From: Candidatus Nanohaloarchaea archaeon
GTDB lineage: Archaea > Nanohalarchaeota > Nanosalinia > Nanosalinales > Nanosalinaceae
Reading direction: 5' to 3'
Assembly (NCBI GenBank): GCA_042218325.1
Contig: JBDGRE010000005.1
Span: forward strand, 25,428-89,427
Length of the DNA: 64,000 bases
This document shows, in pieces, positions 1-64,000 of the stretch; positions within the stretch are counted from its first letter, which is position 1, and each line of letters begins with the position of its first letter. The position numbers and the translations under genes were made by a program. The notes below the pieces were generated by a model. That model ran no database searches. It worked only from the letters and a program-made list of their open reading frames with translations, and was not told where the DNA came from.

Positions 1-736
1 CAAGCTCGACGTCTCCACGCTGGAGTACTTCGTGCTCGATGAGGCTGACCGGATGCTCGACATGGGATTCCAAAACGAGCTCGAGGCCATAATCGACTTC
101 CTGCCGGACGACAGGCAGAACCTTCTGTTCGGGGCGACCATCCCTCCGGACCTGAAGAAGATGTGCGACCGCTACGATATCGACCCGGAGGTCATCCGGA
201 TAAAGAAGAAAACACATACAAGGAACCTCTCCGAGAAATACATCGACTGCAAGTCGAACAGGAAGCTCAGCACGCTTTACACGCTTCTGAAGAAGAGGGA
301 AAGAGACCTGTCGCTGGTCTTCTGCCGCACCAAGAACACGACCCGTTGGCTGGCGGACAAGCTCCGGAAGAACGGTATCGACGCGCAGGAGCTGAACGGC
401 GACATGTCCCAGCACCAGCGCGAGGACGTCGTGGAGGACTTCGAGGACGGCAAGATAAACGTTATCGTGGCGACGGACGTGGCGGCGAGAGGGCTCGACA
501 TCGACGATATCTCTCACGTCTTCAACTACGATGTCCCGGACACTTTCGACACATACACTCACAGGGTCGGCCGCGCAGGGAGACAGGGCCGCGAGGGCGA
601 GGCGATAACGCTGCTGGAGAAGGACCAGCACCGCAAGTTCCGGAAGATCAAGCGCGGGAAGAAAGGCGTGAAGAACTCCACCAAGATAGAGAAGATGGAC
701 CGCGACGAGCTCGACCTGAAGCGAGTCAAGACCTGA
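1..736 (+). CDS. DEAD/DEAH-box RNA helicase (5' truncated by window)
   Basis: Motifs LDEADRMLDMGF, VATDVAARGLD and HRVGRAGR; the reading frame is open at the window start. Confidence 0.95.
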   Translation, partial: KLDVSTLEYFVLDEADRMLDMGFQNELEAIIDFLPDDRQNLLFGATIPPDLKKMCDRYDIDPEVIRIKKKTHTRNLSEKYIDCKSNRKLSTLYTLLKKRERDLSLVFCRTKNTTRWLADKLRKNGIDAQELNGDMSQHQREDVVEDFEDGKINVIVATDVAARGLDIDDISHVFNYDVPDTFDTYTHRVGRAGRQGREGEAITLLEKDQHRKFRKIKRGKKGVKNSTKIEKMDRDELDLKRVKT

Positions 737-769
737 AGTTTTAAGACGCGGCCCTGGTAAGGGTATTCC

Positions 770-1033
770 ATGGCAGAAGAAGCCAGGCTGGAACCTGTCA
801 GCATGGGCGCCGCTTTCGGCGTCATCTACGCCCTATTCATGCTCGCTCTCGGTCTTTCAGCCTATACTGTCGGCTGGGGTACTGAAATTGTGGGCATGAT
901 GTCGTCGCTCTATGTAGGCTTCGCAGCGACTGTAACCGGAAGCCTTGTCGGGGCGGTATGGGGCGCAGTCGACGGTTTTATCCTCGGCTACCTGCTGGCC
1001 TGGACCTACAACACAGTGCTTAAACGCCGCTGA
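770..1033 (+). CDS. small two-TM membrane protein
   Basis: 87 aa, hydrophobic; TTTTAA box about 25 bp upstream. Confidence 0.7.
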   Translation: MAEEARLEPVSMGAAFGVIYALFMLALGLSAYTVGWGTEIVGMMSSLYVGFAATVTGSLVGAVWGAVDGFILGYLLAWTYNTVLKRR

Positions 1034-1082
1034 ACGCTCCAGCAGCAAGGATTTCATAAGCATGTGAACTAAAGGTTCTTCT

Positions 1083-1532
1083 ATGCCGCGAAGATTCATA
1101 GTAGAGGGTGCAAGCCTGCTGGAAAGTGAGGGCAAGTTCTTGCTTGTGAACAGGGACGGTCTCTGGGGTTTCCCGTCGGCTGTCATGGAGAAAGACGAGG
1201 ACATGCCGGTCGAATGCGCACGTTGGGAGACCATGCAGGAGACCTCGGCCCGGGTGGAGCCCGAGCAGCTGGTGGGTGTCTACCTGACACCTGTCGAGAA
1301 CCGCGCCCACGACATGATGAGTTTTGTCTACAGGTGCAGCATCGCCTCCGGAGAACCCGGTGAACGGAAGGGCGTCGAGACCGGCTGGTTCACGCCGGAC
1401 GAGATAAAGGAGCTCGAGCTCGAGGCGCCTTACGTAGTCAAGGCCGTGCAGGACACCAGGAACGGCGACACGGGTCCGCCTGACCTCGTGCAGGCCTGGA
1501 GAAAGACCGAAGAGATACGCTACGGCGAATAG
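1083..1532 (+). CDS. NUDIX hydrolase family protein (degenerate Nudix box)
   Basis: FLLV..WGFPS..EDMPVECARWETMQET resembles the Nudix box. Confidence 0.7.
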   Translation: MPRRFIVEGASLLESEGKFLLVNRDGLWGFPSAVMEKDEDMPVECARWETMQETSARVEPEQLVGVYLTPVENRAHDMMSFVYRCSIASGEPGERKGVETGWFTPDEIKELELEAPYVVKAVQDTRNGDTGPPDLVQAWRKTEEIRYGE

Positions 1533-1559
1533 ATGTTTGCCCGTTGAGTAATTAAATGT

Positions 1560-1871
1560 GTGCTTCGATACAGTTGTCCTGTGTCACTCGTCGATCCCAA
1601 GTACGGTGAAGAAGAGCTGATGGACAGGGTAGATGCTGTCTCCGGCTACGCCGGCCTCCTTGAGGAACAGGTAACGGTGTACGCGGCCGCCCTCGACGGA
1701 TACCAAGAAGGGTCTATGGAGGAATCAGGGCTCGAGTCCGCGGTACAGGATGTCGTGGTGAGCTTGGGCAATGTTTTCGACGTGGTCGAGGAACTTGATG
1801 AGCTGGCCGCAGACGAAAACTGGGTGGCGGCGGTCAAACGGGACGGCGAGGCAGGTTTCCTGGATCTCTAG
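1560..1871 (+). CDS. hypothetical acidic protein
   Basis: Acidic composition typical of this genome; start uncertain. Confidence 0.5.
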   Translation: MLRYSCPVSLVDPKYGEEELMDRVDAVSGYAGLLEEQVTVYAAALDGYQEGSMEESGLESAVQDVVVSLGNVFDVVEELDELAADENWVAAVKRDGEAGFLDL

Positions 1872-1892
1872 AGGTGGTGCTCGCAGCTGGCC

Positions 1893-2204
1893 ATGTTCAA
1901 TGGTGTCTCGGATTTTGGCGATCTTGTGCATCTCTGCTACCAGGTCCAGCACAACGATATAGAGGCAGTGACAGAGTTACGGGAGGAAGGAACTCCTGAC
2001 GCGCCGACCGCCCTCGTCGCGAACTCGGACTATATAGTCGATACATGGGAAAGGCTTGACAGCCAGTATGACCAGGTCATAGAGGAGGAGGACCGGGCAA
2101 GGGAATTGTTGGACGAAAAAGGCATCCAAGGCCCGGAGCCGCCGATACTCAGGCTACTGGGTAAAAAGAGGGAGAATGCCCGCAAGCTCAACTCGGAGGT
2201 CTGA
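1893..2204 (+). CDS. hypothetical protein
   Basis: GAGGTG SD-like motif upstream; acidic ORF. Confidence 0.55.
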   Translation: MFNGVSDFGDLVHLCYQVQHNDIEAVTELREEGTPDAPTALVANSDYIVDTWERLDSQYDQVIEEEDRARELLDEKGIQGPEPPILRLLGKKRENARKLNSEV

Positions 2205-2207
2205 AGT

Positions 2208-2687
2208 TCAACCTGTCCTGTTCTCCCAGCTCATCTCTCGCTGCCGTGCCAGCATCTCGCAGTAACTGTCCCCGGGGTTCTCCATGCAGTAAGGCTGAAG
2301 TCTTTCACGCGGCAGCTCCTTGATGTACCACGGATACCGCTGCTTGTCGCACGGGTTCACCCGGAAAGGCTCGTAACCGCCAGCGTGAACCTCCCCGGTC
2401 AGGAGATTCCTGGCGGGAGGATGTATGACCTGCTCTGTCGTGCACTGTGCCGGCAGGAAACCTGTGAAGAACAGCACTGGCAACAGGAGCAGGGCTGTTA
2501 ACCCGACGCTGTAGAAATTCCGCCGGTCGAACACGTGGCCCGCGGATGCGGATAACAGTACCAGCAGCGTCGTGTTCACCACCACGCCCCGCAGAGAGGG
2601 CAGGTTCACGAACATCAAAAGGCCCGCTACCAGCCCGAGTAAGGCGCCGGCCTGGTAAAACTTGATAGCCATCCGGTCGGGGTCCAT
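2208..2687 (-). CDS. membrane protein, 3 TM plus Cys-containing C-terminal domain
   Basis: Hydrophobic N-terminal half. Confidence 0.6.
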   Translation of the reverse strand: MDPDRMAIKFYQAGALLGLVAGLLMFVNLPSLRGVVVNTTLLVLLSASAGHVFDRRNFYSVGLTALLLLPVLFFTGFLPAQCTTEQVIHPPARNLLTGEVHAGGYEPFRVNPCDKQRYPWYIKELPRERLQPYCMENPGDSYCEMLARQREMSWENRTG

Positions 2688-2771
2688 GAACTTCTAGACT
2701 TCCTGCGGCGTAAAACCGTTTTCCCCTGCCGGCGTGAGCGTTAAATCTTTTCTTCTTTGACTGGTTTGCTG

Positions 2772-3281
2772 ATGGAGCTGGCGCCTGCACCGGAAGAACC
2801 GTACATCGAGAAGTACTCGAAGCCGGGAGAGGTCTACGTCAAGTGGAACTTCGAGAGGAACCCGACGAAGGCCGCGGGCAGGCACGCGTTCATGCGGCAC
2901 GAGCTGGAGGCCCTGCGGGAACAGCACAGCCTTTTACCCAGTTACTTCCCCGAACCGTACTACGCCGTCCGGGACCAGAAGGAAAGAGTCGTCGCCATCG
3001 GCATGGAAGCCCTGGATCTCTGGAAACCGGTCCGCGAGGCTGCCTCTGTCACCGGACCCCGGCATACGGAGCAGCTCTACTTCGATATCGAGGATGCTGT
3101 CCAGACGCTCCACGGGCACGGCAACCCTCATGGCGACCTCCTGAACAACACCTGGGTGGATAGAGAGGGCGAACTCGCGATCGTGGACCCTCTCGGATAC
3201 CGCGAGGACGAGGTCTGGGAGGAGGAGCTGATGGAACGGGACATGGAAGACCTTGAAGTCCTGGAAGACTATCTTCTTTGA
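2772..3281 (+). CDS. protein-kinase-like (RIO/APH-type) small phosphotransferase
   Basis: VYVK, HGDLLNN and IVDP motifs. Confidence 0.6.
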   Translation: MELAPAPEEPYIEKYSKPGEVYVKWNFERNPTKAAGRHAFMRHELEALREQHSLLPSYFPEPYYAVRDQKERVVAIGMEALDLWKPVREAASVTGPRHTEQLYFDIEDAVQTLHGHGNPHGDLLNNTWVDREGELAIVDPLGYREDEVWEEELMERDMEDLEVLEDYLL

Positions 3282-3317
3282 GGATCCTGGACCGCTGGCA
3301 AATACAGGCCTGTGATT

Positions 3318-4238
3318 TTAAACGAAATTTCTAAATAAATCGAGGAATCTTTCCAGCAGACCAGGAAGCCTCGAGTAGCCTCGGGTTTCGACTACTCTCA
3401 GTTCTCGGCCGTTCTGCTGAATCCGGAGTTTGAAAGGGCTATCAGATGCAAGGGATATCCTGTACCTCTTCGTAGCGTTCAGCCGGATGCATCCGGAGTT
3501 CTCCTCGGGAAGCACTGGTTTTATCCTGACTATCATGCCTTTATCTATCTCCGTATAATCTCTCTTCAGCCGGTGACAGGGTGAGGGCATCTTGATATAA
3601 CCCTCGAAGTCCACTGACTTGCCGCCGCGAGAGACGTTTCTTACTCTCTGCCCCCGGCCGACCGTGAACGTTTCAAGAACCCTGAAATCCTCCCTGTAGC
3701 TGTCACCGGTGCGGGAGTCAAAGCTGGAGTGCGTACTTTTTGCGGTGATAATTGCTGTCTTTCGTAGGGAATCCTGGTCGGTCTTCACGATTTTTACAGG
3801 AATCGAGGCCTGGAACTCCTGGCTCTCCATCGCAACTTCACCGTTCACTCTCGCGGGTACAGTGGCTACCAGTTCCTGGAACCTCGAGCCATCAGCTGTG
3901 GCAGGCGTGTATCTTACCTTTATTCCTTCTTGGGAGAGCCCGTATGATAATTCGCCGGCGATATCTTCTTGGAAACTACTTTCCAGTAATGCCTTGATCC
4001 TGTCTATACCAGACTCCCTGACGCGCCAAGATGTGAAATCCTCTACCGTAACGTTCCTGTAGCCAACTATCTGTTCTCCTTCTGTGGCAGAAGGGAACTG
4101 TACGTACCCCGGGAAAAGCCTGTAGGAATCGTCCGTGACATCTACTCTTACGCTGATAGGATTACCTTCCCCGGGTACGGAGGATGCTGCTGGCAATATC
4201 AGCCCAAGTACAACCAACAAAAGGATAAGTCGCAGCAT
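3318..4238 (-). CDS. secreted/surface protein
   Basis: Signal peptide MLRLILLLVVLGLILPAASS at ATG 4238; the longer ORF-track start is a shadow of the opposite-strand gene. Confidence 0.65.
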   Translation of the reverse strand: MLRLILLLVVLGLILPAASSVPGEGNPISVRVDVTDDSYRLFPGYVQFPSATEGEQIVGYRNVTVEDFTSWRVRESGIDRIKALLESSFQEDIAGELSYGLSQEGIKVRYTPATADGSRFQELVATVPARVNGEVAMESQEFQASIPVKIVKTDQDSLRKTAIITAKSTHSSFDSRTGDSYREDFRVLETFTVGRGQRVRNVSRGGKSVDFEGYIKMPSPCHRLKRDYTEIDKGMIVRIKPVLPEENSGCIRLNATKRYRISLASDSPFKLRIQQNGRELRVVETRGYSRLPGLLERFLDLFRNFV

Positions 4239-4325
4239 ACATACAAGATTTCTCTGCTCTATTTTTAAACCACCCTCAAGCGATTCAGCGCAGCGTTCAA
4301 TAAGCTTGGGTTCGAAAAATAGTTC

Positions 4326-4823
4326 ATGAGACTTGTAATACCTCCGGAAGACCCGGACCTCGACGGCGTCGCGACAGCGTTCGCCTACGCCGAGTACCTC
4401 AAGAAAAACGACCACAAGGCAGTAGCAGCAGTATTCGGCTCCCCAGACGAGGAGACGGAGGAGCTCTTCGACGAGATAGGAGAGGAAGTATCCGACGCAT
4501 CCTACTACCTGTACTCGGCGGACGAGATAACTCTTGTCAGTGCCAGTAGCATGGAGAATGTTTCGCAGAGGATACATCAGGAGAAGGTGACCGAGCTGAT
4601 AGACCACGCCGCGGACGCTCTCTCCGACTTCACAGAGGCGGAGCAGGAGATTGACGAGAACTTCTCCACCGCAGCAGGCATCGTCGCCGAGAAATACCGG
4701 GACACGGACACCGAGATAAGCAGGGAGGCGGCCACCGTGCTCCACCACGCGATAACCTCGGCCGGGGAAGTAACGCAGCGCGACCAGGAGATAGCGGACT
4801 GGCTCCAGGATCAGTTGGAGTAA
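4326..4823 (+). CDS. DHH-family phosphoesterase, PPase N-terminal-like domain (degenerate)
   Basis: PDLDG..AFAYA, LIDH, STAAGIV. Confidence 0.7.
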   Translation: MRLVIPPEDPDLDGVATAFAYAEYLKKNDHKAVAAVFGSPDEETEELFDEIGEEVSDASYYLYSADEITLVSASSMENVSQRIHQEKVTELIDHAADALSDFTEAEQEIDENFSTAAGIVAEKYRDTDTEISREAATVLHHAITSAGEVTQRDQEIADWLQDQLE

Positions 4824-4856
4824 GATTTTTTAAGTCCGCAAAGACCAACCGAGGAT

Positions 4857-4991
4857 TTGGAGTTCGAACTGGGCAACCTTGGTTTCCTCGGAATACTTGG
4901 CGTTCTCGGCGCCTTGACGGCCCAGCCGGAGCTTTACAGTCTATTTGCGCTTTTCGCACTTTTCGGCATCGATAAAACGGTAGAGCTTTGA
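4857..4991 (+). CDS. small hydrophobic protein (44 aa), below the ORF-track cutoff
   Basis: TTG start, LEFELGNLGFLGILGVLGALTAQPELYSLFALFALFGIDKTVEL; TTTTTAA about 25 bp upstream. Confidence 0.45.
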   Translation: MEFELGNLGFLGILGVLGALTAQPELYSLFALFALFGIDKTVEL

Positions 4992-5051
4992 GACGGCGTC
5001 CACCTTATAACGCTTCGCACCGGTAAGTCTTCCATAGGAGGTGTATAGATT

Positions 5052-5246
5052 TTGAAAGGAACAGTGAAGTTCTTCCACGACCGCAAGAACTACGGTTTCA
5101 TCGAGACCGACGAGATGGACGACGATGTATTCTTCCACCAGGAAGAAGTGGCCGACGACCTGCACGTTGAAGAAGGAACCGAAGTCGAGTTCGAACAGGA
5201 AGAAGGCGACCGCGGCCCAAAAGCCGTCAACGTAACAGAGGCTTAA
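5052..5246 (+). CDS. cold-shock domain protein
   Basis: GTVKFF..KNYGFI..DVFFH..GPKAVNV; GGAGGTG SD. Confidence 0.95.
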   Translation: MKGTVKFFHDRKNYGFIETDEMDDDVFFHQEEVADDLHVEEGTEVEFEQEEGDRGPKAVNVTEA

Positions 5247-5314
5247 ATCCGCCCCTGTCACACCACATTTCAACCCACTATTTTCCAGCTACATAACCAG
5301 TTTTTCGATACCTA

Positions 5315-6004
5315 TCAACGATGCGGATCGTAACGCTCCGCAGCACCCTGCACAACTGCACCGTACTCTTTCTCGCCGAAGTACATGGCCAGAGGTACGC
5401 CGGACTGTGAGCTGTGACCGTAGTCGAGCAGCCGGGACAGGTCCTGTATGATCGCTGCACGTGAACTGACCGGTGAGTCCGTTCTCAACATCACGGGTAG
5501 AAAATCGTCCACGGGCTGCGAGGTCTCGCGGTCCATCGACAGACCGAAGTGATCGTAGCAGGATATCTTGAACCCGAAAGGAGTAGGATCGCCGTCCTTG
5601 CTGTTATGGCTGAAATCGGTCCACTCCAGGTCGAAGACCGGGTCGCGGTGATTCTGGTAGAACTGGAACGTGTGGATATCTTCGTCCATGCCTTCTCTTA
5701 TCGACCAGGGTTCGAAGCTCTCGGAGTCCCCGACCCATATCTCGTCCTCTACCTGTGGAGGGTACTGCCTGTCTATGACATCGAAAACCGGCCTGTAATC
5801 GACGTTCGTCCGGTGCCAGACCTCTGCCCCTCCCCTGCCGAGGAACACCTCGACACCAACAGGGTCGTTCAGTCCGTCGGAAGGCGCCTCGAGCCGGACG
5901 TACTCGTATGGCTCGCTTTCCGGGTCGCCGGGAACTCTCTCGTACTCTGCCACTGTTTCAAAGAACTCGTCTACGTCCTCCGACAGGTGCCAGTCACCCT
6001 CCAT
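5315..6004 (-). CDS. hypothetical acidic protein
   Basis: Start MEGDW about 30 bp downstream of TATATTTAA on the minus strand. Confidence 0.6.
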   Translation of the reverse strand: MEGDWHLSEDVDEFFETVAEYERVPGDPESEPYEYVRLEAPSDGLNDPVGVEVFLGRGGAEVWHRTNVDYRPVFDVIDRQYPPQVEDEIWVGDSESFEPWSIREGMDEDIHTFQFYQNHRDPVFDLEWTDFSHNSKDGDPTPFGFKISCYDHFGLSMDRETSQPVDDFLPVMLRTDSPVSSRAAIIQDLSRLLDYGHSSQSGVPLAMYFGEKEYGAVVQGAAERYDPHR

Positions 6005-6092
6005 CGTTTCAATACGGGCCGGAGAAAAGTTAAATATAACCGTTGAGTGGCACGCCGATATACTGACGTACGAGGATTTCTGGGAGATAGAG

Positions 6093-6353
6093 ATGCAGTA
6101 CATATTCGACGACCCGGACCAGGAGCTGTACGACTCGGTGGTCGGCAGGGAATCCGTCTACCGCTGCGATTACACGGGCGACGAGATATGTCCGCTGGTC
6201 GACGCACTCGCCGGTGAAACACGTGTCATAGCCCACATACCCGTCAGCCAGGAGCTTGACGACGATATAGCGGAGTTCCCGGCCCAGTACCTTGACGAGC
6301 TGCGGGACAGCTTCTACCAGCAGGTCGTCTCCCCGGCAACAGGTTCCACCTGA
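6093..6353 (+). CDS. hypothetical protein
   Basis: Acidic ORF, divergent from the previous gene. Confidence 0.45.
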   Translation: MQYIFDDPDQELYDSVVGRESVYRCDYTGDEICPLVDALAGETRVIAHIPVSQELDDDIAEFPAQYLDELRDSFYQQVVSPATGST

Positions 6354-6405
6354 AAGCCTGCCGGAGGGAAAAGAGGTTTAACTTCGTTCTATCACAGGAA
6401 AAAAT

Positions 6406-6711
6406 ATGCATATCAACGCCGTTATCAGCGCGACCTCACGGGAAGAAGCAGACGAGATAGCGGACATGCTGCTCGAAGATAACCTGGTAGCAGGCACCAT
6501 GATATTCTCCGGCGACTCCCGGTACCACTAGGACGACGAGATACAGGAGAACAGGTACTGGCGCGTACAGGGCCACACGCTCGAGAAGCACAAAAAGGAG
6601 ATAACTGAACGCGTCGAGCAGATGCACGAGGACGAAGTCCCGGTCATCGAGTACACGGAGATCGACGGCAACCGGAAATTCCTCGACTGGATAGAGAAGA
6701 ACACAGGGTAA
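6406..6711 (+). pseudogene. cutA: divalent-cation tolerance protein CutA with an in-frame TAG
   Basis: EEADEIADMLLEDNLVAG..SRYH*DDEI..HEDEVP..GNRKFLDWI; TAG at 6529-6531 replaces the conserved Trp of S-x-Y-x-W. Confidence 0.8.
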
Positions 6712-6715
6712 GAGT

Positions 6716-7050
6716 ATGGTAGACTGGAAAGAGTTCGAAAGACTGGAATCGCTCGCTATACTGGCACTGGCATTTTTCTCCTACTTCCGATTACTGGACG
6801 GGAATAGCCCGCTTTTTCTCATCCTCGCACTCGCACCCGCACCCCACCTGTCGATGGCGGGCTACCTATTCCTCGACAGTGAAAAGGCCACGGCCTTGTA
6901 CAACGCGTTCCACAACTATACCCTGCCCGCGGCGGTCATGGGCTACTACCTCCTTACCGGTGTCCCGCTGGTTGGGCAGGTAGCGCTTATCTGGACGGCC
7001 CACATAGCGGCGGACCGAACTCTCGGCTACGGTCTCAAGACAGACTATTT
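6716..7050 (+). pseudogene. DUF4260-like membrane protein, C-terminus replaced by an AT-rich insert
   Basis: LSMAGY..YNAFHNY..W.AHIAADRTLGYGLK motif. Confidence 0.7.
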
Positions 7051-7756
7051 CAACCAGATTGAGGATTCTGACTTTAACGGTGCATTAGTTGAAGCTTCTG
7101 ACGAAATAAATCAGGTTGGTCTGTGTACAAATACGACTTTTGAGAATATTGAATCAGCTTCAGAACTGGATTATGATTTAGTTATTTCACATCATGGAGG
7201 TTGGAAGAGATTCGATATGGATTTGTTTGAGGATAAAAAACGGGAAATAAGAGACAATAACCTAACTTGGTATATTGCCCATCAGACGCTTGACTGTGCA
7301 GATGAATATGGCGTATGTGTGGCTCTTGCCGACAAACTTGGAATAGAGGTCGATCGCAAATATTGTGAACTCCAAGGCGGCCCGCATGGAAGGTATGGAC
7401 ATTTGGAAGTGTCAAAAGAAGATTTCCTGGAGAGACTAAATGAAATAGAACCAAGTTAGGATGTAGTAGGAGAAATAGGAGATATAGAGAACCAGAAAAT
7501 AGGCATAGTAGGTGGAAGTGGAGGAACATTAGGAGATATAGTTAAAGAAACTACAGAAATTGGCTGCGATGTATTTATAACAGGCAATTCTTCCTTTGCC
7601 TACGATATCTATGGATATGAGAAAGGGCTTACCATGATAATGCTCGAGGAAACATCAAGTGAAAAATGGGGCGTTTATGCGTTAGGAGAAAGATTGAAAG
7701 AAGAATTTCCAGGAATTGAGGTCAAGAGAATTCAGGAAAGAAACTGGTATATATGA
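7051..7756 (+). pseudogene. Nif3/YbgI-family dinuclear metal protein, N-truncated, with an in-frame TAG
   Basis: NG..V, LVISHHG, AHQTLD, IGIVGGSG, DVFITG; TAG at 7457-7459, frame continues to TGA 7756. Confidence 0.75.
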
Positions 7757-8499
7757 ATTTTTTTCTGATACTTATTAGTGTTTTTGGAGATTTAATGGCT
7801 GGCTTTGGGGCTCCAGGAGGTGTTTTGCTCGTAAGTTTCTTATTTTCAGTTACTTCTCTTTCAACAGCGGAGATTGCCGGTACTTCTTCTATCTTATTTG
7901 TATTCGCCTCGTTGTTTGTTAGCTCTATGTATTACTATTCCGGTGATGTTGAGTGGAGACTTATTATACCTCTAATTCCGGCAACTTTGGCGGGAACTTC
8001 GATTGGAGCCCAAATTAATTCTTTAATACCGAGAGAGATTTTTGGCTTCAGTTTAGCTATATTGGTAGTTATTTTGGGTTTAAGTATAGCTTACAGAGAA
8101 GTTAAAAGTCTTGAACCTTATTATCATTTGGAATATCGGAATAAACAGGGCATAGTGATACTTTCATTTTTAGGGCTTTTAGTAGGTGTTATAGGAGGTA
8201 TTTTTGGTATAGGAGGCCCTGCGATAACTATACCGACTCTAATATTTTTAGGTATTCCGAATCTGAAGGCTATAGGAGCTGGAATGGTGCAGGGATTTTT
8301 CGTAACTTCATCAACGGCGACAAATTATGCTTTATCGGGCGATATTTCAATAGATATTTTAGTAATGATTGGACCTCCTTTCATAATTTCTCAGTTGGGA
8401 GGATGGTATTTTGCACAGAATATCGAACCAGAAAAATTGAAAGCCATATTAGGTATTATGCTGGCATTTTTAGGCCCATACATTATAACCGCTATCTAA
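7753..8499 (+). CDS. TauE/SafE sulfite exporter family protein
   Basis: Two G-x-GG repeats (GFGAPGG; GIFGIGGP), about 8 TM. Confidence 0.85.
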   Translation: MNFFLILISVFGDLMAGFGAPGGVLLVSFLFSVTSLSTAEIAGTSSILFVFASLFVSSMYYYSGDVEWRLIIPLIPATLAGTSIGAQINSLIPREIFGFSLAILVVILGLSIAYREVKSLEPYYHLEYRNKQGIVILSFLGLLVGVIGGIFGIGGPAITIPTLIFLGIPNLKAIGAGMVQGFFVTSSTATNYALSGDISIDILVMIGPPFIISQLGGWYFAQNIEPEKLKAILGIMLAFLGPYIITAI

Positions 8500-8665
8500 T
8501 CATAAGCCAACTCAATCAAAAACTTTCGTCCGGGTCCTGCCAATTCCATATCTCCAAATTTGATAGAGATGCCGAAACTGCCGAAGTTTTTATCGAATGT
8601 TTATTTGAGATTTAGATTCGTTAGTCCGGATTTGAATCAGCCAGAAGTGCAAGGACGAGAAAAGT

Positions 8666-9448
8666 TTAGTTTACAGAAATCTTTCTGCCTTTTATCTCTA
8701 GAAAGTTCTGAAGTTTTTTTAATTGTTTGTCCGTGATATAGAGTATCTGAGGCGGGTTAAAATCTAGCACATAGAACTTCTTATTACTTCTCTCCAGTTG
8801 ATTAAATTTAGAAGCAAGATCGTGTGCAAACTCTTTCCATTTATCGGATTCAATCTCTACTTCATCCTTTCCAATAGTTATTCTTACTTTTATGCCTTTA
8901 TTCGCTTCGAAAACTTCAATTTCTGATTGATTGAGGTCAAATGATTGAGACATTTTCACAAGACTAAGTATTTCGTCCTCTACTTTGGCTTCGCGAGGAA
9001 GATTATGTGAGAAAGTAGAGTTATATCCCAGCTCAAAATGGGTTAAGCTTTTTCCCTGCTTCAGGCAGTCAAAGAGAATCTGTCCTGCCCTCTGAGAACT
9101 TATCTCAACAAATCCCTTTTTACTTCTTTCAAAGGTATCAATTACAATCTTATAAGGGTTCTTAGCTTCTTTCCGATAAAAGAAGCGTAAGAATTTTGCT
9201 ATCCCTACTTTAAGCTCAATTTCGGATATTTTTTCCAAATTATTGTCTTCTCCAAGGTAATAATTATTCAAAGCCTTTCCGAGCATTCTTCCAAAATTAC
9301 CTCTTGCAGGATATATTCGAGTTAAAACTGCTAAGTATACTCTCTTCCTAAACTGAAAAAAATCTTTTAAGAATTTCATTACATGGTTGAGTTCTAAATT
9401 AGAAGATAAAAATTTTCCTTTCATTAGCTCAAATCCCGAGATTTCCAA
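8666..9448 (-). CDS. hypothetical AT-rich, Lys-rich protein
   Basis: 260 aa open frame with non-halophilic composition; start uncertain. Confidence 0.55.
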   Translation of the reverse strand: MEISGFELMKGKFLSSNLELNHVMKFLKDFFQFRKRVYLAVLTRIYPARGNFGRMLGKALNNYYLGEDNNLEKISEIELKVGIAKFLRFFYRKEAKNPYKIVIDTFERSKKGFVEISSQRAGQILFDCLKQGKSLTHFELGYNSTFSHNLPREAKVEDEILSLVKMSQSFDLNQSEIEVFEANKGIKVRITIGKDEVEIESDKWKEFAHDLASKFNQLERSNKKFYVLDFNPPQILYITDKQLKKLQNFLEIKGRKISVN

Positions 9449-9536
9449 TTATGTTTGTGTTGGACTCGGTTCAAATCCGGGTCCTTCTTGAATAGAAAGA
9501 AAAGAAGAGAGAAATGGTGTTAGAGGCTCTAAACCT

Positions 9537-12482
9537 CTAACATTTGGAATAACCGCAGTCGGGGCACTTCTTGCAGCCTTCCTGGAGGACGAGCATGCCG
9601 CCGCAGTCGGGGCATTCGGGGTTGGCGCCGTCCTGAATGATGTCGGCGGCGTCAGCGCTTTTCTCGGCGGGTGTCTTGCCAGCGTTCTCGGTCTCGGTGC
9701 TCCCGTCCTCGTAGTCCTGGACGGTCTGCTGGGCCGTGTTGCCGCCGGAGAGGTGGCGTTTCATCGCCTCCGCTATCGCGTCCGGAACAGAGTGGATTTG
9801 TGTTCCCTGGTCCCAGGCTATCTGCGGTGAGCGGATGTCGTCGAGCTGGTTGACGACCTCCTCCGCCGTGGCGCCCGAGCGTAGTGCGAGCGAGATGGAG
9901 CGGCCGAGGGCCTGTGTGAACGACTCGGTGTAGCCGCCGCTCTTGCCGAGGTTGGCGAATACCTCGAAGACGCCCTGGTCGTCCTCGTTGACCGTGACGA
10001 ACAGGTCGCCGTACGCGGTCTCTATCTCCTGCGTGGTGCCGGAGATCATCTTCGGTCGTTCACGCGCTGCGCCGTTCTCGTCCATCTTGGAGTGGTCGAC
10101 CGTGCCGGAGGGCTCCGCGTCCGCCGTTTCAGGGCTCGAGGCCTCGACTCCTTCCTGCGAGATCTCCTGGTCGAGGTCTTCTTCCTGGACTGCGAGGTCG
10201 GTCTGTTCCGCGACCTCCTGGAACTCGTTGGACTTGAGCAGCTCTTCCGCACCTCCAAACTCGTCGACGAGGGCCGACAGCATGTCGACCTTGTCCATGT
10301 CCGTCTGGACGTTGTCGGCGTTCTGCTTCATGACCTCCGTCTCCCGCGTGCCGTCGCGGTAGACTGTCATGCCCTTGATGCCCTTGTCGTACGCCCGCAT
10401 GTACGCCTCGCGGACGTCCTCCTTGGAAGCGTCGTTCGGGAAGTTGCAGGTCTTGGAGATGCCGGAGTGGTTGTGCTTCTGGAACGCGGCCTGGATGTCG
10501 ACGTGCTCTTCAGGCTTGACCCTGTCCGCGGTCATGAACAGTTCCTTGACCGCGGGTGGGAGCACTTCGTCTTCGAGGGAGTCGACGCCGTCCCACTCGT
10601 TGTTGCGCATCTTCTCCTCGACCTCTTCACGCACCTTTTCTACGTCGATGTCGTTGGCCTCGAGGGCCTTGATGAAGTAGTCGTCGAACTCGACGAGCAT
10701 GTCCTCGCCCTGGATGTCCTTCGCGACGTTCTTGAAGTAGGCGACCTGGAAGATCGGCTCGCAGCCTCCAGAGGTGTTGCCTATCATCGATGTGGTTCCA
10801 GTCGGCGCGATGGTGACCGTGTTGTGGTTGCGGAGCTTGAGGCCGTCCTCGAACTCCTCAGGGTCGTAGCCCCCGCTCATCTTGTTGAACCACTCAGGGT
10901 ACTCCGTGGGTTCAGCCCACTTCGACTTCTCCCATTCGTCGAACTCGCCGCGTACGTCCGCGAGCCGGTGGCTTTCCTCGACCGAGAACTTGGTGATGAG
11001 TCGCTGTATCTCCTTTGCGGCTGCGACTGACTCGTCCGAGCCGTATCGGATGCCGAGCTGAATCAGCATCTGCGCGAAGCCCATGAGCCCGAGGCCTATC
11101 TTCCGCATCTCGCTGACCTTTTCCTCTATCTGCTCCAGCGGGAAGTCGGACATGGTGACGACGTTGTCGAGGAAACGGGTGCCTATCTTGGCGATGCGCT
11201 CCAGCTCCTCGGTGTCGAGAGCTTCCTGGATGTACTCCTGCATCGCGATGTCCAGCTCCTCCTCGTTCTCGTAGCTGATCTCGTGCTCCTCGCACCACTC
11301 GTGGAAGTTCAGGCCGAGGCCGTCGCCCTGGTCCTCCACCAGCAGCGACAGGTTGATGTGGCCGAGGTTGCAGGCCTCGTAGTTCTCGAGCGGCTGCTCG
11401 GCGCACGGGTTGGTGGCCTCCATCTTGTGCTCCGGGTGCTCCTCGACGTCGAACGAGTGCTGGTCGTTCGCCTCGTCGTAGACGTAGAAGCCTGGTTCTC
11501 CGTTCCTCCAGGCCCCGTCGACGAGTGTCTCCCAGATGAAACGGGCTGGAAGCGTCATGGTCTCTCCCGGTTCGAGGTCGATGTCGAACTCGTCCACCTC
11601 GTCGCCGAAGGTGTGGGCGAAGTCACGCCAGAAGTTGTCGTCCTTGCCCTGGTCGCTGCCCGCGGCCTCCGGGTACCAGTCCTCGTCGCGGTTGTAGAAC
11701 TCCGCGGTCTTCCGGGTAACGGTGTGAGGTTCGTCGTTGCGCGGGTTGATGAGGGTGTAATCCTCGTCGTTCTTGACCGCCTTCATGAAGTCGTGGGTCA
11801 GTCCGACCGAGATGTTGAAGTTGCTCAGGTTTCCTTCCTTCCTCTTCGATACTATGAAGCGGAGGATGTCCGGGTGGTCGACGCGCATGATTCCCATCTG
11901 CGCTCCCCTGCGTTTTCCGCCCTGCTTTATCGTCCCGCACATGGTGTCGAACACCTGCTGGAACGTTAATGGGCCCGAGGCGATTCCGCCGGTGCTTGAT
12001 ACCGGGTCGCCCTTCGGCCGCATCAGGTGGAATGGGTAGCCGACGCCGCCTCCTGTCTGGAATATCTTCGCCGCGTCATGGACCTTGGAGAAAATCGAGT
12101 CCATGTCGTCCTCGGGATGGACAACAAAGCAGGCGCTCAGCTGCTGTAATTCCGCTCCTGCGTTCATCAGCGTGGGAGAGTTCGGCATGAACTTGAGGTT
12201 GGTCATAAGGTCGTAGAACTGCTTCCATGACTCCTCGAAGCTGTAGTCGTCGTACTTCTTGTCCGGCTGCGCGACGTTCTTCGCGACGCGCTCGAACATC
12301 TCCTCCGGTGTCTCCGTTACGTTGCCCTCCTCATCCTTGAGGAGGTACCGCGCCGGCAGTATCCTTTCGTACGCGTTCTCCGTCAGTCTTTCCTCTACCG
12401 TGTCTCCGGTCACCCGCTTGACAGGTAGCTGGTAGTCAGATTTTTCGTTTATCTCGCCTGTTTCGGTAACAGTGTCAGTCAT
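9537..12482 (-). CDS. nrdJ: class II (adenosylcobalamin-dependent) ribonucleotide reductase
   Basis: [35 protein letters not shown]-terminal TSCPD-like domain and [14 protein letters not shown]. Confidence 0.97.
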
Positions 12483-12620
12483 TGTTGTTGGATCCCCCTT
12501 TGATGAGCATGAGTGAAGTGAAAGCTGTGTGAAGTGAACCTGTGAGTATGAGCTGTAAGCATCATTTCTTTTCGGCCTCCGAAGACCTCGGTCTTCTTTG
12601 TGTCCGAAAATCTACGATTT

Positions 12621-13061
12621 TCATCCATCCTGTAGGGCCTCGACTTCTTCCTGGAACGATTCCGCGTTTTCGAAGCTGTCGTACACCGATGCGAACCTGA
12701 TGTAGGCGACCTCGTCCCGCTTCTTCAGCGCCTCCTTGACGAACTCTCCTATCTTTTCCGCCGGGATTTCCTTGCGGTCGACCACGTTCTGCCGGACCTC
12801 TTCGACCGCCTCGTCGATACCCTGTTCATCGAGCTGGGTGTTCTCCGCGGCCTTCTCGATGCCGGACCGTATCTTCTCCTCGCGGAAGTCCTCCCGGGCA
12901 CCGTTTTGCTTCACGACCTTGACGTCGTACTTCTCCACGGTCTCGTAGGTCGTGAAACGCCGGTCGCATGAGGCGCACTCCCTGCGTCTCCTTACGCGTT
13001 CCTTCGATTCCCTGGTGTCGACCACGTTGGTCGAGCATGCTTCGCAGTACGGGCATTTCAT
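12621..13061 (-). CDS. nrdR: transcriptional repressor NrdR
   Basis: MKCPYC..VVDTR..RRRREC..C.RRFTTYE, ATP-cone, VAYIRFASVY. Confidence 0.97.
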   Translation of the reverse strand: MKCPYCEACSTNVVDTRESKERVRRRRECASCDRRFTTYETVEKYDVKVVKQNGAREDFREEKIRSGIEKAAENTQLDEQGIDEAVEEVRQNVVDRKEIPAEKIGEFVKEALKKRDEVAYIRFASVYDSFENAESFQEEVEALQDG

Positions 13062-13107
13062 CGCTTGGATACACCTGTATCTGTCTTTAACTCTTTGGTG
13101 CAGTGCA

Positions 13108-13155
13108 CCACTACATATAGGGGAGAATCTTTCCCCTACCCCCGTATATGTCGTG
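13108..13155. promoter_or_regulatory. tandem NrdR boxes upstream of nrdR-nrdJ
   Basis: CCACTACATATAGGGG (13108-13123) and CCCCGTATATGTCGTG (13140-13155), 32 bp apart, resembling the palindromic NrdR box. Confidence 0.65.
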
Positions 13156-13288
13156 CTTTCGCATTCTTCAATTGATGCCCTCCGCTTATTAACCCTTCCA
13201 TGTTGAGCGAGATTGAACTTTTTGAATAACCGTCAAAATGCTCCAGGATTCCGGGCTGTTTTAATTTTTCTCCCCCCTCCGGTTTTTC

Positions 13289-14137
13289 ATGGCGAACGGT
13301 CCACATTGCTCCGACGTCGCGCAGCGATACATACTGCAAGAGATGAGGGCTGTAGGGGCGGGAGCCGAGCTCAGGGAGGTGACAGATTTTTCATCGTCCC
13401 ACGATGGAGAGTTCGAATGGAGCGTGGGCGAGGTTTTCCGGGACAGCGTATTGAGAGATTTCGATGCGAAAGGGCACCGGGATTATCCGCTGGAGGAGCC
13501 GGAGTACGGCTTGAGAGCGCTGGACGATATCTATAGTATTATAGAGACGACTTCCGACGGGAGCAAGAGGCTGGAAGGTCTCCGCGCGCTCGACATCGGC
13601 TGGGACTTTCCCGTGGACGGTAGAACCGCGAGAGAATGGAAAAAGAACTACCGGGACACGGGACTCCTTGACAGAGAAGGAGAAGTCACGCCGGAAGACC
13701 GAGTCTTCCTCGACACCGATCCCCGCAACTACCAGCTTGAGGGCGTCGGCGTGGAGGATGTGGGAGAGGTTTACCGTGACCTCACCACGAAGAAAGTCGG
13801 GGAGAACCGGGCGCCGACCGGCCAGAAGCTGGAGGCGCTGTTCCTCTACAGTACAGGAATGAGCCACAAGGACGTCAGCCGGGCCACCGGGCTGGCTTAC
13901 AGGACTGTCAAGAGCTTCGCCTATACCATGCGGGATGAACACGGGATTTTAACGAACAGCTACAGGTTGACGCACGAGGGCTTCGAGTTCGCGAACATGG
14001 TGATGGACCAGCTCGACGGTCTGGAAGCCGCGACCGAGGAGAGGATAGACGAGGAGCATGGCGACGATTTGCGGGTCGCTGACTTGGAGGATTTCCGCGG
14101 GAACGGCTACATGGCGAGGGCGCTCGCCGGCAACTGA
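13289..14137 (+). CDS. hypothetical protein with C-terminal winged HTH
   Basis: GMSHKDVSRATGLAYRTVK..YRLTHEG. Confidence 0.55.
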   Translation: MANGPHCSDVAQRYILQEMRAVGAGAELREVTDFSSSHDGEFEWSVGEVFRDSVLRDFDAKGHRDYPLEEPEYGLRALDDIYSIIETTSDGSKRLEGLRALDIGWDFPVDGRTAREWKKNYRDTGLLDREGEVTPEDRVFLDTDPRNYQLEGVGVEDVGEVYRDLTTKKVGENRAPTGQKLEALFLYSTGMSHKDVSRATGLAYRTVKSFAYTMRDEHGILTNSYRLTHEGFEFANMVMDQLDGLEAATEERIDEEHGDDLRVADLEDFRGNGYMARALAGN

Positions 14138-14167
14138 TTTTTGAAGCTTTCACTTCATGGTTGTAAT

Positions 14168-15961
14168 ATGGCAGACGAAATCGTTCCCGACACATCGATA
14201 CTTATCGACGGAAAGCTCTCGGAACTCGCTGAGAGAGGCGAGATAAAGTCTCCTGTGATGATACCCGAGTTCGTTGTCGATGAGCTGGAGAACCAGGCCA
14301 ACCGCAGCCTCGAAACAGGCTACACGGGTATCGAGGAGATAGACACGATAAGAAAGATAGGGGAAAGGGAAGGTTTCGAGGTCAAGTTCACCGGAAGAAA
14401 GCCGACAGAGGAAGAGATAAAACTGGCCGACAACGGCCGCATCGACGCTCTCATCCGTGACCTCGCCGAGGAAAGAGGAGCGACGCTTTACACCGCGGAC
14501 GTGGTCCAGGGCAAGATCGCCCGGGCGAAAGGTCTCGACGTGAAGCTGTTCGAACGGGAGCCGGAGACGAAGTTCCCGCTGGAGGAGTACTTCGACGATG
14601 AAACCATGAGCGTGCACCTGAAGCAAGGGGCCGTGCCGAAGGCCAAGCGCGGCATGCCCGGCGAGTTCGCGCTGGAGAACATAGGCGACAAGAAACTGTC
14701 CCGCGGCAAGATGGAGCAGCTTATACAGGATACTATAGAGGCCGCCGAGATGTCGGACAAGGGCCTCATCGAGCTCCAGAAAGAGGGCGCGACAGTGGTA
14801 CAGCTCGGCCGTTACAGGATAGCTATCTCCCGGCCGCCGTTCTCGGAGGCTCCCGAGATAACAGCGGTGAGGCCGGTGGCGAAGGTCGGCCTCGAAGACT
14901 ACGACCTCTCCGAGAAACTGATGGAGCGGCTTGACGAGACCGCGGAGGGTATCCTCATCGCGGGGGCGCCGGGCCACGGGAAGTCTACGTTCGCGCAGGC
15001 GCTGGTAGAGCACTACGAGGAGCAGGGCAACGTCATGAAGACGATGGAGAAGCCGCGCGACCTCGACGTCGGCCCGGACATCACGCAGTACGCCGAGCTC
15101 GAGGGAGAGATGGAGAACACCGGCGACTTCCTGCTGCTTGTAAGACCTGACTTCACGGTCTACGACGAGGTACGGAAGACGAAGGACTTCGAGGTCTACA
15201 GCGACATGAGGATGGCCGGCGTCGGCATGATCGGCGTAGTCCACGCCTCGGAGGCCGTCGACGCGGTGCAGCGCCTGATCGGCCGGGTGGAGCTCGGCAT
15301 GATACCGCAGATCGTGGATACGGTCGTCCACATCGAGAACGCGGAGGTCGCGAAAGTCTACAAGCTGGAACTGACCGTCAAGGTTCCCGAGGGCATGACA
15401 GAGGAAGACCTCGCCCGGCCGGTCGTACTTATCAGCGACCTCGAGGGCGAGCCGCAGTACGAGATATACACTTACGGTGAGGAAACAGTCGTCATCCCCG
15501 TCGAGGCAGAGGGCCGTGAAACCGGTGCGCAGAGGCTGGCCCGGGACCAGCTCGAGCACGTGCTCGAGAAACGGGGTATAAAGGATGCGGAGATAGAATT
15601 CGTGTCCGACGACCAGATCCGGCTGCTCGTTGACGAGGACGACATCCCGCACATCATCGGCAAGGGCGGCGAGAACATCGACCGGCTGGAAGACGACCTC
15701 GGCCTGTCGATAACCGTCGAGCCACGGAAGTCGACGATGAAGAGCGAGACCGGCTTCGGTGTCGAGGAAAGAGGCAACTCGGTCATCATCTCGGTGGGTG
15801 AAGACCTCTCCGGCCAGGAAGTCGACGTCTACGACGGCGACGAGTTCCTGTTCACCGCGACCGTCGGGAAGAAAGGCGAGGTATCCGTCACCAAGAGCTC
15901 GGAGCTCGCATCCCGCATCCTCGGCGCGGAGGAAGCCGGCAGACTGGATGTAAGAGTGTAG
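14168..15961 (+). CDS. PINc/VapC-family ATPase (PINA) with KH domain
   Basis: PIN domain (VPDTS), Walker A GAPGHGKST, YDEVR, KH motif IIGKGG. Confidence 0.92.
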   Translation: MADEIVPDTSILIDGKLSELAERGEIKSPVMIPEFVVDELENQANRSLETGYTGIEEIDTIRKIGEREGFEVKFTGRKPTEEEIKLADNGRIDALIRDLAEERGATLYTADVVQGKIARAKGLDVKLFEREPETKFPLEEYFDDETMSVHLKQGAVPKAKRGMPGEFALENIGDKKLSRGKMEQLIQDTIEAAEMSDKGLIELQKEGATVVQLGRYRIAISRPPFSEAPEITAVRPVAKVGLEDYDLSEKLMERLDETAEGILIAGAPGHGKSTFAQALVEHYEEQGNVMKTMEKPRDLDVGPDITQYAELEGEMENTGDFLLLVRPDFTVYDEVRKTKDFEVYSDMRMAGVGMIGVVHASEAVDAVQRLIGRVELGMIPQIVDTVVHIENAEVAKVYKLELTVKVPEGMTEEDLARPVVLISDLEGEPQYEIYTYGEETVVIPVEAEGRETGAQRLARDQLEHVLEKRGIKDAEIEFVSDDQIRLLVDEDDIPHIIGKGGENIDRLEDDLGLSITVEPRKSTMKSETGFGVEERGNSVIISVGEDLSGQEVDVYDGDEFLFTATVGKKGEVSVTKSSELASRILGAEEAGRLDVRV

Positions 15962-16010
15962 CACCTCCTCTCGTCTTTTTATAGGAGCGGTAAAAACCAG
16001 TTCCTGTTGT

Positions 16011-16901
16011 ATGAAGAAGAAGAAGCTGGAGCTGTTATCGGGATCGACGGTCTTCCTGCTCTCAGTGGCCCTATTACTGTTTTTCAGGGGCGGTTCTACC
16101 TTGCTTCTGGTAGCTGTTTTTGCGGCCCAGTGGACCTCGATACTCGTGTTGATAGGCGCCGTTGACAGGTACTTGCTTGAAGAATCTGTCTTTGATATAG
16201 GCCCGAGAAAGCTATCGGAGCTACTTCTTGGGTCGATAATATTTCATGTCGGACTCGTCTTCTATGGCGGCGCAGCGATCCGGACGATGTGGTACTATCC
16301 CGGTCTTGATTTCCTGGTGTACGCGGCTCTTGCGCCTGTAGGTTACTGCCTCTACGGCCTGGCTCTCTACGGTCTTTACGAGACCGTGGAACGCGAACTT
16401 GAGCCAGTACCACGTGAGAATCACCTCGGAGGATACTATTCTTCGCTGATGAAACTTGAGATAGCTGCCGGTGTAGCAGGGGCAACAGTATCTACCTATT
16501 ACATTATCGACCTTGTGTTTACGCATCAGATAGCTCTCGGGGCGATACAGCAGGCTCCGGAACTGCAGCTGCCTCTCTGGTTCTTCTTCCTCCCCTGGTT
16601 ATCCATGTTCCTGCTTTTCGACGGCCTGTGTTACCTCAGTGGTAAGACCACGCTGACGCTGAAGACCATCAACAGGGACTTCAGCCCGGTGTACGCTATA
16701 CTGATAGCGAGTGCGATAGGGATTCTCATGATAGAGGTCGTGAACTCGCCTGTAGGCCTGTGGGAGTTCGTGAACTGGCCCTACCCGGATTTCAAGATAT
16801 TCGGTTTGCCGGGGCTGGTTTACGCAGTCTGGCCGCTGCAGCTACCTGCTCTTCTCGCCGTGATACGGTTGATTATGCCCGAGGGAGAACGAATCTGGTA
16901 G
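16011..16901 (+). CDS. polytopic membrane protein
   Basis: About 8 TM with an internal repeat (W.Y.P). Confidence 0.7.
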   Translation: MKKKKLELLSGSTVFLLSVALLLFFRGGSTLLLVAVFAAQWTSILVLIGAVDRYLLEESVFDIGPRKLSELLLGSIIFHVGLVFYGGAAIRTMWYYPGLDFLVYAALAPVGYCLYGLALYGLYETVERELEPVPRENHLGGYYSSLMKLEIAAGVAGATVSTYYIIDLVFTHQIALGAIQQAPELQLPLWFFFLPWLSMFLLFDGLCYLSGKTTLTLKTINRDFSPVYAILIASAIGILMIEVVNSPVGLWEFVNWPYPDFKIFGLPGLVYAVWPLQLPALLAVIRLIMPEGERIW

Positions 16902-16941
16902 ATGAAAGCTTTTTACAGTAGCCCGACGGGAGTTCAACACA

Positions 16942-18102
16942 GTGAGACAGCTCCAGGTAACGGTACCGGAGAAGTTCAGGGACGAGGCCGGCGAGATACT
17001 TGACGAGTATTCAAGCGATGTCAGCTCCAGCGAGGTCGAGAAGGACGACCGAAAAGCGGTGGAGTTCACTGTCTCAGCGGAGTCGGAGGATATCGACGAG
17101 CTCAGCGAGGAACTGAAAGATATCGAGGACCTGGAAACAGGCGAGCTGTCGATACGTGTGCTTGAGCAGGAGTCGCTTATAGAGAAAGGCCAGCAGACAC
17201 GGGGCTCGAGCAGCTCGCTTTCACAGGAAGAGCTCTACTCCAAGGCCCAGGAGTCCGCAGATTTCTCCGGCGCGCAGTGGGGGCTTATAGCGGTCTCGGC
17301 GGCGATAGCCGCCTACGGACTCGCTCTCGACAATGTCATAGTGGTGATAGGTGCGATGATGCTTGCGCCGCTGCTATCGCCTTTCGTCTCCGCTGCCATC
17401 TCGCTCGTTGTCGGCGATAGCAGCCTGATGAAGACCTCATTCGTGCACGGCGCCCTGAGCATACTTCTCGCCGTGGCGGTGTCCTTCCTGGCTGTTCTCC
17501 CGTTCCCCATAGGAGCGAACCCTACGCTGGAGCTGGTGGTTTCCTCCAACGTGCTTTCCGTTCTGCTGTCGCTTCTCGTCGGGGCTGCAGCTGCACTGTC
17601 GTTCGCTACCGGTTTGCGGGACCAGATAGCAGGCGTCGCTGTGGCCATAGCTCTCGTTCCACCTCTCGCGTCTATCGGTATAGGCCTGAGGATGGGAGAT
17701 TTCCTGTTCGTGGGCCGGGCGGCCACGGTGGCTGCGATAAACGTGCTTGCAGTCGTCATATCCGGCTTCGTGACGTTCAACCTTCTCGGGCTGAAACCAT
17801 CCACTTACTACAGGGAACGCGAGGCGGAGAAGATGAGGGCAGTGGTCCCCGCAGCATTCGTCCTGCTTGCGCTGCTGGCCGCACCCGTCGCCTATTCATC
17901 TTACCAGGGCTACCAGGACGTACTCGTGGAGCAGAAGGTCAGGAACTCTGCCAGCGACTACTTCGGCCAGGATCTTCTTGACGTGCGCTTCCAGGACGGG
18001 ACCGCTACCGTCATAGTCATCGGCGACCACAACGCAACGGAGTTCAGCCGCCAGGTCCCGCAGGACATCGACGTCCGTTTACGCGAGCTCCGCACCGGGT
18101 AG
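16942..18102 (+). CDS. DUF389/TIGR00341 family membrane protein
   Basis: VIGAMMLAPLLSP and GVAVAIALVPPL. Confidence 0.9.
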   Translation: MRQLQVTVPEKFRDEAGEILDEYSSDVSSSEVEKDDRKAVEFTVSAESEDIDELSEELKDIEDLETGELSIRVLEQESLIEKGQQTRGSSSSLSQEELYSKAQESADFSGAQWGLIAVSAAIAAYGLALDNVIVVIGAMMLAPLLSPFVSAAISLVVGDSSLMKTSFVHGALSILLAVAVSFLAVLPFPIGANPTLELVVSSNVLSVLLSLLVGAAAALSFATGLRDQIAGVAVAIALVPPLASIGIGLRMGDFLFVGRAATVAAINVLAVVISGFVTFNLLGLKPSTYYREREAEKMRAVVPAAFVLLALLAAPVAYSSYQGYQDVLVEQKVRNSASDYFGQDLLDVRFQDGTATVIVIGDHNATEFSRQVPQDIDVRLRELRTG

Positions 18103-18133
18103 TTATTTAAAAAAGCGCTGAAAAACCGGTGAT

Positions 18134-18490
18134 ATGGCTATTAGCCAGCTTATACTGGCCGTGAACACCGCAGGAACCCTTGCCATCGGCGCTATCTGCT
18201 TCTTCATCGTCTACACCACTTTCACGGGCATCGAGGACAGCGCGATACAGGAGTTCTCGAAACGGTTCATGATGGCGATAGCCGTGCTTATCCTGTACGT
18301 CTCTTACTTCACGATGTACAACGCCTTCCTGCAGGGCTCTACAGTCGCCCGCTACCCGCTCTACCTGATACTCGTCTTCGTGTTTATCTACATGATCTAC
18401 GCGGCCGTTGGATTCGAGAAAGTGGCAGAGTCTTACGGTATCTCGCAGTCATCCAAGTTGGAGAAGATGGAAGACCAGGAGATGGGATAG
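18134..18490 (+). CDS. three-TM membrane protein
   Basis: Hydrophobic; TTTAAAAA box upstream. Confidence 0.7.
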   Translation: MAISQLILAVNTAGTLAIGAICFFIVYTTFTGIEDSAIQEFSKRFMMAIAVLILYVSYFTMYNAFLQGSTVARYPLYLILVFVFIYMIYAAVGFEKVAESYGISQSSKLEKMEDQEMG

Positions 18491-18542
18491 ATGGTAGGGT
18501 AGAACGCGAAGGAAGGGAAAAAATAGAAGATATATGCTGGAG

Positions 18543-19715
18543 CTACCTGTGCTCCGTCCTCCTGTCGTGCTCGTCACGGATTATCCGGTTGAGCTCGTTG
18601 AGGGCCTCGTCGAGAGCGTCCATCAGTTCCCAGCCCTCCTCGTTTACCGCGGTTACGCCATACTCGCTGACTAGTTTCAGGTCGAGTTGCCAGCGGTGCT
18701 TCTTGCCGTCCTTCTCCGCCTTTTTTACACGGAGAGTTAGGTCCTGAGGCTTCTCAAGCTTGCGGCCGAGCGAGCCCTGCAGCTGGTTGCGGAGCTTGTT
18801 GTGGATGACTGCCTTCTCCTCTGGCAGGTCGACTCCTGTCAGCTGCACCAGTATGGTCTGCTGCTGTGCAAGGTCCGCTAGGTGGCCTATCAAGTCTTTC
18901 GACGTGATGATGGCCCCCGGGTAGCCGCTTTCCACGAAGATGATGTCGTCTTCACCGGACTCCTTCATCCTGTCAACGGCTTCCGAGGCCGGCATGTGGT
19001 CCTCGCTTGTCTGAGGGTTCTCGTGCATCAGCTGGTCCGCGGTTATGTCGGACATCCTGTCCTTTTCCTTCCCGCCAGCGATGTTGACCTCTTTCCTACC
19101 GGAACGGTCTCCTGACGTCCCTCCGGCTGACTGCTTCTCCCTCTTTATCATCATCCGGAGGATATCTATGCTGTCGATGATGCCTGCAAGTTCGCCCTCG
19201 CTGTCAAGGACAGGCACCCGGGAGATGTTGTTGTCAAGCATGGCGTGCCGGACACGGTCGAGCGAGTCGTCCTCGCTGACCGTCACAAGTTCCCGGGTAG
19301 CAAGCCTGCCGGTTTGAACGTCCTCAAGCTCGTCGACGCCGTCGAGCGCCTCTATGAACTCGCTGTCACCGATGACTCCCTCGAGCTTCCCGTCGTCGAG
19401 CAGTACAAGCATCTTCCGGCCCGAGTTGATGCGCAGGTCCGCTATGTCGACCAGGTTATCGCCTGCCTCGAACTCCGGCGGCTGGTGCATGACCTTGCCT
19501 GGCGCGGTTATCTCCGGGTTGAACTGGACGAAACGCACCAGTTCCCTGTAACTGATGGCTCCCTCGAAATCGCCGTCCTCGTCTACTACGGGGATGGCTC
19601 GGAGGTCGTTCTCCTCCATCCTGTTCTTTATCTGCGATATAGATTCCTCGGTCGTCGCGGTTACGTGCGACGTGTTCATGACCTGTTCCGCCGATATCTC
19701 GAAAGCGGAAGTCAT
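18543..19715 (-). CDS. tandem CBS-domain protein with C-terminal HPF/RaiA-like domain
   Basis: Two CBS pairs (AIPVVD..G; SRVPVLD..GII) and C-terminal EGWELMDALDEALNEL. Confidence 0.8.
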   Translation of the reverse strand: MTSAFEISAEQVMNTSHVTATTEESISQIKNRMEENDLRAIPVVDEDGDFEGAISYRELVRFVQFNPEITAPGKVMHQPPEFEAGDNLVDIADLRINSGRKMLVLLDDGKLEGVIGDSEFIEALDGVDELEDVQTGRLATRELVTVSEDDSLDRVRHAMLDNNISRVPVLDSEGELAGIIDSIDILRMMIKREKQSAGGTSGDRSGRKEVNIAGGKEKDRMSDITADQLMHENPQTSEDHMPASEAVDRMKESGEDDIIFVESGYPGAIITSKDLIGHLADLAQQQTILVQLTGVDLPEEKAVIHNKLRNQLQGSLGRKLEKPQDLTLRVKKAEKDGKKHRWQLDLKLVSEYGVTAVNEEGWELMDALDEALNELNRIIRDEHDRRTEHR

Positions 19716-19717
19716 TT

Positions 19718-20218
19718 TTAATCCACCAGGAATTTCTCGGGCTTGTCGTCCATGTCGAGGAAGTTGTCCGCAGCCTCTCGGATCTCTTTCGCGGATGACT
19801 TTCCGAACGCCATAACCTCGACCCGGCATCCTTCTGCCTTGAGGTGGTCGACGATGGCCGTGAAGTCACCGTCTCCCGTTACGAGGACGACCGTGTCGAG
19901 CTTCTTGGCCTGCTGCATCATGTCGACAGTCATGCCGAGGTCCCAGTCTCCCTTCTTCTGTCCGCCGTAGAACTCCTTCAGCTCCTTTATCTTGACCTCG
20001 TAGCCGATGCGGCGGAGTGCCTCGAAGAAGTCTTCCTCGTCAGGCGTGTCTGCCTTGATGACGTACGCGCTCGCTCTCACGAGGGCGCGGTTCATCACCG
20101 CCGCGTCGAGCAGTTTCTGGAAGTCTACCTTTGCATCGTATAGATTTTTAGCGCTGTAGTACATGTTTTGTACGTCGACGAAAACGCCGACTCTCTGGTC
20201 CTTGTGTATATCTGACAT
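19718..20218 (-). CDS. NYN domain (LabA/DUF88) protein
   Basis: FVDVQN, KGDWD, VTGDGDF, GCRVEV. Confidence 0.92.
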   Translation of the reverse strand: MSDIHKDQRVGVFVDVQNMYYSAKNLYDAKVDFQKLLDAAVMNRALVRASAYVIKADTPDEEDFFEALRRIGYEVKIKELKEFYGGQKKGDWDLGMTVDMMQQAKKLDTVVLVTGDGDFTAIVDHLKAEGCRVEVMAFGKSSAKEIREAADNFLDMDDKPEKFLVD

Positions 20219-20307
20219 CCTATTTTACCTCACAATGAGAAAAGCCGAAATTATATCGACTTGCAGGAATAGAGGCGAGGCACACACTTAAAAGCATAAC
20301 AGGGCTT

Positions 20308-21270
20308 TCATTGCCGTCCCGGCATCAAATCCAGGAGCCCCTCGAAGGATTTCTTAACCGTCTTGGGCTCGCCGTGCCGGAAATACTCCATTATACTGCC
20401 GGTAACAGCCTGTCGGACGAAGTAGTAAAGCCCGACGTAGGCGACTGCGCCGCCCGAGATCTGGGAGGCCACGAACAGCGACACCGCCAGCGACTTCGAA
20501 GAGGACACGAACCCGAGTGCGCGGGCCTGAGGCTCCATCGAACCCGCGTACCGTGACGCGTAGTAGGCAACGGTGAAACAGGCCGTTGTGAAGCCGGCCA
20601 TGAGGACTATAGCGAAGCCGGCCGCCTGCAACATCGCCGCCCCGCGCCAAGCATACACTAAGCGGAACTGGACGGCCATGACCATGACGAGCAGCCACAG
20701 CCCAACCTTGGAGAAATGGTGTTTCATGTCCTCCATCAAAACGTTCTCGAACCTCTGCGAGAACAGCCCGGCCGCGAGCGGGAGGAAGAGGAACGCCAGG
20801 TTCTTGACAGCCACTGCCCTGAAAGGTAATGAGGCAGGGAAACCGAGCAGCAGGACCGGTATGACCACGAAGCCGGCCAGTAGGGATGTGCCCGAAACTA
20901 TAAGCGCCAGGTCACCTTCTCCCTTCGAGAGATTTGAGAAAACGACGGGTGAGCCTATCGCGGCCGCCGAGACACCGATCGCTATGAACGCGTCACCGAG
21001 CGCCCCTCCGACAGCGGTGTAAACCAGGAATGCAAGCGCCGGGGCGAGCAGGTAGATAGCGGCGAGGCCGAGCAGGACTTCCCTGCGGTGCTGGCCGCAT
21101 CTTTTCAGTTTGTCGATATCAAGGTGAAGCCCCATCAGGAAGAAAAGTATGGATAAAAGGCCTGTGAAGAGGGCGTTGGACACCAGGTCTCCCGAGACGA
21201 AGTAGGCGAGGACTCCCGCGCCTATCACTATCGCCAGGAACTCCAGGTCGAGCCTGATGCCGTGCTTCAT
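20308..21270 (-). CDS. bile acid:sodium symporter (BASS) family transporter
   Basis: FFLMGL..LLAP..S.VFS.LSKG; about 9 TM. Confidence 0.8.
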   Translation of the reverse strand: MKHGIRLDLEFLAIVIGAGVLAYFVSGDLVSNALFTGLLSILFFLMGLHLDIDKLKRCGQHRREVLLGLAAIYLLAPALAFLVYTAVGGALGDAFIAIGVSAAAIGSPVVFSNLSKGEGDLALIVSGTSLLAGFVVIPVLLLGFPASLPFRAVAVKNLAFLFLPLAAGLFSQRFENVLMEDMKHHFSKVGLWLLVMVMAVQFRLVYAWRGAAMLQAAGFAIVLMAGFTTACFTVAYYASRYAGSMEPQARALGFVSSSKSLAVSLFVASQISGGAVAYVGLYYFVRQAVTGSIMEYFRHGEPKTVKKSFEGLLDLMPGRQ

Positions 21271-21312
21271 AGCTGGAATTGGTCGCGACCTGTTTATTAA
21301 GTTGCCAGTAGC

Positions 21313-21870
21313 TCAATCCACCGACCGCCAGAGGTACAGGGATGCGAGGCTCCGGTAGGGTCGCCAGTCCTCCGCCCGTGAAACCATCTCCTCCCTGTCC
21401 TCGATGCCGTAAAGCTGCTGCATCGCGTTTCCTATGCCCAGGTCCTCGACGGGGAACACTTCTTCACGGCCGAGCACGAATATCAGGAACATCTTCGCCG
21501 TCCAGTCACCGATTCCGTGTATCTCCGTCAGCTCCTCGACGACCCCTTTATCGCTCATGTCTGAGAACTTTTCCGTGTTCAGGTCGTCTTCGATGAAATG
21601 CCTGGCCGTGCTTTTCAGGTAGTCGACCTTCTGCCGGGAGAGACCGATATCGTTTAGCTCTTCCTCGTCTGCGTCGAGCAGCGCCTCTGGCTCGATGGTG
21701 AAGTTCTCGAAGAGTCTCTCGCGTATCGCGGCGGCGCTCTGCGTCGACAGCTGCTGGTTGACTATGGAGACCACGAGGCGTTCGAACGGTTCCCCGGAGG
21801 CCTCGAGCTCAAGCTCGCCGTATTGTTCGATGAGTCCCGAGAGCTCCCTGTCTTTTTCCAGCGGCTCCAT
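21313..21870 (-). CDS. alkA: DNA-3-methyladenine glycosylase (AlkA, HhH-GPD)
   Basis: SIVNQQLS, GIGDWTA, FPVEDLG, WRPYRS. Confidence 0.9.
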   Translation of the reverse strand: MEPLEKDRELSGLIEQYGELELEASGEPFERLVVSIVNQQLSTQSAAAIRERLFENFTIEPEALLDADEEELNDIGLSRQKVDYLKSTARHFIEDDLNTEKFSDMSDKGVVEELTEIHGIGDWTAKMFLIFVLGREEVFPVEDLGIGNAMQQLYGIEDREEMVSRAEDWRPYRSLASLYLWRSVD

Positions 21871-21872
21871 CT

Positions 21873-22712
21873 CTACTCCCGCAACTCCTTGATGCGCTCC
21901 AGGTTCTCCGCGTATCCGCAATCTTCGGTCACCGGCGTCTCGAGTATCATCGGTTTCTCCGCTAGTTGCGAGTTGACCACGTTACGGAAGCCTTCGTCGC
22001 CTATCTCTCCCCTGCCGATGTGCTGGTGGTTGTCTTTCTCGCTGCCTTTCGGGTCTTTCGAGTCGTTGAGGTGCACGACTTTTACCGTCTCGAGGCCGAG
22101 ATCTTCCTTGATTTCCTGGAGCATGTCCTCGAATCCCTCGCCCGAACACAGGTCGTAGCCCGCGGCGTGGGCGTGGCAGGTGTCGATGCAGACCCCTATT
22201 TTCTCGTCAGGGGTATCAGCGAGCTCTATCATCTGCCGCAGCTCACCGAAGCTCTTGCCGAGCGTCGTGCCTTTCCCTGCGGTGTTCTCCAGCAGCAGGG
22301 TCACGTTCCCGGGTATATCCAGCGTGTCGATGCCCTCCGCGATCCGCTCGATACCGTTCTCCCTGCCCGAGCCGGTGTGCGCACCGGGGTGGAAAACGAC
22401 GTACTCCACGCCGAGGGTTCCCGCCGCGTCAAGTTCGGCCTGGAGGCAGTCCAGCGACTTCTCGAACAGCTCGTCCTTCGGTGTCGCCAGGTTCACGAGG
22501 TAGGTGGAGTGGATGACGTAGGGCTCCTGGTCTTTCTCCTCTCTAAGTTCCTGGAAGCTCTCGCCATCTTCTTCACTGTATCCAGAGACAGACCAGGTCC
22601 TGGGGCTGCCCGCGAATATCTGGCCGCAGTTCCCTCCTATCTCCTCCTGTCTCTCCACTGCTTTTTCTACTCCGCCTGAGATGGATACATGGGCTCCTAT
22701 CCTGAAAGTCAT
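21873..22712 (-). CDS. nfo: endonuclease IV
   Basis: IGAHVS, FHPG, LLENTAG, DTCH, HLNDSK, D.HQHIG.G.IG, ILETP. Confidence 0.96.
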   Translation of the reverse strand: MTFRIGAHVSISGGVEKAVERQEEIGGNCGQIFAGSPRTWSVSGYSEEDGESFQELREEKDQEPYVIHSTYLVNLATPKDELFEKSLDCLQAELDAAGTLGVEYVVFHPGAHTGSGRENGIERIAEGIDTLDIPGNVTLLLENTAGKGTTLGKSFGELRQMIELADTPDEKIGVCIDTCHAHAAGYDLCSGEGFEDMLQEIKEDLGLETVKVVHLNDSKDPKGSEKDNHQHIGRGEIGDEGFRNVVNSQLAEKPMILETPVTEDCGYAENLERIKELRE

Positions 22713-22800
22713 GATACCAGATTATCCGGTACCACTAAATTAGTTTTCACCACCCCTGCGCCGAAGAATTTATATTGTTAAGATAAAGTAGTAAACAACT

Positions 22801-23367
22801 ATGGAGCGGCTATCACCGAGCTCAGCAGCGACCTACGTGGATGACGTCGAGAGCTTTCTGGATGACAGGTACGTCGAGGTCGATTCTTACCGGTTCGTTG
22901 CCGAACACAGGTTCACGATGTTGAAGGGCGAAGCAGAGAGCGCGGAAGACGCACTAAGAGAGCTGGAGGCCGAGTACGATGAGCGCCGATTCATGGATGC
23001 ATCGGATGCGGACTGGTGGGCCGAGATATCCATCGAGGCCTCGATAGATCTTGATTATTCGGCGGTCCTTTTACATCCCGAGACACGTGAACTGGAGGCA
23101 AAAGCAGTCTGCCGGGAGAACCAGGCTGAGGCTGAAAGATGGATGACCAACATGAACACCGCACTCGACGAGAGAGGTTTTAGCGTCAGGCAGGAGCGAG
23201 ACACCAGCCAGGTCGAGCCCCCGGGGCAGGATACCGGTAGAGCCCCGGAGGCGCCTGTCGAAGAGGATAAAACAGGTGCCAGGGTAACCGCTGAACCGGA
23301 AGAACCGAGAGAGGAACCACGGACGCCTCTATCTGCGGACCCCAGATACAAGTACAGGACAGACTAG
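22801..23367 (+). CDS. hypothetical acidic protein
   Basis: TTTATA box about 27 bp upstream. Confidence 0.6.
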   Translation: MERLSPSSAATYVDDVESFLDDRYVEVDSYRFVAEHRFTMLKGEAESAEDALRELEAEYDERRFMDASDADWWAEISIEASIDLDYSAVLLHPETRELEAKAVCRENQAEAERWMTNMNTALDERGFSVRQERDTSQVEPPGQDTGRAPEAPVEEDKTGARVTAEPEEPREEPRTPLSADPRYKYRTD

Positions 23368-23376
23368 TTGTGGGTT

Positions 23377-24108
23377 ATGAGGGTCGTTTCTCTTGCACCT
23401 TCCAACACCGAGATACTTTTCGCGATAGGCGCAGGAGACCAGGTAGTAGCCACGACCTCCCTGTGCGACCACCCGGAGAAAGCCCGGGAGCTACCAGGCG
23501 TCGGTGGCTGGAGCCAGGGTCTCGACGTCGAGAAAGTGGTGGAGATGTCGCCGGACGTGGCTTTCGCTTCCGATGAGCTGCAGGACGAGATCGTGGATGA
23601 GCTGTCCGGCAGAGGTATCGATGTGGTCCAGGTAAGGCCTCACACCCTTGAAGAGGTTTACGGCTCTATAGAGACCATCGGCAGGACCGTGGGCAGGGAA
23701 CAGGAGGCCCGAGAGCTCGTCAAGGGTATGAAGGCAGGGCTGAGAGAGCTTTCAGCTGAGGGCGCGAGGGTCTACTGTGAGGAGTGGATGAGGCCCCCGA
23801 TGGCGTCCGGTAACTGGGTTCCCGACCTTGTGGAGACTATCGAAGGAGAGTACTTCCTCTCCAGCGGTGAGAGGAGCAGGGAGTTCGAGCTGGAGGAGCT
23901 CGCACGGTTCGACCCGGAGTACATTTTCCTGAACGTGTGCGGCGCCGGGGACAAGGTAAACTGTGCTGAGCTGCTGGGGAGGGAGGACTGGCAGGAGATA
24001 GAGGCTGTGAGGCGCGGAGAGGCATACATCATCGATGACGCGCTGCTGAACAGGCCCAGCCCGAGACTTGTGGAGGGAGCGGCCGAGATCTCCAGAAGGG
24101 TGAAATAA
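23377..24108 (+). CDS. cobalamin/Fe-siderophore-binding protein (BtuF-like, no signal peptide)
   Basis: RVVSLAPSNTEILFAIG, RPSPRL. Confidence 0.85.
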   Translation: MRVVSLAPSNTEILFAIGAGDQVVATTSLCDHPEKARELPGVGGWSQGLDVEKVVEMSPDVAFASDELQDEIVDELSGRGIDVVQVRPHTLEEVYGSIETIGRTVGREQEARELVKGMKAGLRELSAEGARVYCEEWMRPPMASGNWVPDLVETIEGEYFLSSGERSREFELEELARFDPEYIFLNVCGAGDKVNCAELLGREDWQEIEAVRRGEAYIIDDALLNRPSPRLVEGAAEISRRVK

Positions 24109-24109
24109 T

Positions 24110-24457
24110 TCACGCGCCGGGTATACCGACTGCTTCAAGGCTGACTACGCTCGCGAGCGACAGCAGGTACAGCACGACCAGCGTCATAATCCATGCAAGC
24201 AGTCCCATTAGTGCGGCGTCGAGCCAGCCTCCCTCGTGCCTGTGGTTTATGACCGCGATCCAGGCCACGAGCGCGAGGAACGAACCGATGAAAGGCACGT
24301 ACGAGAACACGGCCCAGGCTATCGACCCGAGAAGGGCGGTCAGGACTGAGCGGCGGTAGCTTCCGTTGCCGCTGACCACCATCGTGCCGGTGTATATGCC
24401 GAGCCCGCCGACCGCGAGGCCGGCGATGAACAGCACTGCCGTATCTGCGAATGTCAT
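24110..24457 (-). CDS. small membrane protein
   Basis: About 4 TM. Confidence 0.7.
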   Translation of the reverse strand: MTFADTAVLFIAGLAVGGLGIYTGTMVVSGNGSYRRSVLTALLGSIAWAVFSYVPFIGSFLALVAWIAVINHRHEGGWLDAALMGLLAWIMTLVVLYLLSLASVVSLEAVGIPGA

Positions 24458-24514
24458 GTCTCTCCAGTACTGGCGGCACGTATTAATAGGGCATGTTGGG
24501 CTGCTGCACAGGAT

Positions 24515-25075
24515 TTAGGTGTCGTGGTCCTGGTAAGGCTCGCCGTATTTGTCGCTGAGAAGGTTGACCGCGGCCTTCGCGCCGTCGCCTATCGCGAACG
24601 AGGTTTGGTACACCCAGTAATTTATGAGTCCCGCGGCGTAAAGACCCTCGAGCACGCAGTTGTCCCCGTCAGTGACTACATGCTGGTCCATCCAGTAAGG
24701 TCCCTCCTTTCCTTCCTCGAAATCGACTTCCTCGATATCGATGTAGTCCGTCATACCGGCGCTCGCCAGCACTACGTATTCTGCCTGGTAACTGTTCTCT
24801 CCGGTCTCGACCCTGAAGGTATCGCCGTCTTTCTCCAGCGATTCGACCTCTTCTTCCCTGTGCTCGCCGTCGAAATCGGAGAGCTTTTCCCGGGCCTTCT
24901 TCAGCAGTTCCTGTCCGCCGATGGAGTCGTGGCCGACAAGGTTCTGGATATTTGATGTGCTGTAGACCAGCGACTCGTCCGTGTCGAGCACGAGTGTTTC
25001 CTCTCCGGCTTTGGCGGTGAAGACCGCGGCCTGAAGGCCGGCGACGCCCCCGCCTATAACTATCACGTCTTTCAT
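24515..25075 (-). CDS. FAD-dependent oxidoreductase (short thioredoxin-reductase-like)
   Basis: DVIVIGGGVAGL, GLYAAG, AIGDGAKAA. Confidence 0.85.
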   Translation of the reverse strand: MKDVIVIGGGVAGLQAAVFTAKAGEETLVLDTDESLVYSTSNIQNLVGHDSIGGQELLKKAREKLSDFDGEHREEEVESLEKDGDTFRVETGENSYQAEYVVLASAGMTDYIDIEEVDFEEGKEGPYWMDQHVVTDGDNCVLEGLYAAGLINYWVYQTSFAIGDGAKAAVNLLSDKYGEPYQDHDT

Positions 25076-25098
25076 ATCCTGGTCTTCGAAAGATAGAG

Positions 25099-25734
25099 TT
25101 AAGAAATCTCAGGAAAACTTCTTAGCTCCTTTTCCAGATCTTCCTGAGTGTCGAAGTATCTCACGGGCCAGTAACAGGAGATACCGCCGAAGCCCTCCAG
25201 CCGTGTATCAAGGTCCACAAGGACATACTCGGTATCGGGGAAATCATTGTCCCTTATGGCGTGCCTCCCATCAGTATCTTTCAGCAGCCTCACCCCTTCC
25301 TGGTCGCCGGCGAACCGGGATACCGCCAGGCTGTTCTCCCCCGTCTCGATGTATAGAACTTCGAGCTCCAGGTCTCCGTTCCCTTCCATTATCTCCTCTA
25401 CCGACGCAGAACCGGTGCTCTCAACGGCGTTTCCCTTCTGGTTATCCGGGTTCTCCTGGCCTCGCGGCCACGTGAACCTGGTTTCCTCTTCCCCGGTACT
25501 ATCTTCCCTCTCCTGGCTTCTATCCGGGATATCAGTTGCGTTGCCCGAGGCTATCTCTGCGAGTTGCTCTCTGTATCCATCTCTTATCTCGGAGCCGTTC
25601 CAGGTCGTTCTGCTGGAGTAACCCCAGCGGAATTCTTCGTCGTAGTCGGCACCGACCACCTCTGCTATGCCGGGCATGAGAGACCCGACCTGCTTGGTGC
25701 TTGTATCGATACCTCTCTCCTCCAGGTAGGCCAC
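25099..25734 (-). CDS. hypothetical acidic protein
   Basis: ORF composition; TTAAG box upstream. Confidence 0.55.
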   Translation of the reverse strand: MAYLEERGIDTSTKQVGSLMPGIAEVVGADYDEEFRWGYSSRTTWNGSEIRDGYREQLAEIASGNATDIPDRSQEREDSTGEEETRFTWPRGQENPDNQKGNAVESTGSASVEEIMEGNGDLELEVLYIETGENSLAVSRFAGDQEGVRLLKDTDGRHAIRDNDFPDTEYVLVDLDTRLEGFGGISCYWPVRYFDTQEDLEKELRSFPEIS

Positions 25735-25778
25735 TATATGCCGGGACTTGGGATAGGGATTTCCCCCCCCTTAAGAAA

Positions 25779-26690
25779 TTAGGAGGCGATACCCGCAACC
25801 AGCCGCTGCTTCTCTTCCATGCTTTCCAGTTCTGTTTCCAGTCTGATGCTGTTCTCTCGGCCGATCCTTAACCGGGAAACCTCGCCAGCGTTCTCCATCT
25901 CCGACAGCATCTTGCTGATCTTTCCAGCGCTCCAGTCGAGCTTTTCGCCGAGTTCTTTCTGCTTCATCACGCCGTCGTTTCTCTCCAGCAGCTTCTCTAC
26001 GATCTGGATTCCTGTGTTCCCCGGGTCAAGAAGATGTAGTTGCGGCTCCCCGTATCTATCGGCCTCGACTGCCTCCGGCACTTCCAGAGTTTCACCTGGC
26101 CCATCCGGAAGTTCACCTATCTCCTGCTTCAGCAGTCTCGCGGCGTACTCTGCTCCGGCAAGTTCATGCTGCAAATCTTCCTGAAACGGTTCATCCTCCT
26201 CTTCAAGGAGCCTCCATTTAAAGTGGCGGCCGTCTTTAACCCTCTCTATAAGTCCTTCATCCTCGAATCTCTGGCCCAGGATGCTGGCGTAGCCATCTGT
26301 TATATCTAGGATTTCTCGAACGTCGCTCTGCTCTATCATGCCTTCACGTGATACCAGGTGCGCTGCATGCTCCACCGCCACCAACTCCTCACGGAGCTCT
26401 GAGTCGCGCCGGGCAACAAGTATATCCGAGGCTTCCGGGGTAAGGTGGTACGTGGTCGCCCGTGTCTGGCCGGTTTTTTCCAGGATACCCCTGTCTACAA
26501 GTTCACTTCTCTTATGGGAAACAGTTCCAGGAGTGAAACCGGTTTTTCCCGCTGTCTGTTCCGGAGAAATCGCCTTAACCGCGTCCCTGAGAACGGTCAC
26601 AAGTCTCTCCTGTTCCAGTTCCTCCAGGGTCTCGTGTGCAGATTCCGATATCTCGGCATAATCACTGTTGTTGTTGTCCTCTACGGCCAC
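25779..26690 (-). CDS. protein with three winged-HTH modules
   Basis: TPGTVSHKRSELVDRG; ITDGYASIL..EDEGLIER; KQKELGEKLDWSAGKISKMLSEME..G.V.R.RIGREN. Confidence 0.7.
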   Translation of the reverse strand: MAVEDNNNSDYAEISESAHETLEELEQERLVTVLRDAVKAISPEQTAGKTGFTPGTVSHKRSELVDRGILEKTGQTRATTYHLTPEASDILVARRDSELREELVAVEHAAHLVSREGMIEQSDVREILDITDGYASILGQRFEDEGLIERVKDGRHFKWRLLEEEDEPFQEDLQHELAGAEYAARLLKQEIGELPDGPGETLEVPEAVEADRYGEPQLHLLDPGNTGIQIVEKLLERNDGVMKQKELGEKLDWSAGKISKMLSEMENAGEVSRLRIGRENSIRLETELESMEEKQRLVAGIAS

Positions 26691-26798
26691 GGATTTTTTT
26701 TATCCAAGAAGAGTAATAAACTTGCCGCAACCACCTTCGCTGACCCGTTTAAAAGCCTCTAAGAGGCTTAAAAAAGATAAAAAGTGTCTATGGTTTTC

Positions 26799-27404
26799 CT
26801 ATCCCTCGAAGGTGGAGACGACTTCTTCGAACCGCTCCCCGACACTGCTCCAGTCAACCACGTCGAAGAAGCTGTCGATGAAGTCGCCACGGTCCGGGCC
26901 GTAGTCGTGGTAGTAGCTGTGCTCCCAGACGTCGACCGCGAGCACTGGATGCGCACCCCACACCGCGCCCCGGTCATGCTTGTCGACCGTGACGTTGTGT
27001 AGCTCTCCGGTCCTCGGGATGTAGACCAGTAAAGCCCAGCCACCGGCGCTTTTCGCGGCAGCCACGAACTCCTGCTTCCAGTCCTCGTACGAGCCGAAGT
27101 CCTCCTCTATCTTTTCCAGGAGTTCATCTTCCGGCCTACCGCCGCCGTTCGGCGACATCGATTTCCAGAAGACGTCGTGCAGGACGGTGCCGCAGAAGTT
27201 GTGCGTGAAGTTGCCGAGGATGTTTCCGGTCGAGGAAAAGTCGCCGCTTTCTCGCTGCTTCTCCAGTTTTTCCTCGGCGGAGTTCCAGCCGTCCACGTAG
27301 CCCTGGTGGTGGACATCGTGATGCCACTTCATCACCTGTTCGGATATAGCGGGTTCGAGAGCGTCGTAGTCGTACGGGAGCTTCATGAGGCCCTGTCCAG
27401 ACAT
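26799..27404 (-). CDS. sod: Fe/Mn superoxide dismutase
   Basis: LPYDYDALEP, HHDVHHQGY, DVWEHSYY. Confidence 0.97.
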   Translation of the reverse strand: MSGQGLMKLPYDYDALEPAISEQVMKWHHDVHHQGYVDGWNSAEEKLEKQRESGDFSSTGNILGNFTHNFCGTVLHDVFWKSMSPNGGGRPEDELLEKIEEDFGSYEDWKQEFVAAAKSAGGWALLVYIPRTGELHNVTVDKHDRGAVWGAHPVLAVDVWEHSYYHDYGPDRGDFIDSFFDVVDWSSVGERFEEVVSTFEG

Positions 27405-27507
27405 AGTATAATCACCGGTATATGATTGCCGGCGCGGGGTTAAATCAGTTTTGCCTGTGATGCAAGAAAGGAAAGAAAAATGAAAGGAAGGAAATGTGAC
27501 CGGCGTT

Positions 27508-28131
27508 TTACCCGGTCGTGGAGCTGCTCGAGTCCTGTGAACCGGTCGCGTTGCTCGGCTGCTGCTCAAGCTGCTGGATGAGCTGGTCGATGGGCTGGAC
27601 CATCGAGCGACCGAACGGGCCACGGGTCCTGATAAGCAGCTCACCATCGGGCGAAACGTAGAACTGCTGCGAGGTAGTCTGGTTGCCCTGCATACTCGTG
27701 ACGTTCACGAGGAACATCCCGTTGGAACGAGTGACCTCTACGGACTCGGGCGTGGAGCCGGCAGCGCTGAAAAGATCGTTCATAGACTGCCTGACGTCCG
27801 CGGTACTTGCCTGAGCACCGCTGCCGCCGACAGGCCCGAAGGCGCCAGCTGCAAGACCCACCACGAGGCCTACCACGAGGCCGCCGACAAGGGCAGTGCT
27901 CGGCGCAAGTGAGCTGAGGAACATCTCTTCCCTGGCCTCTTCCTTTCCGGCCTCGCGTTCCTGCTCCTCAAGCCTGTTCTCGAGCCAGGTGCGGAGCGTC
28001 TTCCTGTTCTCTCCCTGCGTCTCGGCCTCGAGAAGCGCCTCGTAGTCCGGATTTTCCATATCCCTGATACTATCCTTCGCGTCATCCACCGTCTGGTCAA
28101 CGATGTCTGAATAATCAGTATCTTCCGTCAT
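27508..28131 (-). CDS. membrane-anchored hypothetical protein
   Basis: Acidic N-terminal domain (E..GENRKTL), one TM, YVSPDG. Confidence 0.65.
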   Translation of the reverse strand: MTEDTDYSDIVDQTVDDAKDSIRDMENPDYEALLEAETQGENRKTLRTWLENRLEEQEREAGKEEAREEMFLSSLAPSTALVGGLVVGLVVGLAAGAFGPVGGSGAQASTADVRQSMNDLFSAAGSTPESVEVTRSNGMFLVNVTSMQGNQTTSQQFYVSPDGELLIRTRGPFGRSMVQPIDQLIQQLEQQPSNATGSQDSSSSTTG

Positions 28132-28317
28132 ATAACGCAGGATTATCAAAGAACCTTTTAAAGAATTTGCCGGACTGAACCTCTCAACGTGGAAAACTGT
28201 GGCAGGTATCAGCCTGCCGGCGTATTCAGTTCGCGCCGGTTTCCTCTAACGCCTGCGAGTATATATCCCCGGTGTCAGCCGGATGGAATAAGTGTTCGTG
28301 AAAAGATACAGTGACTT

Positions 28318-28578
28318 TCATGTCAGGCTCTCCACGCCATCGTAGTCCCAGATGCGGACATCATAGTGTACCTCGCCATCCTGTTTCTCGAACTCCGATA
28401 CTTCGATTTTCTCGGGCACCATCCCCTCACTTAACAGGAGAGCCATGAGTTCCTCGTCCTCCAAGTCATCATAGTTCTCACCGAGATACCTGACCTCTCT
28501 CAGGTTGCCTGCCATGATGCCGTCCTGGAGCTGTTCGACACCTACAGGGTACGAATCCAGAAAAATCCAGGCAGTCAT
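28318..28578 (-). CDS. hypothetical protein
   Basis: Start overlaps the stop of the upstream ORF (ATGA). Confidence 0.5.
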   Translation of the reverse strand: MTAWIFLDSYPVGVEQLQDGIMAGNLREVRYLGENYDDLEDEELMALLLSEGMVPEKIEVSEFEKQDGEVHYDVRIWDYDGVESLT

Positions 28579-28814
28579 CTATGTCCCCCATGTTGTCGAA
28601 TCTGCTGTTCCAGCCGTCCAAAAGGGTTGAAATCCTCGGTGGCGAACTCAACATCTCCCTCCGAGTCCAGCAGCATCTCCTCTATATCCAGTTCCTGGCC
28701 GGAGCCGTGGAAGACCGGTTCCGACAGCCACACCTTCTTGAGATTGCGGACAAGGTTCTCAAGGCTGTCCCTCCACGAGGCCGATCTACCCCGGTTTGCA
28801 GCGTTCTTTTTCAT
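28575..28814 (-). CDS. hypothetical protein
   Basis: TTAAA box upstream; coupled to the next ORF. Confidence 0.5.
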   Translation of the reverse strand: MKKNAANRGRSASWRDSLENLVRNLKKVWLSEPVFHGSGQELDIEEMLLDSEGDVEFATEDFNPFGRLEQQIRQHGGHR

Positions 28815-28880
28815 TGTTTGTTATCAAAACATCACAACTTTAAGTTTAACGAGGGTTCCTGCTCAGGCCGGAGAAAATGA

Positions 28881-29093
28881 TGGGGTGGGAGGGATTTGAA
28901 CCCGCAACCTTCCGCTGTCTCCGAAACTTTCGCCCGAAGTTTCATCACGCGGGGAGCATTCAGCTTGCCTGAATGCATATCAGGATTAATCATCGGGCCT
29001 CTCGGCCCTCATCCCTCCAAAGCGGGCACGCATCCTAGCGGGACGCAACCAGTCGCTGGAGGCGGACGCTCTCCCAAGTTGAGCTACCACCCC
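28881..29093 (-). tRNA. tRNA-Trp(CCA) with 139-nt intron (28917-29055)
   Basis: Acceptor GGGGTGG/CCACCCC, anticodon arm TCCGC-CTCCAG|A-GCGGA, GGTTCAAATCC; BHB central helix CTCC/GGAG. Confidence 0.93.
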
Positions 29094-29139
29094 TTACAGC
29101 CTCAAAACCTGTGCGAGACTTTAAATGAGTAAGCGCTCG

Positions 29140-29424
29140 CTACAGCATCGACAGTCTTGCCGCGGTGTAGGCCGCGAACAGGACAACCATCAGCAGCGAT
29201 GTGACCGATATCAGGTCGAGAAACCGTGTCCAGTCGTCGTCAAGCTCCTCGCCGAGCCCTGCCGCTACGAAGGCTATAGATGCGAGTACTGCCTGGCCCA
29301 GCAGCGTTCCCGAGAACGCGGGCGAGACCGCGAGAGATATACCGGCCATGAACGTTAGGCCGTAGAACAGCGGTTTCGAGACATCCATCAGTCTCTGCTG
29401 GCTAAGCCTGAGTTCCATATCCAT
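29140..29424 (-). CDS. small membrane protein
   Basis: 3 TM; TTTAAAAA box upstream. Confidence 0.55.
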   Translation of the reverse strand: MDMELRLSQQRLMDVSKPLFYGLTFMAGISLAVSPAFSGTLLGQAVLASIAFVAAGLGEELDDDWTRFLDLISVTSLLMVVLFAAYTAARLSML

Positions 29425-29506
29425 GACTGTGAATTGCGGCTGCCGGTTTTTAAACGGTCCGGTGGGAACCGCCCGGTTTGTAACTCTTGGCAGCGCTATA
29501 GTGTGT

Positions 29507-30466
29507 GTGATAAGGGAGAAAGACGGCATCCATATCGACGCCCGGCAGAAGGTGGTCGCAGACAGCCGGAAGGCCACGGGCGACGTGAACTTCGTGAGCC
29601 ACGCACATTTCGACCACCTGCACCAGGGCGGTAACAGGGTCCTCTGCTCACCGGAAACCGCTGAGCTTGTCGAGGCCCGGACAGGAGACGAAGTGGAGAG
29701 CAGTCATTCTCACAGGGATATCGAGCTCCTGCCCTCCGGCCACATCCTAGGTTCCCGGGCCGCCTTGATCAGGGGAGAGAAAGATGTCCTGTACACAGGG
29801 GATGTCTCGCTGCGCGACCGCTTTTACCTCGACGGTTTCGAGCCGGTAGAGGCCGACGTACTCGTGGTCGAGTCGACCTACGGCATACCGGCCTACAGCT
29901 TCCCCCTGCAGGAAGAGGTGGAAAGAAGTTTCACGGAGTGGCTAGAAAGTGTGGATAGGCCGGTGTTGCTGTTCGGCTACTCTCTCGGCAAGGCACAGAA
30001 GATACAGAAACTGGTCGAGAAGGCCACAGAAAGGCCTTTGCTGGCGCATGGAGCGGTCAAGAACATGAACGACGCTGTCGAGGAGGCATCCGGTATAGGT
30101 TTCGAAGCGGAGCCGTACAGCGGGAACCGGGAGAAGCTCGAAGACGGTGTACTCGTCGCGCCTTCCCGGCTGTCGAACAGCGACTGGGCGGATGAACTCG
30201 TGAAGGAGTTCGACGCCGTGAAAGCCGGTTTCTCGGGATGGGCCGTGCAGGATTCTTTCCGGTACCGCGGAGATTACGACCGGACGTTCCCGCTGAGCGA
30301 CCACTGCGGCTTCGAGGACCTCGTGAAACTGGTGGAGGAAGTTGATCCGGACAAGGTCTACACTCACCACGGGTTCGACGAGGCGTTCGCGTCCTACCTG
30401 AGCCGGGAGAAAGGCATAAGCGCGCAGCCATTGAAGAGGAACCAGTCGACGCTCGCTGACTTTTAA
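29507..30466 (+). CDS. MBL-fold/beta-CASP nuclease
   Basis: SHAHFDH, GHILGS, YTGD, ESTYG, LGKAQ, LSDH. Confidence 0.88.
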   Translation: MIREKDGIHIDARQKVVADSRKATGDVNFVSHAHFDHLHQGGNRVLCSPETAELVEARTGDEVESSHSHRDIELLPSGHILGSRAALIRGEKDVLYTGDVSLRDRFYLDGFEPVEADVLVVESTYGIPAYSFPLQEEVERSFTEWLESVDRPVLLFGYSLGKAQKIQKLVEKATERPLLAHGAVKNMNDAVEEASGIGFEAEPYSGNREKLEDGVLVAPSRLSNSDWADELVKEFDAVKAGFSGWAVQDSFRYRGDYDRTFPLSDHCGFEDLVKLVEEVDPDKVYTHHGFDEAFASYLSREKGISAQPLKRNQSTLADF

Positions 30467-30491
30467 GACCCTGCAGCCGCAACCTACAGCT

Positions 30492-30827
30492 ATGTCAGAG
30501 CTATCGGAGAAGAGATGTGAGCCGTGCCAGGGTGGCGTCGAACCGCTTGAAGGCGATAAAATAAATCCGTACCTCGAACAGCTTGACAGCGACTGGGAGG
30601 TCGTCGACGAACACCACCTGAGACGGGAGTTCGACTTCGAGGACTTCAAGGAGGCGCTTGACTTCGTCAAAAAAGTAGGAGAAATCGCGGAGGAAGAGGG
30701 CCACCATCCCGACATCGAGTTCACCTGGGGCGAGGCCACGGTCAAGATATACACCCACAAAATCGACGGGCTGCACGAGAACGACTTCATACTGGCCAGC
30801 AAGATAGACGAGATAATCAGCGGGTGA
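30492..30827 (+). CDS. pterin-4a-carbinolamine dehydratase
   Basis: AEEEGHHPDI..YTHKIDGL.ENDFILA. Confidence 0.93.
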   Translation: MSELSEKRCEPCQGGVEPLEGDKINPYLEQLDSDWEVVDEHHLRREFDFEDFKEALDFVKKVGEIAEEEGHHPDIEFTWGEATVKIYTHKIDGLHENDFILASKIDEIISG

Positions 30828-31251
30828 AGAACAGCCTGTCAAGCGTGGCCTCGACAAACTTCTGGCTCCTGTCGTCGAACAGCGGGGCCACGTCTTCTAT
30901 GCACTGCCGTCCTGTTGAGGTCAGCTGTGCGCCGAACTCCTTCCGCGAGGTCCTGATGACGTCTACTTCTTTCTCCAGCGCCCCGGATATCTCGCGGTTC
31001 TGCTTTTTGCCGTGGTCGTCGAAATCCGTGAGCACCGCCACTCTTTCCGCGCCCCGGGAAACATCTTCGACAAGGTCATCGAGTTTGCGCTCCGCGGACA
31101 GGAATATCCTGCCCGTGAACCCTAGCTGCTGCATCACTTCGCGGTCCGCGACCCCCTCCACGACTACAGAGTCGACATCCCGGTCTATCTTTTCCACGAG
31201 CCGCTCGAGGTTCTTCCTCTCCTCGAACCGCTTCTTCTCCATCGGTAACAT
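30817..31251 (-). CDS. small TOPRIM-domain protein
   Basis: VVVEG..D and LTDFDDHG. Confidence 0.85.
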   Translation of the reverse strand: MLPMEKKRFEERKNLERLVEKIDRDVDSVVVEGVADREVMQQLGFTGRIFLSAERKLDDLVEDVSRGAERVAVLTDFDDHGKKQNREISGALEKEVDVIRTSRKEFGAQLTSTGRQCIEDVAPLFDDRSQKFVEATLDRLFFTR

Positions 31252-31287
31252 GGGCTTCCCTGAAGTTTTACGGCCCAGTCTTAAATA

Positions 31288-32520
31288 TCATTTCTGGACA
31301 GCGCTCGCCTTCTTCCCGAGCACCGGGTTGACAGAGGACTGGTAGATGCTGCGGACCATATCCCGGAAAGAGTCAAGCGGCTCCTGTCCCTCGCTGTGCT
31401 TCACCTCGAGATCCCCGGTCACCTCTATGTTCTCGCGGAACCGGTTACCCCTTATCTCGCCGAATCTGCGGGCGTTCAGGAACTGGTCGCTGAGGCTTGA
31501 GGCCGCCTCTTCTGGTAGCACCGCCTCTATACTGTGGTTGACGTCGTCGGTCGACCTGACCCGGGCCCTGAAATCCACAGCGTTGCTCCTCACCTCGATG
31601 AAGTCGTCGCCGTACTCCTTTTCGACAGGTATCTTCGGCGTGAACATCGACAGCACCTCTCCCGGTGACACGATGCCCGCGGTCTTCTTGACCTCTCGTT
31701 CGACATCTCCCGGCTGTACGAGGTACCCGTTTTGCCTCGGCTCGAAGGTGTTGATGGCCGCGTAGTACACGTCCTCCTTCTCGCCGATACGTTCACGGAC
31801 CTCTTTGACCTTCTGCTCGACGTTCTCCACGGCCTCTCTTGAGTAAGGTATGTCGAACAGGAACTCCTGCTGTCTCTCCCGGTGCCTCGCCACCGCGTCC
31901 ACCGGGATGTTGTGGTCGTACGACTCGATGGGGGGCCGCTCCAGCTCTAGGCCGACGAAGTCCTCCTCTATGTCCTCGAGCGTCTCGATCCCCTGCTGCA
32001 ACCTTGACTCGAAAGGCTTGATGCTGCTGAATAGCAGCCGGGCCTGGCTCTGCGACAGCTGCTTCCGCTCCACCATCTTGGCGACATCCCTCACCACCCG
32101 GTCAGTATCAGTGTAGACGAGCTCACGCTGCAGGAACTGGTGGAAACACGAGAAAGGTACCTGCTCGTAGCCGTCCACAGGGTCGCTGCCCTGCGTGACG
32201 AATATACCCCTGACCTCGTGCTCCGCGAGCTCCGACAGCTCGAGGCCCACATCTACCGGGTTGTTGCGGACCATATCCACGTATTTCTCCATCCGGGATA
32301 TGTCGTCCCCGTCGATCTCCTGCTTGCCTTTCGCGTCGACTATCCATATCTCCTTCTTGTTCTCCCGGGTCAAACGGGCGAAGCAGTCCGGCCGGGAGTC
32401 GCTCAGGCTGCCGACGCGCTCGAAGAAATCGAAGTAGCCCTCGTACTGCCGCAGGGCATCGAGCACGTCCCTCTGGAACACGCTCCAGTCGTCAGCCACC
32501 TTCAACCACCTCGTAGTCAT
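31288..32520 (-). CDS. hypothetical protein with N-terminal PD-(D/E)XK-like domain
   Basis: FQ..V..RPDC..IVDAK..Y. Confidence 0.6.
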   Translation of the reverse strand: MTTRWLKVADDWSVFQRDVLDALRQYEGYFDFFERVGSLSDSRPDCFARLTRENKKEIWIVDAKGKQEIDGDDISRMEKYVDMVRNNPVDVGLELSELAEHEVRGIFVTQGSDPVDGYEQVPFSCFHQFLQRELVYTDTDRVVRDVAKMVERKQLSQSQARLLFSSIKPFESRLQQGIETLEDIEEDFVGLELERPPIESYDHNIPVDAVARHRERQQEFLFDIPYSREAVENVEQKVKEVRERIGEKEDVYYAAINTFEPRQNGYLVQPGDVEREVKKTAGIVSPGEVLSMFTPKIPVEKEYGDDFIEVRSNAVDFRARVRSTDDVNHSIEAVLPEEAASSLSDQFLNARRFGEIRGNRFRENIEVTGDLEVKHSEGQEPLDSFRDMVRSIYQSSVNPVLGKKASAVQK

Positions 32521-33409
32521 CTACGCTGCCGTCACCGTCGAGGTCCAACCCCCTGACGACACGGTAGAACTCCCCGCTCCTGTACCCCTGGGCCAGTTCC
32601 TCGATATCCTTCAGGGCTCTTATGGCGCCCTGTGTGCCCCGGTTCCGGATTCCTGCGGCCATGTAGATCGCTTTTCCCGGTTCTTCCGGGTTCTCTGCCT
32701 TCTGTACGACGCCTATCGAGTCCTCTGTGTAGCTCTCGTGTGGCGTCTCCAGTTCGTGGTAGGGGAAGCTGTCGGTCGAGAAACTGGCGGGGAACGCATC
32801 GTTGAACTTCATAGTGACCGTGTTCGTGAGGACTCCGCCGACCATTAAGATGTCCTGGCCGAAGTTCCCGGATGACACGAGCTCGGTGTCTAGCTGGGTT
32901 ACCAGTTCCGTTGTCTTCCCGTAGTTCCCCAGGGTCAGTCCCACCTCACCGGCGAGATGGCCGTCCTTCGCCCTCACCTGGTCGCGGCCATGCTCGTCAG
33001 GTGAACCGACGACTATGCATCCGGTTACCCGCCCCTCCTCCACCATGGGCTCAAGGAACTTTCTCGCACCTTCACGCGCTGGCGGCACCATCGCCTTCCG
33101 GCCGCCCGAACCGAGATCGAGAAGGTAACCGTCCGCTGACGGCCGGTAGAACGTGGCTACGCCACCTGACCTCTTCTCCTCGTGGTCCTCCTCTATGAGC
33201 CCCGCGTCCTCCAGCTTCCTGAAATGGTAGTAAGCCTGTTGCTTCCCGAGATCCATCCTTGACGCTATCTCTGCCGGGTAGGAAGGGCTGGAGGCAAGTA
33301 TCTGTAACATCTCTCTTCGCGTATCATCGGTCAGGGCCTTGATGACGGGCCTGTCCAGCTCGGCAGCTTCCACGATCTCTCCAGTGTCACGCCTCAGGAA
33401 CTCGGGCAC
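32492..33409 (-). CDS. ArsR-like HTH regulator with C-terminal effector domain
   Basis: KALTDDTRREMLQIL..YPAEIA..YYHFRKLEDAGLI; divergent from glmS. Confidence 0.8.
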   Translation of the reverse strand: MPEFLRRDTGEIVEAAELDRPVIKALTDDTRREMLQILASSPSYPAEIASRMDLGKQQAYYHFRKLEDAGLIEEDHEEKRSGGVATFYRPSADGYLLDLGSGGRKAMVPPAREGARKFLEPMVEEGRVTGCIVVGSPDEHGRDQVRAKDGHLAGEVGLTLGNYGKTTELVTQLDTELVSSGNFGQDILMVGGVLTNTVTMKFNDAFPASFSTDSFPYHELETPHESYTEDSIGVVQKAENPEEPGKAIYMAAGIRNRGTQGAIRALKDIEELAQGYRSGEFYRVVRGLDLDGDGSVDDYEVVEGG

Positions 33410-33498
33410 TAAAGCAGGCTTGAAACCGGTAATATAAATGTTTAACTGGTTCGATGGCTATTAAAATGGTTTGCGGCCGCTGCAGCACGAAAACCGCT

Positions 33499-33519
33499 GA
33501 ACCGGTTAAAAATCGGTTC
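33499..33519. promoter_or_regulatory. candidate operator palindrome before the glmS TATA box
   Basis: GAACCGGTT-AAA-AATCGGTTC; related half sites at 33423-33430 and 33444-33451. Confidence 0.4.
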
Positions 33520-33566
33520 TACCGCCCTTTTTATAACGTGAGCGCTTCATATAGAGAGTGTAAAAG

Positions 33567-35294
33567 ATGTGCGGGATAGTAGGATACCACGGTGAGGAAG
33601 AGGCAGCGGACCACGTCTTCGAGGGCCTGAAGAAGCTTGAGTACCGGGGTTACGACTCCGCAGGGATAGCCACCGTCGGCAACCCGTCCATCAAGGTCGA
33701 GAAAGGGACCGGCACGGTCGACGAGGCGCTCTCCGAGACACCGGACGGCACAACAGGGATAGGCCACACGCGCTGGGCCACGCACGGCGGTATCAGCGAG
33801 ACCAACGCCCACCCGCACGCAGACTGCGAGGGCAGGATAGCGATAGTTCACAACGGTGTTATCGACAACCACCGCGAGCTGCGAGAGGAGCTTTCAGGCC
33901 ACCGTTTCCGCTCTGACACAGATACTGAAGTCATCCCGCACCTGCTTGAAGAGGCGCTCCAGCAGCACGGTTCAAAGAGAGAGGCGGTAGAACACGTCAT
34001 GCAGCGTATAGAGGGTGCCTACGCCGTCGTGGCTGCGTTCGATACAGGTGAGATGGTTGCGTTCAGGCAGAACTCGCCGCTGGTACTCGGGATAGGTGAA
34101 GACGAGACCTTCGTAGCGTCAGACGTGACGCCGTTCCTCGAGCACACCGATCGGGCGGTTTTCCTTGAAGAGGGCGACCTCGCAGTTATCGACGGGAACG
34201 GTCACAGAGTCTACCAGGAAGGTGAGGAAGTGGAACGGGAGGTGGAGGATATCGACTGGGACGCGCAGCAGGCAACGAAGGCCGGCCACGACCACTTCAT
34301 GGAGAAAGAGATTAAGGAGCAGCCAAAGACCATCAAGCGCGCAGTCTTCCAGGACCGTTCTGAGCTTGAGCAGGCGAAAGAGATGATAGAAAAGGCCGAT
34401 AACGTCTACATGACGGCCTGCGGCACCGCGGGCATAGCGGCATCGCTCGGCGCGAAGTACCTCCGGGACGCCGGTCTCCACCCCGAGGTAGAGCTTTCCC
34501 ACGAGATGGAGTACCGCAAGGACGAGATAGGAGAGGACGACCTTGTCATAGCGGTAAGCCAGAGCGGGGAAACAGCTGATCTTCTCTCCGTACTGCGCGA
34601 CGTCGAGGCCGACGTTCTTGCGGTCGTCAATGTGGTCGGCTCGACCCTCGCGAGGAATGCCTCGCACACCCTCTTAGTGAATGCAGGCCCTGAACTCGGT
34701 GTCGCGTCGACGAAGGCGTTCACCGGACAGGTGGCGGTGCTGAAGATGCTGAAGTACGCACTTGAGGATAGTATCGAGGTAGGCCGCGAATCACTGCTCC
34801 AGACCGCGGACAGGGCGAAACAGGTCATGGAGGACAACGAGGAGACTGTGGAGAAGATAAGCGAGTACCTTGCGGAGAAGGAGGACGCTTACTTCATAGG
34901 CAGGAACCGCGGCCACGACCTGGCAAGAGAGGCGGCGCTGAAGCTCAAGGAGCTTTCCTACATACACGCCGAGGCGTTCCCTGGCGGCGAGTTCAAGCAC
35001 GGGACCCTCGCACTGGTCGAAGACGGGACCCCGGTGATAAGCTTCCTCAAGGACGACGGCTATGAGGACATACTTACCAACACGGCAGAGGCCCAGGGCC
35101 GCGGCGCAGATGTCATCTCGGTCGGGACTGACGACCCCCTCGGCTCCGAGTTCTTTATCGAGGTGCCGGAGGACGAGAACCGGGAGCTGCTTGAGGTCAT
35201 CCCGTTCCAGCTTATCGCCTACCTTACCTCGGTGGAGAAAGGCAACAACCCGGACAAGCCTCGAAACCTGGCGAAGAGCATCACCGTCAAGTAA
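33567..35294 (+). CDS. glmS: glutamine-fructose-6-phosphate transaminase
   Basis: MCGIVG, LEYRGYDSAG, GHTRWATHG, SQSGET, PRNLAKSITV. Confidence 0.98.
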   Translation: MCGIVGYHGEEEAADHVFEGLKKLEYRGYDSAGIATVGNPSIKVEKGTGTVDEALSETPDGTTGIGHTRWATHGGISETNAHPHADCEGRIAIVHNGVIDNHRELREELSGHRFRSDTDTEVIPHLLEEALQQHGSKREAVEHVMQRIEGAYAVVAAFDTGEMVAFRQNSPLVLGIGEDETFVASDVTPFLEHTDRAVFLEEGDLAVIDGNGHRVYQEGEEVEREVEDIDWDAQQATKAGHDHFMEKEIKEQPKTIKRAVFQDRSELEQAKEMIEKADNVYMTACGTAGIAASLGAKYLRDAGLHPEVELSHEMEYRKDEIGEDDLVIAVSQSGETADLLSVLRDVEADVLAVVNVVGSTLARNASHTLLVNAGPELGVASTKAFTGQVAVLKMLKYALEDSIEVGRESLLQTADRAKQVMEDNEETVEKISEYLAEKEDAYFIGRNRGHDLAREAALKLKELSYIHAEAFPGGEFKHGTLALVEDGTPVISFLKDDGYEDILTNTAEAQGRGADVISVGTDDPLGSEFFIEVPEDENRELLEVIPFQLIAYLTSVEKGNNPDKPRNLAKSITVK

Positions 35295-35325
35295 GCTTTA
35301 AACCGGGCGCCGTCAAATCGAGGAC

Positions 35326-35751
35326 ATGAGAAAGACTCTCTCCGCGGTCCTGCTTATTTCTATGCTGGCAGGGGCTTCAGCGCACCTGAGTCTTCAGGAG
35401 CAGCACCTGCAGGAGATGAAGAGCTCTTTCAACTCTCGGACCGACGACGCGCCGGCTATCGCGGGGGCGCTCGTCGGCAACCAGACTGTAGTGGCCCACA
35501 TAAAGGGTAATTCCACGACTGTTAACCTGACCGCAGAGTTCTCCGGCCTCGAGCTGGAGGAACTAAGACGCGGAAGCACGGGCAACTCCACGGTCGAGGT
35601 ATGGGTGTCCCGCGAGGCGCTGGTAAGGATAGGGGAGGCGGAGGAACCCCGGGCCGTGATAAGGAAAGCTCTCGGGAGTGGGGCAGTAAGGGTAGAGGTA
35701 AGCGGCTTCTTCAACCAGCTAAGGTTCTCGCTGCTTAAAGCCCTGCTTTAG
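35326..35751 (+). CDS. secreted hypothetical protein
   Basis: Signal peptide. Confidence 0.6.
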   Translation: MRKTLSAVLLISMLAGASAHLSLQEQHLQEMKSSFNSRTDDAPAIAGALVGNQTVVAHIKGNSTTVNLTAEFSGLELEELRRGSTGNSTVEVWVSREALVRIGEAEEPRAVIRKALGSGAVRVEVSGFFNQLRFSLLKALL

Positions 35752-36437
35752 TCGAGAACGACCGGCTCTGCGACCGTCTTTTCCCTGACATCTTCCTCGA
35801 ACCTTGAAGTATTTGCGGTGGTATGGTCGACGTAGCCGTAGTGTATGGGCACCACTTTATCCGGTTTCACCATGTTGATGGCGTCGATGGCCTCGTCCTG
35901 GTCCATGGTGTAGTGGCCGCCGACCGGCATGAAAGCCACGTCGATATCACCGGGAAGGTCTCCCATCTCGTCGACAGGATCCGTGTCGGATGCATGGTAG
36001 AATTTGAGCCCGTCGAGCTCGAATATCACGCCGACGCAGAAACCTTCCGGGTGGAACGGCTCACCGGGGCTCCGGAACTTGTCGACGTTGTAGGCCGGCA
36101 CGCCGCGGATCTTGAGGCCGCGAGCCTTCACACTCCTGTTCGGCCTGATAACCTTGTAGCTTACATCATCTGGCACCTCATCCTCCGATTCCTCGGTGCA
36201 GACGAGAACTGTATCATCTTTTTTCAGGGCCTGGATAGCCTTCACATCGAAGTGGTCGAAATGGTCGTGGGTAGATATTATGACATCGGCCTTCTCCATC
36301 TCACGGAGCTCTTCACCGCTCACCGGTTCGCTCCACGGGTCGACGTAAACAGTGAAGCCGTCGGAGTCCCGGAGTTTGATCGATGCGTGTTCCAGCCAGT
36401 CTACCCGGACAGAGTCAAAGGAAGTGGCGCCTCTCAT
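35748..36437 (-). CDS. MBL-fold metallo-hydrolase
   Basis: THDHFDH, YHASDT, PVGG.YTM, PIHYG. Confidence 0.9.
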   Translation of the reverse strand: MRGATSFDSVRVDWLEHASIKLRDSDGFTVYVDPWSEPVSGEELREMEKADVIISTHDHFDHFDVKAIQALKKDDTVLVCTEESEDEVPDDVSYKVIRPNRSVKARGLKIRGVPAYNVDKFRSPGEPFHPEGFCVGVIFELDGLKFYHASDTDPVDEMGDLPGDIDVAFMPVGGHYTMDQDEAIDAINMVKPDKVVPIHYGYVDHTTANTSRFEEDVREKTVAEPVVLD

Positions 36438-36494
36438 ACTTGCCAAAAGCCGGACAGAAACGATAAAATACTTTTGCTGGGCTTCGATACATAG

Positions 36495-36782
36495 ATGCCG
36501 GAAAAGGAAATCGCTGAGATACTGCTGAACGCAGACTCCCGTTTCCTCAGCATCCGCGAGATAAGGAAAGAGCTCTCATCGGATCCGACCCAGGACATGG
36601 TAGCCAGGGATGTAGAAAGGATAGCGCGGAAGGCGGGGACAGAATACAGGGAGTGGTTATGGAATAATGGGAAGTACGACCTGTCGGCTGTCCATGAGTA
36701 TGAAGAGACAATCCGGAAAGGATACGGCCTCGAATATATTCCAGAACCAGTCCGCGAAGAGCTCGAAGACCTCGGCCTTTAG
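36495..36782 (+). CDS. hypothetical protein (possible wHTH)
   Basis: Fills the gap between two MBL paralogs. Confidence 0.5.
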   Translation: MPEKEIAEILLNADSRFLSIREIRKELSSDPTQDMVARDVERIARKAGTEYREWLWNNGKYDLSAVHEYEETIRKGYGLEYIPEPVREELEDLGL

Positions 36783-37441
36783 CTCTGGCGTTCCAGTACC
36801 ACGCAGTCGATTTCTATGTCTTCAAGCGCTGACTCGAGCGGCCCGGTATCTGTGTCGGAGAAGAACGGAGGACCGTAATGGTAAGGCACAACGACCTTGG
36901 GCCTGAACCGCTTGGCCATCGCGGCCGCCTCCTCCGCATCCATCGTGAACTCTCCATCGATTGGCAGGAAGGCGACCTCGATGCGGTCCTCTATAAGCCT
37001 GATATCGTCTACTGGTCCTGTATCGCCGGCGACGTAGAAGCTGTTGCCGGCCATCACGAACCGGTATCCCAGTCCTTCACCCCTCTCATGGTGCTCGTTG
37101 TACATCGGAACCGATTCGATTTCCACGCCGTAGATATCTATCGTTTCGTCTTCTTCTATGAACTCTATATCCTTGCATGGTATCTCCCTGTCCTTCATCG
37201 ACCCGGGTGCGACCACGACGGTTCTGTCGCCGCAGACCGTCTCCAGCTTCCCGGGGTCGAAATGGCCCTCATCGGCATGGGTCAGGAGCACCAGGTCGAC
37301 GCTGGTGTCCGGCGATACCTCGGAGTAAGGGTCGACCGAGAGGGTGAATCCATGGTCTAGGAAACGGAGGGAGGCGTGACCGTCCCAGAGTATCTCTACG
37401 CCGTTGTATTCCATCGGGATGTAGAACCGGCCGGAGACCAT
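36779..37441 (-). CDS. MBL-fold metallo-hydrolase paralog (degenerate metal motif)
   Basis: THADEGH, YVAGDT, PIDG.FTM, PYHYG. Confidence 0.85.
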   Translation of the reverse strand: MVSGRFYIPMEYNGVEILWDGHASLRFLDHGFTLSVDPYSEVSPDTSVDLVLLTHADEGHFDPGKLETVCGDRTVVVAPGSMKDREIPCKDIEFIEEDETIDIYGVEIESVPMYNEHHERGEGLGYRFVMAGNSFYVAGDTGPVDDIRLIEDRIEVAFLPIDGEFTMDAEEAAAMAKRFRPKVVVPYHYGPPFFSDTDTGPLESALEDIEIDCVVLERQS

Positions 37442-37530
37442 TTTTAAAACCGTTCCGACCCTGCACCTCTCTGTAATAAAAAATTACGCTTCAACTGTCC
37501 AAAACAGGTCCTGTCTTGCAGAGACCGCTC

Positions 37531-37595
37531 TTTACGATCTGCGGGCACGAAGACCTTATAGGTCTTCTTATACCAGCAGATTTACGATCTGCGGG
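37531..37595 (+). mobile_element. twin-hairpin micro-insertion duplicating the tRNA-Leu(CAG) 5' end
   Basis: 15-bp direct repeat 37531-37545/37581-37595 enclosing C-GAAGACCT-TAT-AGGTCTTC and GCAGAT..ATCTGC. Confidence 0.7.
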
Positions 37596-37748
37596 GGTAG
37601 CCAAGTGGCCAAAGGCGCAGCGTTCAGGACCGAACTGCTGTCAGTTCGATTAACAGTGAGCATTCAGCCCTGCGGCTGAACGCACAACGGCAGTCGGAGA
37701 GACGCGCTGTCCCTTAGGGGTTCGCAAGTTCAAATCTTGCCCCCCGCA
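37591..37748 (+). tRNA. tRNA-Leu(CAG) with 75-nt intron (37629-37703)
   Basis: GCGGGGG/CCCCCGC acceptor, CAGCG-TTCAGG|G-CGCTG, long variable arm, GTTCAAAT. Confidence 0.9.
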
Positions 37749-37801
37749 TACTTTCCAAGTATGCTCCAAGAAGTATCGCGCAGCGAATACTTCGCCCCGC
37801 A
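37742..37801 (-). mobile_element. twin-hairpin micro-insertion duplicating the tRNA-Leu(CAG) 3' end
   Basis: CCCCGCA repeated at 37795-37801; hairpins 37770-37793 and 37746-37764. Confidence 0.6.
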
Positions 37802-37900
37802 CTACTTCGTATTGCTTTCGGCAAGATCTGTGCACAGAAATAACGGGTCGCTGGGGCCACTCGTTACATACTTTTTATGGCAGGATAAGAAATTCAGGCT

Positions 37901-39361
37901 GTGTCCCACGTCGAGAAGGAAATCCAGCTGAGCGATATCGAGAGGGAGATTCTCTGGGGTATTTCCTCGATCACACAGGAGCTGAGGAAAAACTACCGTA
38001 TCGTGATAAAGTCGAATTTTGGCGTCGATACAGCGGAACTGGAGCTGGCCAAGTGGGGTGAAGACGAGTTCGAGCGGTCCGTGGCCCAGAACAACCCAGA
38101 GGACTCCGGCTGGAGCGACCAGGAGTTCAAACTGCTCCTGAATGAGAAGGTTCGCATCCAGAAACTGCATGACTATCTGGATTCTATCCTGAACGGTGGG
38201 AGAGGTATAGACCACGCGGGAGTGAGAGATATTATAGAGGAGGACCGTCGAACGGAGAAGGTAGAGAGCCTGCTTGAGGAGAAGGAGAAAAACGGCAGGC
38301 TGGAGATGGGAGGGAAAAACACCGTAAAGTTGAATAAGGCTCTCACGGAGTTTTCCAAGTGCCTGAAGGCGTTCGAGGAGGGGACAAGAATCCAGACAGA
38401 GTCTCTTCCGGAGCAGAGGATAGTCAGCCTGATAGAGAACAACGACTTCGCCAGCAGCGTCCAGGGGGAGAACGGGCGGTATATCTTGGGCGGTATACAG
38501 TTCCATGGCGAGGTAAGGTTCAACGAGGACAAATACCAGGAATCAGATTACATAGTCTTGGACAGCCTGAACTTTCCGTACCAGGAAAAGGGGTTCAGAG
38601 AGTTTATCAAGACCCAGCCCGAGTCAGGCAGGTTTGATTATGAGGAACTGATTTCTGAAAATGTTTTCAGAGACCAGTTACCTGTTGTTATCCCGGATGT
38701 TCTCCCTGTAGACTCATACAAGGGCTGGGATCTGACGAAAATCGACGACTGGAGCGGCAGGGTGCAGGGAGGAGCTGGTATAGTAGGTAACACCGCGCTA
38801 CCGGCTGCCATGGGCCTGGCCGCCAAAGGCGCTCTTCCCTGGGAGCCTGTTTTTTACGGGGTGGTGGTCTGGAAGTTTGTCTTCATGATAGGGGTGCCTG
38901 CAGTAACCCTCCCAAGATTGCTTACTGCGGTGGCCGGAAGGATGGCTCTTTTCTGTGAGAAACTCGATGGTTGCTTCGCTTCAGGTGTTGAAAAATCTGA
39001 ACCAGCTTTCTTCCTGTACACAAACAAGAAAGAAGCCGCCCTGATACACCTTTTTATGAGATACCCGGAAATCCGGAGAGCGATTCTCAAGTTCCATCAG
39101 TCAGCTGAATACGGAGGGTTAGAGGAAAAGTATCTGAATTATATAGAGGAAGTAGAGTTCTTCTCCGGTGGAGTCGACGAAATAAAAGAAAGCCCAAAGA
39201 AAGGAAGAAAGCTAAGGCTGGAGTACAGCGGTCAGGAGAGGATTGTTAGTTACAGTATCAGAAGCATCGACACTGAACTGACAGAAAGGATAGCTAGGTC
39301 CTCGGGAGAACAGAGTAAAATTTCAAGCGCAAAGAACACTCTTTCCAAACTACTTCCCTAA
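37901..39361 (+). CDS. hypothetical protein (486 aa) with a central hydrophobic segment
   Basis: Long ORF between two tRNA-Leu genes. Confidence 0.65.
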   Translation: MSHVEKEIQLSDIEREILWGISSITQELRKNYRIVIKSNFGVDTAELELAKWGEDEFERSVAQNNPEDSGWSDQEFKLLLNEKVRIQKLHDYLDSILNGGRGIDHAGVRDIIEEDRRTEKVESLLEEKEKNGRLEMGGKNTVKLNKALTEFSKCLKAFEEGTRIQTESLPEQRIVSLIENNDFASSVQGENGRYILGGIQFHGEVRFNEDKYQESDYIVLDSLNFPYQEKGFREFIKTQPESGRFDYEELISENVFRDQLPVVIPDVLPVDSYKGWDLTKIDDWSGRVQGGAGIVGNTALPAAMGLAAKGALPWEPVFYGVVVWKFVFMIGVPAVTLPRLLTAVAGRMALFCEKLDGCFASGVEKSEPAFFLYTNKKEAALIHLFMRYPEIRRAILKFHQSAEYGGLEEKYLNYIEEVEFFSGGVDEIKESPKKGRKLRLEYSGQERIVSYSIRSIDTELTERIARSSGEQSKISSAKNTLSKLLP

Positions 39362-39430
39362 AGGGCCGTTCTTCCTATGAATTAAAAGCCTTCTCTGCAC
39401 CTTTTCTTACCACAGGCAGGCTTACAATAT

Positions 39431-39509
39431 GCGGGGGTTGCCGAGTGAGGCTCACTAACCCCGCATAAAAACAAAACAACAGGTGAGCAGACGCGGGGGT
39501 TGCCGAGTG
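39431..39509 (+). mobile_element. micro-insertion duplicating the tRNA-Leu(TAG) 5' end
   Basis: 17-bp direct repeat 39431-39447/39493-39509 plus inverted copy AACCCCGC (39457-39464). Confidence 0.65.
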
Positions 39510-39645
39510 GTCAAAGGCGCAGGACTTAGGTACCTCAAGTTCTCCTTTACGGAGAACAAGGATTTGAGAAGTGAACCTTCAGGGAGCTTCGATAGAGGAT
39601 ATCCTGTCCCGTAGGGGTTCCGGAGTTCAAATCTCCGCCCCCGCA
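39493..39645 (+). tRNA. tRNA-Leu(TAG) with 70-nt intron (39531-39600)
   Basis: CAGGA-CTTAGG|A-TCCTG, variable arm, CGGAG-TTCAAAT-CTCCG. Confidence 0.9.
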
Positions 39646-39782
39646 TCATTACCTACTGACACGGCGGGATTTGATGGCAGAAGCTCCTGTAAGCGAGCTT
39701 CGAGTTCAAATCTCAGCCCCCGCAAACATTTCATGTTTGCTATCAGCAGCACCGGATGTCGGATGCTGCGCCCCGCATCATT
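39623..39782 (-). mobile_element. two stacked twin-hairpin micro-insertions at the tRNA-Leu(TAG) 3' end
   Basis: 22/23 repeat 39623-39645/39702-39724 and CCCCGCATCATT at 39639-39650/39771-39782, each with a hairpin pair. Confidence 0.7.
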
Positions 39783-39834
39783 CCTTATCAACAGGCGGGC
39801 TCGTTTTATAACTCTGCTATCCGGCAAAGGAAAC

Positions 39835-40965
39835 GTGAGGAAAGAGGTCGAGCTCGACGGCCGGAAGGTCACCGTTATCGGCACAAGCCATGTGTCAAGC
39901 GAGAGCAGGGACGAGGTCCGCGAAGCTGTAGAGGAGCTGGAGCCGGACCTTGTCGGCGTCGAACTTGACGAAGACCGTTACGAGTCCCTGAAGAACCGCT
40001 CGGGGTGGCGTGACCTTGACATCGCCGAGGCCATCCGGGACGGCCGTGGTTCCCTGCTCCTGATGAACCTGTTGCTCGCGATTTACCAGAGAAGGATCGG
40101 GATGGAGCAGGGCATGGAGCCGGGCGCGGAGATGCTTGAAGCTGTCGAGACCGCGGAAACTCATGGCATCCGGTTTTCCCTGCTGGACAGGGATATCAGC
40201 GAGACGTTCGGCAGGCTGCGTTCGGAGCTGTCTCTCTGGCAGAAATTCACTCTCGCCGCCAGTTTTCTTGCCGGAGAGGAAGACGTGGATGTGGAGGAGC
40301 TCAAGCAGGCCGATGTCCTCGAAAGTATCCTCGGGGAGCTCGACGAGGATTTCCCGTCTGTGAGCAAGGTCTTACTTGACGAGAGGAACAGCTACATGGC
40401 CGGGAAGCTGCTTGAAGAAGATTTCGAGCACGCAGTGGTAGTAGTCGGCGCAGCGCACGTAGAAGGGCTTGTGGAAGAGCTGAAAGACAGCAGCGAGCCG
40501 GAAATTTCGGGGGCGGAGAGTGGTAAAGGTTTCCCGTGGATGAAGGCACTGAATTACGGGATACCGCTTTTTATACTCGGGATGCTAGGCTACAGTTTCT
40601 ACAAGATAGGTTTCGCGACAGGTATAGAGGCCAGTGCTTTCTGGATACTTGCGAACGGTTTGCTGGCGATGGCAGGTGCGATAGCTGCACGGTCACATGT
40701 CGCGACCTGGATAGTATCGTTCATCGCTGCACCGTTGACCTCGCTCGACCCGGCCCTGGGAGCGGGCATGGTAGCCTCTTACTTCGAGGCCAGGTTCTAT
40801 CCGCCGACCGTGGGAGAGTTGGAGGATGTGGTCTATCTCGACAGATACAGGGAGCTCTGGAGTAACCAGGCCGGCCGGATACTGCTGACCTTCATCTTCG
40901 TCACCATCGGTAGCGCTATCGCGACTTTCATAGGTGCGGGGTACATCGCGTCGCTGTTACTGTAG
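39835..40965 (+). CDS. TraB/GumN (pheromone shutdown) family protein
   Basis: IGTSHVS, VELD..R, PGAEM, ERN.YMA, VVGAAH. Confidence 0.92.
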   Translation: MRKEVELDGRKVTVIGTSHVSSESRDEVREAVEELEPDLVGVELDEDRYESLKNRSGWRDLDIAEAIRDGRGSLLLMNLLLAIYQRRIGMEQGMEPGAEMLEAVETAETHGIRFSLLDRDISETFGRLRSELSLWQKFTLAASFLAGEEDVDVEELKQADVLESILGELDEDFPSVSKVLLDERNSYMAGKLLEEDFEHAVVVVGAAHVEGLVEELKDSSEPEISGAESGKGFPWMKALNYGIPLFILGMLGYSFYKIGFATGIEASAFWILANGLLAMAGAIAARSHVATWIVSFIAAPLTSLDPALGAGMVASYFEARFYPPTVGELEDVVYLDRYRELWSNQAGRILLTFIFVTIGSAIATFIGAGYIASLLL

Positions 40966-41009
40966 GCCAACCTATTTTACTCCTGCCGTGACATCTATGA
41001 AGTGTAAGG

Positions 41010-41402
41010 ATGCGAACACGCGAGGTCGTCGAGCAGGCAGTGGAGCAGAATCCTGGAATCAGTTTCACGGGCCTGAAGGAGGAGACCGGGCTTGCGAACG
41101 GTGTCCTCCAGCACCATATCAGGAAGTCTGATAAAGTTGTGTCGAAGAAAGGAGCTCTTCTCACAAATGAGGCCTGTGATGAATGCGAGCTGTCGGAGCA
41201 CTGCACGGAGACGTGCATCAGGCGCGAGATCAGGAAACCTCTCGTGCAGGAGATACTGGAGATGCTTTCCAGGGGCATGAAGCAGAAGGATATCGCCTCG
41301 GAGCTTGACAGGCACAGTTCGACTATCAGCTACCATGTGAACAGGCTGAAAGAAATTGGCGCAATCAGGAACGGCAAGCCTGTTGAAGAACTCGACCTTT
41401 AA
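41010..41402 (+). CDS. double winged-HTH regulator with a Cys cluster
   Basis: NPGISFTGL..GVLQHH; KQKDIASELDRHSSTISYH. Confidence 0.75.
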   Translation: MRTREVVEQAVEQNPGISFTGLKEETGLANGVLQHHIRKSDKVVSKKGALLTNEACDECELSEHCTETCIRREIRKPLVQEILEMLSRGMKQKDIASELDRHSSTISYHVNRLKEIGAIRNGKPVEELDL

Positions 41403-42026
41403 CTACATCATCCACTTCTCTTCCCATTCACGGATGCGCTCACGCCAATCATCACCGTCATCTTCAGCCTCCACGCCCCCCTCAAGATACGGCCTGTCGC
41501 GCAGCCAGTAACCTACCGGGACTCCGGCGGCCATACCGAAAAGGTGGGCCTCGTAAGCGGTTCCGGTAGCAGCCGGGATACCGGCGAAGTTGATGAAGAT
41601 GTAGCTCAGCAGCACGAACCACATAGGTGCAGGAACTCCGAGCGCCAGTCCTACCTTCCGCGGCCGGTAGACCGCCAGCGCGGAAAGCACTCCCATCGCT
41701 CCGCCCGAGGCCCCGATTATGGAACTGGTGGGGTAGAACACGAAAGCGGAGAGGTTCGCCAGCAACGCCGCGGCGAAAAAGGTGGCGAGGAACGTCCTTC
41801 CCAAGGTCAGCCGCTCGTATATCGAGCCGAAGAGTCCGATGAAGAACGCGTTGTTCAAAAGGTGCTGGAGGCTGCTGTGACCCACGATCGAGGTGAAGAA
41901 CTTGTAAAACGGTGATGAGGCGGCGTTGAAGCCTGGATCGAAGCCGGTGAACGCCTGCACGGCATAGACCACCCCAAGGAGGAACGTCAGCTGCAGTGCC
42001 ACGAAGTCGAAGTTTTTCTCGTTCAT
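41403..42026 (-). CDS. rhomboid intramembrane serine protease
   Basis: H...HLLNN, GASG, AHLFG. Confidence 0.92.
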   Translation of the reverse strand: MNEKNFDFVALQLTFLLGVVYAVQAFTGFDPGFNAASSPFYKFFTSIVGHSSLQHLLNNAFFIGLFGSIYERLTLGRTFLATFFAAALLANLSAFVFYPTSSIIGASGGAMGVLSALAVYRPRKVGLALGVPAPMWFVLLSYIFINFAGIPAATGTAYEAHLFGMAAGVPVGYWLRDRPYLEGGVEAEDDGDDWRERIREWEEKWMM

Positions 42027-43618
42027 GAGACCTGCTCAAGTATCTCCACGGCGTCTTCCTGGCCGATGGACATGATGAGCCGGGAGAGTCTCGGGCCTTC
42101 CTCACGGGAAAGCAACACGCGGTAGGCGGTCGTGAAGAACTCTCCGGTGTCAAGCGCGCTCTCGTCCCGAACGTCAAATATATCCCCGTCGAGTTCCTCC
42201 TGGTCTTCGTACTCTTTCTCCCGCAGCTTTTCTGCAAGCAGCTGCACCGCCTCCTGCTGGTCCCCGTCGAGGTCGTCGATTATCTCTGCGGGCACCTCGA
42301 AGTTGATGGTGTACCTGTACTCTCCCGGCGCGTGGTCCCGGGCCCAGTTCTTCGCCTTTTCCAGCCGCTCCAGCACCTGTTCCTTCCCGACTTCGTCGAT
42401 ATCTTCCGGGACGTGGCCAGTGCGCTTCAGCGACTCGATGGCCTTTGTTTCCCATTCCTCCTCTGGCACGGTCTGCGCGATGAAGGAGGCGTGCTGGAAA
42501 GGGACGCGGACAGGTTTTTCGTCCGGTATCTCGACCACCGCCAGCTCGTAAACTCTTTCGCGGTGTTCCTGCTTCTTCTCGTTGTCGAGGCCTTCCCCGA
42601 AGTAGTCCTGCTCGATTCGGTCGAACCGGTCGTACCGCTGGAAGATGTCCTCGTCGAAAGGTATCTCGAACGCCTTGTTTGGCTTGGTGCCTGAGAACAG
42701 GAACCGTATCATCTCCGGCGTGTAGACCTGCTTCAGGTCGGTCAGCGTGAACGCGTCCTCGCCCGAGCTGCCGGAGATCTTCGCACCATCCTTTGTCACG
42801 AACTCGTACATCTGGTGGACCGGCGGCTCCTTGTCGAAGATCTTTTCCGCGAGCTCGTTGCCGGTGTCCCGGGAACCGCCCGCGGCGGAGTGTTCTTTTC
42901 CTGCCGGTTCAAAATCAACACCTTCGTACTTCCACCGCATCGGCCAGTCGATCCTCCAGGGCGGCTTCACGGAGTCGGTCTCCGCAAAGTCTATCGAGCG
43001 AGTTTCGTCGCATTCCTCGCAGTAGTACTCGACGCGGGTTTCACCGTCGTAATCCTCTACCTGTGTGAAGTCTCGGCCGCATTCGTTGCAGTAAACCCGC
43101 AGCGGGAAGTAGGGCTCCTTCAGCGGCTCCTTGCGGTATTTATCAAGTATTTGTTTGACCTTCTCCCGGTTCTGCATCGCAGTCTTTATCCAGTCAGTGT
43201 ACTCGCAGTCCCGGAACATCTCGGACTGGCGGATGAACTCGATATCCATGTGCATGTCATCCAGCTCCTCTTCCAGCCGGGCCTCGAAGTGCCGTGCGTA
43301 CGAGTCGTGGCAGCCTTCCGGGTCGCGCACCTCTGAGAGCGGGAGGCCGATGTACTGCTCCCACTCGTCTGGAACGTTCTCGGGCACCTTCCTGAACCGG
43401 TCGTAGTCGTCCCACGAGTAGATGAAACGTACGTCCTCGCCGCGGTGTTTCAACGACTTCACGACGAAGTCGACGGTTATTATCTCGCGGAAGTTTCCTG
43501 CGTGTACCAGGCCCGACGGCGATATCCCCGCGGCGCAGACGTACTCTTCCTGATCTGGGAACTTCTGTGTCACGCCGAAGGCCAGTTGATCGCTCCAGAA
43601 GAGTGGTTGCTCGCTCAC
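42023..43618 (-). CDS. lysS: class I lysyl-tRNA synthetase
   Basis: GISPSG.VHAGNFRE, DDYDRFRKVP, WRIDWPMRW, EPAGKEH, KISGSSG, GPRL; GTG start at 43618 with GAGGTG SD. Confidence 0.96.
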   Translation of the reverse strand: MSEQPLFWSDQLAFGVTQKFPDQEEYVCAAGISPSGLVHAGNFREIITVDFVVKSLKHRGEDVRFIYSWDDYDRFRKVPENVPDEWEQYIGLPLSEVRDPEGCHDSYARHFEARLEEELDDMHMDIEFIRQSEMFRDCEYTDWIKTAMQNREKVKQILDKYRKEPLKEPYFPLRVYCNECGRDFTQVEDYDGETRVEYYCEECDETRSIDFAETDSVKPPWRIDWPMRWKYEGVDFEPAGKEHSAAGGSRDTGNELAEKIFDKEPPVHQMYEFVTKDGAKISGSSGEDAFTLTDLKQVYTPEMIRFLFSGTKPNKAFEIPFDEDIFQRYDRFDRIEQDYFGEGLDNEKKQEHRERVYELAVVEIPDEKPVRVPFQHASFIAQTVPEEEWETKAIESLKRTGHVPEDIDEVGKEQVLERLEKAKNWARDHAPGEYRYTINFEVPAEIIDDLDGDQQEAVQLLAEKLREKEYEDQEELDGDIFDVRDESALDTGEFFTTAYRVLLSREEGPRLSRLIMSIGQEDAVEILEQVS

Positions 43619-43689
43619 CGAGCACCACCTCTTCTGCCGCAAGAAAGTTCACGGAACTTTCGGCTCCAAAATAACGGTTGATTGGTCAT
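43615..43689 (-). CDS. uORF2 of lysS (MTNQPLFWSRKFRELSCGRRGGAR)
   Basis: Begins with a diverged copy of the lysS N-terminus; its TGA overlaps the lysS GTG. Confidence 0.55.
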   Translation of the reverse strand: MTNQPLFWSRKFRELSCGRRGGAR

Positions 43690-43769
43690 CGAGTTATCAC
43701 CGTTATTTTGTTCGCAGAAGATTCCTGCGTGCCAGAAAATCTTCGAGTCCAGAAGACAGGCTGTTCCAT
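43686..43769 (-). CDS. uORF1 of lysS (MEQPVFWTRRFSGTQESSANKITVITR)
   Basis: ATG about 25 bp after TTTAAAAA; diverged lysS N-terminus; its TGA overlaps the uORF2 ATG. Confidence 0.55.
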   Translation of the reverse strand: MEQPVFWTRRFSGTQESSANKITVITR

Positions 43770-43822
43770 GAAGAAGTGGTTACGAACTGAGTTTTTAAAG
43801 CTCCAGTGCCCGCAAGTGATAC

Positions 43823-45010
43823 ATGGTTGAGGTCTCACCCCGTCTGGTTTTCCTCATCGTGTTCGTCTCGGGCCTCGCGGCGTTCCTCTACTGGGACCGT
43901 GACAATATCGAGCGCCACTTCATACTGTTTTACCGGAGGACCGAGCGGGGTATCGACCTGATAGACCGTATCGCGAAACGTTTCCCCCGGTTCTGGAACT
44001 ACTACGGGTGGCTCGGCGTCGCAACCGGTCTCGCCTCCATGGTGATATCTTTCTACCTGATGGCGCAGGTCTACGGCCAGATGCTTGTCTCCCGCTCTGT
44101 AGAAAATGGGCCCTCGCTGGTCCTTCCAGGCCTGGTGTCACAGAACCAGTTCCAGGCCGGCGTCTCGTTCGTCCCCATCGAGTTCTGGGTCATCGGTGTC
44201 GGGATCATAATGGTGGTACACGAGTTCAGCCACGGCATAGTCGCCCGAACCGAGGGCTTCAAAATCAACTCGGTCGGCTGGATAGTCATGGGTATATTCC
44301 CCGGCGCGTTCGTCGAGCCGGAGGGTGAGCGCATGCTTCCAGCTGAAGGAGAGCAACCGGGGACCGGCTCCGAGGGAGGCATGTGGGGCCTCGGCGACTG
44401 GAAGTCCAGGCTGAAAGTGCTCGGCGCAGGAAGCCTCGCGAACTACATCACCGCGGCAGTGTTTTTCATGGCCGCCGTCGGTGTCGCGGGCGCGATAACG
44501 CAGCCTTCCCAGGTCTTCTACGTCGCGGATGAAGGCTTCCCGGCGGCGGAGGCCGGGATGACCAACGGCACCCTCCACCAGATCAACGGCAAGGATATAG
44601 AAGGCGTCGGCGATGTACAGAACATCTCGGAGACCATCCAGGTCGGGGATCACGTGGCGATCTGGACCTCGGAGGGCAACTTCACTGTTACCGCAGTGGA
44701 AAAGAAAGGATTCGACACGGGCTACATCGGTATCCGCGTCGGCCAGCAACGGGTCATAAAGGACAGCTACAGCGACTACAGCGGGGGGCTGCAGTGGTTC
44801 GTCTCCATGCTGCAGACCATCGCGTTCCTGAACTTCGTCATAGGCCTGTTCAACATGCTTCCGCTGAAGCCGCTTGACGGCGGCCTGATGGCGGACACAC
44901 TGCTGGGTGAGTACTACCCGGACAAGGTGAAGTACCTCGACCGTTTCTCCCTGTTCGGCTGGGCGCTGATACTCTCCGGCATCCTGCTCGGAGTAATCGT
45001 CGGCCTGTAG
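43823..45010 (+). CDS. site-2 protease (M50) with PDZ domain
   Basis: HEFSHG, GAFVEP, FNMLPLKPLDGG. Confidence 0.93.
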   Translation: MVEVSPRLVFLIVFVSGLAAFLYWDRDNIERHFILFYRRTERGIDLIDRIAKRFPRFWNYYGWLGVATGLASMVISFYLMAQVYGQMLVSRSVENGPSLVLPGLVSQNQFQAGVSFVPIEFWVIGVGIIMVVHEFSHGIVARTEGFKINSVGWIVMGIFPGAFVEPEGERMLPAEGEQPGTGSEGGMWGLGDWKSRLKVLGAGSLANYITAAVFFMAAVGVAGAITQPSQVFYVADEGFPAAEAGMTNGTLHQINGKDIEGVGDVQNISETIQVGDHVAIWTSEGNFTVTAVEKKGFDTGYIGIRVGQQRVIKDSYSDYSGGLQWFVSMLQTIAFLNFVIGLFNMLPLKPLDGGLMADTLLGEYYPDKVKYLDRFSLFGWALILSGILLGVIVGL

Positions 45011-45047
45011 CCCAACCTATTTGATTTTACGCTCCACGAGTTGAGAC

Positions 45048-45353
45048 ATGACCCACACAGTCGAGATGGTCGACCGCGACGTGGAGGTAGAAGCAGAAGA
45101 GGGACAGACCGTCCTGAACGCGCTGCTGGAGGGTGGCGAGGACTACATGCACGCCTGCGGCGGCTTCTGTAACTGCACGACCTGCCGGATAAAGGTCGAG
45201 GAAGGCATGGAGAACCTCTCCGAGATGGAGGAGGATGAAAAGAACACGCTGCGGCGTTTCCAGGGCGAGGAGATACGCGAGGGCCCGTTCCGGCTCAGCT
45301 GCCAGGTCACGGTACACGGCGACGTCAAGATTTCCGAGCCTGACTGGTACTGA
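45048..45353 (+). CDS. 2Fe-2S ferredoxin
   Basis: HACGGFCNCTTC..RLSCQ. Confidence 0.92.
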   Translation: MTHTVEMVDRDVEVEAEEGQTVLNALLEGGEDYMHACGGFCNCTTCRIKVEEGMENLSEMEEDEKNTLRRFQGEEIREGPFRLSCQVTVHGDVKISEPDWY

Positions 45354-45381
45354 TTAAAGCCTTGCCCGACTATTTCGCGAC

Positions 45382-46443
45382 GTGAGAGATCTTGTAGTCG
45401 TCGGCGCAGGCCCTGTAGGGAGCCACCTCGCGAAACAGTTCTCGGAGCGAGAGAACGATGTAATTGTTATCGAGAGGAGCGAAGAGATAGGGAAGCCGCT
45501 CGCCTGCTCGGGCCACGTCTCGCCCGATATCTGGGATTTCGTGCCTGAAGAGGCCCGGGAAAGACTGTACCAGAACGAGATAAGAGGTGCGAGATTCCAC
45601 AGCGGCGAAAAAGAGTACCGGTTCTTCCGGGACGAGAAGGTTTCCTACGTCATCGACCGCATAGAGCTCGACGAAGTGAAGGCCGAGCAGGCCCGGAAAG
45701 CCGGCGCAAAGTACCGGCTCGGCGAGGAAGTCAGGGAGGTCGAAGAGCTCAAGGACCGGGTAAAGGTCGTCACCGGTGAAAAGGAGTACGAGGCGAAGAT
45801 GGTCGCGGGTTGCGACGGCGCCGGCTCGAAGGTCCGGGAGGAAGCAGGCCTTGGAGAGCCGGGAAAGTTCTACCAGGGCATACTCGGCTTCAGCGACGAA
45901 GACGACGGTAGCGACTTCGTCGACGTCCATCTCGAGGTCCCGGAGTTCTTCGGCTGGAGGATACCCCGTGGCGACTCTGTCGAGTACGGGGCTGCGGTGC
46001 CGAGAGGTGAGAACCCGGTGGAGTGGCTGGAGAAGGTGACAGGGAAGCATGAGGCAGAGGTTGAGGATATCTGCGCTGGAGCTATACCTGTCGGTCCGGT
46101 CGATAGCGCGGTCTCACGCAGGGTCTTTTTGGCTGGGGACGCGGCAGGCCAGACCAAGCCGTTTACCGGTGGAGGCATCCTATACGGGATGAGGGCTGCA
46201 GAGGCAGCTGCCGAAACGATAGATGTCGAGAGGCCTGGAACACTGCAGGACTACGAGAGGGCGTGGCGGCAGGAGCTCGGCCGCGATATACTCATGGGGG
46301 AGTTCATCAGGAAGACGTACTCTGCGCCACCGATAATGCAGCAGGCGGGGATGTGGTTCTTCGAGGGTGAAATCGGTGTTCATATGGACAGGCCGACCTC
46401 TCTCCTGAGTTTTTCGCAGCTCCGTGCGCTGCTGAAGCGCTGA
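45382..46443 (+). CDS. geranylgeranyl reductase family FAD oxidoreductase
   Basis: VVGAGPVG, GCDG, W.IP, GDAAGQTKPFTGGGI. Confidence 0.88.
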   Translation: MRDLVVVGAGPVGSHLAKQFSERENDVIVIERSEEIGKPLACSGHVSPDIWDFVPEEARERLYQNEIRGARFHSGEKEYRFFRDEKVSYVIDRIELDEVKAEQARKAGAKYRLGEEVREVEELKDRVKVVTGEKEYEAKMVAGCDGAGSKVREEAGLGEPGKFYQGILGFSDEDDGSDFVDVHLEVPEFFGWRIPRGDSVEYGAAVPRGENPVEWLEKVTGKHEAEVEDICAGAIPVGPVDSAVSRRVFLAGDAAGQTKPFTGGGILYGMRAAEAAAETIDVERPGTLQDYERAWRQELGRDILMGEFIRKTYSAPPIMQQAGMWFFEGEIGVHMDRPTSLLSFSQLRALLKR

Positions 46444-46479
46444 GCAATCTAATAAAAGATTCGTGGCCAAGCCTCTGGT

Positions 46480-47151
46480 ATGCATCTCGGTATCATCCCG
46501 GATGGAAACCGGCGTTACGCCCGGGAGAAAGGTATCTCGAAAGATAGGGCATACCGGAAGTCGAAGGACGTCATACTCGACCTTTTCGACAACGTAGACG
46601 ACATGCCTGTAGATATCGACGAGACGACTTTCTATCTGCTGTCGGAGGACAACCTCAGGCGGGATGAAGAGGAGCTGGAGACGCTTTTCGAGCTGCTGAG
46701 TGAGCAGATAGAGGAGACAGCATCCCATTTCAACGGTAAAGGGTTTGCCTTCAACTGGGTTTCGACCCGGCCGGAAGCACTGCCCGGTTACCTGAGGAAG
46801 AAACTGAGCAACCTTGAGGAGGAGTACGGCAGCGGCAAGAAACAGTTAAACGTCCTTATAGCCTACTCGGGCCGTCAGGATATAGTAAGGGCGGCGGACC
46901 GGGTCTGCGAGGAAAGTGGAGAGTTCTCCCGCGAAGCCATCAGGAGGAACCTCGGCATCCAGTCGGATATCGACTTCGTCATCCGGAGCGGCGACAACCC
47001 GACGCGGGAGGCTATCTCGGACTTCCCGATATGGAACGCCAGCTACGCCGAGTACTACCACGTGAAGAAATACTTCCCTGCGCTCGAGACATCGGATATC
47101 GAGCAGGCTCTCCACCACTTCAGGAAGCTGAGGCGGAAGAAAGGGCAATAG
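46480..47151 (+). CDS. uppS: undecaprenyl/polyprenyl diphosphate synthase (cis-prenyltransferase)
   Basis: HLGIIPDGNRRYA, S.DN..R, YSGR, DFVIRSG, ISDF. Confidence 0.88.
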   Translation: MHLGIIPDGNRRYAREKGISKDRAYRKSKDVILDLFDNVDDMPVDIDETTFYLLSEDNLRRDEEELETLFELLSEQIEETASHFNGKGFAFNWVSTRPEALPGYLRKKLSNLEEEYGSGKKQLNVLIAYSGRQDIVRAADRVCEESGEFSREAIRRNLGIQSDIDFVIRSGDNPTREAISDFPIWNASYAEYYHVKKYFPALETSDIEQALHHFRKLRRKKGQ

Positions 47152-47189
47152 ACCCGAGCTTTTTACCTCCTGCCAGACAGTTCTTGATC

Positions 47190-47297
47190 ATGGTTGACAG
47201 GACCTGCTGGAACTGCGGCTCGACGATGTCGAAGCGGCCTGACTGCGAGCTGGAATGCTCCCGGTGCGGTTTCATCAGGGACTGCAGCGACCCATGA
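47190..47297 (+). CDS. 35-aa zinc-finger microprotein
   Basis: MVDRTCWNCGSTMSKRPDCELECSRCGFIRDCSDP. Confidence 0.65.
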   Translation: MVDRTCWNCGSTMSKRPDCELECSRCGFIRDCSDP

Positions 47298-47303
47298 TAA
47301 ACT

Positions 47304-47621
47304 ATGAACCCACTCGATAACGATATACAGGTCGGAACCGTAACTGAGGCGGAGAGGTTCGAGGAGGCCAGGAAGCCGGAGATGTTCAGGCTCGTGATCG
47401 ACCTCGGCGACCGCAGGGTGCAGTCAGCGGCGCAGCTCGGCTACAACCACACAACGGATGAGGTTGAAGGGTCACAGGTCCTCTGCGTCACAGATCTCGA
47501 CCCGGTCAGGATTGCCGGGTTCAAGTCGGAGGTGCTGACTATCGGCGTCCCTGGTGAGGACGGGAACCCGGTACTGGTGAAGCCCGGAAAGGAAGTGCCT
47601 GACGGCGGGGAGCTTTACTGA
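47304..47621 (+). CDS. csaA: tRNA-binding protein / CsaA chaperone
   Basis: DIQVG, QSAAQL, IAGFKSEVL. Confidence 0.88.
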   Translation: MNPLDNDIQVGTVTEAERFEEARKPEMFRLVIDLGDRRVQSAAQLGYNHTTDEVEGSQVLCVTDLDPVRIAGFKSEVLTIGVPGEDGNPVLVKPGKEVPDGGELY

Positions 47622-48097
47622 TGGAGCAGGAACACATCGCGGCCACCATAGCAGTACTGGTGGTGTCGGTCGCCGCCAGCACCGCAGCCTTCCACGCCGA
47701 AAAGGGGGAGCGGGCCACAGCGGAGTTCTTTTCGGACAGCGAGAAGATCGCAGAGCTCTCTCTGGAAGTGGCGGACAGCCGGAAAGAACGCAAGAAGGGA
47801 CTGATGTTCCGCGAATCACTGGCAGAGAGACACGGCATGCTGTTCGTTTATCCGGACGAAAAGGAGCGCGTTTTCTGGATGAAGAACACGTACATCCCGC
47901 TCGACATCATCTTCGTCGACTCGAACAGGACCGTAGTGGATATCGACCGCGCCGAGCCCGAGCCCGATACGCCGGAAGAAGAACTTACCAGGTACAGGAG
48001 CAGCGGCCCGGCGAAGTACGTCATCGAGGCCAACCAGGGCTTCGCGCGCAAAAACGGGATAGAAGAGGGGGACAGGGTAGCGATAGAAAACCGGTAG
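47621..48097 (+). CDS. DUF192 domain protein
   Basis: GLMFRESL..GMLF..FWMKNTYIPLDIIF. Confidence 0.92.
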   Translation: MEQEHIAATIAVLVVSVAASTAAFHAEKGERATAEFFSDSEKIAELSLEVADSRKERKKGLMFRESLAERHGMLFVYPDEKERVFWMKNTYIPLDIIFVDSNRTVVDIDRAEPEPDTPEEELTRYRSSGPAKYVIEANQGFARKNGIEEGDRVAIENR

Positions 48098-48328
48098 TCA
48101 GTCACCGGCGTAGCCAGGGAGGTCCCGTATCCTTGCGGAGTTCCCTGGCTCGAACTCCGGTACGAGGTTTATGACTGGACTTGCGGGTTCGCTATCAAGG
48201 ATACGTTCCACGCACTGCATCTCCAGTTCCCTTTTCTGCTCTCCGTCCAGGCGGGAGATATCGCTCTCGTAACCTAGTTCTGATCTCGCTTCCCGGAGCT
48301 CCGGTACTGTCCTGTCGTACCCCTGCAT
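48098..48328 (-). CDS. hypothetical protein
   Basis: Short ORF with TTTTAAAA upstream. Confidence 0.4.
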   Translation of the reverse strand: MQGYDRTVPELREARSELGYESDISRLDGEQKRELEMQCVERILDSEPASPVINLVPEFEPGNSARIRDLPGYAGD

Positions 48329-48377
48329 AAATCGTAATACAATATATTACTATGGAGTTTTAAAACCTCTTCTCCTC

Positions 48378-48554
48378 TCAGAAGCCGACGAGGAACAGCA
48401 CCAGCATGCCGATACCCGAGAGGGTCGAGACAGCGCCCGCGGCCAGCAGCTTCCTGTAGTGGTCTTTCTCCAGGTAGTATGCCGCAGCTCCGGCAGCAAT
48501 CATCAAAAAGCCGGTGACCACCAGAAGGTATGAAGCCATTATGATGCCTACCAT
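48378..48554 (-). CDS. small two-TM protein
   Basis: MVGIIMASYLLVV...LFLVGF. Confidence 0.45.
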   Translation of the reverse strand: MVGIIMASYLLVVTGFLMIAAGAAAYYLEKDHYRKLLAAGAVSTLSGIGMLVLFLVGF

Positions 48555-48590
48555 AACCCTAGATAGAAGAACCATCTTGAAATAGCCGGG

Positions 48591-48682
48591 AGTGCGGCCA
48601 CCGGGATTTGAACTCGAAAACAGGTTTTCTGCGATCAAATGCCGGTTCATCACTTGAAAAGTGCGGCCACCGGGATTTGAAC
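48591..48682 (+). mobile_element. twin-hairpin micro-insertion duplicating the tRNA-Glu 3' end
   Basis: 23-bp perfect repeat 48591-48613/48660-48682; C-GAAAAC-AG-GTTTTC; inverted copy TCAAATGCCGGT. Confidence 0.75.
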
Positions 48683-48736
48683 CCGGGTCTTTGCCTCGAG
48701 AGGGCAAAATGATTGGCCGGACTACACCATGGCCGC
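48662..48736 (-). tRNA. tRNA-Glu(CTC)
   Basis: GCGGCCA/TGGCCGC acceptor; TTGCC-CTCTCGA-GGCAA; CCGGG-TTCAAAT-CCCGG. Confidence 0.95.
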
Positions 48737-48798
48737 ATATGTACTGGTGAAGTCGGGGAGGTAAAGAGTTAAAAGAGATAGATAGAACCCTATCTCTG

Positions 48799-49032
48799 AT
48801 GATAAGCAAGGAAGATGCGAAGGCGATACTTGACGGCGAGATGGATCTCGAAACGTTCGCGGAAGAGTGGGGCCGGGAGCCCAGCATACGCGAGAAAAAG
48901 GGCCACGCGGGCGTTTACTCGGTCCGGTTTTACGCCGCCGGCAGGACGTACAGCGTTGGTTCGATCCATGAAGATGGAGACCTGGAGCTCGCCCCGGGTT
49001 TCAGGGGCTACCGGGACGGCAACGATTTATAG
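48799..49032 (+). CDS. hypothetical protein
   Basis: TTAAAA box about 25 bp upstream. Confidence 0.5.
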   Translation: MISKEDAKAILDGEMDLETFAEEWGREPSIREKKGHAGVYSVRFYAAGRTYSVGSIHEDGDLELAPGFRGYRDGNDL

Positions 49033-49055
49033 TTCTTGCAGGTCATACTCGGGAC

Positions 49056-57962: not shown

Positions 57963-59216
57963 ATGATCCTGGAAAAGATAAAATCCTACTTCGAGACCGA
58001 GCCCGTCGAGGTGGCAGGTACGGACAGCATCCCAGAGGTCTACAGCAGGGAGAAACAGCAAGAGCTCGAAAGGGCCCGTGAAAGGGCGGACGAGCTCCAC
58101 CGGGAGGCCGGTGAACTGCTTGACGAGCTGGAGGAGTTCCTCGAGGACCTGGAGGACTACAGCGACGAGAAGGACCGGTCGATAGTGGAGGACGTGGTCG
58201 ACAACGTCGCGGGTGAAAGGCTCCGCATGATACAGCAGCACGATCTGCCGGAGGACCCGAGGGAACTGCACGACTCCCTGCAAAGGTTCATAGAGGAGTT
58301 CAACTCCCTGAAGCAGAAGGAGGCCGCGGTGCTCGAGGAGGCTCACCTCGGCAAGGAGCTGGGAAATGCCATACAGGACGTACAGGAGCTGCAAGAGGAG
58401 ATAGACAGCTTCCTCGAGCAGGACTACAGGACGGTCGATACTCTCGAAGGGCTGCAGGACATAGCTGACAGGCGTGAGGAGCTCCGGCTGGATATCGACC
58501 AGCTGGAGATGGAGATGGACGAGAAACAGCAGCAGCTCGAGCAGAAAAGACAGGAGCTAAAAGAGGTGGAACAGGATGTCGAGGACCTCACCTCCTCGGG
58601 GAGATGGAAAGGTTACCGGGAGCAGGAGGAGGCCGTGGAGGAGCTACGCGAAGAACTGGAGGAAAAGGAGCAGGAGTTCAGGAAGGCCGCGTCACGGATG
58701 GAGCGCGGCATGAAGAAACTGGTCTACCAGGTCGAGAACGGTGACCTTGAGCCCGTAGACGGGCTGGAGGTCCTCAAGGCCATCCGGGACGGCGACCACG
58801 AGAAACTTCTCGAACGGGACCCGCACGAGATAGTCGACGCGGTGGAGGAGGCAACGGGAGTGCTACCGACCGACCTGCTCGAGAGCTCGACCCACGAGAA
58901 GTTCATGGACGGCGCAGAGTACCTGATGGAGCTGACCAACCGCCACAGCGACCTCTACCAGCTGCGCGACGAGATAGAACGCAAGAAACAGGAGCTGGAG
59001 GACCACCCTGTAAGAGAGCATAAGCAGGGCCTCGAAAAGCAGAAACGCCAGCTCCGCCGCGACATCGAAGAGCTGGAGGAAGATATAACAGGCCTGGAGG
59101 AACAGCTGGAGCAGAAACGGCAGGAACTCCAGGAAAAGGGAGATGACCTCCGTGAGAAGCTGGAGGCCTCCCTCGACCGGCCCGTGGAGTACGTGGAAGA
59201 CCGGCGGCCGCAGTGA
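57963..59216 (+). CDS. long coiled-coil protein
   Basis: Heptad E/Q/L/K-rich sequence. Confidence 0.75.
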   Translation: MILEKIKSYFETEPVEVAGTDSIPEVYSREKQQELERARERADELHREAGELLDELEEFLEDLEDYSDEKDRSIVEDVVDNVAGERLRMIQQHDLPEDPRELHDSLQRFIEEFNSLKQKEAAVLEEAHLGKELGNAIQDVQELQEEIDSFLEQDYRTVDTLEGLQDIADRREELRLDIDQLEMEMDEKQQQLEQKRQELKEVEQDVEDLTSSGRWKGYREQEEAVEELREELEEKEQEFRKAASRMERGMKKLVYQVENGDLEPVDGLEVLKAIRDGDHEKLLERDPHEIVDAVEEATGVLPTDLLESSTHEKFMDGAEYLMELTNRHSDLYQLRDEIERKKQELEDHPVREHKQGLEKQKRQLRRDIEELEEDITGLEEQLEQKRQELQEKGDDLREKLEASLDRPVEYVEDRRPQ

Positions 59217-59339
59217 CATCCTGTTATAAGCTTTCAGCCCGGCGGGTATACAGGCTACTGCGGTACGACAACCCTCATGCAGTAAGTTGTTGTTTACCAG
59301 TAGCGACAATTATTTAACTGTGAGTGTGGAAACAAAAAC

Positions 59340-60188
59340 ATGGAGGAGACAGCCGACGGGAAGTACGCAGACAGGCAGGTCATGAACCGCCTTAACGGTG
59401 TCTCCGCGCACCTGACAGACCTCGGCCTGAAGAAGGGCGACCTCGACCCTACAGATATAGAGCCCGACTTCGATGTCGTGATATCACCAGGTCTACAGGA
59501 CTATGAGCAGCAGGAGGGAGCTGACCCGTACCCCGTGGTCGACGAGATCGAGAACTCGTTCCTCGACTCCATCAAGATGGACACTGACCGCGGCTACTTC
59601 CTGTTCGAGACCGAGATGGGCGGAACTTCCGAGGGCTGGATGCCTCTCCTCGATGAAGGAAAGGGAGAGGGGATATTCTGCATCGAGCATCCCTGGGAAG
59701 GAACTGTCAAGATGGCGGCCTATGACGGCATGGATGAGATAGGAGAGGACTTCTCCGGTATCGAGGCGATGCTGGAAACCGCCTACGTGACTGCGAGAGA
59801 GTATGTCACAGATAAAGGTTTCAGGAACGTAGATAACACGGTCGACGACCTCGTCAGCGGCCTTGGCCGTTTCGAAAGGACTATATCCCGGCTCGAGCAG
59901 GACAGGGAAGATGGAGGGGAAGAAGGAGAGATAAGAGGAGGCCAGCACGCGGGACAGCTGCGTGGACGCGACGCTCTCAAAGAGTTCTCCCGCCTTATGA
60001 AAAGAGCCCGGCAGTCGAACGTCATCGACTATTCCCTCTCGACCAACTTCGGAGACCACTCTTTCGAAAGAACTTTCGGCGGCTTCAAAACCCTTACACA
60101 GCTACCGGAATCAGCACCTTACGACACCATGGAGGAAGCTATAAGGTTCAGGTACCCGGACAGCTGGATAGAAAAGGAACAGAGTTAA
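59340..60188 (+). CDS. hypothetical acidic protein
   Basis: TATTTAA box upstream. Confidence 0.65.
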   Translation: MEETADGKYADRQVMNRLNGVSAHLTDLGLKKGDLDPTDIEPDFDVVISPGLQDYEQQEGADPYPVVDEIENSFLDSIKMDTDRGYFLFETEMGGTSEGWMPLLDEGKGEGIFCIEHPWEGTVKMAAYDGMDEIGEDFSGIEAMLETAYVTAREYVTDKGFRNVDNTVDDLVSGLGRFERTISRLEQDREDGGEEGEIRGGQHAGQLRGRDALKEFSRLMKRARQSNVIDYSLSTNFGDHSFERTFGGFKTLTQLPESAPYDTMEEAIRFRYPDSWIEKEQS

Positions 60189-60215
60189 AAATTTTCACTG
60201 GAAGGTGTCAACAAA

Positions 60216-60764
60216 ATGAGGATAACTGTAAGAAATCTGGCCGAGGCGGAGGAGTACGTCACAGGAGTCATAGGTGATAGTGACGGCGAGTACAGCTTCG
60301 CGGCCGGTGTGGACGCACACGGAGTCACACCGGAGGTGGCCTACGAAGATATCGGCCAGTCGACCTACCTCGAGATACAGGGCCTCGGCGAGATAGGAGA
60401 AGGATTCGGCGAACACAGGTTCGACCTCGACCCGGTAAAGAAGAACTACGCGGACGAACTCGGGGAGCTGACCTCGGCACACGAGATACTGAAGGACCAC
60501 GGCCTGGAACACGCCACGGAGATATCCGTCGAACGCGAAGCAGAATCTGCCTACCGCGCCGTATGCCGCCTTGAGAACACCGACATCCTGCCGGTGCTGA
60601 AAAGCGAGGAGGACGGCCTGAGATCCATCGTGATGTACGAGCCTGGCGAAACACCGCTATTCGAACCACGGGTACAGCCCACCTCCACCACCACGCCGGA
60701 AGAGGCCCGCGAAAGAGAAGAAGAACTCGAAAACATACTCCGCGAACTCAACATCGTCGAGTAA
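60216..60764 (+). CDS. hypothetical acidic protein
   Basis: ORF composition. Confidence 0.6.
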   Translation: MRITVRNLAEAEEYVTGVIGDSDGEYSFAAGVDAHGVTPEVAYEDIGQSTYLEIQGLGEIGEGFGEHRFDLDPVKKNYADELGELTSAHEILKDHGLEHATEISVEREAESAYRAVCRLENTDILPVLKSEEDGLRSIVMYEPGETPLFEPRVQPTSTTTPEEAREREEELENILRELNIVE

Positions 60765-60792
60765 ATATAACTTGCCACCGCACCACCTTTCT

Positions 60793-61176
60793 ATGAAAGA
60801 CAGCTACGAAGAAGTACTGGACGAAGTGGCGGGCCTCGAGGGCGAACAGGCCAGCCGGTACCTGACAGAACTCGCGGAAAGGCTTGACGCGCGGTACGAC
60901 TCCACGCAGCAGGACGTACAGGACGCGTCCACGGACATCAACGGCATAGAAGTCATGGAGGCCACGGAAAACCCGTACGGCCTCTCCGCCCTGCGAGAAC
61001 AGATGATGTACGACATGATAGTCGACCGGTTCGCCGCCGACACGGAACAGTTCGCCGACAACATCCACAGCCTCCACCAGGAACTCCAGCGCCCCCACCA
61101 GCGATCCCGGCCGGAAAAAGGCCTCGAAGACCTCGTCACCGGCCTCTTCTACGAAGTCCTCGAAGAGACAAGATAG
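60793..61176 (+). CDS. hypothetical acidic protein
   Basis: Start MKDSYEE after TAAATATAA. Confidence 0.55.
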   Translation: MKDSYEEVLDEVAGLEGEQASRYLTELAERLDARYDSTQQDVQDASTDINGIEVMEATENPYGLSALREQMMYDMIVDRFAADTEQFADNIHSLHQELQRPHQRSRPEKGLEDLVTGLFYEVLEETR

Positions 61177-61290
61177 CGGTGAAGAGACTCTTAGGCTCTT
61201 TCAAGACGCTTAGTTAGACATGCCAAACTAATTTCGGAAATAGTTTCTGGCTTAGAAAGATTGATAATAGTTTATGCTACATTAACAGAC

Positions 61291-61845
61291 GTGAGAGTCC
61301 TCTTAGACAACACAGGCAGGGGACAAATCGAAATTCTTTCAGCACTCGCAGAGAGACCCGGTATGAGGAGGAAAGAACTAACCGAGAAGACTTCTCTAAG
61401 CAAGGGTTCTGTCTCACTAAACGTCGAGAAACTGAAGGAGAAAGATCTTGTGGTAGAGAATGACAGAAAACTGGAGCTGGAGGACTCAAAACTTTTATCG
61501 CATTACCGAGAGCACCTGGAAAATTTTCTGATAAGAAAGGATGGAGAGCCGGAGGAGATGAACGGGGCAAGGACTCTGACCAAGAGAAGAATGCCTGAAA
61601 TAATGCAGGAAAGAGAAAACGAGTTAATCGAACTTGTAGAAAATGTTCTGGCCTCCGCCCGTACCAGGAGCGACATAGAGACTTTGAACTCGGCGTTTAA
61701 GGAGGTCGATAGAGTAATAACGGAAACTTCCGAAGACGGGCACCTGGAGCTCATCGCAGTCTCGACAGACCTTTCAACTTCGACTACAGGAAAAGAAACA
61801 CGGAACAAGGAAAGAGCTAAACGAATACTGGAGGAGACTGAATAA
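61291..61845 (+). CDS. MarR-like HTH protein, candidate regulator of the R-M operon
   Basis: RKELTEKTSLSKGSVSLNVEKLKEKDLV; stop overlaps the hsdM ATG; start uncertain. Confidence 0.7.
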   Translation: MRVLLDNTGRGQIEILSALAERPGMRRKELTEKTSLSKGSVSLNVEKLKEKDLVVENDRKLELEDSKLLSHYREHLENFLIRKDGEPEEMNGARTLTKRRMPEIMQERENELIELVENVLASARTRSDIETLNSAFKEVDRVITETSEDGHLELIAVSTDLSTSTTGKETRNKERAKRILEETE

Positions 61846-63332
61846 TGGCCGAAGCCGTAACTGAGCAAGAACTACGCGACCATCTTTTCGAATGCGCAAA
61901 CCTGATCTACGACCGGGTGGACCCTACCGACTACAAGACTTACATACTGCCCCTTGTCTTCTACAAGGCTATAGATGACACCTACCAGGACCGATACGAG
62001 CAGGCGCTTGAGGAAACAGGTGACGAGGAGCTTGCAAGAGATGAGGCATTCCACGACTTCCAGATACCGGAGGACTACCGGTACGAAAAGGCGCTGGAAC
62101 AGACAGAAAACCTCGACCAGTTCCTAAACCAGGCCTTCAACGCCCTGGAAGCGGAAAACCCTGGCAAGCTGGAAAACATTTTCCGCGTTGACTTCATCGA
62201 CGAGGACTCTCTTGACCATGACACACTGCACCGGTTGCTTGCACATCTGGATACCAAGAACATTTCTCTTGAGCGAGTGAAGCCAGATATTCTCGGCGAG
62301 GCATACATGGACCTGGTCCGGGACTTCGCTGAGGCGGAAGGAAAGGACGGCGGACAGTTCTTCACCCCTCAAGAAATGGTCCGTCTAATGGTCCAAGTAC
62401 TTGATCCTGAGAAAAACAACGGCACGGTCAAGGTCTACGACCCGACCGCAGGATCGGGAGGAATGCTTGTGGAGATGGCAGAGCACTACCGCGAAACCGC
62501 GGGAGATCCGAAGAAGGACCTGATACTGAAGGGCCAGGAGATCAACCCCGGCATCGCACCGATCGCAAGGATGAACCTGTTCCTCCACGACCTGAACGGT
62601 GAGATAGCACGGGAGGACTCACTGGTAAACCCGCAGTTCACTCAGGACGGCGACCTTGAGAAGTTCGACTATGTTCTGGCGAATCCGCCGTTCAGCTGGA
62701 ACTGGAACAAAGATGCCTGCCAGGACGACGAATACAACCGTTTTGAATGGGGGATGGCCCGCGCGGATAGAGCTGATTACGCGTTCATCCAGCACATGAT
62801 AGCCTCGCTCAACGATGAGGGAAAGATGGCCTGCGTCGTCCCGCACGGCGTCCTGTTCAGGAAGCACGAGTCAAAGTTCAGGGAGCCGATGCTGGAGGAA
62901 GACATGGTGGAAGCCATTATCGGCCTGCCGGAGAACCTTTTCCAGAACAACTCGATTCCCTCGGCAATCCTGGTGGTCAACAAGGACAAGCCTTCCGACC
63001 GCGAGAACCAGGTCCAGTTCATCCACGCCGCGGACGAAGAGTTCTACGAAGAGCTCAGCAACCAGAACAAGCTGACGGAGGACGGCATCCAAGAGATCGT
63101 GGAAAAATACCGCGACTGGGAGACAGAGGAACGAGTCTCTCGCGTCGTCGACCTCGACGAGATCCGCGAAAACGACTACAACCTCAATATCGCCCTCTAT
63201 GTCGACACCACCGAACCAGAAGAAGACATCGACGTCTCTGAGGAGCTTGAGAAACTGCATCAGCTACAGGAAGAACGCGAGGAAATCGAAAACCAAATGA
63301 CAGAACACATGGAGGCCTTGAACTATGAGTAA
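61845..63332 (+). CDS. hsdM: type I restriction-modification methyltransferase subunit
   Basis: GQFFTP, YDPTAGSGG, GQE, ANPPF, PHGVLFR, YNLNI..YV. Confidence 0.96.
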   Translation: MAEAVTEQELRDHLFECANLIYDRVDPTDYKTYILPLVFYKAIDDTYQDRYEQALEETGDEELARDEAFHDFQIPEDYRYEKALEQTENLDQFLNQAFNALEAENPGKLENIFRVDFIDEDSLDHDTLHRLLAHLDTKNISLERVKPDILGEAYMDLVRDFAEAEGKDGGQFFTPQEMVRLMVQVLDPEKNNGTVKVYDPTAGSGGMLVEMAEHYRETAGDPKKDLILKGQEINPGIAPIARMNLFLHDLNGEIAREDSLVNPQFTQDGDLEKFDYVLANPPFSWNWNKDACQDDEYNRFEWGMARADRADYAFIQHMIASLNDEGKMACVVPHGVLFRKHESKFREPMLEEDMVEAIIGLPENLFQNNSIPSAILVVNKDKPSDRENQVQFIHAADEEFYEELSNQNKLTEDGIQEIVEKYRDWETEERVSRVVDLDEIRENDYNLNIALYVDTTEPEEDIDVSEELEKLHQLQEEREEIENQMTEHMEALNYE

Positions 63333-64000
63333 CCAGGCCTCACTCGGCGATATTTCCAACTCCGGAAAGTCAAATTCTAGAAAAGGATCATCTGAAACTA
63401 AGATAGATCAAGATTCTGAAGGCCGAAAAAAGAGGAGGTTCGGTCCGCTTCTAATGGAAATTCCGGAAAGTTGGAGAGATGAGAGACTAAAAGATGTTAC
63501 TGAGTTAATAACGAGAGGAAAACAGCCAACTTATGCAGATGACGGTATTCCGGTAATAAATCAGGAATGTATCTACTGGAGTGGTTGGCACTGGGAAAAT
63601 CTCCGCTACTTAGATAAAGAAGTAGGTGACAACTGGAAGGATAAGAGATTTCCAAATAAAGGCGATGTTATCATAAACTCAACTGGCCAAGGAACTTTAG
63701 GAAGGGCTTTAGTTTATCCTGATAACAAGGAGAGAGCAATAGACTCACACGTTACTCTGGTAAGAACTGATGAAGAGGTCCAACCAAACTTTTTCCGCTA
63801 CTTCCTTGAGAGCAAGCTGGGTAACGGGCTGCTTTACTCTATGTGCGTCAACGGCTCAACAGGACAAATAGAACTTTCAAAATCTAAACTAAACCTCCTC
63901 TCGCTTCCAGTCCCTCCACTAGATGAGCAGCGGCGGATCGCCTCTGTTCTCTACAATGTGGATCAGGCTATTCAGAAGACGGAGGAAATCATCGAGCAAA
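63325..64000 (+). CDS. hsdS: type I R-M specificity subunit (3' truncated by window)
   Basis: EIPESW..LKDV, GDVI, GSTGQ, PVPPLDEQRRIA. Confidence 0.92.
   Translation, partial: MSNQASLGDISNSGKSNSRKGSSETKIDQDSEGRKKRRFGPLLMEIPESWRDERLKDVTELITRGKQPTYADDGIPVINQECIYWSGWHWENLRYLDKEVGDNWKDKRFPNKGDVIINSTGQGTLGRALVYPDNKERAIDSHVTLVRTDEEVQPNFFRYFLESKLGNGLLYSMCVNGSTGQIELSKSKLNLLSLPVPPLDEQRRIASVLYNVDQAIQKTEEIIEQ

What the first reader, a model, noticed from the sequence alone, without database searches (positions are those of the whole stretch)
43592..43800. lysS carries three diverged copies of its N-terminus wired as a translational-coupling cascade
Seen on the minus strand: TTTAAAAA, then ATG 43769 (MEQPVFW), ATG 43689 (MTNQPLFWS) and GTG 43618 (VSEQPLFWS, the real LysRS frame). 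The copies keep the QP-L/V-FW peptide while their codons differ (CAG CCT GTC TTC; CAA CCG TTA TTT; CAA CCA CTC TTC), so they are not a simple recent duplication. Each insert begins with a CGAA hairpin (43717-43744; 43643-43661). Each new start sits in the loop of a hairpin made with its own antisense (CAAAATAACGGT/ACCGTTATTTTG; CAGAAGAG..GCTCG/CGAGC..CTCTTCTG), and SD-like GGTGA or GAGGTG lies in the 5' arm. Both displaced starts give uORFs (27 and 24 aa) whose TGA overlaps the next start (ATGA, GTGA). Inference: ribosomes starting at the original promoter-proximal ATG melt the hairpins and re-initiate, so insertion into an essential gene is harmless. The incoming elements appear to carry lysS N-termini from other alleles.
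Basis: partly seen in the sequence, partly recalled or inferred. Interest (0 to 1): 0.88.

Follow-up and report, generated by a model that had tools for sequence, protein, structure and literature searches.

The report
Relay mini-ORF hairpin inserts before lysS
The lysyl-tRNA synthetase gene of this small salt-lake archaeon carries two short hairpin inserts behind its original start codon, each apparently bridged by a tiny relay reading frame, and related inserts sit in front of many ribosomal-protein genes in its relatives.

Summary
On the minus strand a TATA-like box (43792-43799) lies 30 nt before ATG 43769. Two short ORFs (27 and 24 aa) follow; each begins with a copy of the LysRS N-terminus and stops on the next start (ATGA at 43689, GTGA at 43618).

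One-unit versions occur in 8 other genomes of 42 in the family, patchily within genera. In all 11 units seen:
- the short ORF is open (other frames 1 of 11 each);
- the start-to-start distance is 2 mod 3, although six lengths occur.

Ten of 11 units have a Shine-Dalgarno word. Both hairpins covary. I read this as a termination-reinitiation relay across insertions. This is inferred from sequence only; no RNA data were available.

The units are not unique to lysS. A related two-hairpin mini-ORF element has 134 strong matches in 34 of 70 genomes of the phylum, mostly on the start codons of ribosomal-protein, aaRS and RNA-polymerase genes, and it is present or absent at orthologous sites. rfcS and tRNA gene ends show similar end-duplications.

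Three things stay open: how the units insert, why the displaced N-terminal peptide stays conserved, and whether RNA excision occurs. No Rfam match, and none of four literature searches listed a description.

The parts
43792..43799 (-). TATA-like box TTTAAAAA, starting 30 nt before ATG 43769. It is the inferred promoter of a leaderless mRNA.
   Evidence: The genome-wide peak of TATA-like hexamers lies at -31..-28 before the first ATG of long ORFs. A homologous promoter in congener G001 is followed directly by its lysS ATG.
43686..43769 (-). Short ORF 1 (27 aa plus stop). Its first 7 codons (43749-43769, MEQPVFW) are a copy of the LysRS N-terminus. Its TGA overlaps ATG 43689.
43717..43744 (-). 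Hairpin A of unit 1 (GAAGATT / AATCTTC, 14-nt loop).
   Evidence: Helix 1 of alignment A2 is paired in 95.8% of cells, with 4 of 7 pairs showing compensatory change.
43667..43710 (-). Hairpin B of unit 1. The 5' arm CAAAATAACGGT (43699-43710) carries SD GGTGA (43697-43701). The loop holds ATG 43689. The 3' arm ACCGTTATTTTG (43667-43678) is codons 4-8 of short ORF 2.
43615..43689 (-). Short ORF 2 (24 aa plus stop), beginning MTNQPLFW. Its TGA overlaps GTG 43618.
43643..43661 (-). Hairpin A of unit 2 (GAAAGTTC / GAACTTTC, loop CGT).
43596..43636 (-). Hairpin B of unit 2. The 5' arm is 43619-43636 and includes SD GAGGTG (43626-43631). The loop GUGAG holds the start GTG 43618. The 3' arm 43596-43613 is codons 3-8 of lysS.
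   Evidence: -41.6 kcal/mol for the unit. The cognate anti:start duplex is -31.5 kcal/mol, best in its row and column.
42023..43618 (-). lysS, class I lysyl-tRNA synthetase, 531 aa from GTG 43618.
   Evidence: PF01921, E 2e-117. It is 65-77% identical to LysRS of 22 family genomes, all aligned from residues 1-4.

Best explanation
The 5' end of lysS holds two tandem leader cassettes, 80 and 71 nt from start to start. They lie between the ancestral promoter-proximal start of a leaderless mRNA (ATG 43769) and the body of the gene.

Each cassette has four parts: a small GAA...TTC hairpin; a stretch antisense to the next start region that also contains a Shine-Dalgarno word; a new start codon; and a fresh copy of the first eight or so LysRS codons.

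The displaced start opens a short ORF that runs through its cassette and stops on the next start (ATGA, then GTGA). Ribosomes that load at the 5' end would therefore translate short ORF 1, unwind hairpin B1, terminate and reinitiate on short ORF 2, unwind hairpin B2, and reinitiate on lysS. The essential gene stays expressed despite the insertions.

The cassettes are relatives of a dispersed two-hairpin mini-ORF element of this phylum. That element sits on the start codons of many translation and transcription genes and is present or absent at orthologous sites.

Shown: the anatomy, its conservation, covariation, frame conservation, insertion polymorphism, and the existence of the element family. 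Inferred: the transcription start, translation of the short ORFs, reinitiation, and the way the cassettes arise.
For: 1. Anatomy at the stated coordinates.

2. Leaderless geometry. The box lies at -30, and the genome-wide TATA peak is at -31..-28. Zero-unit relatives have the lysS ATG at that distance, while unit-bearing ones have the short ORF's ATG there.

3. Distribution. Units occur in 9 of 42 family genomes whose lysS 5' region I read, and in 0 of the 7 genomes of other families that I read. Within genera the counts are g1 1 of 2, g9 1 of 2, g18 1 of 2, g20 1 of 4, g15 1 of 2, g7 2 of 3 and g2 1 of 6. G018 and G054 differ by a clean 74-nt indel.

4. Translation signature in the 11 units (10 from genomes, 1 from a metagenome contig):
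- the ATG frame is open to the next start in 11 of 11, the other frames in 1 of 11 each;
- the periods are 71, 74, 77, 80, 83 and 125 nt, all 2 mod 3;
- the stop overlaps the next start in 11 of 11;
- an SD word lies within 18 nt of the next start in 10 of 11;
- the 16S 3' end reads GGATCACCTCC, and SD words peak at -16..-9 genome-wide.

5. Structure. In all, 87.1% of cells are paired against 37-55% for slid controls. Nine pairs and 21 cells show double changes, and 0 of 500 shuffles reach the covariation score. Cognate anti:start duplexes average -20.7 kcal/mol against -15.1 for non-cognate ones (permutation p about 1e-4). G-U pairs occur on the sense strand.

6. Family context.
- Model R1, built on the lysS units, also hits multi-hairpin mini-ORF elements and an rfcS unit at E 9e-6 to 4.5e-4 per genome.
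- Model R2, built on 5 own-genome copies, gives 510 matches at E<=0.01 in 51 of 70 genomes and 134 at E<=1e-9 in 34 of 70.
- Of 40 sampled copies from 34 genomes, 40 have an ATG mini-ORF, and 32 end within 8 nt of the start of an open downstream frame. The ATG frame is stop-free over 14 codons in 40 of 40, against 11 and 24 of 40 for the other frames.
- At the rpL4 start the element is present in 1 of 6 genomes, and the empty sites read ATGACAGA. At the rpS19 start it is present in 2 of 6.

7. Termination-reinitiation at ATGA overlaps, with intragenic SD motifs, has been shown in Haloferax volcanii (PMC6728339; abstract and passages read).
Against: - There are no expression data. No RNA run was listed, so the transcription start, ribosome occupancy and the protein N-terminus are all untested.
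- The displaced N-terminal copy is more conserved than a free short ORF should be. It keeps 47 of 55 residues, while third codon positions differ at 31 of 55 (31 of the 44 that can vary). First and second positions differ at only 12 and 1 of 55. The relay model does not explain this.
- In the same genome, similar hairpin modules end tRNA introns, and a 59-nt two-hairpin insert interrupts the D-loop of the only tRNA-Gly(GCC)-like gene found. Some members may therefore be removed at the RNA level.
- BLAST finds the lysS-type unit only at lysS leaders in 50 family genomes. R2 does not hit the lysS leader at E<=0.1. The link to the dispersed family therefore rests on R1 cross-hits and shared motifs.
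- No transposase is tied to the family. The Y1 TnpA is in 2 of 50 genomes and not in this one.
- Kinship inflates all counts across units, because they descend from few events.
Confidence: 0.6

Rival explanations
1. The units and the dispersed two-hairpin mini-ORF elements are above all a host cis-regulatory RNA motif. It would form a shared leader for translation and transcription genes whose SD-hiding hairpin is opened or closed by a protein, salt, temperature or ribosome traffic. On this view they are not tolerated insertions. This overlaps with the best explanation on mechanism (relay translation) and differs on why the elements exist.
For: - In my reading of N-terminal sequences, the downstream genes of 40 sampled copies are mostly ribosomal proteins, aIF2-gamma, RNA polymerase B, Spt4, ProRS and SerRS (names recalled, not tested by a family search).
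- Own-genome copies precede rpS4e, rpS4, rpS19, rpL4 and rpL1 (names recalled).
- Hairpins covary while the mini-ORF peptide changes with them and occurs in two frames.
- The motif is spread over three families of the phylum.
Against: - Orthologous sites are filled or empty among close relatives: rpL4 in 1 of 6, rpS19 in 2 of 6, lysS in 9 of 42.
- Strong copies number 1, 8 and 5 in three genomes of one genus, and 0 in both genomes of g16.
- There is no Lys-codon enrichment in the lysS short ORFs (16 of 299 residues).
- No alternative pairing of the first N-terminal copy with the antisense arm was found (cognate -11.0 against non-cognate -11.9 kcal/mol, p 0.83).
- There is no Rfam match.
Confidence: 0.2
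2. The units are removed at the RNA level, like introns. The mature lysS mRNA would then be leaderless, with an N-terminus encoded partly by the first copy. That would explain why the first copy keeps the peptide.
For: - The first copy is constrained at the amino-acid level.
- Of the 31 tRNA genes called in this genome, 21 have introns of 12-139 nt. Several of these end with GAAA..TTTC hairpins like those of the elements.
- A 59-nt two-hairpin insert flanked by a 9-nt repeat interrupts the D-loop of the tRNA-Gly(GCC)-like gene and has the same copy / hairpin / antisense / copy layout.
Against: - Splicing needs none of the features that are conserved here: an open frame of period 2 mod 3 (11 of 11), a stop on the next start, an SD word (10 of 11), and an intact second start with its own conserved N-terminus.
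- The invariant Trp codon is lost in 3 of the 11 first copies.
- I could not show a bulge-helix-bulge motif. My first scan used the wrong geometry. The corrected scan failed on known tRNA introns: none of the 6 controls gave a motif at its called splice junction (two gave length-matched motifs lying elsewhere). It is therefore uninformative either way.
Confidence: 0.1
3. Each unit brings its own promoter. On this view lysS mRNA starts at 43689 or 43618, and the upstream short ORFs are irrelevant relics.
For: The antisense arms are A-rich (CAAAATAA), about 20 nt before the next start.
Against: - No TATA-like hexamer lies at -31..-27 of ATG 43689 or GTG 43618, and the genome-wide peak is that narrow.
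- Relics would not keep frame, overlapping stop and SD in 11 of 11, 11 of 11 and 10 of 11 units.
Confidence: 0.05
4. Ribosomes hop from the Trp codon of an upstream copy to the Trp codon of the next, as in T4 gene 60. The hairpin after the take-off site and the SD word before the landing site would serve as the signals.
For: Matched TTC TGG codons, a hairpin directly after them, and an SD-like word before the landing site. The peptide of the first copy is conserved. The gene 60 signals are recalled, not checked here.
Against: TGG is replaced in 3 of the 11 first copies (CGG, AGG, GGG). The second copy keeps its own start codon and the short ORF's stop overlaps it, which hopping does not need.
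Confidence: 0.02

Closest known systems
Translational coupling by termination-reinitiation at overlapping stop/start codons (ATGA, TGATG) in archaea and bacteria (Huber et al. 2019, PMC6728339; abstract and passages read)
   Same: Co-directional ORFs with ATGA/GTGA overlap. An SD word lies inside the upstream ORF. The organism belongs to a group rich in leaderless mRNAs, where that paper reports SD motifs being used for reinitiation rather than for de novo initiation.
   Different: Here the upstream ORFs are 14-49-aa fillers made by an insert, two of them stand in series, and the downstream SD and start are locked in a covarying hairpin. Nothing has been measured.
Leaderless short ORFs as the first cistron controlling downstream genes in mycobacteria (bioRxiv 10.1101/834739, search listing and abstract only), and leader-peptide translation attenuation of the ermC type (recalled)
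   Same: A 5'-terminal AUG opens a short ORF ahead of a structured ribosome-binding site.
   Different: There is no run of the cognate (Lys) codon (16 of 299 residues). There is no competing helix. The arrangement is an indel polymorphism and part of a repeat family.
Small dispersed palindromic repeats and MITEs of prokaryotes, some with ORFs or lying inside genes: ERIC/RU elements, REP, Rickettsia palindromic elements (PMC2759123, PMC3184786, PMC3733652: search listing and abstracts only; RPE recalled)
   Same: Short, hairpin-forming and multi-copy. Copy number differs between close relatives. Present or absent at orthologous sites. Tolerated inside transcribed or coding DNA.
   Different: These elements sit on start codons, carry their own ATG, SD and terminal (A/G)TGA, and in lysS, rfcS and tRNA genes come with a duplicated gene end plus an antisense piece. 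No terminal inverted repeat, target duplication rule or transposase has been established.
IS200/IS605-family insertion sequences and their palindrome-associated miniature derivatives (recalled)
   Same: Two subterminal hairpins. Insertion next to a short conserved word (ATGA on the left, GTGA/ATGA at the right end). The one intact IS of this family found in the group (G051) has GAAATC/GATTTC hairpins at both ends.
   Different: The Y1 transposase is in only 2 of 50 family genomes and not in this one. The long end-duplications are not a feature of that family.
Archaeal tRNA and mRNA introns cut at bulge-helix-bulge motifs (recalled)
   Same: Hairpin modules of the same type end tRNA introns of this genome, and one insert lies in a tRNA D-loop.
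   Different: No bulge-helix-bulge motif was shown for the lysS units. Translation features are conserved instead.

Membership tests
Termination-reinitiation coupled ORF pair | Co-directional ORFs whose stop and start overlap (ATGA/GTGA/TGATG) | tested here: met
   Both window units and 11 of 11 lysS units. Among 40 sampled generic copies, 32 have the stop within 8 nt of the downstream start.
Termination-reinitiation coupled ORF pair | SD motif inside the upstream ORF at initiation distance | tested here: met
   Ten of 11 units. The genome's 16S 3' end and the SD peak are shown.
Termination-reinitiation coupled ORF pair | Downstream translation depends on upstream translation | not testable with these tools
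   This needs reporters or Ribo-seq. No RNA run was listed.
Ribosome-dependent attenuator with regulatory codons | Leader peptide enriched in codons of the controlled amino acid | tested here: not met
   Lys makes up 16 of 299 residues in 11 short ORFs, and 2 of the 11 have none.
Ribosome-dependent attenuator with regulatory codons | Mutually exclusive alternative helices | tested here: not met
   Pairing of the first N-terminal copy with the antisense arm is no better for cognate than for non-cognate pairs (-11.0 against -11.9 kcal/mol, p 0.83).
MITE / small dispersed repeat | Many copies per genome of one sequence family | tested here: met
   This is met for the generic element: 24 own-genome hits at E<=0.1 and 0-14 strong hits per genome. 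It is not met for the lysS-type unit by BLAST, which finds lysS leaders only.
MITE / small dispersed repeat | Filled and empty orthologous sites | tested here: met
   rpL4 1 of 6, rpS19 2 of 6. lysS 9 of 42. rfcS 3 of 6.
MITE / small dispersed repeat | Terminal inverted repeats and a fixed target-site duplication | tested here: inconclusive
   The ends read CGAAAA...TTTTCG, with TGA or ATGA/GTGA on both sides at rpL4. Other sites show 9-27-nt duplications instead.
MITE / small dispersed repeat | A cognate transposase somewhere in the lineage | tested here: inconclusive
   PF01797 is in 2 of 50 genomes and absent from G000. PF07282 exceeds its cut-off in 11 of 50 and is absent from G000. Other transposase families were not searched.
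Bulge-helix-bulge intron | Two 3-nt bulges separated by a 4-bp helix at the exon-intron borders | tested here: inconclusive
   The scan used the wrong geometry. The corrected scan recovered a motif at the called splice junction in none of 6 known tRNA introns (two length-matched motifs lay elsewhere). Its two period-matching hits among the 11 units therefore mean nothing.
Bulge-helix-bulge intron | A spliced RNA product | not testable with these tools
   No RNA holder was listed.
Any Rfam family | A match to a curated covariance model | tested here: not met
   For window 43300-44000, the best E-values were 2 and 5.1, both far below the gathering scores. Eight generic loci gave no match at E<=1.

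The most novel reading that the evidence does not exclude
Nanohaloarchaeota harbour a family of self-compensating insertion elements that settle on the first codons of genes and on tRNA gene ends. Each element brings a hairpin, an SD and a start, and leaves a copy / antisense / copy triplet of the target. The interrupted gene is rescued at once by a relay mini-ORF, or for tRNAs by RNA processing. The triplet would be the footprint of a still unknown, target-templated insertion mechanism. LysS, rfcS, dozens of ribosomal-protein genes and a third of the tRNA genes would be its record.
Probability: 0.3. Interest if true: 0.9.

Novelty: new variant of a known kind. Interest (0 to 1): 0.8.

Why it matters
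- It shows, with comparative support, how an essential gene can take repeated insertions right behind its start codon and stay expressed. The displaced start becomes a relay ORF whose stop sits on a new start.
- It uncovers an abundant, structured element of a poorly known phylum of very small archaea that is not in Rfam. The element lies in front of much of the translation machinery. It is either a new kind of portable translation adaptor or a shared regulator.
- It has practical consequences for annotation. Starts of these genes are GTG or ATG codons supplied by the element, and the longest-ORF rule picks a wrong TTG at 43642 for lysS.
- It gives a testable case for reinitiation on leaderless archaeal mRNAs.

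Tried and rejected
- Competing-helix switch (first N-terminal copy against the antisense arm): rejected, because cognate pairs are no better than non-cognate ones.
- Lys-sensing leader peptide: rejected.
- Own-genome scan for other genes with an N-terminal copy plus an NTGA overlap: only lysS stood out. The other 11 rows look like chance. This scan missed the generic elements because they lack N-terminal copies.
- A second own-genome scan that demanded a TATA box at -32..-27 found 7 unrelated cases and none of the elements.
- BLAST of the unit against the own genome and 50 family genomes returned only lysS leaders at E<1e-3, plus one 25-nt match in G024 at E 0.002.
- The extra 51-nt palindrome in the G024 short ORF is unique in that genome.
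- Metagenome pattern scan: 19 loci, of which 2 are lysS leaders identical to each other. Genome-collection pattern scan: 21 loci, of which 4 are lysS leaders already known from handles. The other 17 are unrelated genes, mostly streptococcal.
- Viral contigs (pattern) and phage records (blastn) gave no match to the generic element.
- RNA evidence: no RNA holder was listed.
- Bulge-helix-bulge scans: one search used the wrong geometry and one search failed its positive controls. Both are uninformative.
- Identity matrices of units against the lysS body were too noisy, at 44-56 nt, to tell vertical from horizontal descent. Sorting the 24-nt N-terminal copies by likeness was likewise uninformative, and one anchor was misplaced by my regex.
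- MAFFT alignment A1 misplaces the first copy of G024. I used A2 for the counts.
- Twelve further family genomes have unrelated short ORFs ending within 8 nt of the lysS start. I did not analyse them. Some are expected by chance, because ATGA always gives TGA in the +1 frame.
- Paper PMC10266531 mentions four unassigned, highly expressed 'hairpin-hinge-hairpin-tail' ncRNAs in a cultured nanohaloarchaeon (passages read).
- Literature searches listed no paper describing such elements in Nanohaloarchaeota. That covers only those four searches.
Full report
**What is there**

The window is contig C31:25428-89427 of a 1.07-Mb genome in 35 contigs, 96% complete. Its relatives in a public genome collection carry record titles of Candidatus Nanohaloarchaea.

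On the minus strand, GTG 43618 opens a 531-aa class I lysyl-tRNA synthetase (PF01921, E 2e-117).
- TTTAAAAA at 43799-43792.
- ATG 43769, opening a 27-aa ORF that begins MEQPVFW. Its TGA overlaps ATG 43689.
- ATG 43689, opening a 24-aa ORF that begins MTNQPLFW. Its TGA overlaps GTG 43618, whose frame begins VSEQPLFW.

After each upstream copy of the N-terminus there is a small hairpin (43744-43717 and 43661-43643). It is followed by a stretch antisense to codons 3-8 of the next copy (43710-43699 and 43636-43619), which also contains GGTGA or GAGGTG. The leader folds far better than shuffles (z -5.5). Nothing in Rfam matches it.

**Is the first ATG a real start?**

In this genome, TATA-like hexamers before the first ATG of 1039 long ORFs pile up at -31 to -28: 15, 36, 36 and 14, against a background of 0-9. 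SD-like words pile up at -16 to -9. The 16S rRNA ends GGATCACCTCC.

ATG 43769 has its box at -30. The two internal starts have SD words at -12 and -13/-14 and no box. This is the geometry of a leaderless mRNA that starts at 43769. No RNA data could be found, so the transcription start is inferred.

**Relatives**

LysRS was found in 42 of 50 genomes of the family. I read the 5' region in all 42, and in 7 genomes of two other families.

Eight other family genomes (G024, G004, G020, G015, G018, G007, G023, G057) have one unit of the same build. The window genome alone has two. None of the 7 outside the family has any. A metagenome pattern scan added one more unit.

In every zero-unit genome with a recognisable box, the lysS ATG lies 27-31 nt after it. 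In unit-bearing genomes the short ORF's ATG takes that place. The congener G001 has the same promoter sequence followed directly by its lysS ATG.

G018 and G054, of one genus, align through promoter and gene and differ by a clean 74-nt indel. The first N-terminal copy of G018 is the one that matches the G054 N-terminus (22 of 24 nt against 17 of 24 by my reading of the and 15 sequences).

Presence varies within seven genera. The units are therefore insertions (or the zero-unit alleles are deletions) relative to a leaderless ancestor. They are not a fixed leader.

**Signs of translation**

In the 11 units the frame of the first ATG is open up to the next start in 11 of 11. The other two frames are open in 1 of 11 each. 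The start-to-start distances are 71, 74, 77, 80, 83 and 125 nt, all 2 mod 3.

G024 carries an extra 51-nt palindrome inside its short ORF and stays in frame. G004 has lost a base in the N-terminal copy and still ends on ATGA. The stop overlaps the next start in all 11, and an SD word lies within 18 nt in 10 of 11.

The units are related by descent, so these are not 11 independent trials. At least five length changes occurred, however, and all were multiples of three.

**Signs of structure**

On alignment A2, the two helices are paired in 87.1% of cells, against 37-55% when partners are slid. Nine pairs and 21 cells show changes on both sides, and no shuffle of 500 reaches the covariation score. 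RNAalifold finds the same two helices by itself.

Without any alignment, each antisense arm pairs better with its own start region than with those of other genomes (-20.7 against -15.1 kcal/mol, permutation p about 1e-4). For example, CAAAATAACGGT pairs with ACCGTTATTTTG in unit 1, and CAGAAGAG..GCTCG pairs with CGAGC..CTCTTCTG in unit 2. Several G-U pairs lie on the sense strand.

The hairpin therefore hides the SD, the start and the first codons of the next ORF, and it is kept.

**Mechanism**

The simplest reading is a relay:
1. Initiation at the 5'-terminal AUG.
2. Translation through the cassette, which melts hairpin B.
3. Termination on the overlapping start and reinitiation, helped by the SD.

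In this window the relay would run twice in series. Termination-reinitiation at ATGA overlaps, with SD motifs inside the upstream gene, has been demonstrated in a haloarchaeon (PMC6728339, passages read).

Two other regulatory ideas fail:
- The short ORFs are not rich in Lys codons (16 of 299).
- The first N-terminal copy does not compete for the antisense arm.

**The wider family**

A covariance model of the lysS units (R1) scores the training units at 60-96 bits. Below them, at 27-33 bits (E 9e-6 to 4.5e-4 per genome), it picks up loci that turned out to have the same logic at other genes:
- a replication factor C gene in G047 (PF08542/PF00004);
- multi-hairpin mini-ORF elements in G008 and in this genome (C12).

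Following these led to a roughly 60-nt element. It consists of ATG, then hairpin GAAAATC/GATTTTC, then a linker CTGGACTCGCA, then hairpin GAAAAC.CC/GG.GTTTTC with GAGGTG in its loop and 3' arm, then GA(G/A)TGA.

A model of five own-genome copies (R2) gives these counts:
- 24 hits in this genome at E<=0.1;
- 510 at E<=0.01 in 51 of the 70 genomes held for the phylum;
- 134 at E<=1e-9 in 34 of 70, with 0 to 14 per genome and 1, 8 and 5 in three genomes of one genus.

Of the 22 own-genome hits I inspected (two reverse-strand duplicates were dropped):
- 9 have an ATG mini-ORF whose stop lies within 7 nt of the start of a downstream frame of 60 aa or more;
- 2 more do so with shorter downstream frames;
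- 4 lie in or beside tRNA genes;
- the rest are partial or unclear.

Of 40 copies sampled from 34 other genomes, chosen from the top of the list and not at random:
- all 40 have the ATG and a mini-ORF of 14-36 aa;
- 32 end within 8 nt of the start of an open frame;
- the other 8 stop at the TGA inside GGTGA about 10 nt earlier.

The mini-ORF peptide changes with hairpin covariation and occurs in two registers (MSENRRFS... and MTKIADFL...). It is therefore the RNA (or single-stranded DNA) that is conserved, not the peptide.

By my reading of their N-termini, the downstream genes are mostly ribosomal proteins, aIF2-gamma, RNA polymerase B, Spt4, ProRS and SerRS. These names are recalled and were not tested. 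One copy lies in the window itself (12564-12634, minus strand) between an nrdR-like gene and a class II ribonucleotide reductase.

No Rfam family matches these elements. I found no matches in viral contigs or phage records.

**Insertion polymorphism of the generic element**

At the rpL3/rpL4 junction, four of the five relatives read stop, a 7-16-nt spacer, then ATGACAGAxxTACC; the congener G001 has a different rpL4 start (ATGGAGCTACC). This genome reads ATGA, then 56 nt of element plus TGA, then CAGACC. The old ATG now opens the mini-ORF, and the element's end supplies a GTG start for an unchanged protein.

At rpS19 the element is present in this genome and in G001 and absent in four others.

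The Y1 transposase of IS200/IS605 is in 2 of 50 family genomes and not in this one. The intact copy in G051 is flanked by GAAATC/GATTTC hairpins. That is a lead, not a link.

**End duplications**

- rfcS has units in 3 of the 6 genomes read (G047, G020, G007). Their N-terminal copies are 16 of 18, 16 of 16 and 9 of 9 nt identical. There the copy looks like a recent local duplication.
- In this genome, 32 exact direct repeats of 14 nt or more lie 35-160 nt apart. Five of them flank assembly gaps. Of the other 27, 11 are duplicated 5' or 3' ends of tRNA genes. Most have a GAAA..TTTC hairpin between the copies, and 6 have an exact antisense piece of 7-9 nt. Two of them are in the window (tRNA-Ala and tRNA-Glu).
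- The only tRNA-Gly(GCC)-like gene found has a 59-nt two-hairpin insert in its D-loop with the same copy / hairpin / antisense / copy layout.

The layout is therefore not special to translation. It looks like the footprint of the way these elements arise. I cannot say what that way is.

**What stays unexplained**

The first N-terminal copy keeps 47 of 55 residues of QPLFW, although third codon positions differ from the second copy at 31 of 55. First and second positions differ at 12 and 1 of 55. It is less constrained than the real N-terminus: Trp is lost in 3 of 11 and Phe in 2 of 11. It is still far from neutral.

Possible reasons, none tested:
- Lineages may cycle between filled and empty alleles, so that the first copy is the working N-terminus part of the time.
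- The unit may be excised at the RNA level.

**Verdict**

- The relay reading is well supported by comparative sequence evidence and untested by experiment.
- The claim about foreign alleles is open.
- The main addition is that lysS is one visible case of an abundant element family. None of four literature searches listed a description of it, and it has no Rfam match.

Noticed in passing
window 12479-12634 (-): A generic two-hairpin element (R2, 29.1 bits) opens a 49-aa mini-ORF (ATG 12628). This ATG overlaps the stop of an nrdR-like gene, and the mini-ORF ends in ATGA on the start (12482) of a 981-aa class II ribonucleotide reductase (PF02867, PF00317). It is a second relay in the same window.
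   Followed up: partly
window 51885-52048 (-): tRNA-Ala(GGC) lies at 51974-52048. About 65 nt downstream there is a GAAAATC/GATTTTC hairpin (51912-51928), an 8-nt antisense piece, and an exact second copy of the last 24 nt of the tRNA (51885-51908).
   Followed up: partly
window 48593-48736 (-): tRNA-Glu(CTC) lies at 48661-48736. It is followed by a near-antisense stretch, a short GAAAAC/TTTTC hairpin, and an exact second copy of its last 21 nt (48593-48613).
   Followed up: partly
G000:C16:about 5890-6040 (-): A tRNA-Gly(GCC)-like gene is interrupted in the D-loop by a 59-nt two-hairpin insert flanked by a 9-nt direct repeat. The insert's 3' arm copies the tRNA 5' part. ARAGORN does not call the intact gene, and no other GCC-anticodon tRNA-Gly was called among 31 tRNAs.
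   Followed up: partly
L101 (G047:C57), L166 (G020), L165 (G007): The replication factor C small-subunit gene has lysS-like units in three relatives. The N-terminal copies are nearly identical. The short ORFs are 20, 23 and 9 aa and end in ATGA. G023, G018 and this genome have none.
   Followed up: partly
L011 (G005:C2), lysS start: LysRS begins MSEQPSNQPLFW. The extra four residues, and a 21-of-22-nt match to the window's second N-terminal copy, look like an in-frame fusion left by loss of a unit.
   Followed up: no
L003:1397-1450 (G024:C15): A 51-nt palindromic stretch with two extra hairpins lies inside the lysS short ORF and keeps the frame (42 aa). It is unique in that genome by blastn.
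   Followed up: partly
L124 (G051:C11:13800-18800): This is the only intact Y1 transposase gene found in 50 family genomes, with a broken TnpB-like frame behind it. GAAATC/GATTTC hairpins lie about 60 nt before tnpA and about 130 nt after the TnpB-like frame. R2 hits the left one at 28.6 bits.
   Followed up: partly
whole genome G000: Of the 31 tRNA genes called by ARAGORN, 21 carry introns of 12-139 nt. Several introns end with GAAA..TTTC hairpins like those of the elements.
   Followed up: partly
window 43642 (-): The longest open lysS frame starts at TTG 43642 (539 aa), inside unit 2. A longest-ORF rule would mis-annotate the start. Many element-preceded genes start with GTG supplied by the element.
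   Followed up: no
G000: C2:74469, C7:5955, C13:15910, C14:5700, C14:16878: Five runs of 100 N are each flanked by identical 55-nt copies. These are scaffolding artefacts of the assembly, not biology.
   Followed up: no
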